A stretch of 64,000 bases of DNA from Fonticula alba ATCC 38817 (lineage: Eukaryota > Protista > Nucleariida), in the NCBI GenBank assembly GCA_000388065.2, contig KB932207.1, one strand, 5' to 3'. The notes under the pieces were generated by a model. The model was not told the origin of the DNA and did no database searches. It worked only from the letters and a program-made list of their open reading frames with translations. The translations under genes were made by a program, and so were the position numbers. Shown here piece after piece: positions 1-64,000 of this stretch (position 1 is its first letter; each line of letters opens with the position of its first letter).

Positions 1-3000
1 CAGACGAGGGGGCGCCACTTGGCTCATCCTCCTACAAAGAGGCGCGCAGGCAGACACACACACACACATGCACGTATGTAGGGGGCGCATTCACGCACAG
101 CGAGTCAGATCCCGACACCGGGAGGGGCAGCCAGGGGCAGAAAGAGACGCGGGGGAACCGCAGAAGGGCCAAATGCGAATGGACCAAAGGGCAAGATCGA
201 CAGCCGGGCACGGCTCAGCACGGACCAAATCCTCCGGCAGTTGGGCCTGCAGGGAGCTTTCCACTTCGTAATCGGCCGCGTGGCTGCGCTGCACACGGCT
301 CTCCAACGCCGCGCGGGCCGACTCATGCAGCAAGTCCATCTCGTCACGGATGTGCGCGTCATCCGAGTCCGAGCCGTCGTCCGCCAGGCCCTGGTGCTGG
401 AAGGCAATCAGGCGATGGAGGCGGCTCTTCTCGGCGCCAGGGTCCGAGGCAGCGGCGCCGCGGCCCGGCGCGGGCCGGCTGGTGTCCGAAGCAAACAGCC
501 CGGCCGAGCCGCGTGACGCATCGAACGCCTCGCGTGCCCGGCGCTCGACCTCCTTCATGTCGATGTCGCGGCGTTCTGCGCGCACACGGTGTGTGCGTGT
601 GCCGGGAATGAAAAAAACAAAAAAGAATAAAAGAAAAGAAGGCCCAATCAACGGGGAGACAACGGTCAGAGGGGCAGCGCGCAGAGCAGCATCCAATTAG
701 GGCACCGGCAAACGCACCGTCATCAACGGCATGGGTGCCGGGCCCGGTCCGGGTCGCTGGGAGACTCGGGGGTGCGGGAGCTGGCGCGCCGGCCGGCGGT
801 AGGGCGAACATGCTGCCATGGGGGATCCCCGTACCGAGGTCAGTCACAGATGGCCCGCCCACAAGCAGGCAGCGAGCATTTCTTTCGTTCTTGCTCTCCC
901 TCTCCCTCCCTCTCTATCCCCCCTCTCAGGGTCCGTGAGAAGCACCCGGCGCATGTCACGCACTCGTCATCATCGTCGTCATCTCCCCCCTCACCAAACA
1001 GACCCGGCGCGTCGTCCTCCTCCGAGCCATTGCCCAGTTGGCGCCGGAGGCGACTGACAATGGCGTCATGGTCGGCCGGCTGAGGGGCAGCCTTCTGGGC
1101 AGCCTCCCGCTCAGCAGCCTCCCTCTCGGCAGCAGCAGCAGCAGCAGCAGCGGCGGCGGCGGCGGCCTGTTGTTCCTCCTGGGCACGGCGGGCCGCGCGG
1201 GCTTCCTCCTCCCGGCGACGACGCACCGCGGCCGTCGCCTGCTGCAGGGAGCTGACGCCAAGCTGGCTGCCGGGGCCGCGCGCGCGGCCCCCCTGCTCCG
1301 AGGCCGAGGAGGCGCCCCCGGGAACCGACCCAGACCGGCGGGCGGCCGAAAACAACTGCGACACGCGCTCGATCAGCAGCTCATTGATGCTGTCCAGCGT
1401 CTCGCTCAGGGAGTCGGTGACCAGGTTCGAGCGGACCAGCGACACGGGGACCGCATTCACGTGGTCCCCCCCGGCGTCCTCCTCCTCCTGGGATTGACCA
1501 GGAGCCAGGTTGTACGTGAGGTAGGTCCGCCGGACGCGGTCCTTCGGCAACATGGCGAGGCTGTGGCCAGGGGGCGCACCGGCCGGGAGCCCGGGAGGCG
1601 GAAAGGGCGGAGGCGGTCTTTGGTCAGTCGGCCCCGCGGTCTGACATGGGCACATCATGTGCGCCTTCCAGTGCGCACCTGGAGCCGGTATCCACCCCCG
1701 GGGCCTGTGGGGCTTGCTGCTGTTGCTGCTGCTGGCCGCGCAGGGCCTGTGCCACGATGCGCTGGACGATCGGGTCGGTGGAGGTCTCGGCCGCGGCGCG
1801 CTCCGACGCCCCGAGGGTGCCGTACTTGCGCCGAAGCTTCTCATTCATTTCGCGCTCAGCGGCCTCGCGCTGTGCATCGAGGGCCTTGCGCCTGCGCGGG
1901 CCAGGCCGGACGAGCGGAGGGTTATGGTTGTCAATATGGAATCAGCCAAAGGGGGGGGGGGGGGGNNNNNNNNNNNNNNNNNNNNNNNNNNNNNNNNNNN
2001 NNNNNNNNNNNNNNNNNNNNNNNNNNNNNNNNNNNNNNNNNNNNNNNNNNNNNNNNNNNNNNNNNNNNNNNNNNNNNNNNNNNNNNNNNNNNNNNNNNNN
2101 NNNNNNNNNNNNNNNNNNNNNNNNNNNNNNNNNNNNNNNNNNNNNNNNNNNNNNNNNNNNNNNNNNNNNNNNNNNNNNNNNNNNNNNNNNNNNNNNNNNN
2201 NNNNNNNNNNNNNNNNNNNNNNNNNNNNNNNNNNNNNNNNNNNNNNNNNNNNNNNNNNNNNNNNNNNNNNNNNNNNNNNNNNNNNNNNNNNNNNNNNNNN
2301 NNNNNNNNNNNNNNNNNNNNNNNNNNNNNNNNNNNNNNNNNNNNNNNNNNNNNNNNNNNNNNNNNNNNNNNNNNNNNNNNNNNNNNNNNNNNNNNNNNNN
2401 NNNNNNNNNNNNNNNNNNNNNNNNNNNNNNNNNNNNNNNNNNNNNNNNNNNNNNNNNNNNNNNNNNNNNNNNNNNNNNNNNNNNNNNNNNNNNNNNNNNN
2501 NNNNNNNNNNNNNNNNNNNNNNNNNNNNNNNNNNNNNNNNNNNGGGAAAACGCACTGCCGAGGGGCAGCCGGCTGCTGCCTTTTACCCGATGACGAGGAG
2601 GAGGACGACGACGACCAGTGCCGGGGAGTGGATGCAACCGAGGCCCCAGGGGCCGGAGTGCGTCTGATTGACCGGCCGCCGGAGGGAGGGACAGCTGCGG
2701 GTGTTAGTCGCGCGCGCCGGCGCACAACCGCGAGCGGCGGACAGAGGGGGTCAAGCGCACCGGGCATGTGGCGGGGCCAGGGAGGCCGCCGAGGGGGTCA
2801 TGAGAATTCGGCGGAAGTCATCCTGGCTCAGGCCGCCGGGGGCTCTGCCGTGCCGGGGGGGTCCAGTGGCCGGGGAATGTGCGTCAGCATGGGGGACCAA
2901 AAGAGAAGGGGACAGGGGCAAAACAGGCACGAAGGCTGCGGCGGTGACGAGTGTGCGCGCACTTGGTCTCGGGCACCGCGAAGCCCGATGGGGCCGAGGG

Positions 3001-3051
3001 ATTGGCCGACGGGCCGTCCTTCTTCCCGGGGGCATCGGACGACGAGGACAT
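1..3051 (-). CDS. IK: IK/RED-like spliceosomal protein (SMU1 partner), multi-exon; 3' end runs off the window start
   Basis: Seen: ATG at 3051 (MSSSSDAPGKK), donor GTGCGC at 2962, then an exon encoding LSQDDFRRILMTP (cf. human RED LTNEDFRKLLMTP). Further exons encode RKALDAQREAAEREMNEKLRRKYG and RTYLTYNL...VPVSLVRS...INELLIERVSQLFS (cf. RED IPTTLIRS...TNDIVISKLTQILS). The N-gap 1966-2543 lies inside the gene, so the exon structure is uncertain. Confidence 0.72.
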
Positions 3052-3651
3052 CTTTCGCTCGAGACGTCGGGGCTGGGCGCGCGCGCGCGCGTGTGTGTAC
3101 GTGTGTGCGAATGCGCGAGGAGGGGCCGGAGGTGGCAGGCAGGAGGACGAGTGGGCGGGCAAAGAGGGGCGGGCGGGCGGGCGGGAGGGCGGGCGGGAGG
3201 CGGCGAGATGGAGTTGCTCTGCCCCCTCGGGCCCGCTCCGCAGGGGCCGCCACACGTCTGATGCCCTTCAATCGGGCCGGGCGTGCGGGTGCGTTGGGAC
3301 CTCGGGCGCCGATCGCACGGCCCACCACCGTGGGGCCCGGAGGCGAGGCGCAGGAGGAAGACCGGCGGCGCCCGGGCGGGGCTGGCACAGGTGACAATCT
3401 AGAACCAGATCTAGATCCTCCCAGGCGGCTGGCCGCCCGTCTGCGCACATGCGTGCGCGTGGATGGGCATGCCTTGTGCCGGCCGCCCGGCGGGTCTCGG
3501 TGCGTCGCCCCCACGCGGGCCTCCCCCGCCCCAGCGGAGCCGGCGGCTGATCAGAGCCCCGACCGCCGGGGCCCCGAGCCCTGCTTTGCCTCACTTCTCG
3601 CTGATCCTCCCTGTCGCCTTCCTCTGCCAGCCACCTCTCCTTGGCGCGCTC

Positions 3652-3785
<134 letters not shown>

Positions 3786-3824
3786 GCACCCCACCCCCTC
3801 CTGCAAGTGACCGACTGGACTAGC

Positions 3825-5242
3825 ATGGTCGACCCGGCTACCATCTCGCCGGCACGCTGCGCCGGTGGCCCAGCCCGCGTGCTGGTCATCGACAGCCACG
3901 ACTCCAACACCCAGAACCTGGTGGACATCCTCCGAGGCGCCCTACCGGCGGGGTCGGCGGTGGTGGTGGTGCCGGCAGACGCCACGACGGCCACGGCGGC
4001 CGAGGTGCTGGCGTGCCTCGGCGTCGGGCAGTGCCCCTGCCAGCAGCCGGCCACCAGCGGCCGGTGCATTGATGCGATCTTCCTGTCCAATGGGTCGGGC
4101 CATGGCGGCGGCCTGTCCCCCGGGGGCCTGGTGTCGCTGGTGACGCGGGCCGCCATGCCGCGGGCTGACTGGCCCCCGGGGCCGGACCCGGTGGGGGCGG
4201 CCCTGGCGCGTCTGGTCCCCGAGGAGGCCCTCGGCCCCGGGGCCGGGCGGCTCCTCGACCAGCCGGTCTTCGGCATCGGCCTGGCCTTCCACCATCTTGC
4301 TCACCAGTATGGGCTGCCGTTGCGGAATGACGCGCCGCCGATGCACGGTCTCACGGCCGAGGTGGCCTTCGGCCCGGGGCGCCTGGACCCCGGCGACCCG
4401 GGAGCCGGGGTCTTCCTGCCGGCCGGCCGGCGAGGCTCGGCGGACTTTGTCAATCCGCCTCCCTGGGCCGATGGCCCGGGTGGCGGCTTTGGTGGCAATG
4501 TCACCGGGCCGGATGCCGCCCCCTCCCCGGTCACGGTCATGACCTACCAGTCGTACTTCGTGGATGTCCCGGCCGCCGGGCACCCTCTCCGCGCGGTGGG
4601 TGTTTACCGGGCCCCTCTGGACCGGGTGGCCGCGGTCAAGCACCATGCGGTCCCCCTCTTCGGCGTGCAGTTCCAGCCTGACGTATGTCCTCTTCTTCTT
4701 CTCCTCCTCCTCCTCCTCCCTCCTCGCGCCCTGACCCCGGTCGTGCCGACGAATCGCGATCCGAACGCACGGGCGCCGGCCTGTTCGCCTGCTGGCCTGC
4801 CTGTCCGCCCGGGCATCCGCTCACCCGTCCGCCCGTCCGAACCCCACCCGCATGCGTGTGGCACCAGTCGGTTGGCACAACCGGCGGCGCCGACATGATC
4901 CTCAACTTTCTGAGGCTGTACCTGCCCGCGCGGCAGCGTGAGCGCACGTCGCTGGCCTTCTGTCGACTGGACGCGCTGGTCGCAGCCCCGGCCCCGGCCC
5001 CGGCCCCGGCTTCATCCCCGCTGGACCTGCAGTGCCGGTGGCTGCGCCTGCGCCCGGGCGTCGACAGCCCGGCCTGCCTGACCAGCGAGCTGGTGTTCGA
5101 CCTGCTGTACGCCGATGCGCCGTCAGCCGTGTGGCTGGATTCGAACATGGTGCGCGCCATGGCTCCCTCGCTCCCCCCTCCCCTTTGCCCCTCTGCGCCC
5201 GGGCAGCCCTCGGTCCCGGCCGCCGGGCACTCTTGCGCGCCA

Positions 5243-5286
<44 letters not shown>

Positions 5287-5944
5287 CCACGACTGACCCG
5301 CGGTGCACCCGGCGCTCGAAACAGTTCCAGCCCCCGGCCCTCGGGCGCTTTTCCTTCATGGCGTCCGCCACGTCGGCCCTACATGCAGGTCCCCTGAGCC
5401 ACCGGGTGTCCTTCCGCCTGGCGGATGGCCATGTGGCGGTGACCGGCCTCCGGGGCCCGCTGGTGGAGGAGCGTCTGCTGTGCCCTTCGCAACTGCGCCA
5501 GGCCCGGGCCACCGGCGCCCAGGGTGCCGATCGGCTGCTGGCCCTGCCGGCCGGGTGGGACTTGTACGCCTGGCTCGGGGCCCACCTGGACCGGGTGCGG
5601 GTGTCCTCCTTCCTGGAGCATGGCCAGCCGGCTGGCCAAGCGTCCCGCACCGCGGCCAGCCCGCTGCCCTTCAACTTTGTCGGTGGCCTACTTGGGTACC
5701 TGGGCTACGAGCTGGGCAACTCGGTGGTCGGGCTGCCGGCGGCGGCGGGCCCGGACCCGGGGACCGGGCACTGTCTCCCGGTGTCGCCGGCCCTGCCGGA
5801 CGGGGACCTGGTCTTCGTCGACCGGTTCCTGGCCTTCGACCATGTGGATCGCAGCATCTACATTGTGGAGCTGGTGCCCGAGGTGTGTGGGCCCGCCGAG
5901 CCGGCTGGCCGGGCCTGCTGGCTGGACATGGTGGCCGGCATGCT

Positions 5945-5977
<33 letters not shown>

Positions 5978-6671
5978 TGGTGGAAGCCCGCGGGTGGCGG
6001 GCGACTTCGAGGCGCAGGCCGGCCGGCGGCTTGGGACGGCTGCCCTGGCGGCGGATCGCCTGCTCGCGCGCGACCTCGCCGGGCTGATGGCGCAGGTGCC
6101 GGCCGACGCGCGGACCCTGGCGCTGCCGGTGGCCGGGGCCGAGCCGCGGCCGGCGGCCGTCCTGGAGCTGGCCCGATCCCGGGCCGAGTACCTGGCCGAT
6201 GTGCGCTTCATCCAGGACCTCATCGCCACCGGGGAGGTGTACCAGATTTGCGCGACCACGCAGCTGGGCCTGACCGGGGCCCGGCTGCTGGGGCCCGGGC
6301 CGGACGGCCGGGATCGCCTGGCCGCGGCGTATCGGCAACTGCGTGCCGTCTCCGGCTCGACGTACGGGTCGCTGTTGCGCCTGGATCCCGGGGTTGCGGT
6401 GCTGTCCTTCTCGCCGGAGCGCTTCCTGCAAGTGGACCCGGCCGGGCAGGTGGTATGCCGGCCGATCAAGGGGACGGCCCCGCGCGGACGCACCCCGGCC
6501 GAAGACCGGGCCCTGGCCACCGGGCTCCTGGCGTCGGTGAAGGATCGCGCGGAGAATGTCATCATCGCGGACCTGGTGCGCGGGGACCTGGCTCCGATCA
6601 GCCGGCCCGGGTCGGTTCGGATGTTGGGCAGCCGGCCCGGGCCGCCGCCCGTGGCCTCGCCATGCGCCCCC

Positions 6672-6714
<43 letters not shown>

Positions 6715-7247
6715 ATGTGGCCCCGGGCGAGGGGAGCTGGCTGCGTGTGGACCAGACGGCGCACGTGCACCAGCTTCTGTCGGTCATCGGCGCGCAAGTG
6801 GCCTCGGGCCGGGCGCTGGACGCGGTGCGGAGCTGCTCGCCGCCCGGGTCCATGACCGGGGCCCCCAAGCGCCGGGCAGTGGAGTACCTGTCGGGCCGAG
6901 TGCCGGGGGCGGCGCGGCCGCTGGAGGGCCGCCAGCCGCGGGGCATCTACTCCGGGGCCATCGGGTACCTGGGCCTGCGGACAGCCGAGCCGGGGGCCGT
7001 GGAGCCGGTGGACCTGTCGGTGGTCATCCGGTCGGCGGTGGTGATGGCCGCCGAGGGCGGTCCCTCGGAGACCCGGGCTGCCGGCGCCCCGGGCCCGGCC
7101 GATCGCCTGTGGCTCGGGGCCGGCGGCGCCGTGACGGCCCTCTCCTCGCCGGAGGACGAATTCCACGAGGCCATGCTGAAGGCGGCTTCCGTGCTGGCCG
7201 GGATCCTGGCCCTCCAGCCGCGGGAGGTGTTCTTCCCGGTGCCCTAG
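3825..7247 (+). CDS. ABZ1: Fused PabA-PabB 4-amino-4-deoxychorismate synthase (ABZ1-like); exons 3825-4682, 4868-5149, 5325-7247; GATase domain degenerate
   Basis: Seen: N-terminal RVLVIDSHDSNTQNL (class I GATase start), MHG and GVQFQPD|S. The C-terminal chorismate-binding domain has WLDS, GRFSFM, GGLLGYLGYEL, SPERFL, PIKGT (6462-6476; the Lys is PabB-type, versus PIAGT in TrpE), KDRAEN, GSMTGAPK, RGIYSGAIGY and GAGG...EDEFHEAMLKA. The introns (GTATGT..CAG, GTGCGC..CAG) join in frame. Confidence 0.92.
5243..5288 (+). repeat. (CCTG)n microsatellite in ADC synthase intron 2
   Basis: Seen: about 11 tandem CCTG units directly before the CTGAC branch point. Confidence 0.9.
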
Positions 7248-7454
7248 GCGCCGCCGTCGCCGTGACGCCCTGCCTGGTGTCCGCCCCCCCCCNNNNNNNN
7301 NNNNNNNNNNNNNNNNNNNNNNNNNNNNNNNNNNNNNNNNNNNNNNNCCCCCCCCGATCCTGTGTCACAGAGACAGGGGACGAGAGAGGGGGAGGGAGCG
7401 AGAGCAGTGGCCCAGCTAACCAGTTGGCAGCCTCTCGTGGCACATGCCCGGCCC

Positions 7455-7460
7455 AATAAA
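7455..7460 (+). terminator. Candidate polyadenylation signal for the ADC synthase
   Basis: Seen: AATAAA about 210 nt after the stop in very GC-rich sequence. Function is inferred. Confidence 0.4.
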
Positions 7461-8688
7461 CCGGTGGGATTAATGTCGTCTTAACTGGGCCCGGGCGCGG
7501 GAGAGATCACGCGAGTGGGCGTGATCGGCGTTTCACCCTTTTTTCCGATGAGCCCCCCTGGCGCCGGGGGGCGTGCAGGCGGAACAGGCGCGGCCATAGA
7601 TGCTCTGCCCCACGGAAGAGCTCCCCCGTCCCCTCGCGGCGGGCGGGACGGGGTGGGGCGGGAAAAAAAAAGGAGCCATGCGCCCGGAGTATCCACGCGC
7701 GCCGGGTCCCGAGCCAGCCGCGGGGCCGGGGGGGGGGGGGGGGGCGGGCAGGCGACGGGAGGGCGCGGCACGGGGAGGTCCTTGAGCTAGCGCGACCCCC
7801 CAGCCAGGGGCATGCCTTGCTGGGAATCCCCAGCGCACCCGCCCACACGCACGCACCTCTGGGGGGGGGGGGGGAGGGGGAGGGGGGGGGGGGGGGGGGG
7901 GGGGGAGCGGGCGGCGGGTGGCGGGTGGCAGGGGCGCGCATGCCGGTCGGGAGTGTGTGTCGCCACGCGAACGCCCACCGCCCGGGGAGGGAGGAACACG
8001 GGCGGCCTGGGCCGGGCGCGCTCGTGGTCTGGTGTGCAGGCCCGGCGTGCGCGGGAGCACGCGCGTGCGCCTGGACGGCATCGGTCCGCCCCTCGGGGCC
8101 GGCCGCCAACGCTCCCTCGGGCGATTCTCCCGCCGGAAGTGCAATGATTCCCACATCCGGCCGAGGGTGCCGGCGAGGCGTGGCCGCCAGCGCAGGGGGC
8201 CCGGCCCGGGCCGGGGGGGGGGCGGGGGGCGGGATGCCGGCCGGGCGTCCCGGCGCACTCGGCGCACGGCAGGCTCTGTGCCAACTTTCCGCCCTCACGT
8301 CCCCCCCACGGACAGTGGAGGCCTCTCTTGGGGGCGCGGGAGCGAGATCGACCGCCGGCCACAGGCCAGCCTTTCAGCCCTGCCGGTGTGCGGCGGCCGA
8401 AGATCCCGCCCGGCTGCCGCTCCCCAAACAAAGCCCCGGGCCGCGGCGGGCTCAAGAGGACGCGGAGCGCCTTCTCACGTCTGGCCGGGGGACGAGAGCG
8501 CGGGGGGGGGGGCGGGACACCCAAATCGGACCCCAGCCTCGGGGATCTCAACTGGTCGGGGAAATAGCCTGCTGGTCGATGCGCCGGACCGTCCCACCCC
8601 TCCCTATCCCCCTTCTCCTTCCCTCCTCCTTCTCCTTCCCTCCCCCTTCTCCTCCCCTCCTCCCCCTTTCCCTCATCCCCCCGTCAGT

Positions 8689-8921
8689 ATGACCGGCACA
8701 ATCGCGGACCCTCAAGTCCCGGCGCCGGGCTCCGCCAACCCGGAGCAGTCGCGCAAGCGCGCGGCCTCGGACGACAGCGCCTCCGACGGCATGGAGCAGG
8801 TTTCCTCGCGGCAGATCGCGCGCAAGCGCAAGAAGCTCATGAAGCTGGCCGTGCGTGCAGTTGCCCGGCATTCTGTCTGCCCCCCGCCTTCTCACTGACC
8901 TGTCCCCCTCTTTTTGCATGG

Positions 8922-8956
<35 letters not shown>

Positions 8957-9959
8957 CTCCCTCTTCGCCCGCCAACCCGAGCAGGAGCCACCATCGCTCA
9001 CCATCCACGACCAGTCGCGCGTGTACAAGATGAAGGTTCGCGCCTGTCTCCCCCTCCTTTGCTTCCTCCTCTCGCCCCCCCTTCTCCTTCGCCTCCCCAC
9101 CTCCCGCACACGCTGCATACACAGCCCTTCCCCTCTGACGCCCTCATGCTCGAATGCGCAGGACATCCGCGATCTGGTCCTGTGGACCATCGGCGAGGGG
9201 GTCAACACCCCATGGGTCTTGATCCGGCAGAAGCACCACATCCGCCGGGTGGTCATGGCCGTGGCCACCGGGCTCAACCTGCGGGACCCCCAGCAGCAAG
9301 AGGCGCTGCCGGTGCTGCGTCAGCTGTTCGGCGCGCCGGCCGACTTCCAAGCGGCCGGGTCGACCGCGCGGCCCTTCGCCTGCCTGGATGAGACGGCCTC
9401 GGTCGAGTGCGACCAGAATCCCGAATGCGCCGGGGCTGGGACGGCGTCCGGCGAGGGCGACAAAGCCGCCGAGGCCGGGGCCAGCGCCGCGGCCGACGAC
9501 GCCCAGCACCAGAAGCGCGGCTGGTGGGTGCGCACGTGCGCCCCCGGCGAGAAGACCCGCATCTATCACTCCGTGTCGGCTCTGCTCCAGTGCGAGCTGA
9601 CATCCGAGGACAAGAAGGCCCGGCGCGCGTGGGCGCTGGAGCAGCAGGCCAAGCAGCCTGGCGCCGGGCCGGCGTTGGCCGACGATGCCAGCCCCACCAC
9701 CGCCGCCTCGACGGACGCCGCCCCTGCCTCGGCCGGTACGTCGCACTCCCCTGTCGCTGCCGCTGCCGCTGGTGCCGCTGGTGCCGCTGGTGCCGCTGGT
9801 GCCGCTGGTGCCGCTGGCGCCGCTGGTGCCGCTGGTGCCGCTGGTGCTGGTGATGCCACCGCCGCCACTGCCACCGCCGCCACCGCCGCCACCGCCGCCA
9901 CTGCCACCGCCGCCACCGCCGCCACCGCCGCCACCGCCGCCACCGCCGCCACCGCCGCC

Positions 9960-9992
<33 letters not shown>

Positions 9993-12900
9993 ACCACCAC
10001 CACCACCACCACCACCACCACCACCACCATGATGGAGGATCAGCAGCCGGAGGATGTGCTCACCTCGATCGCCAGCCTGCGCGAGCTCTCCGCCCAGCGG
10101 GACCAGTACTACTACCGGATGTTGCTGGCCCTTGAGGCGCACCAAGAGCGCGCTGCTCGCATCCAGGGTACCTCCCCGGGGCCGCTGCTCTTTGCTGGGC
10201 CCCCCGGCTTCGGGCCTGGCTTGCCGCCCGGTGTGGTTCCCGGTGTGGTGCCTGGTGGGGTGCCTGGCCTGGCGCCGGGTCCGGCGTCTGGCCCAGCGCC
10301 TGGGTCGCTGCCCGGCATGGCTCACGGCTTCGCGCGCGGTCCACTGGCGGGTCCTTTCTCTTCCACGCTTCCTGCTGGCAGTGGTGCTAATCTTCCCATG
10401 AATGTGCTCCCACGTCCCCCCCTTCCGGGCGTCCATCCGCCCACCGCTCTCTCCTCTTCCTCCTCCGATTCGTCCTCCTCCTCCGATTCGTCCTCCTTCT
10501 CCTCCTCCTCCGATTCGTCATCCGCCGATTCCTCCTCCTCCTCCTCCTCCTCGGATTCCTCCTCCTCCGATTCCTCCGATTCCTCCGATTCCTCCAACTC
10601 CTCCGACTCCTCCGACTCCTCCAATTCGGATTCCGACTCGGATTCCCCTCCGGATTTCCCGCTCCCCCCGACATTGCCTCCTCCGCCACCGGGCTTCGCC
10701 CTGGCCATGCTGCGGCCTGTCACGGGTGCCCCGCCCCGTCGCCTGCCTTCCGCCGCCTCCGCTTCTACCACCGCCGCCGGTTCTATCGCCTCCACTGCTG
10801 CCGCCTCCGACGCCGCCTCCGACTCCGCCGCCGCCGCTACTCCCACTGCCCTGGTCAACGTCCCCCCTTCGGCTACTGGGCCGGTTTCGCGACCCCCAAT
10901 GCGACCCTCCTTTCCCATGCCGCCGCCGCCGCCCCCTCATGGCCTCATGATGCCCCCTCCACATGGCTTCATGATGCCCCCCCCGCCGTTTGGGCACATG
11001 CCTCCGCCCGGCTTCCCCTTTCCCTTTCCCCGGCCTCCCTTTCCCTTCCCCCCGGCGGGCATGCACTTTGATCCGTCACGGCTTCCGGTTCCCCTGCCAC
11101 TGCCGTTGCCACTGCCGCTGCCACTGCCGCTGCCTCCACCGTGTGCCAATGCCAAATCCCCGCAACAAGCCGCCCGCGATCAGGTCCTCAATATGATGGT
11201 CTTGTCGAAGGAAATCCTGCGCGCCAACAACTACTTCCTTCTGGATGACATTTCCTCGGCGGATGTGGTGGATGCCGAGTCGCCAGCGGCGCATCGGCCG
11301 CCCGTGGGCTTCGGCCCCGGCGCCCCGGCCCCGACCAGCCCCCTGCCGGCGGCGTCCCTGAAGCCGGTTCCCTTCGTGGCCAGCGCGGCCGCGGTGGCCG
11401 ACGCCGGGACCGAATTCGACGGCCCGCTGACCGTTCGCGAGGAGGATCTGATTGCCATCGACTGTGAGATGGTGCGGCTGCCCCTCCCCCTCCCTACATA
11501 CACGCGCGCGCGCGCATATGTCCATCAGCAGTCTGTTTCTCCTTTCCAGTCTGCCCCCTTGGGCTAACCCCCACCCCCCCTCCCCCGCATGCGCGCACGC
11601 TTATCGTCTTGCCCCCTCTCGCGAAATCCACCAGTGCATGACTGAGGCCGGCCAAGAGCTGACGCGCCTGTCGGCCGTCAATCACAAGCTCGAGGTCCTG
11701 GTGGACATCCTGGTCAAGCCGTATCGGCCGATCATCGACTACAATACCAAGTACGTAGCGCCATTCGGCTATCTCGCTTCGCCACGCGTCCGACCCTCTC
11801 TCTCCTTCTCTCTCTCTCCTTCTCTCTCTCTCTCCTTCTCTCTCTCCTTCTCTCTCTCCTTCTCTCTCTCCTTCTCTCTCTCCTTCTCTCTCTCCTTCTC
11901 TCTCTCCTTCTCTCTCTCCNNNNNNNNNNNNNNNNNNNNNNNNNNNNNNNNNNNNNNNNNNNNNNNNNNNNNNNNNNNNNNNNNNNNNNNNNNNNNNNNN
12001 NNNNNNNNNNNNNNNNNNNNNNNNNNNNNNNNNNNNNNNNNNNNNNNNNNNNNNNNNNNNNNNNNNNNNNNNNNNNNNNNNNNNNNNNNNNNNNNNNNNN
12101 NNNNNNNNNNNNNNNNNNNNNNNNNNNNNNNNNNNNNNNNNNNNNNNNNNNNNNNNNNNNNNNNNNNNNNNNNNNNNNNNNNNNNNNNNNNNNNNNNNNN
12201 NNNNNNNNNNNNNNNNNNNNNNNNNNNNNNNNNNNNNNNNNNNNNNNNNNNNNNNNNNNNNNNNNNNNNNNNNNNNNNNNNNNNNNNNNNNNNNNNNNNN
12301 NNNNNNNNNNNNNNNNNNNNNNNNNNNNNNNNNNNNNNNNNNNNCTCCCTCCCGCTCTCCCTCCCGCTCTCCCTCCCGCTCTCCCTCCCGCTCTCCCTCC
12401 CGCTCTCCCTCCCGCTCTCCCTCCTGCTCTTGCTCCCTCGTCCCTTCCCGTCCTTCACGTGGGTGTAGGTTCAGCGGCATCACCGAGGAGATTCTGGCCC
12501 CGGTGACCGCCCGTCTGGCGGATGCCCGGGCGGCCCTGCTGAAGGTCATGAGCCCGACCACGGTGCTGGTGGGCCACTCGCTGGAGAATGACTTGTCGGC
12601 CCTGCGGCTGTTACACTCGCGAGTGATCGACACGTCGGTGGTCTACCACCACACCCGAGGGCCGCCCTTCAAGGCAGCCCTCCGGTGGCTGGCCGAGCGC
12701 CATCTGAAGATGACCATCCAGACGGGCACCCGGTCGCCGGATCTGCCGGCCCCAACGGCCATCCCCGGCGGCCTGGCGGCCGACGGGCACGACTCGGTCG
12801 AGGATGCCTGCGCCACCATGAAGCTGGTCCTGCTGAAGGCCCAGCGGGGCTTCCAGTATGGCCTGGCCAAGGAGGAGACCGAGTCCCTCTTCCGGCGTTT

Positions 12901-13800
12901 GGCTCGGGTCCGCTGCACGCAGGGTGTCCCGCTGCATCTGCAGGCCGCGTCGCCCGGCGGTGGCCGTGCTCCAGGCCGGCAGTCTTCCGTGATCGACACG
13001 CCAAACTCCATGCCCTCGCACGCCATCGACGGGGTGACCAGCCCGGTCCCGGCCTCCGGGGATGATGCCGTGGCCGCGGCCGCCGGGCGCCAGGCCGCCG
13101 ATCACGACTTCCTCTTTCTGCGCTTCAGCGAGCTCGAGCGCCTGCAGAGTACGTCGCACTGGGAGGGGGCCGGGGGCTTCTGCTCGCCTCCCGGCGCTTT
13201 GGTCTCTTGCCTGTGCTTTACTCCTCTCCCTGCCTTTCATCCATTTTCACGCGTGCTCACCCGCTCCCTCCCCCCCCCCCCCCCCTCCCCCCTCCCCTCA
13301 CACACGCACGCACGCTAGACTCGCGCATCCAGCGCACCGGCGACGAGACCGACGCCGCGCAGTCCGATGCCGGGCTCGGGCCGACTGAGGCCGACCTGGC
13401 CGAGGACCGGGCCGTCATCGCCCGGCTCAACCGGAACATTGCTCGGGTCTGGAATGACCTGCCCCCGGGGACGCTCTTCCTCTTCCTCACCGGGCAGGGG
13501 GACATGACGCAGGTGAAGCGCCTGCTGAACCGCATCAATGGCCGGAAGCGCCTGCAGCAGGCCATGCGCAATACGCCCCTCACGCCGGCCGCCTTCGATG
13601 CCATGACTCGCGATGATCTGGAGCTCCAGACGCTGATCGACGCCGCGCGCGTCGGGTGGTGCGGCCTGGCAGTGCGCGACATCGGCGAGTGCACCCTCCT
13701 GGGGATAGACGGCACCGGGGCCGCCGGGGCCGCCAAGACCCCGGCGGCCGCCGGCGATGTCTCCGCTGGCACCGAGCCTGCCGCGCCAGCCACCGAGTGA
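8689..13800 (+). CDS. REXO1: RNA exonuclease 1 (REXO1/Rex1-like, DEDDh); multi-exon (8689-8850, 8985-9035, 9162-11471, 11635-11750, 12469-..., last exon ending 13800)
   Basis: Seen: DIRDLVLWTIGEG N-terminal block, then AIDCEM|C, ELTRLS, VKP...IIDYNTK|FSGIT, LVGHSLENDL and GHDSVEDA. All DEDDh residues are present. Confidence 0.9.
9757..10028 (+). repeat. Coding triplet-repeat array (GCT/GGT/GCC/ACC) encoding (AAG)n, (ATA)n and poly-Thr
   Basis: Seen in ORF 9021..11567. Confidence 0.85.
11795..12422 (+). repeat. Intronic pyrimidine minisatellites (TCTCTCTCCT)n and (CTCCCTCCCGCT)n flanking an N-gap
   Basis: Seen on both sides of gap 11920-12344. Confidence 0.85.
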
Positions 13801-14220
13801 GCCCCTTCCCCCTCCAATGCCCCGCGACAGCCGCGGCTTTGCGTCGCCCAATCCCTCCTTGTGTTTGACTCCCCCCCCCCTCCACTCCATCTCTCTCTCT
13901 CTCTCCCTCTCTGTCTCTGTCTTTGCCTCTGTGCGTGCTCCTCCCATTGTTCTGGGCGGGGCTCCCTCGTGCCCTGTGGCCGCGTTTCGCGGTGCTTCGA
14001 CAGCCGGCCCCTACGCCCCGGAGGCCATGTCCCCCCTCGGAGAGCATAGACTATACTGCCTGTGGATTGTGCGTGTGTATGTGTGTGTGTGTGTGTGTGG
14101 CCTGGGAAAGGTCGTGTGCATGGGGCACATCCAGCCGGCTGCCTCCAGTCTAGGGGGGTATATTGTGAAGGTGGGAGAAAGGGGGGGGGGGGGGGGGAGG
14201 GGAGAAATGGTCGCCATCTA

Positions 14221-14565
14221 TCAGGGGTCCGGTAGCACTGCTCGGCAGACGGGACAGACAAGCTTGATGTCCAGCCACTGGCCCGGTGCGCATGAAGAGG
14301 GGAGGGGGACAAAAGGCGAGACAATGTGCCGGGTCAGTTGAGGGCATCCGCGGTACTTCAGTCGAAGAGGGAGACATGGCGCACCTGCTCCAGACACGCC
14401 TGGTGGAAGATATGGTTGCAAGGGGTGAGCATGTGCGGCTCTTTGCGCAAGTCCATCGACTCCAAGCAGATGCCGCACTCGACTTGCGCCCCGCCGCCTG
14501 GGCCGGCTGCCTCCTCGTCCATGGGCGGTTGCAAATACTCGTATGTCTTGATGGTGTTCTGTACG

Positions 14566-14605
<40 letters not shown>

Positions 14606-16342
14606 CGTGCGTGTGTGTGAACGTTTGTGTGAACGTGTCAATGCCTGCCAGAATGTTGGCCCCGGGTGCAAGAGGAGGCAAAAGGCTGACACGGACCCGT
14701 TGCAGCACGGCCGGCCAGAAGAAGCGCGGCCCGACGTAATGCTGAACCAGGATGACAGCGATCTGGAAAACCACGAAGCACGCCAACACCCCCGAGGGCC
14801 CACGGCCGAGTGGACGGCAAATTGAAGGGCGTGCGCGAGGAGGGGACCAGCCACATGTACAGAGGCAGGACCATGCGCGACAGCGGGACCAGAATCATGT
14901 ATGCGCTGAATGGATGCGACAGGTCAGTAAGAGCGTAGACGGGGAGAGGAGGCGCCCGTGGGGCGAGGGGGCGGCGCGCCGGACCGCCCGGGGAGAACGC
15001 ACGGCGTCAGCGGCCTGCGCAAGCCGCGCGTGAAGTTCATGAATATCTGAGGGAAGAGGAAGGAATGGAAGACAAGAGCGTAGATCAGACCGAAGACCTC
15101 GGCCGAGCTGTAGTAGAAGAAGAGACTGAAGGCCGCAAACATGTCTGTGCCGGCCCGAGGGGACATGTCAGCGATGAGGGGGTGCTGGAGTGGGTGGCCA
15201 GGTCAAGCATATGGACAAAGAAGAGGGAGCGCGAAAGGGAGGGGGGGGGAGCGAGAGAAGGAGAGAGAGAGATAGATAGAGAGAGAGAGAAAGAGGGAGA
15301 CAGGCCCACGTACAGAAGTTTGTGAACATGTAGTTCCAGGACTCGCGTCGAACTTGGGGATCGTTGAGGCCAGGCGCCCCCGGGTGCTGCAGCATGCCCG
15401 CAGTCCAGGTCATCTGCATGAATAGCACGCCGAAGAAAAGGAACTGGCACAGCTTGACGAAGGTGACAAGCGCGAAAAGGAGCATGCTCGAGTCTGGATC
15501 GCCGGGTCAGGGGCAAGGGCGGGCAGGGGAGGAGGTCGCGAGGCGGGCATATGGAGGAGGGATGCCCCGACATGGGGGGGGGGGGGGGGGGGGCACGCCC
15601 GCGCACGCCCACACGCACCAACCGACGGATATGCCGAGATATGGCGGAAGCAGATGGAGATGTCCAGCGCCGCCTGCAGCCAAATCATGAAGGGAGACAC
15701 GCGCGACAGCCGCTGGAGGAGGCCACGATAAGGCCGAGAGACGAGGGCATGAAGAGGGGGCGGTCAGTGCGGGAGTTCGCTCAAGAAAACGGCGCCAAGA
15801 GCCCCCCATCCCCCCCCCGGGGCCCCGAGGGAAAGGGCCTCATCCACAGCCAGCAACGCACGGCCTGGGTCTGTAGGGCCTCCATCTGCCGAGCGGTGAC
15901 GAAGTATTCCACCAGCGAGCAAACCAACAACACCAGGGCATATGTGCGCGCGTGCTGGTGGAAGACCGGCTGTCGGCGGCCATGTGAGGATGACACGGCC
16001 AGCGCCGGGGCCGGCAGACTAACCAGCGCCCGGTCCGGCGAGAGGACTATCATCCGGGCATTGAGCATGCCCGCGGTCACGTCATTCGGCAGGCTGGCCG
16101 ATCGGCCGGTCGGATTGGCCAGGGCCCGCTCGTAGGCCGCCACGTCGGCTGGCGTCACCCCGGCCGGCAGGGAGACCGGCTGGAAGAGCAGCAGCACAAA
16201 GTACGAGGGGTTCTGCTGCCACTCGCCGCGGTCGGCGAACTCGAAGTTCCGGAGCTCTAATTGGCCGACGTGATGTTGGTAGAGTCAGAAGTGGGATCCA
16301 AGGACCCGAAGGCGGGGAGGGGCGGGGAGGGGCGGGGAGGGG

Positions 16343-16402
<60 letters not shown>

Positions 16403-18009
16403 AGATGGAAAGGGGCGCGGAGGAGGCGAAGGAGCGAGGCTGACGGGACACGCGCGGCGCGCCACGTACCACGGGTCACATCCCAGGATGGATCAAATTC
16501 ATGCTTGGGCTGCAGCGTCGAGTTGAAGGTGCTCAGGATGTCGGCCGCGAGGCCGGCACTCGGGGCCAGCAAGTGGAGCAAGTCGGCGGCCGAGTGGTCC
16601 GACAGCACGGGGCTCGAGAAGCTGGACCCCAGCAAGGCCACCCCGAGCTTCGGCCAGTGGACCCCGAACATGGGGACCGTCGGAGTGGCCACCCGCAAGC
16701 GCACGGTGTCCTGCATGCGGAGGGTACCCTGGTATGGGATGAGCAGGCGGGTGCATGTGTGTGTGTGTGTGTGTGTGTGTTTGTGTGACCGAGAGTCTCA
16801 GAGTGTGAGCTTGATGGAGCCCCGAGAAGAAAGGGAGAGGCGAGGGAGAAGGAGGCGAGCCACCCGGGCACGCACCTTGACGAAGGCCCGGTCACTGGTC
16901 CGGTCGCTGGCCCAGTCATCCGGGTGCCGCGTCTCCAGCGACAGGACCATGGTCCCATTGCGGAAGGCCCAGGTGCTTGGATGAGAGCCGCGCAAGCGCG
17001 GAGGGCCGGCCCCGGCCCCGGCCCCGGCCCCGGCCCCGGGGCTCGGCGGGACGGCGCCCGTCTCGCCCGGTCCCGCCGACGGACTCGGCACCGGGGCCGG
17101 CTCCTCGCCCGGACCCCGGCCAGGCACCAAAGGCTGGGTCAAGTTCAGCGGAGCCATCCACCCCCCGGTGAAGGGCCACCCGGCCAGGATATCCGGGTTG
17201 GTGGCATTGATCGGATGATCGCTGGGCTTGGAGGTGAACAGGACCGACCGATCGACCAGGCTCGCCGGCGCGTGCCAGTCCGCCTGGATGATGGCCGTGA
17301 TGTTTGGCGGGAAGATGGTCCCCGCCCCGGCGACCGTGGCCCCGGGAGCAGGCCCCGGCTGTGGCGGAACCCCCTCGGCCGGGGCCAGCCGCGCGGCCGC
17401 CAGGCCCGAGGTGGCGTCCGTGGATGCCGGATCGCCCGCCGGCCTGCCGGGCCACTGGGGAACATGCTCATGCAGGAGATCCTGTACGAAATCCCGCAAC
17501 CCCGCCGGGAAGAGACGCTCGCGCGTGGCATACTCCAGCGCCGGCATGCTGTTGGCCGGCTGCCGGCTGCGCGCCGGCGGGGCCGACCGGAACCGCACAT
17601 ACCGGCCAAATTGATCCGGTCGGCGGAGGACATCGGCTGGCTGGAACCCCGGCGCATAGCGCTGGCGATACTTCACCAGGAAGGAGAACGGATCAAACGC
17701 CGGCTCCGGCAGGCTTTCCGGGGCGTCGCCATTGGCCATGGCGCTCACGGCCAGGGCAGCGCCACTGGAAGCCGGCGACTCGGAGCCAGGGCTCCCCCGG
17801 GCCGGAGCCGGCGGCTGGGGCGACACATCGACCGAAGCCCACCCGGGGGCCAACAACGACACCAGCAGCAGCAGGACCCCGAGCAGCGGGAGGAAATGGG
17901 CCCCAGACGGCCGGCGATTGGGACGCCGCCGCCGGCGGCCCAGTCGCCCGGGCACCACCGACATCATTCCCGCGAGAGGCGGCCCCACGCCGGGGGGGCG
18001 GGTCGGCAT
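14221..18009 (-). CDS. TUL1: Transmembrane RING-H2 E3 ubiquitin ligase, Tul1/Dsc1 family; multi-exon; start at 18009 or 17967
   Basis: Seen: signal-like FLPLLGVLLLLVSLLAPGWA, a lumenal region, several TM exons (SRVSLHMIWLQAALD; LLFALVTFVKLCQFLFFGV; YALVFHSFLFPQI), and C-terminal CGIC...MLTPCNHIFHQACLEQ|WLDIKLVCPVCRAVLP, stop at 14221. Confidence 0.85.
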
Positions 18010-18904
18010 CGGCGGCGAGCAAGGGGGGAAGGGGAAATGCAAATGGACAATCGGGGGAGGGAGTAGGGGCCGAGGAGAAGTAGAAAGGACCGAGGCGGGA
18101 CAGGAGGAAGAGAGGGGGAACCAAGAGAGAAAGAGGGGGAGAGAGAGAGAGAGGGAGAGAAAAAAGATGGCGCCGCGGGGGGGGGGGGAGATGGAATGCC
18201 CCGGGTGTGGCGGTACCACGCACTGGCCCCTTCTGAGAGCCAGGGAGGGAGGGCGAGGGGCGGCCGCGATCCCAGAACCCCGGAAACCGCGGGACACCAC
18301 CCTTCCACAGACAACATCCCCCACCCCTGGGCCGCCGGCTCAGGTACGCTGATCGACGCCACTGGCGCTTAACAAGCCCATTGTCTCCCCCCCCCCCCCC
18401 CCTCTGCCGAGGTCGGTGGACGATCGACGGCGCCTTTCCCTGTGTTTCCCGCGCTGTGGTGACGCCGCTCTGAGCCCAGGGCTGGGGCGCCTAAACACAT
18501 GTATGTATTGTGCTGCGGGAGCGGGGGAGGGGGGATAATAACACACACACACATGTGTGTGTGTGTCTATGGCGCGCAGCCTGCAAGGACAGGGGGGCAG
18601 AGAGCCGGGGGTGGAAATGCGCGAAGAAGGGCGGCGGACGGGCAGGGGGACCACGGGCCAGGCCCCGGGGAGCGGGGGGCGGCGAGTCAGCGGCCGCACG
18701 CCATAAAACGCGGCCCGCGCCTCTGTCTCTCGCTCTCTCTCGCTCTCTTTCTCTCTCTCTCTATATATCTCTCTGTCTCCCCCCCCCCCCCTCTCCCGCG
18801 CCCCCGCCAGCCACACCCGCGCGCCAGGCCGCGCCGCTCGCCGCGGACGAAGCGCGCATGGGGAAGCGCGCAGACAGCTCGATGGGTGATCACATGATAT
18901 TGCA

Positions 18905-21900
18905 TCACGAAACGTAGTCCTCGATCTCCTGCACCGGCCAGCCGGTCAGGTCCTCCTTGCGCAGGGCCGCCACCGACCGCAGGAGGCTGTCCGCCATGCC
19001 GGCGAGGGCGGTGTCGCTGGAGCAGAGGTGGAAAGTACCACGACGGCGCGAGTGCCACGGCGTGGGTGTTTTCGTGCAGGTCTGTCAGGGAATCGGCCAC
19101 GATGAGGGCGATGGCGATGGGGCAGCGACGGTGGCAACCGGGATGGCAGCTGGGAGGGGGGGGGGGGGGCACACACACACACAAACACAAATACACAAAC
19201 ACAGGAAGACACATACCTGACAGACTGAATCCACAGGCAGTAGTCCCGCAGCCAGACGCGCGCCAGCGGGCCGAAGCGGTCGTCCCGCTCCAGCATGTAC
19301 AGCAAGGCCAGCAGGGCGCGCAGGACCGCCGGACGGCCCAGCTGCAGGAGGGTGACCACGTCACGGGCCACCGCCCGCGCGGCCAGGTCCCAGTGCCGCA
19401 GGAAGGGGAAGGCCAGCGCACGGCGGATGCACCCGAGCAGAACCTCGCGTGGCGTGGCCGCCGGGCCAAAGAGACCAGCCAAGGTGGCCGGCTCGCGAGC
19501 CCGGAAGTCCTCGTCATCCGAGTCCGAGTCCGAGTCCGAGTCATCCGAATCTGAATCCGAATCCGAGCTCGAGTCCGAGTCCGAGTCCGAGTCCGAGTCC
19601 GAGTCAGACATCGACATGTCCGAATCCACATTCATCTCGCTGGGGACCGAGTGGCCCAGGACAGGGGCCGACGCATCCTGTGCCACCATGCCGACACTCT
19701 CGCCATCGCCATCGTCGGAGTCGACATCCACAGGATCGAAGCCCGTCAGGGCCTCACCGAGGATGGCCCCGGCCGTGGGCCCGGCCTCATGGCGCAGAGG
19801 AGCCGCCGCGCACACCGACCAGCCCAGCGCGGCCGAAATCTCGCCAATGGTGTCGCCCGCCAGGACGCCACTCTCCTCGGAGTCCGACATGGAGCCCGGC
19901 CCCCGACGAGCTGGCGCGTCCGAATCGCTCCCATCACCGAGGACCTCAATGAGGAAGGGGCGCTTGCGCGAGGCGTCGGCTTCCCGGCCGGCTGGCTGCC
20001 ACGCCGGGGCGCCATCCTCCTTGATGGCATCCGAGGGGGGATCCGATGCCTCGAAGGAAAGCAGAGCCCCTGAGGCTGGGGCGCCGGTCGGCGTCGGCAC
20101 GGCCCCGGCCGCGCCCCAGCCCAACCGCGCGGCTACCGCCGCCTGGTGCTCGGCCACCAGGCGCCCGGGCAGATCCCCCGCCCGGCCAACCTCCGCCAGC
20201 AGGTCCTCATCGAGGTACTCCATCAATGGGGGGGGAGCTGCCCCCGGGGGGAAGGGCTCCCGGTCGGCGTGCTCCCCGGCCAGGTCCTCGGCGTCGGCGA
20301 ATTCGGCGAAGGCCTCGCGCAGAATGCGCGCCAGCGGCGTGGCGGCATACGTCTCCAACCCGGCCAGCATGGGGCTCACATGCACGCATGTCCAGGCCGA
20401 TTCGACCGTTGACTCGCCTTGGCACACGCGCAGGTTGTAGCTGTAGCAGAAGAGCAGGTCAATCAGGCCCAAGAGGGTCGCCCGGGGGTCGGCAACGGGG
20501 GGAGCTGTGTACATGTTTCCCATCCGTGTTTCATGCGTGTGTGTGTGTGTGTGTGTGTGCGAGCGAGCGAGAGAGGAGAGAGACAAGAGAGAAAAGAGAG
20601 AGAGAGAAGAGAGGAAGAAAGAGAGAGAGAGAAGAGAGGAAGAAAGAGAGAGAGAGAAGAGAGGAAGAAAGAGAGAGAGAGAAGAGAGGAAGAAAGAGAG
20701 AGAGAGAGAGAGAAGAGAGAAAGAAAAAGAGAGACAGAGAAGAGAGAAAGAAAAAGAGAGACAGAGAGACAGAGAGACAGAGAGAGAGAAGGGAGAGAGG
20801 GCGCGGGCGCGGGCGCGGAAGGGGACGTAGAAAGGGGCGCGGGCGCGCATTTGTGCGTGTGTATAGATGTGCCAGTGTGCAGGCGTGCAGGCATGCAAAG
20901 GGACGAGGGTGCGGGCGTGCCCGTGCGCCAAAGGCGTGCGCGGTCGCGTGGACAGGGTGAGCGAATGCCGGTCGGGCAGGAAAACACCGGGCAGCCGGGA
21001 TCCAACAGCCAAGGAGCGTGCGTAAACGTACCGCCCCCACGCGGCAGCTCGCGCAGCTGCTTGGACTCGCGCGCCGAATAGCCAAATTGCGGGATGTCGA
21101 CTGCCACGCCGGCGGCCACCGGCACCGACCGGACCAAGAGCTCCCCGCTGGCAGGCCCAGCCAGCATGGCATCCGAGGCCACGGGGCCCCAGAACGCCGC
21201 GGTGGCAGTGGCCACCGCGGCGGCCGTCCGCCGATTACGCTCCTCCGCCGGGAGATCGCCCCCTTCGGTGGCCATGGCAGCCCGGACCGCTCGCCGGACC
21301 CCGGCCAGGTCCTGTGCCCGGTCCTGCCAGTAGGTCCGAAAAGCCAGGCTCTCGGCCACCAGCCCCGACTCGTCGGCGAAGTCACTGGCATAATGCTCCG
21401 GGCAGAACTTCGCCGCTTCGGCCAGGCGACGAAGCGCCCGCCGGCGCCCGGCCACCCCGGGCCCCGAACTCAAGGTCAGCAGCGGGTCCCGGTCCAGCGC
21501 CCGGACCGGCAGCGGCAGACAGATCAGAACCTCCGCCGACCCGAGCCCGAAGAAGGGGTTCAGCCGGTCGGTGGAGATGGGCGTCGCGCCGGCCGGCGCC
21601 GGTGGCACCAGCGACTCAGCGAACCCCACCCCCGGCATGTCGCCCAGGGCGATGTTCTACCCGATACGTCGAGCAGGAGGGACGCCAAAGGGAGGCCAGT
21701 CAGCAACAGACACCCAGGGAAGGGGCCCAAGAAAAGGCAGGCAGACCGCCGGCCAGGCGCGGCACCGGGGGCATGTCCACCGGACAGACGCCTGGCCAGG
21801 GGGCGGGGGGGGGGGGGGGGGGCAAAGCAAACGCACACGCAGCGCCCCGAGAGCCGACCCGGCGCCCTCGGCCTGGTCCAGCTCCCAGTCAAAGTCATCC

Positions 21901-22478
21901 GGGAAGGCCTGGCTCCCAAGGCGAAGGCGTTCATCGAGGTTCAGCGCATCGAGCGCCGCATCGGTGTCGACCGTGTGGCTGGCCGAGGACACAACTTCGA
22001 CCGCGGGCCCGGCCGAGGGAAACCCGGCCCCGGGCCCCGGGCCGGTGGCATCGGTGGTGCTGCCGCCGCCGCCGCCGCCGCCGCGGATCACCTTTTCCCC
22101 GGTGATGCCCATGCCCAGGTGGTCCATATGCTCGCGCTGCCGGCGGGTCGCCAGCAGGCGCGACTGCATGTCCAGGCCGTCAAACCACTCGCCGGGATTG
22201 GCCTTCGGCACCACGACGTCCAGCCAACCAGACCCGATGTCATAGCTGACCCGCCAGTCTTCCTCCACCTCGGACAGCAGCCCCGGCAGGTAGAGGCGCA
22301 GGAAGTACGGCCGCGCGTGCACGCGCAGCGAGTCCTCGGCCACCGCGATGTCGATGCCATTCGGATGCGAGGTCTCCGGCGCATCGTGCTCCGCCGACCG
22401 CAGGGACAGATGCGGCGTGTGCGCTCGCAGGTGCAGGTGCGTCTCCGACTGGGTGACGTCGAAGTCCGGGGTGATCAT
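18905..22478 (-). CDS. SHQ1: SHQ1 H/ACA RNP assembly chaperone; multi-exon
   Basis: Seen: N-terminal CS domain MITPDFDVTQS...ARPYFLRLYLPG...SYDIGSG...PKANPGEWFDGLD. C-terminal LIDLLFCYSYNLRVCQGESTVESAW and IRRALAFPFLRHWDL match the SHQ1 domain. Confidence 0.9.
20570..20800 (+). repeat. GA-rich intronic microsatellite (SHQ1 intron)
   Basis: Seen: imperfect AGAGAGGAAGAAAGAGAGAGAGA units. Confidence 0.85.
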
Positions 22479-23216
22479 TCTTCCGTCGCGGCTGCGTGAG
22501 CGCGGGGCCGTGGGTGTGTGGGTGTGGCGGGAGAGGGGAAGACGAGAGGGGAGAGACAGAGAGGGGAGAGTGGGATACAGGCACAGAGAGCCAAAGAGAG
22601 AGAGAGAGAGAGGGGGGGGGGGGGGAAAGAGAGGTGGAAAGAGGAGGGGACTGGCGGGTCACCGCGGGCCGGGTTCACCGGGCGATCCGAAAACTGGCCC
22701 CGGCGCCGGCCCACGCGTCCACGTCCCCCCCCCCCCCCCCCCACGCGCCTGGGGCTTTGAGCGGGAGGCGACCGGCGCGCCTCATGGGGGCCATTCGTTG
22801 GCACTTGATCAGTCCCGATCTCCGGGCCATGAGATTGCCCCGCCGCGGCCCCAGGGCGGTTGGGGGAGGGGCCGACGGGGCGGCGATCGCGCTTCCCGCG
22901 GGGACGGGCAAAATTAATGTGTCTCACACCTGGGGGCCAGGCCCGCGAGTCTGCACAGCCTTCCTCCACACATACACACACACACACACACGCACGCCCT
23001 CCCCCGCCCCTCCTTCTCTTCACGCCCCTACACCGGAGTTTACTCGCCCACGCTGGCGCTCGCGTGCGCACGCCAAGTCTCACTGGCCTCCGCCTCGGCC
23101 GGCACAGCCGTACACAACGCACTAGCCCCCCCCCCCCCTCCCTCCCTCCTCCTCCTCCTCCTCCTCCTGCGCGCGCGTGCGTGCGTGCGTGCGCATACAC
23201 GCACATCCACACCGCC

Positions 23217-24655
23217 ATGACGCGCTACATGAGCGCCAAGGTCCGTGCCTGGCATGCTTCCTGTCTTGCCATTCGTCGCCTCGGCCCCCTCCATCTCTCC
23301 CTCTCGCTGACGCCCGCCCTCATGCAGTCCTACCACCCGAACAGCATGGCCAATCGCCGCCGTGTCTGGGAGGCCGAGCAACGAGCAGCCGACGATGAAC
23401 GGCGCCGCCGCGATCGGGAGCGCCAGCTGCGCGACGAACGAAGCGCCGCAGCCACCGGACCGTGCGCCTTTACTCCCCCTCCTTCTCTCCCCCCGCGCCG
23501 GCACGCACAATGGCCCCAACCCCCTCACGCACCCGCCCGACATGCAACCACCCCGTGTACAGGCGCTCCTCGGTGGATTTCCTCTATTCCCGCGAGGACC
23601 GAGCTCGACAGCAGGAGGCGGTGGGATTTGTACCCGCCTCATCGGCGTCGGGGAGGGGACGCCCTCGCTCGCCGGGCCCGGCAAATCGGGCCGCGGCTGA
23701 TGCCCCCGGCGGTAGGCACCACCGCCGGTCCGGCTTCGAAGCCGGCGAAGACCCCGGCCTCGACTTTGCCAATGGCGATGATGCTGATGATGATGACGAC
23801 GACACCGAGGGGTCTGGCCTGGCCCGGGCACACGTCCGCCACCGGGGCCAGCGCCCCGACCGTCGTGCGCCAGGCCCCGAGGCCGCCTCGGACACCGGGG
23901 CCGTCGTCCCGCCGGACGGGCCCGGGCACTATGATGACTACACGGCGTCTCTGACACGATACATCCGCCGGCCAGCCGGGCGTACGGCCCCGGCGGCCCG
24001 GCTGCCGGCTGCGGCCGTCCAGCTCGAGCCCGAGCCCGAGCCCGAGCCCGACAAGTCGCTGACGGCTCGTGCGCCTGGCTCACGCCCATACTTCCGCCAT
24101 GGGGCCCGGGATGAGGACCGCGCCCAGGCGGCCGCCGCGCGATACCTCCACCGCGAGGACCCCTTTGCGGCCGGGAGCGCTCTCGATTCGGCACCCGGCC
24201 CCGGGCTGAGCAATGTCTCGGATGATGTGCTTCTCCAGGCGGCTCTCCTGCTGGAAGCGCGCCCGGAGGACATGGTGACGACGCCCGGCGGCCCGGGGAT
24301 GCCCGGGGCCACGGGGGCTGGCGCGGCACCTGGGCGCAGCCTGGGCGGGGGGCTCCGTCTGCGTCCTTCGGCCACGGCCATTGTCGCGCCGTATGCAGCA
24401 CCACATGGCCGCGCGCCGGCCGCCGCCTCGGCCCCAAGTCCGGGCCCGGCCTCGGCTGCGCGGCCTACGGTGGCCCTCGGGCCGGAGTCTGGCGAGACCG
24501 AGCGCGCGGCCGCGGCCCGGGCCCTGTACCTTCGCCGGGCGGTGGAGACCGGCGATCCGCACATCCGATGGCTCGGGCAGCTGTCGCTCCAGCAGCGCCG
24601 GAACCTCTGGCGCGCTATCCAGATCCAGCGGGCAGCCGGGCGTCGGGCGCACTGA
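23217..24655 (+). CDS. CIR1/CWC25-family (Cir_N domain) putative splicing factor; exons 23217-23240, 23328-23461, 23563-24655
   Basis: Seen: spliced MTRYMSAK|SYHPNSMANRRRVWEAEQRAADDERRRRDRERQLRDE...P|RSSVDFLY (cf. CIR1 NYMCKKDFHP...KVWMAEQK...LNFMY). Both introns are GT-AG and in frame. Confidence 0.7.
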
Positions 24656-25224
24656 CTTGTCTTCCTCCGGCATGCACACGCCCACATGCGCACCTGCATA
24701 GGTGTCTCCCTCGGTCCATCTTCTTTTTTTTTTTACCCCTCTCGCACGTGGCCATCCGAGTGGGATGGCCGCGTTCGATGGGTCGAGAAGGATGAGAGGC
24801 GGAGAGGGCGAGAAATGGGGAAAGAAAAGCCATTTATAAATTCACATATTTTTGTATTCGCGCTCGAGAGGAAGAACACCAGAGGACGGCAGAAGCCCTG
24901 GCAGGGTACGCGCGGGGCGGGAGGGGGGNNNNNNNNNNNNNNNNNNNNNNNNNNNNNNNNNNNNNNNNNNNNNNNNNNNNNNNNNNNNNNNNNNNNNNNN
25001 NNNNNNNNNNNNNNNNNNNNNNNNNNNNNNNNNNNNNNNNNNNNNNNNNNNNNNNNNNNNNNNNNNNNNNNNNNNNNNNNNNNNNNNNNNNNNNNNNNNN
25101 NNNNNNNNNNNNNNNNNNNNNNNNNNNNNNNNNNNNNNNNNNNNNNNNNNNNNNNNNNNNNNNNNNNNNNNNNNNNNNNNNNNNNNNNNNNNNNNNNNNG
25201 GGGGGAGGAAGCCGGAAGAGGCGC

Positions 25225-27391
25225 TCACGCCTGGACATCCGGCTGGTGCAGGAGCATGTGGATCCAATGGTGCGACACGGTCCCATCGGCCGGGGTGACC
25301 GACATGCGCAGACGCAGGGAGTGCGTCTCTCGCAGGGCCCCCGAGGCCGGGTCACCAGCCAGATCCCCCCCAAGTGGCCGGAGAAGACCCTGCAGGGTGG
25401 CATCCGTCAGGGGGATGTACGCGCGGTTTTCCGCCCGAACCACCGACTCCGGGGTCTCGCCCAGCAGCAGGCCGCCATCGTCGGCCAGCAGCAAGGCCGA
25501 CTCGTCGTCCTCATCCTCATCATAGTCGCCGAGGGGCGAATGCCCGGCCAGGGTCAGCGTCCGGGTGAAGGCCGGCGTGGCGGTGGACAGGGCCGGCCCA
25601 GCCGGCTCCCCGGCCTTGGGAAGGTCTCCGGCCGCGAAGAAGGCCAATGTCACGTCGCATGGGACGTCCACCGGATTGGCCAGGACCAGGGCAAACATGC
25701 CGCGCGTGCTGGCCGGCCGAAGGCGCGAGCTGAGAATGGCCGCGCGCAGGTGGCGGCCCGACTGCCGCACGGCGGGGATCTTCTCACTGTGAGCCGTAGC
25801 GCGGGCCACAAGGGAGAGAGGGGGAGAGGGGGCAGAGAGGGGGAGAGAGAGGGGGAGAGGGGGCAGAGAGAGGCAGAGAAAAGCAAAGAGAGGCAGAGAA
25901 AAGCAGAGAGAGGCAGAGAAAAGCAGAGAGAGGCAGAGAGAGGCAGAGAAAAGCAGAGAGAGGCAGAGAAAAGCAGAGAGAGGCAGAGAAAAACAAAGAG
26001 AGGCAGAAAGAAGCAAACAACCACAAAGAGAAGCAAAGAGGGAGAGAGAGATAGGAAAGACCAGCGAGAAGGAGACCAGCCAGGTGAGTAACGGGAAAAT
26101 GGATGGCCCGCACAGGAGAAGGGGTGCCACGCACAACGCCGGCTTGCGCAGCTTGAAGCGCGTGCCAAAGGTACTGGTATCATGGCTGAGGACCGGCTGC
26201 GCACAGCCGGGGCACCGGTAGTCCGTGCGCGAGACCAAGCGCACGGCCGCCGGCGTGGCCCCGGGCAGCAAATCCGTCGTGTTGGATGCGAGTAGCTCAT
26301 CTCCCACAGCTGGCGCGGGCCCACGGCGGAATCAGGCAGCAGAGTCAGGCACAGAGCAAGTGGAAAAAAGGGGGGGGGGGAGGGGACGAGGGGCGGGAGG
26401 CAAAAGGGCATGACCAAAATCAGTGGCAGGGTGCACTCGCGCTCACACGCACCGATCGGGGCGTAGGCCGGCGCTTGGCCGTCGTCCGTGGGAGCCGGCG
26501 CCAGGGCGCGCGTCATAACCTCCGCCAGGGCGCCCTCCTCGCCGGTTGAGAGGGCCTCCAATGCGCGGGCCAGTGCCTCGTCATCCGCCCGGGCCAGGGG
26601 GAACTCCTCATCACCGCGGCCAGCCGCATCGCCAGGGGCACGCTGTGGCCAGATGGCCGTGGTGCCGTCGGCCGCACGCGGGGGCCCGGCCCCACCGGCC
26701 CCCGGCCCACCGGCCGCCTTGGAATCCAGCAACAGCAGCAGCGAGGCCGACATGTTGCGGTTCAATTCGAAGGAGGCCTGGAGGAAGCTGGTCTCGCTGC
26801 GGGACCGGAAGCCGGGGCCGCTGCCGAGGCCGGAGGCTGGCCGCCGCGGGCTGCCGGCCGGGCCCTTGTCGCTCCATTGGCAATTTTGGCAAATGAGGTA
26901 CATGGGAGCCGAGCCGGCCGGCAGCAGGGCCATTGCCCCGCACGCGGGGCATGCCTGGCAGGAAGGACGCGCACATTGGCCCTTGGCCGTGCGGAAGGAG
27001 GCGGATGCCGCTTCGGACAGGCACCGGGGGCAGTGCCAGGAGTTGGTCTGCTGCGGCGCCAAGCATCTGGGACGGCCCATACGAGGGAAGGGAGGAGGAG
27101 GAGGAGGAGAGAGAGAGGGGGGGGGGAGAGAGGGGAGGGAGAGTCAGTAGGGGCAGGGCAGGGGGCGGCCACCACTCCGAGGCCAAGTCCATCGAGGACG
27201 AGTGCATGCGCGCACGATTCACACCGCAGTGACTGGCATCTATCGCAGAAGAACAGCTCCTCCAAGGCGCGTGGGGGATTGTCCGGGGCGTCGGTCAGCG
27301 GGGGATCCTCGGCACCGGCCCGCTTGGGCGGGGCCGCACAGCAGGCGCATTCGTAGAGCACCCGCGTGGCGAAGGGGATCTGGAAAGACAT
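25225..27391 (-). CDS. DCTN4: Dynactin subunit 4 (p62); multi-exon
   Basis: Seen: LEELFFCDRCQSLRCES|CLAPQQTNSWHCPRCL...CARPSCQACPAC, YLICQNCQWS, and LVSRTDYRCPGCAQPVLSHD...FKL. This is the p62 Zn-binding Cys pattern (cf. LYFCRYC...DSHYCPSCL...CFDCPGC...YLACGFCRW...RSLRCRKC). Confidence 0.85.
25812..26070 (+). repeat. Purine-rich intronic minisatellite (AGAGGCAGAGAAAAGC-like units) in the p62 gene
   Basis: Seen directly. Confidence 0.8.
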
Positions 27392-29528
27392 GGGGCGTCC
27401 GTCGGCGGCGACAGGCCGGGCAATGGACGGAGAGAGAGAGAAGGAAGGAGAGAGGGGGGAGGGAGGGAGAGAGGGGGGAGGGAGGGAGAGAGGGAAGGGA
27501 GCAGGAGGGGGGCAGGGGAATGAAGATCAGTGGCGGGGTGGAGAGAGAGGGAGAGAGTGTGTGTGTGTGTGTGTGTGTGCCAACGGCAGACGGGAGAGTG
27601 GTGTGCCCCTCCGCCGGGCTTTTGTTAGTCCCACCTCCGGGGCGCGGGGAAGTGCACAGCGGCCGGTGGTGCCAGATCGCGCGCCGTTCGCCGGCGACGC
27701 GGCCCCGTGACCGTCCTCGGGCGCCTGACCAGCCGGCTGTTGGCATTCCGCCGGGCCGGGGCCAGGCAGGCACCGAGCCCACAATGGGCCGCGGCCGGCT
27801 CCGGGGCCTCGCCGTGTCGATTCTGGATCGCTGCGCCGGGCGTTCTGAAGTCGGAAGCGATGGCTCCGCCAAAATACGCCCGCGCGTGCCGACGGTCCGC
27901 CGGGGGTCGTATCACCCGTGATCCGGGACGGCGTGCGTCCCTGACAGGGCCTCCAACCGCTCGGGGGCGGGGGGCGGCGCAGGGGAGGGGAACCGGCCGG
28001 CCATCGTGGGCCCAACCCGCCCCGCGGCCTTCTCGCGTCTCCGAGAAGAATAAGCAGGGGGGGGGGACTCCGGGCAAGTGGTCTGGAGAAAGGCAGCGAG
28101 GGGGGGAGGGGGGGGGGAGAAAAAGAGAACGCGGCCCGCATCCGGCAGCCATCCGAAAAACATACACCGCCGGGGGGCGACACCCAGGCAGGGCGTGTGT
28201 GCCCCGCCCTGGCCACAGGCCGCCGCGGAACAGCTGCCGGGATGGGCCCCCGGACGGGCGGCTGCCGCACAACAATAGCACCACCACAACCCGTGTGTCT
28301 GCGGTGTGTGGGCTTCTCTCTCTCTTTCTCCCTCGCCGGAGAGTCGGCCGCGAAGGCCGCCCCGGGTTTTGGGGACTAAGACGCTCGAAAAGTGGTGCCA
28401 TAAAAATAGACGCTTATATTCCCGGCCATGCCCGAAGGGGGCGGACGCGGAAAAGGGCCCGCTGGCCGGGCGCTGTGTCACCGCCGGGCGGCACAATTGA
28501 GGCCCGGGACAAGCGCGGAAATGCGTGGTGATGTCCGCCCCCCCTCTCCCCCTTGGAGGCGGCCGGGCACGGTGCAAACCCCGCCCCCTGTGCGGCTTGA
28601 TCTCGTTACGTCCCCCCCTCCCCCCCCCCCCCCCCCGCGCTGTTCCGTGACCAATCTCCCCGGAGCAGCCCTCCCTCCCGGGACGCAGGAGAGAGACGCG
28701 TGCGCATGCTGGGTGGTTATTCCGGGCCGGTTGGTCTAGCAGCCAGCCTGCCAGCCGGGGGGGGGGGAGGACTTACCCCGGACGCGTTTCCCTCCTTCCT
28801 GGGGGAGCGGACTCCGCGACAGCCCCCGTCCCCCCCCCCCTGGCGGTGGGGGCGAATCCCCCGCCGTTGGCGGGTCGCGCGGCAGCATTCAAATTTCGGC
28901 CCCCCCCCCCCACCCCCACCCCCCTGCGGCGGACAGTTCCCCCTCCCCGGCCACCGGTCGGCGCCCTGGCGGCCGGGGCTCACGCTTTTTCCGCGCGCGC
29001 GCGCGCGCGCGCGGGGGCCGCCCTCCTCCCCGGCGAGCCCTGCGCGCAAGGCGGCGGGGGCGCGCGCGCGCGCGCGTGCGCGGAGCGGGGGACACACGAA
29101 TGGAATGCGCGCCATACGTGTACGTGTGTATGTGTCAACATGACACGCCGCGGCTTGAGTGGGCCGGGAACACCGGGGCCCGGCCGGGAGGGGGGGAGGG
29201 CGGAAACAAGGCAGCGGCGCTGGGCTCACACCTTCAAGGCGTCCCCCGGCGCCGGCCCCCCCAGTGCGTTGCCGGCCCTACTTCCATCCTACTCATTGCC
29301 GCGACACCCTGCACCGGTTGGCGCCCCTCCCCCCCCCTCCCCCTCTCTCCCTCCCTTCCCCCCCCCCTCCCCACCCCTTCCTGTTTCTCCTCTCCCGACG
29401 GTCACGCAACCGGTGCGCCCCGTTTTCCGCCTTTGCCCAACGCACCCGCGCATGGCGTCGGTATGTGCATCCTCGGTCTCTGACTCGCCCGCCTGTCCCC
29501 TCCGCCGCTCGTAGTTCCGTCCGACACC

Positions 29529-30501
29529 ATGGGTGGCGAAGCAATTCTCTTTGTGATTGCGGTCGTCGCGGCCGCGGCCCTCCTCTTCGCGATGGTCTTC
29601 TATGTGCGCACATGCCGCGGCGCTCGCCCGCCCTGCCGCCCTCACCTTGCCCCGGGGGCCGGTCCGCTCTCGGCACCTACTGACCCCCCTCCCCGGCCGT
29701 CTGGCTGCCGCCTGCGCGCTTGCCTCCTTCCCCGCCCCCCCCCCCCCCCCGCACTTGGTCCCCATGCACCCGGCGCGCTTGTGGCTGCCCACAGTTCATC
29801 CTCTTCACCGATCTCGAGTCCGACTACATCAACCCGATCGAGTGCTGCATTCGAGTCAACAAGGTGCGCACGCGCACGCCGCCAGCCGGCGAGCGGGCCC
29901 TCCCGCTGCACCGCTCTTCATGCGCGTTCGGCCCCACTGACCCTGCCCTCCTCCCATTGCGCCTGTGATCCACTCGTCACCTGCGCACACATCCCCCCCC
30001 CGCCTCCCCCCCCGCACACACACAGATCATCCTCCCTGAGATGATCACCCATACTGCCCTGACCGTGATCTTCCTGCTTTCCCGGAGCTGGCTCGCCTTC
30101 CTGCTCAACCTGCCGCTCCTGGTCTACCACGGCATGAAGTGCGTCTCTCGCCCCCCCCCCCTCTACTCCCTCTCCCTGTCTGTCTTCTCTCTTGGCTGCT
30201 CTCTGACGTTCGCCCTCCCTCCTCCCCCCACACACACGCAGGTACAACTCCGGCAAGTACCTCTGCGATGCGACCTCCATCTTCCGTCAGCTCTCGCGCC
30301 ACCGCCGGGAGGGCCTCTTCAAGCTGGTGTTCTACCTGCTCTGCTTCTTCTACTACCTCTACCGGTGCGTGAATCCATGGCCCCCTCCCCTCCTTTTCNN
30401 NNNNNNNNNNNNNNNNNNNNNNNNNNNNNNNNNNNNNNNNNNNNNNNNNNNNNNNNNNNCCCCCCCCGCACAGCATGATTGTCGGCCTCATCGACGATTA
30501 A
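29529..30501 (+). CDS. ERV14: Cornichon/Erv14 ER export cargo receptor; exons 29529-29603, 29795-29863, 30026-30138, 30242-30364, 30474-30501
   Basis: Seen: spliced MGGEAILFVIAVV...MVFY|FILFTDLESDYINPIECCIRVNK|IILPE...FLLNLPLLVYHGMK|YNSGKYLCDATSIFRQL...KLVFYLLCFFYYLYR|MIVGLIDD*. Confidence 0.95.
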
Positions 30502-31318
30502 AAGTAACCCGCGCGCGCGCGCTCCATCCCCCCACACTCACACCCATATCCGGCGCCGGCGGCGGTGGCGACGGCAGGGTGATTGTCGCGCAGACCCGCC
30601 TCACCGAGTAGTGTGCTGCCCTTCAGATCCTTCGCCCCTTGCGCGTCCCTCCTGCACCAGCATGATGTGGCACACCGTAGGGGAGGGTGTGTCCTTCCTC
30701 CTCCCGGCTCCCTCCCCCCCTCTTATAAATACACCCCCTCCTGTCCTTGCTCCTCCCCCTGCGCAGCGTGAGGGGGCATGTCCGCGTGCTTTCCCTGGCG
30801 GGTGTGCCGCCCTGGGCAGAAGCAGGACGCCCCCCCCCCCAGGCGAGGTCCTTTTTGAGCGTGCGTGTGACACACAGAGCGAGGATCTGGTCCGGCAGAA
30901 CGGAAATTCCGCGCTGATCACATGTACACATGCATCTAGTGCGCTCGCCCGCTCCCGGGCGTTGGTTTCTGAGTTGCTCCGGCCGGCGCGGCCGGGGGGA
31001 TGGTTATGGCCGATATCTGGCTGTTTGTCGGTGCCCCGCCCCCCGCCCCCAACCCATCGCTGGCCGTGCGCGAAAAGGGGAACCGCCCATCGGTGGCAGG
31101 GATCGCAGAGGTCGGCATTGCCCCCTGCCCTTTATTGCGCCTTTCGCCCCCCTCCCTCCCTTCCCCCCCCCCCCCCCCCCCCCACACACGCGACACACAT
31201 CGCGTAGGCACATCCGCACGGCCACACGAGCGACCACACCGCACGCGCGCGGGCCCGCTTTCTTTTGCTTCCCCCCTCTCCCCCCTGCCCCTTTCCCCTC
31301 CCCCTTCCCCACCCTGCC

Positions 31319-34300
31319 ATGGACCAGCCGAACGTGTCGGTCGGCGACCGCGTGCTGGTCAACGACCGACGCGGCATCGTCCGCTTCGCCGGGCCGATCG
31401 ATGGCCTGTCTGGAATGTGCGCGATCACCTCCGCCGCCGTCGACACCTGCCCTGCTTGCCCGCGCGGGTGATGTGCACCCACATCATGCGCCGACAGAAG
31501 CCGCGCTCTCCGCCCGCCCCGCCCTGCCCCCCCTCTTCTCCCGATGCTAACATCTCTCGCCTCGCCGCAGCTGGGTCGGCATCGAGCTTGATGGCCCGGT
31601 CGGCAAGAACGACGGCACTGTCAAGGGCAAGCGCTACTTCACGTGTGCGCCGAATCATGGCCTGTTCGTGCGCCCGACGGCCGTGACGCCACTCGACGAG
31701 CCGGTCTCCCCGGGCCCCGGTGGCGCAGCCTCACCGGTACGTCGCATGCCTGTCCTTGCCCCCCCCCCCCCCCCCCCCCCTGGCGCTCGGGGTCTGTCCA
31801 CCATCTGCATTCGCCGTCACTCATCCACCCCACCCTTCATGGGTCGGACCGGATCGGACCGATCCACCCCCCCCCTCCCCCCCCCCCCCGCTACTCTGCA
31901 CCGCCTGCCGAGCAGGTTGCTCCGGCAAGCCCGGTCATTGCGGCTCCCGAGTCGGTGGAGGCGGCGGCGACGGAGTCGACGGCCGTGCCGGAGCCGGCGG
32001 CCGGGCCCGTTGCCACGGCGGCCGACGCCACCCCTGCTGTGGGTGCCGCTGCGACGGCGGCCACCACGGCAGCCCCCCCGACTGGGTCCCTGCCCCTGTC
32101 GGTGGACGCCACCGTCCCCCAGCGCCACTACGACGATCTGGTGGCCAAATTCCGCCTGCTGGAAACCCGCCTGGTGGAAGAGCGTGCCAAGTCCAAGCAG
32201 GCCGAGCGTCTGCGCCATGAGGCCGAGACGGCGCAGCAGGCACGCCAGCGCCTGGAGGCCCAGGTGGCCGATCTCCAAGCGCAGGTGGTGTCCCTGCGCA
32301 AGCAGGATAGCGAGGAGCGCCGGCAGCGCGAAGAGCGCGAGGAGGCACTGCTTGAGATGGAAGAGCATGCCGAATCGCTGACCATGGGTGCGTGGCGCCT
32401 GTCCCCCCCGGTTTCTTGCCCTGAGTTGCCTGTGCTCGGAGGAGGTGTCTAATTCAATGTGTCCCCCGCGGCCCGGCGCACAGACAAGGAGCTCGCCGAG
32501 GAGCGTGCCGACCAGCTCCAAGCGGAGGTGGATCAGCTTCGCGAGCAGGTCGAAGAGCTGACGCTGGATCTGGAAATCGTGCGCGGCGAGCACGAGGAGG
32601 AGCTGGCCAAGCTGGCGGCCGCCGGCGAGGGGGAAGTCCTGTCGCCGGCGGCCCAGGAGCAGGTGGCCCAGCTGCAGCTGCAGAATGACCGCCTGAAGGA
32701 GGCGCTGATGCTCCTGCGTGACCGGACCACCGAGGAGAAGGCGGCTCTGGCCAAGCGCGTGCGGGACTTGGAGAAGTTCGAGCGCGACATGCCGGAGCTT
32801 CAGGCCAAGTACCTTGCGCTCAAGGCGGAGGTACGGACGAGCGAGTTCTCCGCGCTTGGCATTCGCCCTGCCCTTTGCGTCGCGCCGCCTCCGCTGTCTG
32901 ACCCGCCGTCCTGGCCGGTGTGCCCTCGCTGTTCTTTCCATCCCTCCCCCTCTTGCTCCCCTCCCGCCCGGTGCGCCGCGATCGGCGTCAATCGTAGAAT
33001 GCCGACAATGAGAGCCTTGTCGAGCAGCTGAAGCTCCAGGTGGACGACGGCCTCGCCGCCGAGAGCATGGTCGAGGAGCTGTCGGAGAAGGTCCTGGACC
33101 TGGAAGACCACATCACCGACCTGCAAAACAGCATCCAGGACCTGGAGGACCTGCGCACCCTGAGCGACCAGCTGGAGGACACCTACGTGGAGAATGCCCG
33201 GGCGCTGGAGCAGGCGCTGCAGGAGCAGGAGGCCCTGGTGGCCCGGCTGGCCGGGCAGCTGTCCCTGGAGCATGGGCTTCGGTCGGACCGGGACCTGACC
33301 ATCGACAAGTTCCGCGGGCTGGTGCGCGACCTGCAGGAGCGCATCCTGCATCTGGAGGCCACGCTCGGGAGCCAGAGTGCGGCGGCGGCCGGCACGGCGG
33401 CGGCCGAGTTGGCGGCCGAGTTGCACCGGCGCGCGGCGGCCGCCGCCGAGACGGCTCTCGACGGGTCGGTGCTCGGGGGCGACCCGAGCGCCGGGGCCGG
33501 GGCCGGGGCCGGGGCCGGGCTGGACGCGGTCCCGGCCCTGCAGCGCCTCCTGGCGGCCGAGCAGGCCCGCGTCACCCAGGCCGATGTGGTCCTGCGGGCG
33601 CGCCTGCTGCGCGGGTACCTGCCGGGATCCTGGGCCGGGGCCGTGCAGCAGGCCGACCTCCTGGTGCCGGAGGCGTACTTCCTGGAGCTGGCCCGGTGTG
33701 TGGTGCGCGCCGGTGGCAAGGCCGCCGCGGTTGGCCGGCTGGCGGATCACCTGCTGCCGGCTCGCCCGGACTCGGTGCTGGCTGCGCTGACGCGGCCGCT
33801 TGGCCCGGCCCCGGGGGAGAGCGACGCCGGGCGCCTGGCCGCCGGCCAGGAGCTCGCCCGGCTGGGGCTGGTTGTGACGGCGCGGCGGCCATTGCGCGCG
33901 CTGGAGCGCGGGCTCGGCCTGCTGCAGTTGGCTCTGTCGGTCGCGCGGCCCGGGGCCTCGGGCCGGGTGGTGGAGCTCTTTGCCCCGCAGCTGGCCCCGG
34001 CCGGGGGCGATGCGGCGGCGGCGGCGGCGGCGGCGGCGGCCGGCCCCTCCGCGGCGGCCGGGCCGCTGGCCTCGCTGGGCTCGCTGCTGCCGGATTTGCC
34101 GGCGGCCGAGCGCCGGCTGGATGCCTTGCTCCAGGCCCTGGCACGGACCCTGGCCCAGGTGGAGGGCGCGCCGCGGCTGTTGCATGATGCCGTGGCGGCC
34201 GTGGCGCTTGGGGAATACGCGACGGCGGCCGGGCGCTTTGGCCAGGCCCTCTGCCAGCGTCTGCTGGCCGGGGCCTCCGGCCTGGAGGAGGCCCTGCTGG

Positions 34301-35088
34301 GGGCCGATCGCCGACGGGTGCTGGCCGGCCTGGCTCGCACCCACGCGGCGGCCATCGATGCCCGGGCGGATGATCTGTTTGTGGTCCTCTGCCAGGCGGC
34401 CGGGCACCTGGCTGGTGCCTGGGCGCCGGAGCCGGCCCAAGTGACCGAGGCCGGCGCTGATGCCGAGGAGCCGGACGGGAGTGGCGCGGCGGATGCGCCC
34501 GCCGACTCGGCCTCGGCCTCGGCCCAGGCCCTGGCGCAGCTCTTGACCACGGCCAACCGGCACAACCGCGCCATCCAGGTGCTGGCGAAGAAGCTGCGCA
34601 AGCGCTTCGACTGCGAGCCGGCTCTGCAGCAGCTGGCGGCCCCCGGGCGCTTGGGGGAGTCGCTGTTCGCCGGCGAGCCGGATGCCACGGGCATCGATGA
34701 TGCCCAGGTCCTGGTCGAGCTGGCCGATCTGGAACGCGTCCAGCAGGTGGAGGCCCAGCTTGAGGGCCTGCTGGCCGAGTTGGAGGGGCTGGTCCCGGCG
34801 CTTGGCACCGGCTCGGCCCCGGCCCCGGCCCCGGCGGCCGTGGTTGAGCGCCTGACCCCCCTGGCGCAGCGCCTGGGCGCGACGGCCGAGGCCATGGAGG
34901 CCATTGTCGAGACCCTGCACGGGGTGGATCGCGACATCGGGCCCTCGCAGCCTGAGGAGGTGCGCCCCCCTTTTTTTTTTCTCTCTCTCCCTCTCTCCCA
35001 CTCCCTCTCCGGGCTTGCTGCTTCCTCCCGGCCACTCGCTCTGTGCCCTTTCATGGGCATGGCTCTGCGCATGGCCCTCTCCCCTCCA

Positions 35089-35119
<31 letters not shown>

Positions 35120-36333
35120 TGCACACACATGCACACACATGCATATCTGCCCGGCCCGCAGGGTCCTCTGGCGGCCCTCGGCGAGCGCTTCCGACTGGCA
35201 CTGGAGAGTCAGGAGCAGGGGGATGCCCTGCGTGAGCAGGTGGCCTCCCTGCAGGCAACCATCCAGCAGCATGAGGCGGCGGCCGCCGCGGCGGCCGGGC
35301 GTCTGGATGAAGAGCGCGCCCGAGTGGCCCTGCTGGCCGCGCGTACGGCCTCCGCTCGCGAGGAGGCCGAGCAGGCTGCCCAGCTGGCCGCGAGTCTGGA
35401 AGAGTCCCGCCGCGATGCGCAGATGTATTCCGAGGCCCTGGAAGCCCTGCGTGCCGAGCTGGACGACATGGAAATGCAGAATATCTCCCTGCGCAAGGAG
35501 GTCCGCACATGCTCCCTCACCCTCTCCGCCTCGTACCCCTGCCCGGGGAGCCTAACCCCGTCCGCCGGTCCTTTTGGCCTCATGACCTCCGCGTTCGGCC
35601 GCCATGTGGCTGGGGGTACCCCCACAGCTGTCGGCAGCCGTGCGCGTTGGCGACACGGCCGACGCCGCGCCCCAAACGGCGGCCGCGTCCGCGGCCGAGG
35701 CCAACCCGGCCCACTCGCGTGCCCTCGTCCGGGATCTCTATGCCACAGTGGCGGCGCTGCGTTCGGAGCTGGCGCGGACCCGGGCCACGTCCATCGAGAG
35801 CAGTATGTGCTGTTTTGCCCTTCCGCCCCACGCTCCCGCCATGCCTCATGCCCTGGCTCGCCCGCCGCCCGAGTCACCCATTAACCCGGCAGCACCTCCC
35901 TCTCTCCCTCTCGTCTGCCTCTATGTGTGCGCCGCCCTCCTCCTCCCTCTCCTCCTCTCAACCGGCTGCCCTGTGCCCAGTGGTCGCCACGCTGGCCCCG
36001 CTGCCGGTCCGGCGTGGAGCACCGGTCGCCGCTCCCGCCACCGACGCCACCGCGTCTTCTTCATCACACTCGGCCAGTCGGGCCGCAGTGGCCCCTGCCG
36101 CTTCCTCGGCCCTGTCCTACGCCAACGCCGTCCTCAAGGGTACGTGCCTTGCCCCGCATGTGCCCTGCTGCTTCCGGTCTTCTCCTCGTTCCCCGCCATG
36201 TGCCCTGCCACATCCTCCCCCCCCCCCCTCGCCTCCGCACCTGACCTCCCCCCCGCTCCCCCTCGTTCTCCCCCGTCCGCACTCTTCCCCTTTCGCATGT
36301 GTGTCTGTGTCTGTCTGCGTATGTGTGTCTGTC

Positions 36334-36369
<36 letters not shown>

Positions 36370-36624
36370 TCTGTGCGCCCAGACTCCATGCAGTTCCTGG
36401 TCGAGCACCGGGTGGCCCGGCTGCGTCCGGGCCCGGTCGACGCGGCGGATGTCCTGCCGCGCGGCGTGAGGACCGCCGGTCATGCCGAGCGCCTGCGCCT
36501 CCTCCGAGCCAAACTCCTGGCCGCGCGCCAGACCCGCGCCCTGCATTCCCTGGCCACCGGGCACTTCGATCCCACCGCCGAGGATGCCCCGCTGCCCGGT
36601 GTGGCAAAGGCCGCGGCGGTTTGA
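31319..36624 (+). CDS. DCTN1: Dynactin subunit 1 (p150Glued): CAP-Gly domain, coiled coil and C-terminal dynactin region; multi-exon
   Basis: Seen: VGDRV...GIVRFAG...GI|WVGIELDGPVGKNDGTVKGKRYFTCAPNHGLFVRP; CC1 motifs EMEEHAESLTM|DKELAEERADQLQ, LQNDRLKEALMLLRD, QVDDGLAAESMVEELSEKVLDLE and TIDKFRGLV. Confidence 0.93.
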
Positions 36625-36661
36625 AGGCCGATCGCCCCGATCGTTGGCACCCCGGCTGCCC

Positions 36662-36667
36662 AATAAA
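36662..36667 (+). terminator. Candidate polyadenylation signal for p150Glued
   Basis: Seen: AATAAA(TAA) 38 nt after the stop. Confidence 0.45.
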
Positions 36668-37230
36668 TAAGACACATCTCTCCCCTCCGCCGGCCGGCCC
36701 CCCCGCGCCGGTTGCCGCTGTGTGTGCGCTATTTGTTCCACCGCCCCGGGGGTGCTGAGGGTGGGGGCGCAGGGGGGGGAACGAGGCAGGGAGAGCGGCG
36801 GCCAGGGCATGTCGTCCCGATCTCACGGCGGAGGCCGATGTTCATTGGCTCGCGCGCCGGCCCGGGGCCCGATCGACACGTCCAGACACCCACGACTTTC
36901 CGCGGCTCCCCTCCGCCCTCCCTCCATCCCTCCGCCCTCCCTCCATCCCTCCGCCCGCCCNNNNNNNNNNNNNNNNNNNNNNNNNNNNNNNNNNNNNNNN
37001 NNNNNNNNNNNNNNNNNNNNNNNNNNNNNNNNNNNNNNNNNNNNNNNNNNNNNNNNNNNNNNNNNNNNNNNNNNNNNNNNNNNNNNNNNNNNNNNNNNNN
37101 NNNNNNNNNNNNNNNNNNNNNNNNNNNNNNNNNNNNNNNNNNNNNNNNNNNNNNNNNNNNNNNNNNNNNNNNNNNCCCCCCCTGCCCGTCGCTTGTTCTC
37201 TGTCCTTCTCGCGCTCCCGCCCCGCGTACC

Positions 37231-39147
37231 ATGGCCGATGCGGCGGAGCTGGCGCACATGGCCCGGGCCCCGCACCCCCACCCGGCCCGGCGCGTCACCC
37301 AACTGGACTCGATCCGGTCGAACACCAGCCTGACCGGGGCGGTCGCGCGCATGCTGGATGACCTGCCTGATTTGGATCCCGACCGGCTGCTGGGCTTCCT
37401 GCGACCGGCGATCGAGTCGCTGAAGGTATGTCTTGGCCGGGCTGGGCATGTTTGTCACCCTCCGCCGCTCGCTCGCCACCCTCCGTCGCTGGCCGTGTGG
37501 GCCGCTCCTGACCCGGGCCCTCGCCGCCTCCTGCAGGCTCTGCTCCTTCGGCTGGTTCCCTTCCTGCCGCTGATCAGGCACCTGGCCCTGGACACAGATG
37601 GTCCTGATGCCTCGGCGATACCGCTGTCCTTTGGCCAGCAGCTGCTCGGGCTGTCCTTTGTCCCCGCGGATGGTATGTGTTCTGCTTGGCTGTGCATCTG
37701 GCCCCCGGGCTGTCGTCCCTGACCACCACCACCACCACCACCACCACCACCACCACCACCGGCCAGCCGTCGGGGCCTCGAAGACCGGGCCGGCCACCCT
37801 TCCCAGCCCCGGGCGCCGACGGCTTCTCCAATTTCTAGTTCTCCATGCGCTGGTCCCCTGGGCTGCCGAGCATGCCGAGACCCTGCTGACCCAGCTGTCC
37901 CTGGCTGCGGAGGCTGACAATGTGGCTGCCGGGCCAGCCGGGCAACTGCCCAAGCCGGTGCGTGGTACTTTGCCGCGCGAATGCCGGGCCCGCGGGCCTG
38001 GCTCCTGTCGGTATGGCCCACTGACCCGCGCGCGCGCAGACGGGTTCCCTGATTCAAGTGGCACTGCAGGCGGTGCGCATCACGATGCGTCTGACGCAGC
38101 TGGCCCAGCTGGTCAACTTCCTTGGCTTCCTCTTTGGTGGCAGGTCCGCGCCCGTTGTGTCTTCCCTTCCGCTGGCGCGTGCGCCCGCATCCTCCCTCTT
38201 CGCCCGGGGCTCCGATGCTGACCGAATGCCGTCATCCTGCGTGCTGCTCCCCCCCTCCCCCTGTCTCCGAGACAGGTACCCCACCCTGTCGAGTCGAATC
38301 ACTGGCCTGCAACTGTATCCGGCCGGCGAGCGGGCCTTTGGGCCGCCTTCCGCCGCCGAAGGGTCCTTCCCCTGGATGCACCGTGACATTTTGTGGGATG
38401 CGGTTGGGGTGCGCACCGGCCGATGCACGAGCCTCGGACACACACAATGCCCGTCCATGCTGTCCGTCTGCCTAACACAGGGCCCGTGATGGGCAGACAT
38501 TTGCCTTTTTCGCCGGGCCCTACATCCCGCCGATGGTGGATCTGGCCGCTGGGCTGGGCCGGCACGCGGGCCGGGCGCTGGCCGCCGGGGCCCGGGCGCT
38601 GCTGGCCCCCGACGAGAAGCCCGCCGCAAAAGCGGCGCCAGTCGCCGGGGTCCCGCCGGACGCCCCGTTTGAATGTGCCTTTTGCCGGTGCGTTGCCTTC
38701 CGGGCGCCCTTCCTCCCGCCGGGCGTGGGCTTTTCGCCGCGCTTCCCGTCTGCTGACAAGCGGCGCCTGCCCTGGCTGTGCCCCTCTGCGGGCTTTCCGG
38801 CCGCCAGGGCCCCGGAGGCCGCGGTTGCCGTGGCCATCGCCCCGTGCGGCCACCGGGCATGCTACACGTGTGTCGGGGGCGCCCACGCCGCGCGCGGGAT
38901 CCCGCTTCGCTTTGACACCGGGTCCGGGCCGCAGGGCGACCCCGCAATGTCGACCTTCGTCCTGCCGATGCCGCCGGCCGGTCGGACTCCGCCGCTGGTG
39001 GCCGAGCCCCTCGTCGGCGAGGTGGCCGCCCCGGCCCCGGATCCCGGGCCACAGTCGGTCCTGGAGGTGGTGTCCGGGCTGGCCCTTTTCCCGCTGGAGT
39101 GTCCGCGCTGTGCGACGGCCATCCAGGCGGTGGCCCTCTGGCCCTAG
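37231..39147 (+). CDS. PEX2: Peroxin PEX2 (RING E3 of the peroxisomal Pex2/10/12 complex); about 6 exons
   Basis: Seen: RRVTQLDS, SFGQQLLGL, QLVNFLGFLFGG|RYPTLSSRITGL and SFPWMHRDILWDA (cf. PEX2 [48 protein letters not shown]). C-terminal CAFC...PCGHRACYTC...CPRC. Confidence 0.85.
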
Positions 39148-39670
39148 AGGCGAAATACACGCACATGCGCGCATACGCACACACACACACACACACACAN
39201 NNNNNNNNNNNNNNNNNNNNNNNNNNNNNNNNNNNNNNNNNNNNNNNNNNNNNNNNNNNNNNNNNNNNNNNNNNNNNNNNNNNNNNNNNNNNNNNNNNNN
39301 NNNNNNNNNNNNNNNNNNNNNNNNNNNNNNNNNNNNNNNNNNNNNNNNNNNNNNNNNNNNNNNNNNNNNNNNNNNNNNNNNNNNNNNNNNNNNNNNNNNN
39401 NNNNNNNNNNNNNNNNNNNNNNNNNNNNNNNNNNNNNNNNNNNNNNNNNNNNNNNNNNNNNNNNNNNNNNNNNNNNNNNNNNNNNNNNNNNNNNNNNNNN
39501 NNNNNNNNNNNNNNNNNNNNNNNNNNNNNNNNNNNNNNNNNNNNNNNNNNNNNNNNNNNNNNNNNNNNNNNNNNNNNNNNNNNNNNNNNGGGGGCTGCCG
39601 GGCCGGCGTGGGCGTGTGCTGGCCGGCGCGTCGGGATTTTGCTTCCCGCACACTGAGGCCGCGCGTGTGC

Positions 39671-39701
<31 letters not shown>

Positions 39702-39950
39702 AATGCTGCGTCCCCGTGTGCATATCCCCCCCCCCCCCCGCGTTCTTGTGGCGAGATCGCCCGGGGGGAGGGGCTATTTGTGCGAGGCAACTCCACCGGC
39801 CCCTATCTCCCGGAGAGTACCCTCCTGCCCTGCCCCCCTCCTGCAAGCCGCCCCCTTTGCCATTCCCCCCCCCCCTGGTCCCTCCTGTCCCACTTCCCCT
39901 CACTCGTATCGGCGGACTCTCCCTCTCTGCCTCCCCCCCCTCCCCTGCGA

Positions 39951-41749
39951 ATGTCCGTGCCATCGGCGTTCGAGCGTCGGCCGACCGGCGTCGCACCAGC
40001 CACCCTGAAGACGCACCCGCGCAAGATTGTGGCTGGGCTGGTCGCGGCGGCGGTGTACCTGCCCCTGGCCGGCCTGGCGGCCGCCTTCCTGGCCGGGTGC
40101 ATTGTGTACTATGCGGTCTTTGTGTTGCGCTCCCCGCGCGAGGCCTTCCGGCGGTTGTTCGACCCGCGCTACAATGTGGTCACTGAAACCGACCCGTCGG
40201 TGGCGGCGGTCGGCCGGGCGGCCATCACCGGCGCTGGGCGCCCGGGCGACCGGCACCTCCGCATCGAGGGCTCCTCCGGGAACATCCTGCACATGGTCGT
40301 GCGCGGCGGGCAGTCGCCGGAGTCCCGGGCGCCCGGGGCCCCGTGGCTGCTCTTTGTCCACGGCTTCCCCGAGTGTTGGTTCTCCTGGGACGCGCTCATG
40401 GACCAGCTCAGCCGCCAGGCCGACGAGGAGGGCCCGGACGGTGCGGCCGCCCGGCCAGCCCTGCTGGCCAGCCGCGGCTTCACCTGCGTCGCCATCGATC
40501 TGCGCGGGTACCATCTCAGCCCGAGCCCCACCGATGGGGGGTTCACTGCCTTCCGCCGGATTGACCTCTCCCGTGACCTGGCCCTGGCCATCGCCACCAT
40601 CCAGCGCCGCGAGCGCCTCGGCCCCTGCTGCGTGGTGGCCCACGACTGGGGCGGTCTGGTGTCCTGGTGCGTCGCGCCGACCGGCCACATGCGGGCCCGT
40701 GCTTCGACCGGGTGCCTGCCTGGCGCCGGCCCTTCGGCGAGGCGCTCGGTCCTCGCCAGTTCCTGCCTTTCTTTCCCCTTCTCGCGTCCCTTTCGCCGCC
40801 GTGCCTCAGCTCACACCCCTGCCCTCCACACACTGCCGCAGGGATACGGCTTACCTTCGCCCGGACTTGGTCAACCGCCTGGTGATCCTGAATTCGCCGC
40901 ACCCGCGCCGTTTCCAAGAAATCCTCGGCTCCTCAGACCAGCTAAAGCGGGTGCGTCTCTCTGCCGGTTGTCCGGTCCTCTTGGCCGCTTTTCCCCCGAC
41001 TATCTGCGCCACTCCTTCCATATCTCCCTGCCCTCCTTCTCCTCCTCTTTCTCTCTTTCTCTTTTCTTCTTTCTCTTTCTCTCTTTCTCTTTTCTTCTTT
41101 CTCTCTTTCTCTTTTCTTCTTTCTCTCTTTCTCTTCCTCTCTCTTCCTCTCTCTTCCTCTCTCTTCCTCTCTCTTCCTCTCTCTTCCTCTCTCTTCCTCT
41201 CTCTTCCTCTTTCTCTCTCTCTTCCTCTTTCTCTCTCTCTTCCTCTTTCTCTCTCTCACACACACGCGCGCACGCACACCGCCACAGTCCTTCTACATTC
41301 TGCTCTTCTCAATTCCCTACCTGCCTGAGGCGCTGGAGCGCTTGACCAACTTCACCATCCTCAACCGAATGCTGCACACCTTCAACCCCCAGACCGGCCA
41401 GCTGGACCGCCCGCTTCCGGAGGACGACCTCAAGGTGTACCGCTATGTCATGTCTTCCTCTGGCACCCTGACCGCGGCGCTGAACTACTACCGCTGCCAG
41501 CTGTGGGACATGATCTTCAGCCCGCTGGTCGGTCCGGAGGTGTTCGGCGGCGTGCGGCTCCCGGGCCCGGAGCAGAAGCTCCAAACCAAGACCATGGTTG
41601 TCTGGGTACGTGAGACTTGCCTTCTGCTCTGCCCTTGCACCGGCCGCCCGTCCCACTGGCGAGGGGCCCTAGCGGGCCTCCTCCGCTGTCTGCTCCTCCC
41701 CTTTTCCTGCCTTCCCCGCTGCCACGCGCCAGCCACCGCTGACTCCCCC

Positions 41750-41815
<66 letters not shown>

Positions 41816-41994
41816 CCCGCCACCAGGGCGAGAATGACATCGCTCTGAACATCGAGCTGTCCAAGGGCCTGGATCGCTTTGTGGAGGATGTGCGTGTGCG
41901 CTACCTCCCGGGCTGCTCGCACTGGGTTCCCTTCGACAAGCCGGTCGAGGTGGCCCGGCATGTGCGGGAGTTCCTCTCGGACTGGCCGCAGTGA
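39951..41994 (+). CDS. Membrane-anchored alpha/beta-fold epoxide hydrolase (EPHX3/4-like); multi-exon
   Basis: Seen: N-terminal TM segment, HGFPECWFSW, IDLRGY, nucleophile AHDWGG, lid Tyr residues SFYILLF and ALNYYR, acid W|GENDIAL, and His in GCSHWVP. Confidence 0.88.
41040..41258 (+). repeat. CT-rich intronic microsatellite (CTCTCTCTTC-like units)
   Basis: Seen directly. Confidence 0.85.
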
Positions 41995-42504
41995 TGCCGG
42001 CCGAGGCCGCAAAAGCGGGGCCCCCCACCGCGTGCATATGGCCTCGGGCAGGCCACCCTCTCCTTCCACCCGTGCGCTCTTGCCTGAGCATGTGCACTCC
42101 CCGCCCCTCCCCTTTGCACCCCGCCCCCCGATGGCGAGGCAATCGACACCACCCAGCCCATGCCCTTGTCCTGTTTGTCCAGCTGCCATGTCTGTTGAGG
42201 GAGGGGGAGAGGGGAGGGGGAAATCCCCACACACGACTCCATGAGCCTGACGTGCTCGTGTGCGTGTGTGTGTGTGTGTGTGTGTCTGTGTGTGTCTGTG
42301 TATTGCAGTGTTTTGATGAGAGGCAAGGACATTCCCCGGCGCCGACAAGTGTGGGGCCCGGGGACAAGGGGCAAAGAAGGCATCCCAGGATGTCTCCCGG
42401 CTGGGGAGGAAAGAGGGCCCGAGGCCCTGTGCGTCGAGGGACGGGGCGCACGCGCGCGTCCGTGCCCCGGCCACCGTGTTCGGTGTGGTACCCAAGGCAG
42501 CGCC

Positions 42505-43086
42505 TTAAGAGGGACGGCGGGAGCTGTAAGGCGCGTGTGCGAGCGCGCAACAGGAATCCATGACGATGGCGGGGAGGAAGAGAAGGAGGAGGGGGAGGAT
42601 TAGCATACAGGACCGGGTCACGGAAAAGGAGCTGGACACAGAAGGGCAATGGCAGGAGAGACCGGGGCGTCGAGGGAAGAAGAGTGAAGGCAGCGCAGCG
42701 CAGCGCAGCGCAACGTACCGGAAGCCAGCACCGGCAACACCGCCGCGGAAGCGGCCGCGCGGGGAGCCGCCAGCGAAACGGCCACCGCGGAAGCCCGGCG
42801 GGAAGGGCATGTACCCGCCGTACATGAAGGGCGCGCCGGGGAACATCATGAACCGGCCACCGCGCGAGGCCGACATGCCCGGGGTGTTGGTGCGCTTGCG
42901 AGTGACGTGAATCTTCCGGCTGTGCAGCAGGGTGTCCGTCAGACTGAGGGCCCGCTCCACGCTCTCGGTCGACTCGAACTCGATGTAGGCAAAGCTGCAC
43001 GTAGGGGCGCGAGGTCAGGAAGGCAGGGCGCGGTTGTCAGAGGCCATCGGGACCGGGAGGGCGGGGGCCAAAGTGCACGCGCGCGC

Positions 43087-43117
<31 letters not shown>

Positions 43118-43960
43118 TGTATACACGTACCCCTTCGGGCGACCGGTGAACTTGTCACAGAGGATGGTCACGCGAACAACGGTCCCGGCTGGCGAGAAGA
43201 GCCCGTGCAGCTCCTCGGGAGTCGTGTCGAAGTGGACCTACAACGGAGTCAGTACCTGGGGAGTGGGTGCCGATGTCCACACCAGCACATCAGGGGATGG
43301 CGGGGGGGCGGGGCGGAAGAGGACGGAGAGAAACGCACATTACCCACGAAGACCGAGCGCGAGTCAATCTCCTCGCGCTCGGCTGTCCAGGAGAGGCAGG
43401 GGAGGGAGGGGGAAAGGGCGCGGCATGAGGGCGAAGTCAATGGGACGGGCCAAAAGGGAGGAGGGACAGAAGAGAGGCCAGGAGACGCGCGACAAAGCGG
43501 CAACACACCTTGCGAAAGGATGGGCGGGGTCGAGGCAGCATCCTTCGGCAGGGAAGGGTCCGAGCCGGAGGCCACAACCTGCTGGGCTTGGATTTGCTGC
43601 AGGAGAGAAAGGTCATCGTCGGCATCGTCATCGCTCATCGGCTACATGCGCGTATGCGTGCGCGTGCGCGTACATACGTGTGTGTGTGTGAGTATGTAGA
43701 GGCCCTTTATGGCTGGCGGGGCGCGCAGGGGCAAGCGGCATGAAGGTGAAGGGGCAGGCATGCCCGGTGCGCACCGCGGCATTCTCCGAGGAGGCCAGGT
43801 CGTTCTCGGCACCGGAGGCCGGGACGGTGGCGTCGACCACCGCCGTAGTCGGCACCGAGGCAGCAGCAGCCGGGCCCTCGGCCGGGGCGGCGACGGGGGC
43901 CTCAGCGACGGCCGGCACCGGGGTCTCGAAGGGGGAGGTGACAGGCACAGTGGTGGACAT
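42505..43960 (-). CDS. PABPN1: Nuclear poly(A)-binding protein (PABPN1/Pab2), single RRM; about 6 exons
   Basis: Seen: EREEIDSRSVFVGN|VHFDTTPEELHGLF...VRVTILCDKFTGRPKG|FAYIEF...VTRKRTNTPGM, followed by an RGG-rich tail ending R|SRRPS*. Confidence 0.92.
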
Positions 43961-44748
43961 GATGGGCGTTGGTGTCTCTCTCTCTTTCTTACACTACCGG
44001 ATCTCGTCGGCAGGGGGGGNNNNNNNNNNNNNNNNNNNNNNNNNNNNNNNNNNNNNNNNNNNNNNNNNNNNNNNNNNNNNNNNNNNNNNNNNNNNNNNNN
44101 NNNNNNNNNNNNNNNNNNNNNNNNNNNNNNNNNNNNNNNNNNNNNNNNNNNNNNNNNNNNNNNNNNNNNNNNNNNNNNNNNNNNNNNNNNNNNNNNNNNN
44201 NNNNNNNNNNNNNNNNNNNNNNNNNNNNNNNNNNNNNNNNNNNNNNNNNNNNNNNNNNNNNNNNNNNNNNNNNNNNNNNNNNNNNNNNNNNNNNNNNNNN
44301 NNNNNNNNNNNNNNNNNNNNNNNNCGTAATGGTGGACAAGACTGGCCCGGCGGCCGAACGGGCCACAGCAGGAGGCACACCCCGGGGGCGCACCAGGAGG
44401 GCGGCAGCCCCGCGCGCGCGCGCGCGCGCACACACCGCCCGGGCGGGAGGATGGTGCAACGATGGTGCCCACGCATGTGATCATCCGCCGCGTGTCCGTG
44501 AGAGGAGTCGCGTTCTGCACGTGTAGAACCGGGGCTGCTTGCGGGGGGTTGTGTATTGCCGCCGATGTGTGGGCGCGGCCGGGCGGGGGGCGAAGAAAAA
44601 AGGCAGGAGGAAAAAGCAGGGAGCCAAAAAAGGGCGGAAAAATGAACTGCCCCCCCCCCGGCCTCCGATCCCACGCGGGGTGTGATGATGGTCGCGCATG
44701 CAGAGAGGGGCCCATCGGGACCACACATGGCATGTGCATGCACAACTG

Positions 44749-44780
<32 letters not shown>

Positions 44781-44844
44781 CACGCATACACGCTTATGGC
44801 ACACACGCCTCCCCTCGGCCCCTCGCCAGTCGCATGCTTGCTCA

Positions 44845-46556
44845 CTAGCCGAAGGCCGCATCGAAGTCGATGGTGTCCGTCCCGCCGGCCGACGAGCCAA
44901 AGAAGTCGTCGGTCGCCGGGGACGCGACCCCGGCCAGGGCCTTCTGCGGCTGGGCCCCAACGCCGAAGGCCGCGTCGAAGTCCCCCTCACCGACGCCGGC
45001 CGCCAGGAAGGGGTCAGCCTGGGCGCGGGCCGGGGTCGCCTCCGGAGCCTGGGCGCCACCGACGGCGCCCGCCGCGCCGAAGGCCCCATCAAAGTCGAAC
45101 TCCGCGGCCATGGGGGCGGCAGCCGGCGCCGGGGCCTGGCTCGACGTCTCGGCCCCAGCCCCGGCAGCGAAGGGGTCCACATCGATGATGCTGGCCGGGC
45201 GCGAGCTGCCGGCACTGCCGGGGCCGCCGGCACCACCGACACCACCGACACCACCGACACCGCCAAAGGCAGCGTTGAAGTCGATCATCTCCGTGGTCGA
45301 GGAGGAAACCGACCGGGGGGAGGCCGGCACGGCCGGCGCCTGGCCCGAGGCCGAGGCAATGCTGTTCAGCGATGTGAGCGAGCTACTGGCGGACGTAGGC
45401 CCATGGGCCCGGGGCGAGGTGGGCGCGGGCGCCGGGGCGCCGCCCGCACCGCCCCCGAAGGCCCCGTCAAAGTCGAACAGGTCCGAGGCCGGCGGGACGC
45501 CGGCAGGTCCGCCACTCGGGAGGGCCGCCCCGGCCGCCGGGGGCGAGAAGGCCTGGTCGAAGTCGATCGACTCGGCCGAGGCCAGCACCGGCGATGCCGG
45601 GGCCGCCGGGCTGCCGGTCGACGCCCCGAATGCCGAGTCAAAGTCCACCTCGGCATGGGCGCCGGCGGTTGTGGCCACCTGCGCCGCCGGCGCGGTGCTC
45701 GGTGTGCCAAAGGCCGAGTCAAAGTTGATGTCCGACCCGCCATCGGCCGGGGGGCCGCCGGCGCCGCCACCGAAGGCCGAATCGAAGTCCACCTCGGCGC
45801 CAGCGGCCGAACCGAAGAAGGCGTCCTCAGCATCGGACGCCGGCGAGAGGACGGCCGCCGGGGCCGGGGACAGCACAGCCGCCGGGGCCGGAGCCGATGC
45901 CAACGACGCCATGGATGCCAGGCTGCTGGTGCTGAGGCTGGCCAGGTCGAAGGGGATGCCGATGTGCGAGCCGCCAGGAGTGACCCTGCCCGGGGATGAG
46001 GGGGCAGCATCGACAGGGGCCGTGGCCGTGGCCGGGGCCGGGGTCGGGGCCGTGGCCGCGGCCACAGTCGGCACAGTCGGCACAGTCGGCACAGTCGGCA
46101 CAGTCGGCACAGTCGGCACAGTCGGCACAGTCGGCACAGTTGCCACGGCAAAAGGGTCATTGTCGCCGAAGAGATCGATGTCCGCCTGCGGTGCGGGGGC
46201 ACTGGGCGTCGGCGCCGGAATCTCGACCGACATCAGGGACTCCGGCGCGAAGGCGGCATACGGGTCGATGGCCGCCGCGGCAGGGGCCGCCGACACGGCC
46301 GCCACCGTCGGCGAGGCGGCCCGCACCGGCATCGGATGACCGCCGACCGGCGAGGCCGGGCCCGACCGGGGGGCTTCCACCCCACCGGCGGCCGTCTGAG
46401 CACGAAGGGAGAGGACCTCCCCCAGCAGGCGGTCGCGCTCCAGCTGCAGCCCGCGAATGGTCTTGTCACGGATCTGTGGCCATGCCAAGGCCAGGGCCGG
46501 GCATGAGAAAGAGCGTCCAGGCCAGGGCAGCATGGGGGGCAAGGGCGCGGCCAGGG

Positions 46557-46595
<39 letters not shown>

Positions 46596-48649
46596 TGAGT
46601 CCACGGGCGAATGCGCGGGGCTGCGCGTGCGGATGGGCGCGTCGGCGTCCGAGAAAAGGTGCCAGGTGCCATACCTCAACATGGTGCACGGAGTCATCCC
46701 GAGCCTGGAGGGCCTCGGACAGCTTCTCCTGAAGGGCGTCCTTCTCCTGGCGCAGGGTGGCCCCCTCGGCCTGCAGGAGGACCAAGCGCGCCTTGGTCGT
46801 GGCAAGATCGTCCCGCACGGCAGCCAGCTGGTCGCGGACCTGGGCCAGCTCCTGGCTGCCGGCGGCCGCCTCGGCCTGGGCAGCCTCGAGAGCCTGGTCA
46901 CGGGCGGCGACCTCGGCCCGGGCAGCTTGCAGCTCCTGGCGGAGCTCCTCCAGCTCTCCGGCCGAAGGCCCGGATGCGGGGGCGGCGATCGGGGCCGGAG
47001 CCGGCTGCTTGGGCCGACCCCGCCGGAGGCACGAGAGGAGAGGACCCAAGGGCCGGGGAAAGCACAGGACCGGGGGCATGTCAGTGAGGAGGGCGGGAAA
47101 GGAAAAGCACCCACCGAGGAGGAGGACGAGGAGCAAGTCCCCGTCATCCATCGTTCGCCAGAGCATGGGGCGCGCACCTCGACCGGCGTGTCGAAGGCAA
47201 TGAGCGGCGAGCCGGACAAGGCCGGGCCCGAGCCGGGGCCCGGCGAGTCCAGCCCAGCCACCGGGCTCGGGCTGTGCAGGGCCGCCGGACTGCCGGCGTT
47301 CGAGGTGGAACCCAGCGAGGGGCTGCCCGGGGCCGGCGACTCGCGGAACTGCGGCGGAACCAGGGCCGGCAGCAGGACCGCCGGCACGGCCGCATCACCA
47401 GCCCCCGGGACCCCGCCAGCCGCCTCGGCCGCCAGCGACACCAGCATCAGGGCCACCGCCAGCTCATCGTGGCCAAGGCCGTCCATGGCGGCCGGCGACC
47501 GTTTGGCCAGCTTCCACACCCGGCTCAGGCCGGCCGATGTCAAGGCCCCGGCCGAGTGCGACAGCAGGACGTCCCGCACCTGGACCGAGGACAGACGCTG
47601 GCCACCATGCGCGGCAATCAGCTTCCCGGCCATGGCCAGAGCCGAGGGGTCCACCAGCCAGGTCTCCGCGCGCCGAGTGCTCCCCCCGAGGGTGGCGCCG
47701 CGCATGGTGTTCGACCGAGACAGGGTGGACCCGGCCAGCTCCGGCGACAGGGGCGGCCCGGCTCCGGTCACCGGCGAATGCGGCGGGATCTCCAGGCGCA
47801 GGGACCCTCCCGGTGGCCCGGCTCCTCCGGCGCCCGAGTGGATCATGGCCGAGAAGGTGCTGTCCGGGCGAAGGGCCGACCCCGGGGGCGAGGCCGTCGG
47901 GGAGGAGGCAGCCGCGGCCACGGCCGCGGCCCCCGGCGTACCCGGAGCACTTAGAATGCATGCCAGCATGTGGGCCATCTCCGGGGACCCGGCCGACACC
48001 GGGGCCGGCGGCAGGAGTTCCACCAGGCGCTCCGGTGCCCCGGCCAGCGCGGGATTGATCTTGGCCATGGTGCGCAGCCCATCCAGGATGCCGGTCGACA
48101 GGACCACCCCCTTGAGGGTGAGGACATTGCCGCTGCCGGTGTTGAGGGATGTGAGCTCCCTGCGACGGGGGGCGGGGGGAGGGTTGGCAGGCGCCGCGCG
48201 GCAGGGGACCGTCCAGCAGGGCAAGGCCGCAGGGCGCGCCAGGCGTGTTCATGTGCGTGCGTCCGTGCGCCCGTGCAAATGGCCGAGGGACATATGGAGG
48301 AAAAGGGGGTCAGTGCCGGCGCAAGGGTATATGTACACACCATGGCACCGAACGGGAGACCGTGCGCACCCGCACGCACGCACCAGACACGGCGGAGGAC
48401 CACCGGCGGCAGGCCCGAACGGAAGAAGAGCCGATCGTAGGCATCCTGCGCCGGGAGGAAGGGCGGCGCCTCGGACTCCGGGCCCATGAGGAAGGCCACC
48501 ACGGAGGGCAAGTCCGCTTCGGCCACCGGGTGCGTGGCCTGGGTCAGGGCCAGGAAGAACTTGCACACCGACTGCACCCGATCCAGGGGGGGAGGGATCC
48601 AGGGAAGGGTCGACCCCGGGCCGGTGGCGGCAACGGGTGCGGGGGGAGT

Positions 48650-48682
<33 letters not shown>

Positions 48683-49350
48683 CGGCGTGGCGGCAGCAGC
48701 GCCAGGGGCGGTCGGCATGGGTGGGGCGTGCGCGCCGGCCTGGCTGTCGGCCATGCGGCGCGACTCGAACTCGCGATTGGCCATCTGCACGCTCTGCAGC
48801 GTGAGTCCCTGAAGATCGACCGGGAGAATGTCTGCAGCAGGGAGGGGAAGGGGGGAGATGGTCCCCGCGGCGTGGTTCCACGTTAGCAAGTGACCTTGGC
48901 ACGCGCGCGTACGCACCAGGGGCAGGGCCGGCACCGGCAGGAGGCGGTGTCCACGTACTGTCCAACTTGTCGATCTCAATCGGTGACACGGCCCCGGAGA
49001 GGGAGCGAATCTGCGGCGACTTGGCCGCCAAGTTCTGGCCGATGACGGCCATTGCCCAGCTCTGCCACTGGCCTGGCAGGTGGCCCCGTTGGATGAGCGA
49101 CGCCAGGCGCATGAGCCGGCGGAAGGTGGACCGGTTGAGGCGAGGGGCCGGGGTGGTTGATGTGAGCCCCTCCTGGGGCGGCGACATTGCCGGAGACACC
49201 GCCAGGCCAAAGGGAGCCGGCAGCCCTGGCACCAGCCCCTCAAACAGGAGCACAAGAATCTGCCATGCGATCCCCGGAGGACGGGCCGAGAAAGAGGCAG
49301 TCCAGGGAAAGGGGGGGAGGTTAGTATTGCGGCAGGACCGGCCAAGAGGC

Positions 49351-49418
<68 letters not shown>

Positions 49419-49738
49419 ATGTGTGTGTGTGTGCGTGTGTGTGTGTGTGTGCGTGTGTGTGTGTGTGCGTGTGCGTGTGCATACACGCATGCATGCATGC
49501 GCACGATCTTGGTGTCGGCTTCCGAAAGCCGGGTCCGCTTGAGCAGCGGCCACACACCGGAAGTTTCATCCAGAACCAGCAGGTCCTCCACCGGCTTGAA
49601 GCGCGCCGACGGATCGGTCGGGGTGACGATCGCCGTGTCACCGGCGCCGCCGGGCCCTGTCACGGGGTGCCGACTCGACGCCTGGATACACCGGGTGAAG
49701 AGGGCCCCGTAGAGCTCGGTCTCCTGGAAGGAGTACAT
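44845..49738 (-). CDS. Eps15/Ede1-like endocytic scaffold: degenerate EH domains, coiled coil, DPF/DFDxAF motif tail; multi-exon
   Basis: Seen: [15 protein letters not shown]|EL and VRDVLL...GLSRVWKLA...[10 protein letters not shown] (EH-like); coiled coil [13 protein letters not shown]...[11 protein letters not shown]; three DPF motifs and nine DFDxAF-type motifs. Confidence 0.7.
46062..46140 (-). repeat. 9-bp coding tandem repeat encoding (TVP)n
   Basis: Seen: (GCACAGTCG)n on the + strand; about 8 TVP units in ORF 44845..47166. Confidence 0.9.
49354..49480 (+). repeat. (GT)n dinucleotide tract in intron 1 of the EH-domain gene
   Basis: Seen directly. Confidence 0.9.
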
Positions 49739-50813
49739 GCCGAGGGTGGGGGGTGAGCGAAGAGAAGAAGAACAAAGGGAGGGGGAGGGAGAGACAAGAC
49801 ACTGCCCCGGCTGGGGATACAAGTAAAGAGGGGGCAGTCGGCAGGGGGAGGGGGAGGGGGAGGAAGCCATGGATGCCTAAGCCCGGGCTCGGCCAGTCAC
49901 CCTACCCCTCCTGAAAAGATCCAGGGGCCCCAGCTGCGGCTGCGGTGGCGGGCGCAATTCGACACCAAGCGGGCGCCGGATTGCCGGGCAGCAAGGGGCA
50001 TTTGACTCACCTCCCCCCGAGGTGGCCGATCTCCTCCAGAATCCAGGGGCCAACCCGGGGAGGACCAGCAGAGGGAGGCGCGGGAATGTGGCCGAGCCGC
50101 CCCGGCCCCGCCCCCCGCCTTCCCCCCCCCCCCTCCGGGCACCGGACGAGGGGCCCATCCGCCAAAAGACCACGGCCGGGAGTGGAAATTAACACTTCGC
50201 CCGTGTTCGCGACCCACCGCCAGGGGGTCCCAGGCTCGAGCCAAGAAAAGAACCGGTAAAAAGCAGGCACCAAGCACATTCCCCCTCCCCCGCCCGCCGG
50301 AGACCATCCCTCCGCACACCCCCGGGCACCGCTCCTCGCCCCCCTCCCCATCCGGCCTGAAAAAGGTGACATCGCTCTGGGTATGCGCGCGCCGGGCGAC
50401 TGGGTGTCGTTGTCCTCCTCACCATCCTCACCGTCCTCCGCCGGAGGACTGGCCCGCCACGCTCCGGGAGGGCCCCGCGCTCCGGGGCCGATCGGCGCGC
50501 GCGCTCCGCCGGTCCGCCGGGACGAGAAGGGACGGGATCACGCCTCCACGCGCCCGCGCACGTGCATCCTGCTATCGCTTCCAATGGCATTCGAACCGGC
50601 CAGGCCAACAGCCGTCGCCAGGCAAGCGGTCCCCGGGGACGGGGCGGGCGGGAGGGGCTGGATAATGCGCACCGAAACATGGACATCGCCCGACGGTGAG
50701 CAGCGCGCATGCACACACGCACACACACACACACACACNNNNNNNNNNNNNNNNNNNNNNNNNNNNNNNNNNNNNNNNNNNNNNNNNNNNNNNNNNNNNN
50801 NNNNNNNNNNNNN

Positions 50814-50855
<42 letters not shown>

Positions 50856-50996
50856 TATCGCGTCCTATTCCCACACGGGTGGAGGGCGTGTATTTGATTC
50901 ATCCTGTAGGGGCGCGGCTTGCTCCTTTGTTCCCCCTCCTTCGGTCCCGCATCGGGCGATGCATGGGGCCGAGGTCAGGCGAAGGAAGGGGACAGC

Positions 50997-51789
50997 CTAG
51001 TCGCGGCTCTCAGCGCCAGCCTCAGGGTCCGGTCGGCGGTTGGACCCCGGGCTCTGAGCACGCCGGGGCTCCTCGAGGCTCCGATCGCGGCTGCGGCCAC
51101 GGCTCCGATCGCGCTTGCGATCGCGGCTCCGGTCCCGACTACGGTCGCGCTTGCGGTCGCGGCTCCGGTCGCGGCTCCGGTCGCGGCGGCGACTGCGGCT
51201 CTCGCGGTCGCGGCTCCGGTCCCGACGGTCCGACCGCCGGTCCGACCGCCGGTCGTCATCGCGTACCGGAGACCGAGACCCGGGGCTGTGGCTCCGGTTG
51301 TCCGCCTCGTCGTGAGGCGATTGTGACCGGCTGCGGCGGCGCTCATGTCGCCGCGACCGCCGCCGCGACCGCCGCCGATCGCGACTGTCGCTGCGGCTGC
51401 GCGAGCGGCGGCGCTCACGCCGGGAGGACCGCCGCCGCCGGCTCCGGCGATCGTCCTCAGACTCGGACTCCGACCCGCTGTCGCCATCGGAGGCAGAGGA
51501 CCCGGAGGGGGACTCCTCGCGGCGGCGCTCGCGCTCGCGCTTGCGCGCGTGCTCGCGCAGCATCTTCTTCCGATGCCGGATCAAGTTCTCCGAATGGTCC
51601 GACGGCTCGGTGTAGGCCTTCGGCTCGTCTTTCCCCTTCTCACGGTGCCATTCCTCCCTGCAGCCAGTCCGGAGGGCATCATGAAGGTCAGTGACAGGCA
51701 GCTAGGCCGGGGCAGGGAGGGCGGCAGGCCACGCACCAGCTAAGCCCGGCCTTCTTGCGAAGGGCGATCTTTTCCTGGATTGTGAACAT
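50997..51789 (-). CDS. RS/RD-rich nuclear protein of about 237 aa, possibly FAM133-like; exons 51789-51737 and 51657-50997
   Basis: Seen: spliced MFTIQEKIALRKKAGLSW|EEWHREKGK...ENLIRHRKKML followed by an RS/RDRS tail; spliced length 714 nt, in frame. Weak remembered resemblance to FAM133 (TIQD...PTWEE...LEKHREKLL). Confidence 0.65.
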
Positions 51790-51857
51790 GGTGGTGGCGG
51801 CGGTGGCGAACGGGGAGGCTGAGCGCTATGGATGCAGGTGTCGTAGTGTGTCGTTGT

Positions 51858-51938
51858 GGGTGCGGGTGCGGGAGCGGGTGCGGGTGCGGGTGCGGGTGCG
51901 GGTGCGGGTGCGGGTGCGGGTGCGGGAGCGGGTGCGGG
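51858..51938 (+). repeat. (GTGCGG)n hexamer repeat upstream of the RS-rich gene
   Basis: Seen: about 13 units, two of them with GAGCGG variants. Confidence 0.9.
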
Positions 51939-52787
51939 TGTGCTTGAGTGTGAAGGTGCTGTTCTCCTTGGCGAGGAGGGGGGGGGGGGAGGCGGGAGGG
52001 CAGAAGGGTGGTGGAGGGGCGTCTGTTCTGCCCGTACGGTGGCCGGGGTTAAGCGCCGACGTTCCTTTTCGAGGCCCCTACGTTTGGCCCACAGCCGTTG
52101 ACCAAGCCCACGGCCTCACTGCGTGGTCAGCTCCCTGCACTGGTCCGGGGCAGCCACCGGCGGACCAGTGGGCTAATCCGCCGCCGGTCACGGGGCCCCT
52201 CGTCACGGGGCCCGGGTCCAAGGGCTGCCCCTGTTTGCCCTTCCGCCGGTCTCCCTGCGAAGGTGGGGGGGGGGGGGCGGCGGCCCGGCGAGCGCCGAGT
52301 TTTTTCGTGCGCGCCCCCCCCTCCCGCTGTTGCCCCGCGTCTCTCCACCGCGTACCGAGGTAGCGGTCCGACACAGCAACAGCGGGCAAGAACAATGCCC
52401 CCCCCCCCCCCCCCCCCCCTCCCGGCTGGCCACCCGGCCGGCCCTGGGACGAGGGGGGGGGGCGGGCGAAGCCCCCAGAGGAGGTCGGGCAAGGTACACC
52501 ACCCCAGCCAGGGGGCGAGGGGCGAAGGACCCGCATTTTTCGGAACCGTCCCCCAAGCCGCGGCCCCTTTGTTGGGCTTGGAGACACAGGATTGTTTTTT
52601 TTTCCATTTCTCCCCCCTCCCTGCACCCCTGCTCACTGTACGGGATCGCACCCCNNNNNNNNNNNNNNNNNNNNNNNNNNNNNNNNNNNNNNNNNNNNNN
52701 NNNNNNNNNNNNNNNNNNNNNNNNNNNCCCCCCGCGCCCCTGCTGACCCAGCCTTGCCCCTCTCGCACCTCCTCCCTGCAGCAAACC

Positions 52788-54185
52788 ATGTGGAAGAGCG
52801 CCACCTCCAACGTCCCTCCCCCCCGCGTCAACACCATCGCCAACACCCATGACGATGATGACGACTGGGATACCGACCCCACCTTTGTGGTGCGCCGCAT
52901 GCCCTTCGCGCCTCGCCCTGTGCTCCTGCCCCCGCCCTGACGCCTTACTGCTCGCCCATCCTCAGAACGACGTCTCCGAGCGCGAGCAGCGCTTCGGGTC
53001 CAAGACCGTGGCCAACTCCGGCCGCACCGAGGAGGTGATCGACATCCATGCCCTCCGCTCGACCACCATCCACACTCACGAGAGCAAGGTCCGCTCCGAG
53101 TATGAGGCCCGGTGCGTGGACAAGCCCCCGTCCCCCCTCCCCGGTGGCGCCCCCCTCCCCCCCCCCTCCTTCTCTCCCTGCCTCTCCCTTCACCTTCTCG
53201 CCCTTCCCCCGTGTGGCCTCCTTCGGCAACTGACCTGCTGGGGCGACGACAACAACAAATGCTCGGCCCATGACACGGCACCCGCAGCGGCAAGTTCTCC
53301 TTCGGCTATGGCGGCGCGCATGGCGTGCACAACAGCGACCAGTCGGTCGGCACCTCGGCCTCCCCGGCCGCCCATGAGTCCGTGCCGAAGTACGTTCCCC
53401 CGACCAAGACCGAGGTCTCGGCCCCGGCCTCCAGCCTGCGCAGCAAGTTCGAGTCCCTGTCGATGGCCAACGAGAATGCCGCCCGCCAGGAGGAGGAGGA
53501 GGCTCGTCGTCGTCGCGAGGAGGCCGATCGCCGGGAGCAGGAGCGCCTTGCCCGCCAGGAGCAGGAGCGCCTCGCCCGCGAGGAGGCCGACCAGCAGCGC
53601 CAGGAGGCCGCGCGCCAGGCCGAGCAGGAGCGCCTGGCCCGTGAGCAGGAGGCCGACCGCGAGGCGGCCGCCGCTCGCCAGGCTGAGCAGGCCCACCAGA
53701 CTGCCGAGGCCGATGCCGAGCGCGCCGAGCAGGAGCGCTACGCCCGCGAGCAGGCCGAGTACCAGGCCGAGCAGGAGCGCTACGCCCGCGAGCAGGCCGA
53801 GTACGAGGCTCAGCAGGCTGCGTATGAGGCCCAGCAGGCCGAGTATGAGGCCCAGCAGGCTGCCGCCGCCGCCGAGGCCGAGGCCGCCGCTGCCGCCGCC
53901 GAGGCCGAGGCCGCCGCCGCCGCCGCCGCTGCCGAGGCTGAGGCCGCCGCCGCCGCTGCTGCCGCCGCCGCCGAGGCCGCTACTCCCGCCGCCGACGGCG
54001 CTGCCGCCGATGAGGGGACCACCGCCATCGCCCTGTACGACTACGCCGCTGCCGATTCTGACGAGCTGACCCTCTACGAGGGTGCGCGCCTGACTCAGAT
54101 CGAGGTTGTCGATGAGAACTGGTGGCGTGGCTACTGCGATGGCAACTACGGCATGTTCCCCTCGAACTATGTTGAGCTCCAGTAA
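52788..54185 (+). CDS. CTTN: Cortactin/HS1 homologue; exons 52788-52889, 52966-53111, 53288-54185
   Basis: Seen: MWKSA...DDDDDWDTDPTFV|NDVSEREQRFGSKTVANSG...IDIHALR (cf. cortactin MWKAS...[29 protein letters not shown]...INIHKLR). Then FSFGYGGAHGV, SSLRSKFESL, a coiled coil and a C-terminal SH3 (AIALYDY...DELT...WWRG...GMFPSNYVEL). Confidence 0.9.
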
Positions 54186-54790
54186 AATGGCCACCGCACC
54201 CTCCCCTCCTTTCCCCGGCATGCGGGTGCGCGTGTCTGCCTTTTCGGTCGGAAGGACGGACGGCCCGTGCGGCAAGCGCCGCTCTCGTCCCTCCTTCCCC
54301 CCTTTGTCTGTCTCTCTGCCTTTCCCCCCCACCCCCCTGTCCGCACGGCAAACATGCCGAGAGGGGAGAGGTGCTGCGTGGGTTTCTCTCACTCCTCGCC
54401 GCGCACAGCCCTCTGCGCGGCCGCGCCCTCCCCTCCCAACATGTGCATGCGCATGCAATACATACGAATAGTTACGCCCCTGGTTGCATGCGTGCTTTGG
54501 GTGCACATGCACATCCAGGCCGACCCGGCGGCGGGGGGTGTGGGGGAGGGAGCACCGGGGGGGGGGGGGGGGGGTCCGGGACGTGCCGCAGCTGTTCGGC
54601 GGCATACTGCGCGGTGCCCCAGCGATATGGGGGGCAGGGGGCGAGGTGGGGCGGGATGCGGTCACCACCCCCGGGGGGGGGGGCAAATGCCGACGGACGC
54701 CCCCCTCCCCCATGCGCGCCACCATGGGGCTCTCTGATCGGGCCCGGGGCCAGAGAGCCGCGCTGACGACGCCGCCCACACACACACGTA

Positions 54791-54822
<32 letters not shown>

Positions 54823-55225
54823 CGAGGAAGGGGGGCACCCGGATACGTGTGTGAACAGGGGGAGGGGCGGGCGGGGGACGCTGCTGGTGATTGGCAGTCG
54901 GCAGGGCCCATCCGCGGGCCGGAAGCGGCCAGCGGGGGATCCCCGCCCGCGACCGTGCCGTCAGACAGATCCGAGCACATGGGTGCAGGCGCCGCCGGAC
55001 GCCCCTTCAAGAGCAGGCATCCCGTGCGCCGGGCTCATGCCTCCTAGCGAATAGCCCCCCCTTCTCCCCCTTGCCTCCTCCCTCCTTCGCCGCCTTTGCT
55101 TGCCGGCCCCACCCCACACGCGCACGCGATCTCGCCCAAAGGCAGCATACGGCACGGATTCGCTGCACCTGCCCTGGCCTTTTTCCTGGCCCCTCCCCCC
55201 GCTCTCCGGTCCTCCTCCCTTGCGT

Positions 55226-58200
55226 ATGTCCCTGGTCCGCGCAGCTGCCCGACTCGGCGGAGGCGGCCTGCGACCGCCTGCGGTTCCCCTTGGCACATTT
55301 GCACTTGCCGGGCGCCGGGGGTGCCCAGCCCCTGCCTCGGCTCTCCGAGCCTTCGCCACCGGAGCGATGCCACGCGAGAGCGAGCCTACGCCTCGGCCAC
55401 GAGTGCCGCCCGGCCTGGGCTTTGGCGACCCGACCGTCGCGCCGCAGCCGGCCAACGTCCACATGACGCCGCTCACTCGGCCGGACACTCGCCCGATGGC
55501 CGGCACCCAGTCACAGACGTCCGATCCAGTCCGCCGGAACGCCGTCGGCATTCAGATGCTCTCGCGGAGTCTGCACGATCAACTTTTTTTGCGCAAGAAA
55601 GGCCGGGACATTTTGGCCCAAGCCCCCGCTGGCCGGCCCCAGTGGGTTGGCTACTCCGACGGCGGTATGGCCCTCCTGCCCTTTGACAGCGGCTCCCGCG
55701 CCTCTGCCCTCCCCCTCTCCGGCAACTAACCTCTGGGTGCCATCGCCGGCTGCTGTGCTGCCCGCCCCCCTCTCTGCCTCCCATCCTGCTTTTCGGCGCG
55801 GCGCGGCGCGGCGCGATGCGATGCGATGCGACACAATGCAAAGGCGCCGCCTCAGCCGAAATGTCCACCGATGGGTTCCGCCTGTCGGCCGAAAACTTCC
55901 GCACCATCAAGGAAGTGCTGACAGCGCACCGGCTGTGGAACCCGCCGACCACCGAGCCCGGGTCCACTCCTCCTGGCGACCCGACGGTGGACTTCCACCT
56001 GCCACCCTTGTACGGCTCCACCGTGGCCGAGCATCTGCAAGAGGTCCGTGCCCTCGGTCCATTCGCTTGCTTTTCGCGGGGGNNNNNNNNNNNNNNNNNN
56101 NNNNNNNNNNNNNNNNNNNNNNGGGCGCGCACCTGTCCTCATGCACGCGCACGCGCACGCGCACGCGTACAGACACACACACACATGCACCCATAAGGAC
56201 AGATGCATCAGTCCTCTTCCTGACCATGTCGCCGCCGCTCCGTGCAGATTGGTCAGCAGCAAGCGGCCCCCGTGTTGGATCGGGTGTCCCTGCTCCTCGA
56301 GCGACCGGCCTCCTCCATTCCCTTTCCATCGACCTGGCGCGTGGCCCCAGGATGGTCCTTCTACCCCTTCATCAAGGATGGCAACACGGACACCATCGGT
56401 GAGGGAGTCCCTTACACGGTGCGACTACTCTGGCCGGGGTCTCACGATGGAGCCCTCTTCCCCGGTGGCCATCCACTGACTCGACTGTCGACTCCCCCCG
56501 CCCCCCCCCCCCCGATTAGGACCCGCTCCCCTCGTCGCTGGTCTTCGATGTGGAGGTATGCCCGGCAGACTCGCCCCATCCGATTGTGGTGGCTGCCCTG
56601 AGTCCAGGGCTCGGGTGGTTTACGTGGCTTTCGAATCGCTTCCTGGATGTCGGCCAGTCGCCGCCGGAGGTATGTCCTCGTATGCTTGGCCTCCGGGGCT
56701 TTTTGGGTGCCCTGCCATGCGGCACCGCGTCGCGCGGCCCGGCCCGGCTCGGCCCGGCCCGGCCCGGCCCGGCTTCACAGCGCCGGCCGATATGCTCACA
56801 CCCTTTTCTTCGCAGCTTCTCCCCATCGGCCCGGCCCCGGGCGACGGCCCGCGACTGCTTGTCGGGCACAACGTCGGCTTCGATCGAGCCCGCGTGCTGG
56901 AGGAGTATCACCTCACCCCCTCGGAGGACGTGTACCTGGACACCATGAGTCTGCATATGGCGGTGGCCGGGCTGACCAGCCTGCAGCGCGCCCAGTGGAA
57001 GCGCCATCGGAATGAGCCCGACCCGGTGTTCAGCTCGCCGGAAGAGGCCGAGGAGGAGGCCCTGCACTCGATGCTCTTTTCGACGCACGATTCGCAGACA
57101 GACTGGAAGGGCTCCGGCTCGGCCAACAGCCTGGTCGATGTGTATCGGTTCTACGTCGGCGGGGAGCTGGACAAGAGCGACCGGAACTACTTCCTGATGG
57201 ACTCACTGGAGGCCCTGCGCAAGGCGGTCGATGTGCCGGCCCTGCTGGCCTACACGGCCGGCGATGTCCTGGCCACGCTGGCTGTCTTTCAGGCGGTCTT
57301 CCCCCGGTTCCAAGCCAAGTGCCCGCATCCGATTTCCCTGGTGGGCATGGTGGAGATGGGCAAGTGCTACCTGCCGGTGACGGAGAACTGGGAAGAGTAC
57401 GTGTCATGAGGTGGCGGGACGGGGTGGGAAGGGGGGGGGGGGGGGGGGACGGATGTCATGCAGCCACCCGCCCCGGCTCTCTCGCCTGCCATGGTCGGGG
57501 CTCTTGCTTTGGGCTCTGACGTGTGCGCTCGCTTGTCCCGGGTTGCGCCAGGTTTAAGGCCTCGGCCGAGTCTCGGCTGGTGGATATGCAAAAGCAGTCG
57601 GCCACCGGGCTGTATCGGCTGCTGGATGAGTCTCTGGCCGCCGGGCCGCCGCTCATGATGCCCGAGGGGCCCTATTCGCCTGAGGCCCTGCTGGAGGGGG
57701 AGAACTCGGCCGAGTGGCAGGAGGCCTTTGCCCGGTCGGCCGCCAGCAAGGATCCCTGGCTGAAGCGCCTCGACTGGACGCCCAACCCCCTGCGCATGAC
57801 CAAACCCAAGTACAAGAAGGACGGCTCGTATGCCAAGGGCGGCGAGCCGCGCCCGGTGTCTCGGCAGCGCCTTCCCGGCTACCCCAGCTGGTTCCGGGAG
57901 CTGTGCCCCTCGTCGGAGCCGGAGCCGCGTGTGACCACCCGAACGCGCATTACGCCGTACCTGCTGAAGCTCCAGTGGCAGGGGTTCCCGCTGCACTATG
58001 TCCCGGACCAGGGGTGGGGTTTCATTGTGCCGTAGTGCGTGTGAGATGAGCCCTCCCTGTTGGGCTCCTTTCTTTTCCTCCTCTTTCTCCTTTTCCCACC
58101 TCTCCCCCTGCCCTGGTGGCTGCTCCCGTTGTACATTGAGCTGCTCGCTTTTCGATGGGCCGCCTCGGGGGCCGCTCCCGCCTTTGTCCTTCGGCTTTGC

Positions 58201-58257
58201 CCGCCCTGCTCACCCACCGCGCCCTCCCCTCGCCTTCCCCCCCCCCTCACACACACG

Positions 58258-58310
<53 letters not shown>

Positions 58311-60516
58311 CGACAAGGTGGACAGCATCCAGTCCAATGCCTCGCCGCTTCCCCTGGACCCGGACGACCCGAAATCGGAATGCTTCTTCCCGATCCCGCA
58401 CAAGGATGGCCCGGACGCCCGGTGCGGGAATCCCCTCTCCAAAGACTACCTGTCGGCCATCGAGACCGGGCTCCTGACATCGGTGTACCCGGTGGCGCGG
58501 GAGGTGCTCCGGTCGAATTCCGTCTGCTCGTACTGGATGTCCGCTCGGTCGCGGGTCTTCCAGCAATTTGTGGCGTACGCCGAGGAGCCCGGCTTGCAGG
58601 GCTGGGCCCAGGGGTACCCGATGGCCGGGAGGCTGCTGGCGCCGCGCCAGGGAGAGGACGACCCCCGGGGCCCGGCCATGACAGAGGCCGATCGGCAGGC
58701 CGCGCTGGCCGATCTGCCCCTGGGGTCTGGCGTGCCGGCCGCGGCGGAAGACCACCCGGCCTCCGGCCCAACGGCCTGGACGTCGGCCACGCGTGGCCGG
58801 GATGGCTACCGGCTGGGTGCCATCATCCCGAAGGTTGTCACCGCCGGCACGGTGACCCGGCGGGCGGTCGAGCCGACCTGGATGACGGCCAGCAACCCGC
58901 GCCCGGGCCTGCTGGCATCGGAGCTGAAGGCCACGGTGCGCGCCCCGCCGGGCTACGTCTTTGTCGGGGCCGACGTCGACAGCCAGGAGCTCTGGATCTC
59001 GGCCCTGCTGGGCGACGCGTCGCTCGGCATCCATGGGTCCACGGCCTTCGGGTGGATGACCTTGCAGGGAAGCCGCAAGGCGGGGACCGATTTGCACAGC
59101 CGCACGGCCGAAATTCTCGGCATCAGCCGCGACCATGCCAAGGTCTTCAACTACAGCCGAATCTATGGGGCTGGGCAGAAGTACGCTCTTGAAGGGGCCC
59201 CGGGCCGGCGGGTGGCTGTCCCTTGGGCGGTCTGTTGCTTCGATCGTGGGCTGATTACAAATGCTTGTCATGCTTACCGTCTCTCCTTCCCCATCCTTTC
59301 TCCATCTCCCCCTTCGCCTGTGTCTCCATCTCCTTCTTCGCCTCCTTTTCCATGTCCCGCCTCCTTTTCCATCTCCCGCCTCCTTTTCCATCTCCCGCCT
59401 CCTTTTCCATCTCCCGCCTCCTTTTCCATCTCCCGCCTCCTTTTCCATCTCCCGCCTCTTTTTCCATCTCCTTCTTCGCCTCTTTTTCCTTCTTCGTTCC
59501 ATCTCCTTCTTCGCCTCTTTTTCCATCTCCTTCTTCGCCTATGTCTCCGTCTCTGTCTCCCCCTCTCCACCTCGCTCGTCTGTCCTCCCCTCCTTCTCTC
59601 CTGGCCCCTTGCCGGCCATCTGCACAGGCACGCCATCCAGCTGATGCTGCAATTCAACAAGAGCCTCACATACGAAGAGGCCTCTCGCCGGGCCTTCGAG
59701 CTGTATCGGCAAACCAAGGGCAGCCGGCAGCCGGCCAACAACCAGCCAGCCACTCGTCCCGGCACCTGGCGGAAGCGCCATGCCACCACCAAGACCGTCT
59801 GGCACGGCGGCACGGAATCCTTCATGTTCAATGCCCTGGAGCGCATTGCCACGTCGCGCAACCCCCGGACGCCGACTCTTGGCTGCGCCATCTCGGACGC
59901 ACTGCACCCGAGCACGGTGGGCACGAACTTCATGACCTCGCGCGTGAATTGGGTGGTCCAATCCTCCGGTGTGGACTATTTGCACATGCTGCTGACGTGC
60001 ATGCGCTGGCTGTTGCGCATGCACGGCGGCGACCTGGAGCGGTCCACTCGCTTCATCATCTCCATCCATGATGAAGTGCGCCTCATGACACGCGAGGAGT
60101 ATGCCCCGCAGGTGTCGCTGGCGCTGCAAATCAGCAACCTCCTCACGCGGGCCATGTTCGCCGAGAGCGTCGGCATGCCGGACTTGCCTCAGGTACGCGG
60201 TCCCCGTTGGCCCCATGTGTGGTGGCCCGTTGGTCGCGACGATGCACTGCCTCCTCCCCCCTTTCCGCGACTGACCCATTGCTTGGGGCCCTTCTTTTCG
60301 CTCGCTGCCGGCGGCAAACCGGGGGCAATCCCCCATGTTGCCCAGTCGGTGGCGTTCTTCAGCGCGGTGGATGTGGACCATGTCCTGCGTAAGGAGGTGG
60401 ACCTCACTTGTGTGACCCCGAGCAACCCCCTCCCCCTGGCCAGCGGCTACCGATTGGACATCCACGACACGCTGGCCCTGACGGCTGGCGGCAAATGGCC
60501 GACCGAGACGCCATGA
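55226..60516 (+). CDS. POLG: Mitochondrial DNA polymerase gamma (POLG/MIP1); multi-exon
   Basis: Seen: Arg/Ala-rich presequence and RNAVGIQML; exonuclease motifs FDVEV, GHNVGFDRAR, YTAGDV; polymerase motifs GADVDSQELWI, TDLHSRTA...AKVFNYSRIYGAG, SRVNWVVQSSGVDYLH and ISIHDEVR. Confidence 0.96.
59342..59460 (+). repeat. 19-bp minisatellite (CTCCTTTTCCATCTCCCGC) x about 6 in a POLG intron
   Basis: Seen directly. Confidence 0.85.
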
Positions 60517-61217
60517 TAGGCCCCCCCCCCCCCCCCCCTCCCCGGCGCCGGTGGTGGGGGTACGCCCCTGGAGGACGCGGGTGTTGGTGATGCCATCTTT
60601 CTCTCCTCCAGGAGCGGGAAACAAATACAGTTGTGGCACGTCCTGACACAAGGAAGGGCTCCGCACACACGTGCGGCTGGCGTAGGTGGGCATGGGGGCG
60701 GGGGCGCGCGTTGAGGAAAAAGCGCATTGAACATCGTAACAGCGCCAAATGCCGGGCAGGTGTGCAGTGAGAGGAGAGGGGGGAGCATATTGTGGTATTT
60801 CTCAAGGACAAGGGGGGGGGGGGGGGGCAGGGGGAGGAGGGGGAGAGGGGTGCTGTGCGCGCCTTCGCCAGCCGGGGATACGTGCGCACGGTGTGGCGCA
60901 CATGGAGGTCTCTCTCCCCGGCTCGCGGGATCTAGACAGGCTGCGCGGGCGCGGGTGCATCGCAAGCGCGAGCGGCAAAGCAGGGGCACACATGGCCATG
61001 TCCTGGCCATGCCATGCACATGCGCCGACTAGTACGCGACACGACACGCGTCCCTATGAAAATAAAAATTGGGAGGCATACACTGGAACACGGGGGGGGG
61101 GGGGGTGGAGACAGAAAAGAGAGGGGGAGGGAGAGAGGAGGAGGGGGGGGGGGAGGCGAGGGCGAGGGGCCGGAAACCACGGCACGCCGAGCCCTCGGGA
61201 AGGCGATAGGCCGGCCC

Positions 61218-63732
61218 TTAGCGGGCATTGCCACCCGGCCGGCGGCGCTGGCCCTGGCCCGGATGGCCGCCCCCCCGCGCGGAGAAGAAGGAGCTGAAGT
61301 CGCCGCCACCGCCGCCGCCCATCTCCGGCATGAAGAAGCTGCTGAAGTCCATGCCCTCGGGGAAGCCGCCGGACATGCGGACATTGGCCCCCTGGGGGAA
61401 GCCGCCGCCGGCAAAGCCACCGGGGAAGCCGCCGGGGAAGCCCCCGCCAGAGGAGAAGCTGAACACCCCGGCGCCCGGGTGGAAGGGGTGGCCGCCGCCA
61501 TGGCCCCCGGGGCCGAAGTCATCGACATCCATCATGTCGTCGGCGCCGCTGTCGTAGCGCCGGCGCTTGGCCGGGTCCGAGAGGACCTCATTGGCCTCGA
61601 CCAGCTCCTTGAAGCGGCGCTCGGCGTCCGGGTTGTCAATGTTCTTATCCGGGTGCAGGAGCAGGGCCTGGCGGCGGTAGGCCCGCTTGATGTCATCGGC
61701 CGAGGCATTGCGGTCGACCTCCATGATCTTGTAGTAATCCTTGCGGGAGGCCTTGCGCAGGAGGCGCTGCGCCTCGCGCAGGCCGCTCTGCAGCTCGCGG
61801 TCATGCTGCCCGCCCAGCGAGATGGCCTTCTGGTAGTCCTGCACCGCGTTGGAGTAGTCCTCCAGCTTGATGTAGCACTCGGCGCGGTTCTTCAGGGCCT
61901 TGACGAAATCCGGGTCCAGGGCCAGGCAGGAGGTGAAGTCACTGACGGCCTTGGTGAAGGCCCCGAGCTGCATGTGCGACAGGGCGCGGTTGGAGAAGAT
62001 GCGCGACCGGAGGTAGCTGCTCTCGGCCTCGCTGGCCAGGGCCGTGGTGTAGATGTCCACCGCCTGGGCGTAGCGCTTCTCCTTGTAGGCGGCATTGCCT
62101 TCGTTGCGGAGCTTCTGCAGGTCACGCAGGGCGCGCAGGGCGGTGCGCGAGCGCGCATGGTCCGGGTCCATGCGCAGGGCCTCCTGGTAGAAGGAGATGG
62201 CTGTGTGGGAGAGGGGGAGCGGGGCAGGCGGCCAAAGGGGGGATGGNNNNNNNNNNNNNNNNNNNNNNNNNNNNNNNNNNNNNNNNNNNNNNNNNNNNNN
62301 NNNNNNNNNNNNNNNNNNNNNNNNNNNNNNNNNNNNNNNNNNNNNNNNNNNNNNNNNNNNNNNNNNNNNNNNNNNNNNNNNNNNNNNNNNNNNNNNNNNN
62401 NNNNNNNNNNNNNNNNNNNNNNNNNNNNNNGGGGGGGGGGGGGCCGACGGTAGGCTGCCCCGGGGCAGGGGCTGCCAAGAACAGAGGTACGAGCGAAATG
62501 AGGGGGGGCGATTGCGCAGCCGGCCGGCACATACCCTTGTCAGCATCGCCCTCGTGGGCCGTGAGGAGACCCTTCTTGAAATAGAGGTCCGGGTTGCCGG
62601 GGTCCTCACGAATCATGTTGCTGTGTGTGGGTGGGTGGGTGGGTGTGTGGGTGTAGGGGTGTACGAGCGGGGAGTCGATGGAAAGGGGAAGAGAGTCAGC
62701 ATCGGGCGGCGGCCGCAGCGACAGGGCCGCGTGGAAAAGACGCAAGAGAGAAGGCACCAACACCGGCCTCGGGGGAGGCAGGGGGGGGGGGGTCGCCGGA
62801 TTCCGGGGCAAATGCGAGACGCACGTCACCAGGGTCTGCGCCTCGTTGAACTTGCGCAGGGCAATGTGAATATCAATCCAGAGCATGCGGATGGCAGTGC
62901 CCTCGGGGGCCAGGTTGACCGCAGTCTCGATGGCGTTGAGCGCGGGGCCAAACTCGCCGCGGTCGTACAGGCTCTTGGCCGTGTCGCGGCTGGTGGTCAT
63001 GCTGGCCACCGAAGCCAGGTCGCGCTTGTAGGCGGCGTTCGTGGGGTCCAGCTCGATGGCCTTGCGGAAGTGGCGCCCGGCCTCGGCATCGTCGCCGAGG
63101 GCAAGGTAGCACTTGCCGGCGCGGTTGTATGTCTGGTGGGGGAGGGGGGAGGGGGGAGGGGGAGGCGAAACAGCTGGCCGGGTCAGGACGGGGAGGGAGA
63201 GACCGAGGCAGAGAGAGATAGAGAGAGAGAGGAGGGCCTGTGGGAGGAAGACGCACCTTGGGGTTCATCGCATCCAGGCGCAGGGACTGCTGGCAGTCAA
63301 TCAGGGCCTGGCGGTACTGACGGAGCATGAGTCGCGCGGCGGCGCGGTTGGCGAAGTAAACCGGCGAGAGAGGGGCCTTCTCTGTGGAGGGCGCGAGAGG
63401 GGCGTCAGCGAGGGCGGGCGCAGGCGCGCGAAAGAGGCAGCGAGGGGGGAGGGGGGGAGGGGGCGGTTGCCACGCACCGATCGCCTGCGAGTAGTAGTCG
63501 ATCGAGTCGGTGTACTTCTTGTTGGAGTAGGCTACATTGCCGAGATTCTTGAACTTCTCGGCGCTGGTGATCAGGCACAGCCCCACGCGGGAGGCAGGGG
63601 GGACGGACGGAGAAAGGGAGGAGAAAGGATACGGGCAGGCAGGTGAGTGGCATGGGAGGAGGGGGGCGTGGCGGCGGCGGCGGCTACGGCGGCGGCAGCA
63701 GCAACAGGGACGCACAGCTCGGCGTTCGACAT
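61218..63732 (-). CDS. DNAJC7: DNAJC7/TPR2 co-chaperone (TPR repeats plus C-terminal J domain); multi-exon
   Basis: Seen: TPRs ([17 protein letters not shown]...YFANRAAA; [13 protein letters not shown]...FSNRAL), J domain KDYYKIM...[18 protein letters not shown]...[23 protein letters not shown], and a G/F-rich tail. Confidence 0.93.
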
Positions 63733-63966
63733 GGTCGCGGAAGGGAGAAAGGAGAGGAGAGGCCGGACGACGCGGGGATCTGCGTGCGTGTGTATGTGTG
63801 TGTATGTGTGTGTGTGTGTGTGCCGGCGGTGGCGGGTGGAGCAAGCGAGAGGGGGGGGGAAGAGGCGTGGTGCGAGAGGCAATCGGAGGTGAATGTCGGT
63901 GGCCGGTCCCCCCGGACGGGGTGTTCGGCCTTGGCGGCGCCTTTTTTCGCCGCGCCTTCCCCCCCC

Positions 63967-64000
63967 ATTTGCACATGCTGCTGACGTGCATGCGCTGGCT
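63967..64000 (+). repeat. Exact direct copy of POLG exon sequence 59978-60011, running off the window end
   Basis: Seen: ATTTGCACATGCTGCTGACGTGCATGCGCTGGCT (34 nt) occurs at both 59978-60011 and 63967-64000. Confidence 0.9.

Follow-up and report, generated by a model that had tools for sequence, protein, structure and literature searches.

The window, a 64,000-nucleotide stretch of contig KB932207.1 from Fonticula alba ATCC 38817 (assembly GCA_000388065.2), a slime-mould-like organism related to the fungi, carries a three-exon gene in which a PabA/TrpG-type class I glutaminase (GATase) half is fused to a PabB-type aminodeoxychorismate (ADC) synthase half (Table 1). About 1020 codons stay open over its two canonical phase-0 GT..AG introns, and the joints created by splicing can be read against related proteins. 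The GTATGT donor of intron 1 directly follows the GAC codon (Asp) at 4680-4682, and exon 2 opens with the residue that corresponds to the Ser of HPES, after which comes VGTTGGADMILNFL; removal of this intron joins ...FQPD to SVGTTGGADMILNFL, collinear with HPES...LL.NF in intact fusions. Similarly, removal of intron 2 joins WLDSNM to FQPPALGRFSFMAS, with the same spacing as WLDS...RFSxMG in relatives. Open reading frames arise cheaply in DNA of 73% GC, and the window is eukaryotic DNA of about 70% GC. By codon position, the GC content of exon 1 is 0.78/0.56/0.87, a coding pattern that matches that of exon 3 (0.79/0.58/0.90); intron 1 gives 0.79/0.63/0.69, and the introns are flat. Coding-type GC periodicity is present in all three exons.

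Table 1. Coordinates of the PabA-PabB fusion gene in the window, with the active-site positions of its two halves
Feature	Position	Strand	Remarks
PabA-PabB fusion gene	3825-4682, 4868-5149, 5325-7247	+	three exons, start ATG at 3825
Exon 1, predicted pseudo-glutaminase, remnant of a class I GATase (PabA/TrpG-type)	3825..4682	+	286 codons
SNGSG in place of the SPGPG oxyanion loop	4086..4100	+	P89N, P91S; G90 and G92 invariant: both Pro lost, both Gly kept
Gly codon GGC replacing the nucleophilic Cys (C79 of E. coli PabA)	4278..4280	+	context PVFGIGLAFHH
TYQS in place of RYHS (region of PabA glutamine-binding Y127/H128)	4542..4553	+	R240T, H242Q
CAG-CCT-GAC (Gln-Pro-Asp) in place of His-Pro-Glu (PabA H168, E170)	4674..4682	+	H284Q, E286D
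Intron 1, phase 0, GTATGT...CAG	4683..4867	+	acceptor AG 4866-4867
Exon 2, final GATase-fold helix, linker and start of the synthase half (..AVWLDSNM)	4868..5149	+	94 codons
Intron 2, phase 0, GTGCGC...ACAG	5150..5324	+	
Exon 3, PabB-type ADC synthase half, with poly-Gly and poly-Ala insertions	5325..7247	+	640 codons + TAG
PIKGT	6462..6476	+	catalytic Lys codon AAG 6468-6470 (E. coli PabB K274)
KDRAEN	6540..6557	+	Glu codon 6552-6554 (PabB E258 region)
SMTGAPK, motif of the chorismate-binding fold	6849..6869	+	aligned to 8hx6 and 1k0e

Several features of the surrounding and inserted sequence can be recorded alongside the gene. Exon 1 has two long insertions, at about residues 93-135 and 200-230, which are disordered in the AF2 model, and the codon-position GC of the second (4371-4526) is flatter. 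In-frame hidden introns were sought in both of them; no usable GT..AG pair could be found by eye, so that the idea was dropped and the stretch at 4371-4526 is treated here as a low-complexity insertion. Within the PabB half, in-frame poly-Gly (GGC repeats, 5940-5975) and poly-Ala (GCG repeats, 6675-6713) lie between conserved blocks. A near-pure C tract of 135 nt (3653-3787) ends 38 nt upstream of the start codon, and further homopolymer-like C or G tracts of 60-65 nt are found at 16344-16403 and 41751-41815; these tracts may represent a kind of promoter or 5'-UTR element that is usual in the Fonticula alba genome. Assembly gaps lie on either side of the gene, at 1966-2543 and 7293-7347.

All searches, alignments and fold predictions were run on the separate exons rather than on the joined protein, and the scores are to be read with that in mind. 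Against the Pfam GATase family PF00117, exon 1 scores 25.9 bits (cut-off 22.8) in a match that covers only its N-terminal third, and against TIGR00566 (trpG_papA) it scores 37.9 bits, below the cut-off of 121. A language-model search places it among PabA/TrpG clusters (0.94). Predicted by AF2 from a single sequence, exon 1 has a pLDDT of only 36.6; when an alignment with intact fusions (described below) is supplied, the model reaches a pTM of 0.72 with core segments at pLDDT 80-89, and a search with its fold ranks E. coli PabA first (8rp2_B; TM 0.77, E 5.5e-12). Since the input alignment consists of intact homologues, the model leans toward the GATase fold, and what it shows is compatibility with that fold rather than proof of folding.

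The functional residues of this domain are well described in E. coli PabA, which has the triad C79/H168/E170, an oxyanion hole formed by G52/L80 and the glutamine-binding residues Y127/H128, and in which C79, H168 and E170 are each essential (PMC7617670). The original prediction had claimed that the fusion has lost all three catalytic residues, together with changes at the oxyanion loop and the RYHS motif, and the codons of SNGSG, the Gly, TYQS, the Gln and the Asp are exactly where it put them. The residue equivalences behind that claim were checked in three ways: a MAFFT alignment against 5 intact fusions; a phmmer comparison with the solved ADC-synthase glutaminase 6qur, in which giGl aligns to gvCl and fQpD to fHpE; and a larger alignment of 26 sequences, comprising the window protein and 25 intact fusions. 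The whole Cys-His-Glu triad is absent (C152G, H284Q, E286D), and at the nucleophile elbow the larger alignment shows not only C152G but also G154A, H155F and Q156H.

The larger alignment also shows where the substitutions fall. Near-invariant columns, defined by conservation in 23 or more of the 25 intact fusions, number 43; the window protein keeps 27 of them and has changed 16, namely the ten substitutions named here and in Table 1 and six more. C152, H284, E286, G154, Q156, R240, H242, P89 and P91 are all near-invariant and all changed. The kept columns include D23, D26, S27, T29, N31, L32, S88, G90, G92 and P147, as well as G150, L153, H174, G175, Y241, S243, G280, Q282, F283 and P285. The changed columns thus cluster at the active site, and the kept ones lie outside the catalytic and glutamine-binding positions. 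Lacking the Cys nucleophile, the His base and the Glu, the domain could not form the glutamyl-thioester, and as read from its residues the glutaminase half is a pseudo-enzyme for which the canonical thioester mechanism would be impossible. Sequencing error as the cause of the substitutions is ruled out, because 16 conserved columns are changed and because the same Cys to Gly change occurs in another gene of this genome, that of the CAD-type carbamoyl phosphate synthetase (CPSase) discussed below.

In the case of the synthase half, the catalytic equipment is in place. Exon 3 scores 164.3 bits against the chorismate-binding family PF00425 (cut-off 27). Its scores against TIGR00553 (pabB; 195 bits, cut-off 328) and TIGR01823 (PabB-fungal; 172 bits, cut-off 443) are below the cut-offs, which is not decisive, since the exons were scored separately and the insertions break the match. 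In an alignment with E. coli PabB (1k0e) and with 8hx6, a fused ADC synthase from Streptomyces, exon 3 has PIKGT, KDRAEN, HxLxS, SMTGAPK, RGxYSGxxGY, IR and GGA...E..E...K all in position, which bears out the motifs first noted for this half (PIKGT, KDRAEN, H-x-L-x-S, TGAPK, IR and E..E...K). The Lys of PIKGT is essential in Coprinopsis Pab1, where its change to Glu results in pABA auxotrophy (PMC7552465). Judged by its residues, then, the PabB half is shown to keep all its catalytic motifs, with a synthase active site that appears intact.

Neither half has a close counterpart in public protein sets. A word search with exon 1, over a length range of 157-500 aa, returned nothing at E<=0.001; the word search with exon 3 was restricted to residues 265-440. 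An exhaustive HMMER search of 1.84 billion representatives found 13,323 relatives of the synthase half, none of them close (best 184 bits, 45% identity). No identical or near-identical protein for 3825-7247 was returned by either the word or the exhaustive HMMER search, and public protein sets therefore seem either to lack the gene or to carry a faulty model of it. The named top matches are ADC synthases of chytrids (Polychytrium, Rhizophlyctis) and of Chlorokybus, and for this reason the findings fit vertical descent of the sequence in the fungal-sister lineage. The cluster of another top match includes an MMETSP transcript.

Among the 134 retrieved relatives that have a glutaminase half, 123 have the Cys, His and Glu. 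The other 11 show gaps at some triad columns; 10 of these look N-terminally truncated, and the remaining one, P0157, loses its alignment ahead of the His and Glu columns. Not one of the 123 related fusions with readable triad columns has a triad substitution, which, together with the 16 changed columns, upholds the earlier view that the changes are unlikely to be sequencing errors. Half-by-half profiles built from 113 complete intact fusions give a similar picture. The glutaminase half of the window protein scores 52 bits (intact fusions: median 276, minimum 175), and its synthase half scores 343 bits (median 624, minimum 424), so that the ratio of the two is 0.145, as against 0.31-0.51 in the intact fusions (n=113 throughout). 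In control pairs from a chytrid, an alga and an actinobacterium, the glutaminase half is conserved at least as well as the synthase half. The synthase half of the window protein itself scores below all 113 intact fusions.

It had been proposed that a glutaminase might be borrowed in trans, for instance the small subunit of anthranilate synthase, and a search of the genome for a second, intact PabA or TrpG had been suggested. More broadly, ammonia could be delivered by any active glutaminase acting in trans, whether this is a PabA/TrpG encoded on its own or some other amidotransferase, the dead domain then serving as a docking adaptor. There is precedent for such sharing, as in B. subtilis and similar bacteria one glutaminase is common to the anthranilate and ADC synthases. 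Moreover, PabA and PabB of E. coli function as separable subunits (PMC7617670). The genome of Fonticula alba argues against it. In the 31.3 Mb assembly (214 contigs), no TrpG/PabA-type sequence was detected, and the fusion gene is the sole chorismate-binding (PF00425) locus, which leaves the genome without TrpE or isochorismate synthase. A glutaminase from anthranilate synthase was rejected on these grounds, neither TrpG nor TrpE being found. A genome search with PF00117 matched only CTP synthase and the CAD-type CPSase, and of the class I glutaminases found, the one that is intact is a covalent part of CTP synthase. In addition, the fused dead domain would occupy the very face at which a partner would dock. 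We therefore consider supply in trans barely credible.

It can also be envisioned that the protein has changed its job, in that the dead domain senses glutamine or glutamate, or the PabB-like half uses another nucleophile or substrate so that its product is not ADC. A glutamine sensor is disfavored because the glutamine-binding residues themselves (Q156, H242, R240) are lost, and for the synthase half the ADC-synthase signature PIKGT is kept with its Lys. A change of function of either kind seems quite improbable to us.

As to the rest of the pathway, chorismate synthase is present in the genome, and HPPK is immediately followed by a pterin-binding domain, so that the two can be taken as a Fol1-type HPPK-DHPS gene. 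HPPK-DHPS requires pABA. Transcripts of folB/K/P have been reported for Fonticula alba (PMC4224340). ADC lyase was not found in the genome, where TIGR03461 returns nothing. Two class IV aminotransferase loci, both on C12 at about 135 kb and 143 kb, were considered as candidates for it and set aside, both being BCAT.

The other amidotransferases of the genome put the pABA synthase in a wider context. The glutaminase of CTP synthase is intact (GICLGMQ...FHPE). The CAD-type CPSase (C1:852061-852892, minus strand) reads PVFGIGLGHH and so shares the Cys to Gly change of the pABA synthase; its FHPE is retained, and its best alignment is with the ammonia-dependent human CPS1. In the GMP synthase (C6:2315500-2320500, minus strand, about 2011-3162), whose ATP-PPase and C-terminal parts are readily made out, the N-terminal glutaminase half is barely recognisable, with PVMLLGTGACQ where PVLGICYGMQ is expected and YGFDVDNF where YGVQFHPE is expected; this half went undetected by PF00117 in the genome-wide search. 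Decay of the glutaminase half of GMP synthase is probable from these remnants, and only probable because HMMER cannot align through the motifs. Pdx1/Pdx2 and PurL (FGAM synthase), checked as further examples of a dead glutaminase, are absent from the genome. Thus, of the four class I amidotransferases that could be detected, three appear to lack the nucleophile, GMP synthase probably so, while their synthase parts persist. Since CTP synthase is intact, the loss looks selective rather than general, and a selective shift fits the pattern of three lost and one intact better than general decay does.

The strongest case against an active enzyme is that the gene itself is decaying: the organism would take folate or pABA from its bacterial prey, the glutaminase half would be the first part to decay, and the enzyme would be non-functional or nearly so. 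This would account for the lack of a detectable ADC lyase, for a synthase half that scores lower than all 113 intact fusions and carries poly-Gly and poly-Ala insertions, and for the absence of the gene from public protein sets in both the word and the exhaustive searches; moreover, other biosynthetic genes are missing from the genome as well (TrpE/TrpG, PurL, Pdx1/Pdx2). A decaying gene would not be expected, however, to keep some 1020 codons open over two canonical phase-0 introns, with coding-type GC periodicity across three exons and every catalytic motif of the synthase half in place, or to lose active-site positions of the dead domain while holding on to its fold positions. Nor does decay sit easily with the retention of chorismate synthase and of the pABA-requiring HPPK-DHPS, or with a CAD that shows the same selective loss at the glutaminase site next to an intact synthase. 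On balance, we regard decay as unlikely, though it is the rival that deserves most attention.

The reading that we favor, and consider reasonably probable, is that of an ammonia-dependent ADC synthase which keeps a pseudo-glutaminase as a scaffold and which is part of a genome-wide shift. The gene, to judge from its sequence, would be translated as a eukaryote-type PabA-PabB ADC synthase, and its PabB half would most likely convert chorismate and free ammonia to 4-amino-4-deoxychorismate. E. coli PabB alone is known to use ammonia in this way and needs it at a high level. The dead domain may be retained in folded form, serving the synthase half as a scaffold or interface, as in CPS1, and is perhaps the mouth of the old ammonia tunnel. 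A link to an ammonia-rich, bacterivorous lifestyle can be suggested; by way of speculation, ammonia should be plentiful in a bacterivore that breaks down amino acids. Both ammonia use and the scaffold gain weight from the Cys to Gly change in the CAD-type CPSase and from the decayed glutaminase half of GMP synthase. Weighing against an ammonia-dependent ADC synthase are the missing ADC lyase, the low score of the synthase half and the low-complexity insertions. A more far-reaching proposal is that nitrogen transfer has been rewired across the genome, such that pABA synthase, the CAD-type CPSase and GMP synthase all run on free ammonia, each retaining its pseudo-glutaminase domain as a scaffold, and CTP synthase alone depends on glutamine; this we put forward tentatively, at somewhat short of an even chance.

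Glutamine amidotransferases are the textbook example of enzymes with channelled ammonia, and dead but retained glutaminase halves are, to our knowledge, rare in nature, CPS1 being the classic case. A dead glutaminase in an ammonia-using amidotransferase is thus already known from CPS1, and what would be new here is its occurrence in an ADC synthase, for which the 123 relatives offer no second example and the literature searched contains no report. If the genome-wide reading is true, it would be the first ADC synthase that relies on ammonia only and carries a dead glutaminase fused to it. If the enzyme is active, folate synthesis would depend on the intracellular level of ammonia, and the protein would allow the structural contribution of a glutaminase domain to PabB to be examined in a natural experiment. 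The main interest seems to lie in the genome-wide pattern shared with CAD and GMP synthase, which points to a shift in nitrogen economy at the level of the organism, in a bacterivorous sister lineage of the fungi.

Of the known systems, the eukaryotic bifunctional ADC synthases (yeast Abz1, Coprinopsis Pab1, plant ADCS; TIGR01823) are the nearest in design, with the same order of an N-terminal PabA-type GATase fused to PabB and with the synthase motifs, including the Lys of PIKGT, in common. The window protein differs from them in having other residues at every triad position and at the adjoining glutamine-binding positions, and in the two long disordered insertions of its GATase and the low-complexity insertions of its synthase. 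Compared with the E. coli PabA/PabB heterodimer, the predicted fold of exon 1 is nearest to PabA (8rp2_B) and exon 3 aligns with PabB (1k0e), but here the two are fused and the equivalents of C79, H168 and E170 are missing. Vertebrate CPS1 keeps an inactive glutaminase-like domain, in which the Cys has become Ser, and takes up external ammonia (PMC4655335). As in CPS1, a class I glutaminase domain that has lost its nucleophilic Cys is kept in frame with an intact synthase; the synthase is of a different family, however, and ammonia use by the window protein is putative. Moreover, CPS1 changes only the Cys and keeps its His and Glu, whereas the window protein has parted with the whole triad and with the glutamine pocket.
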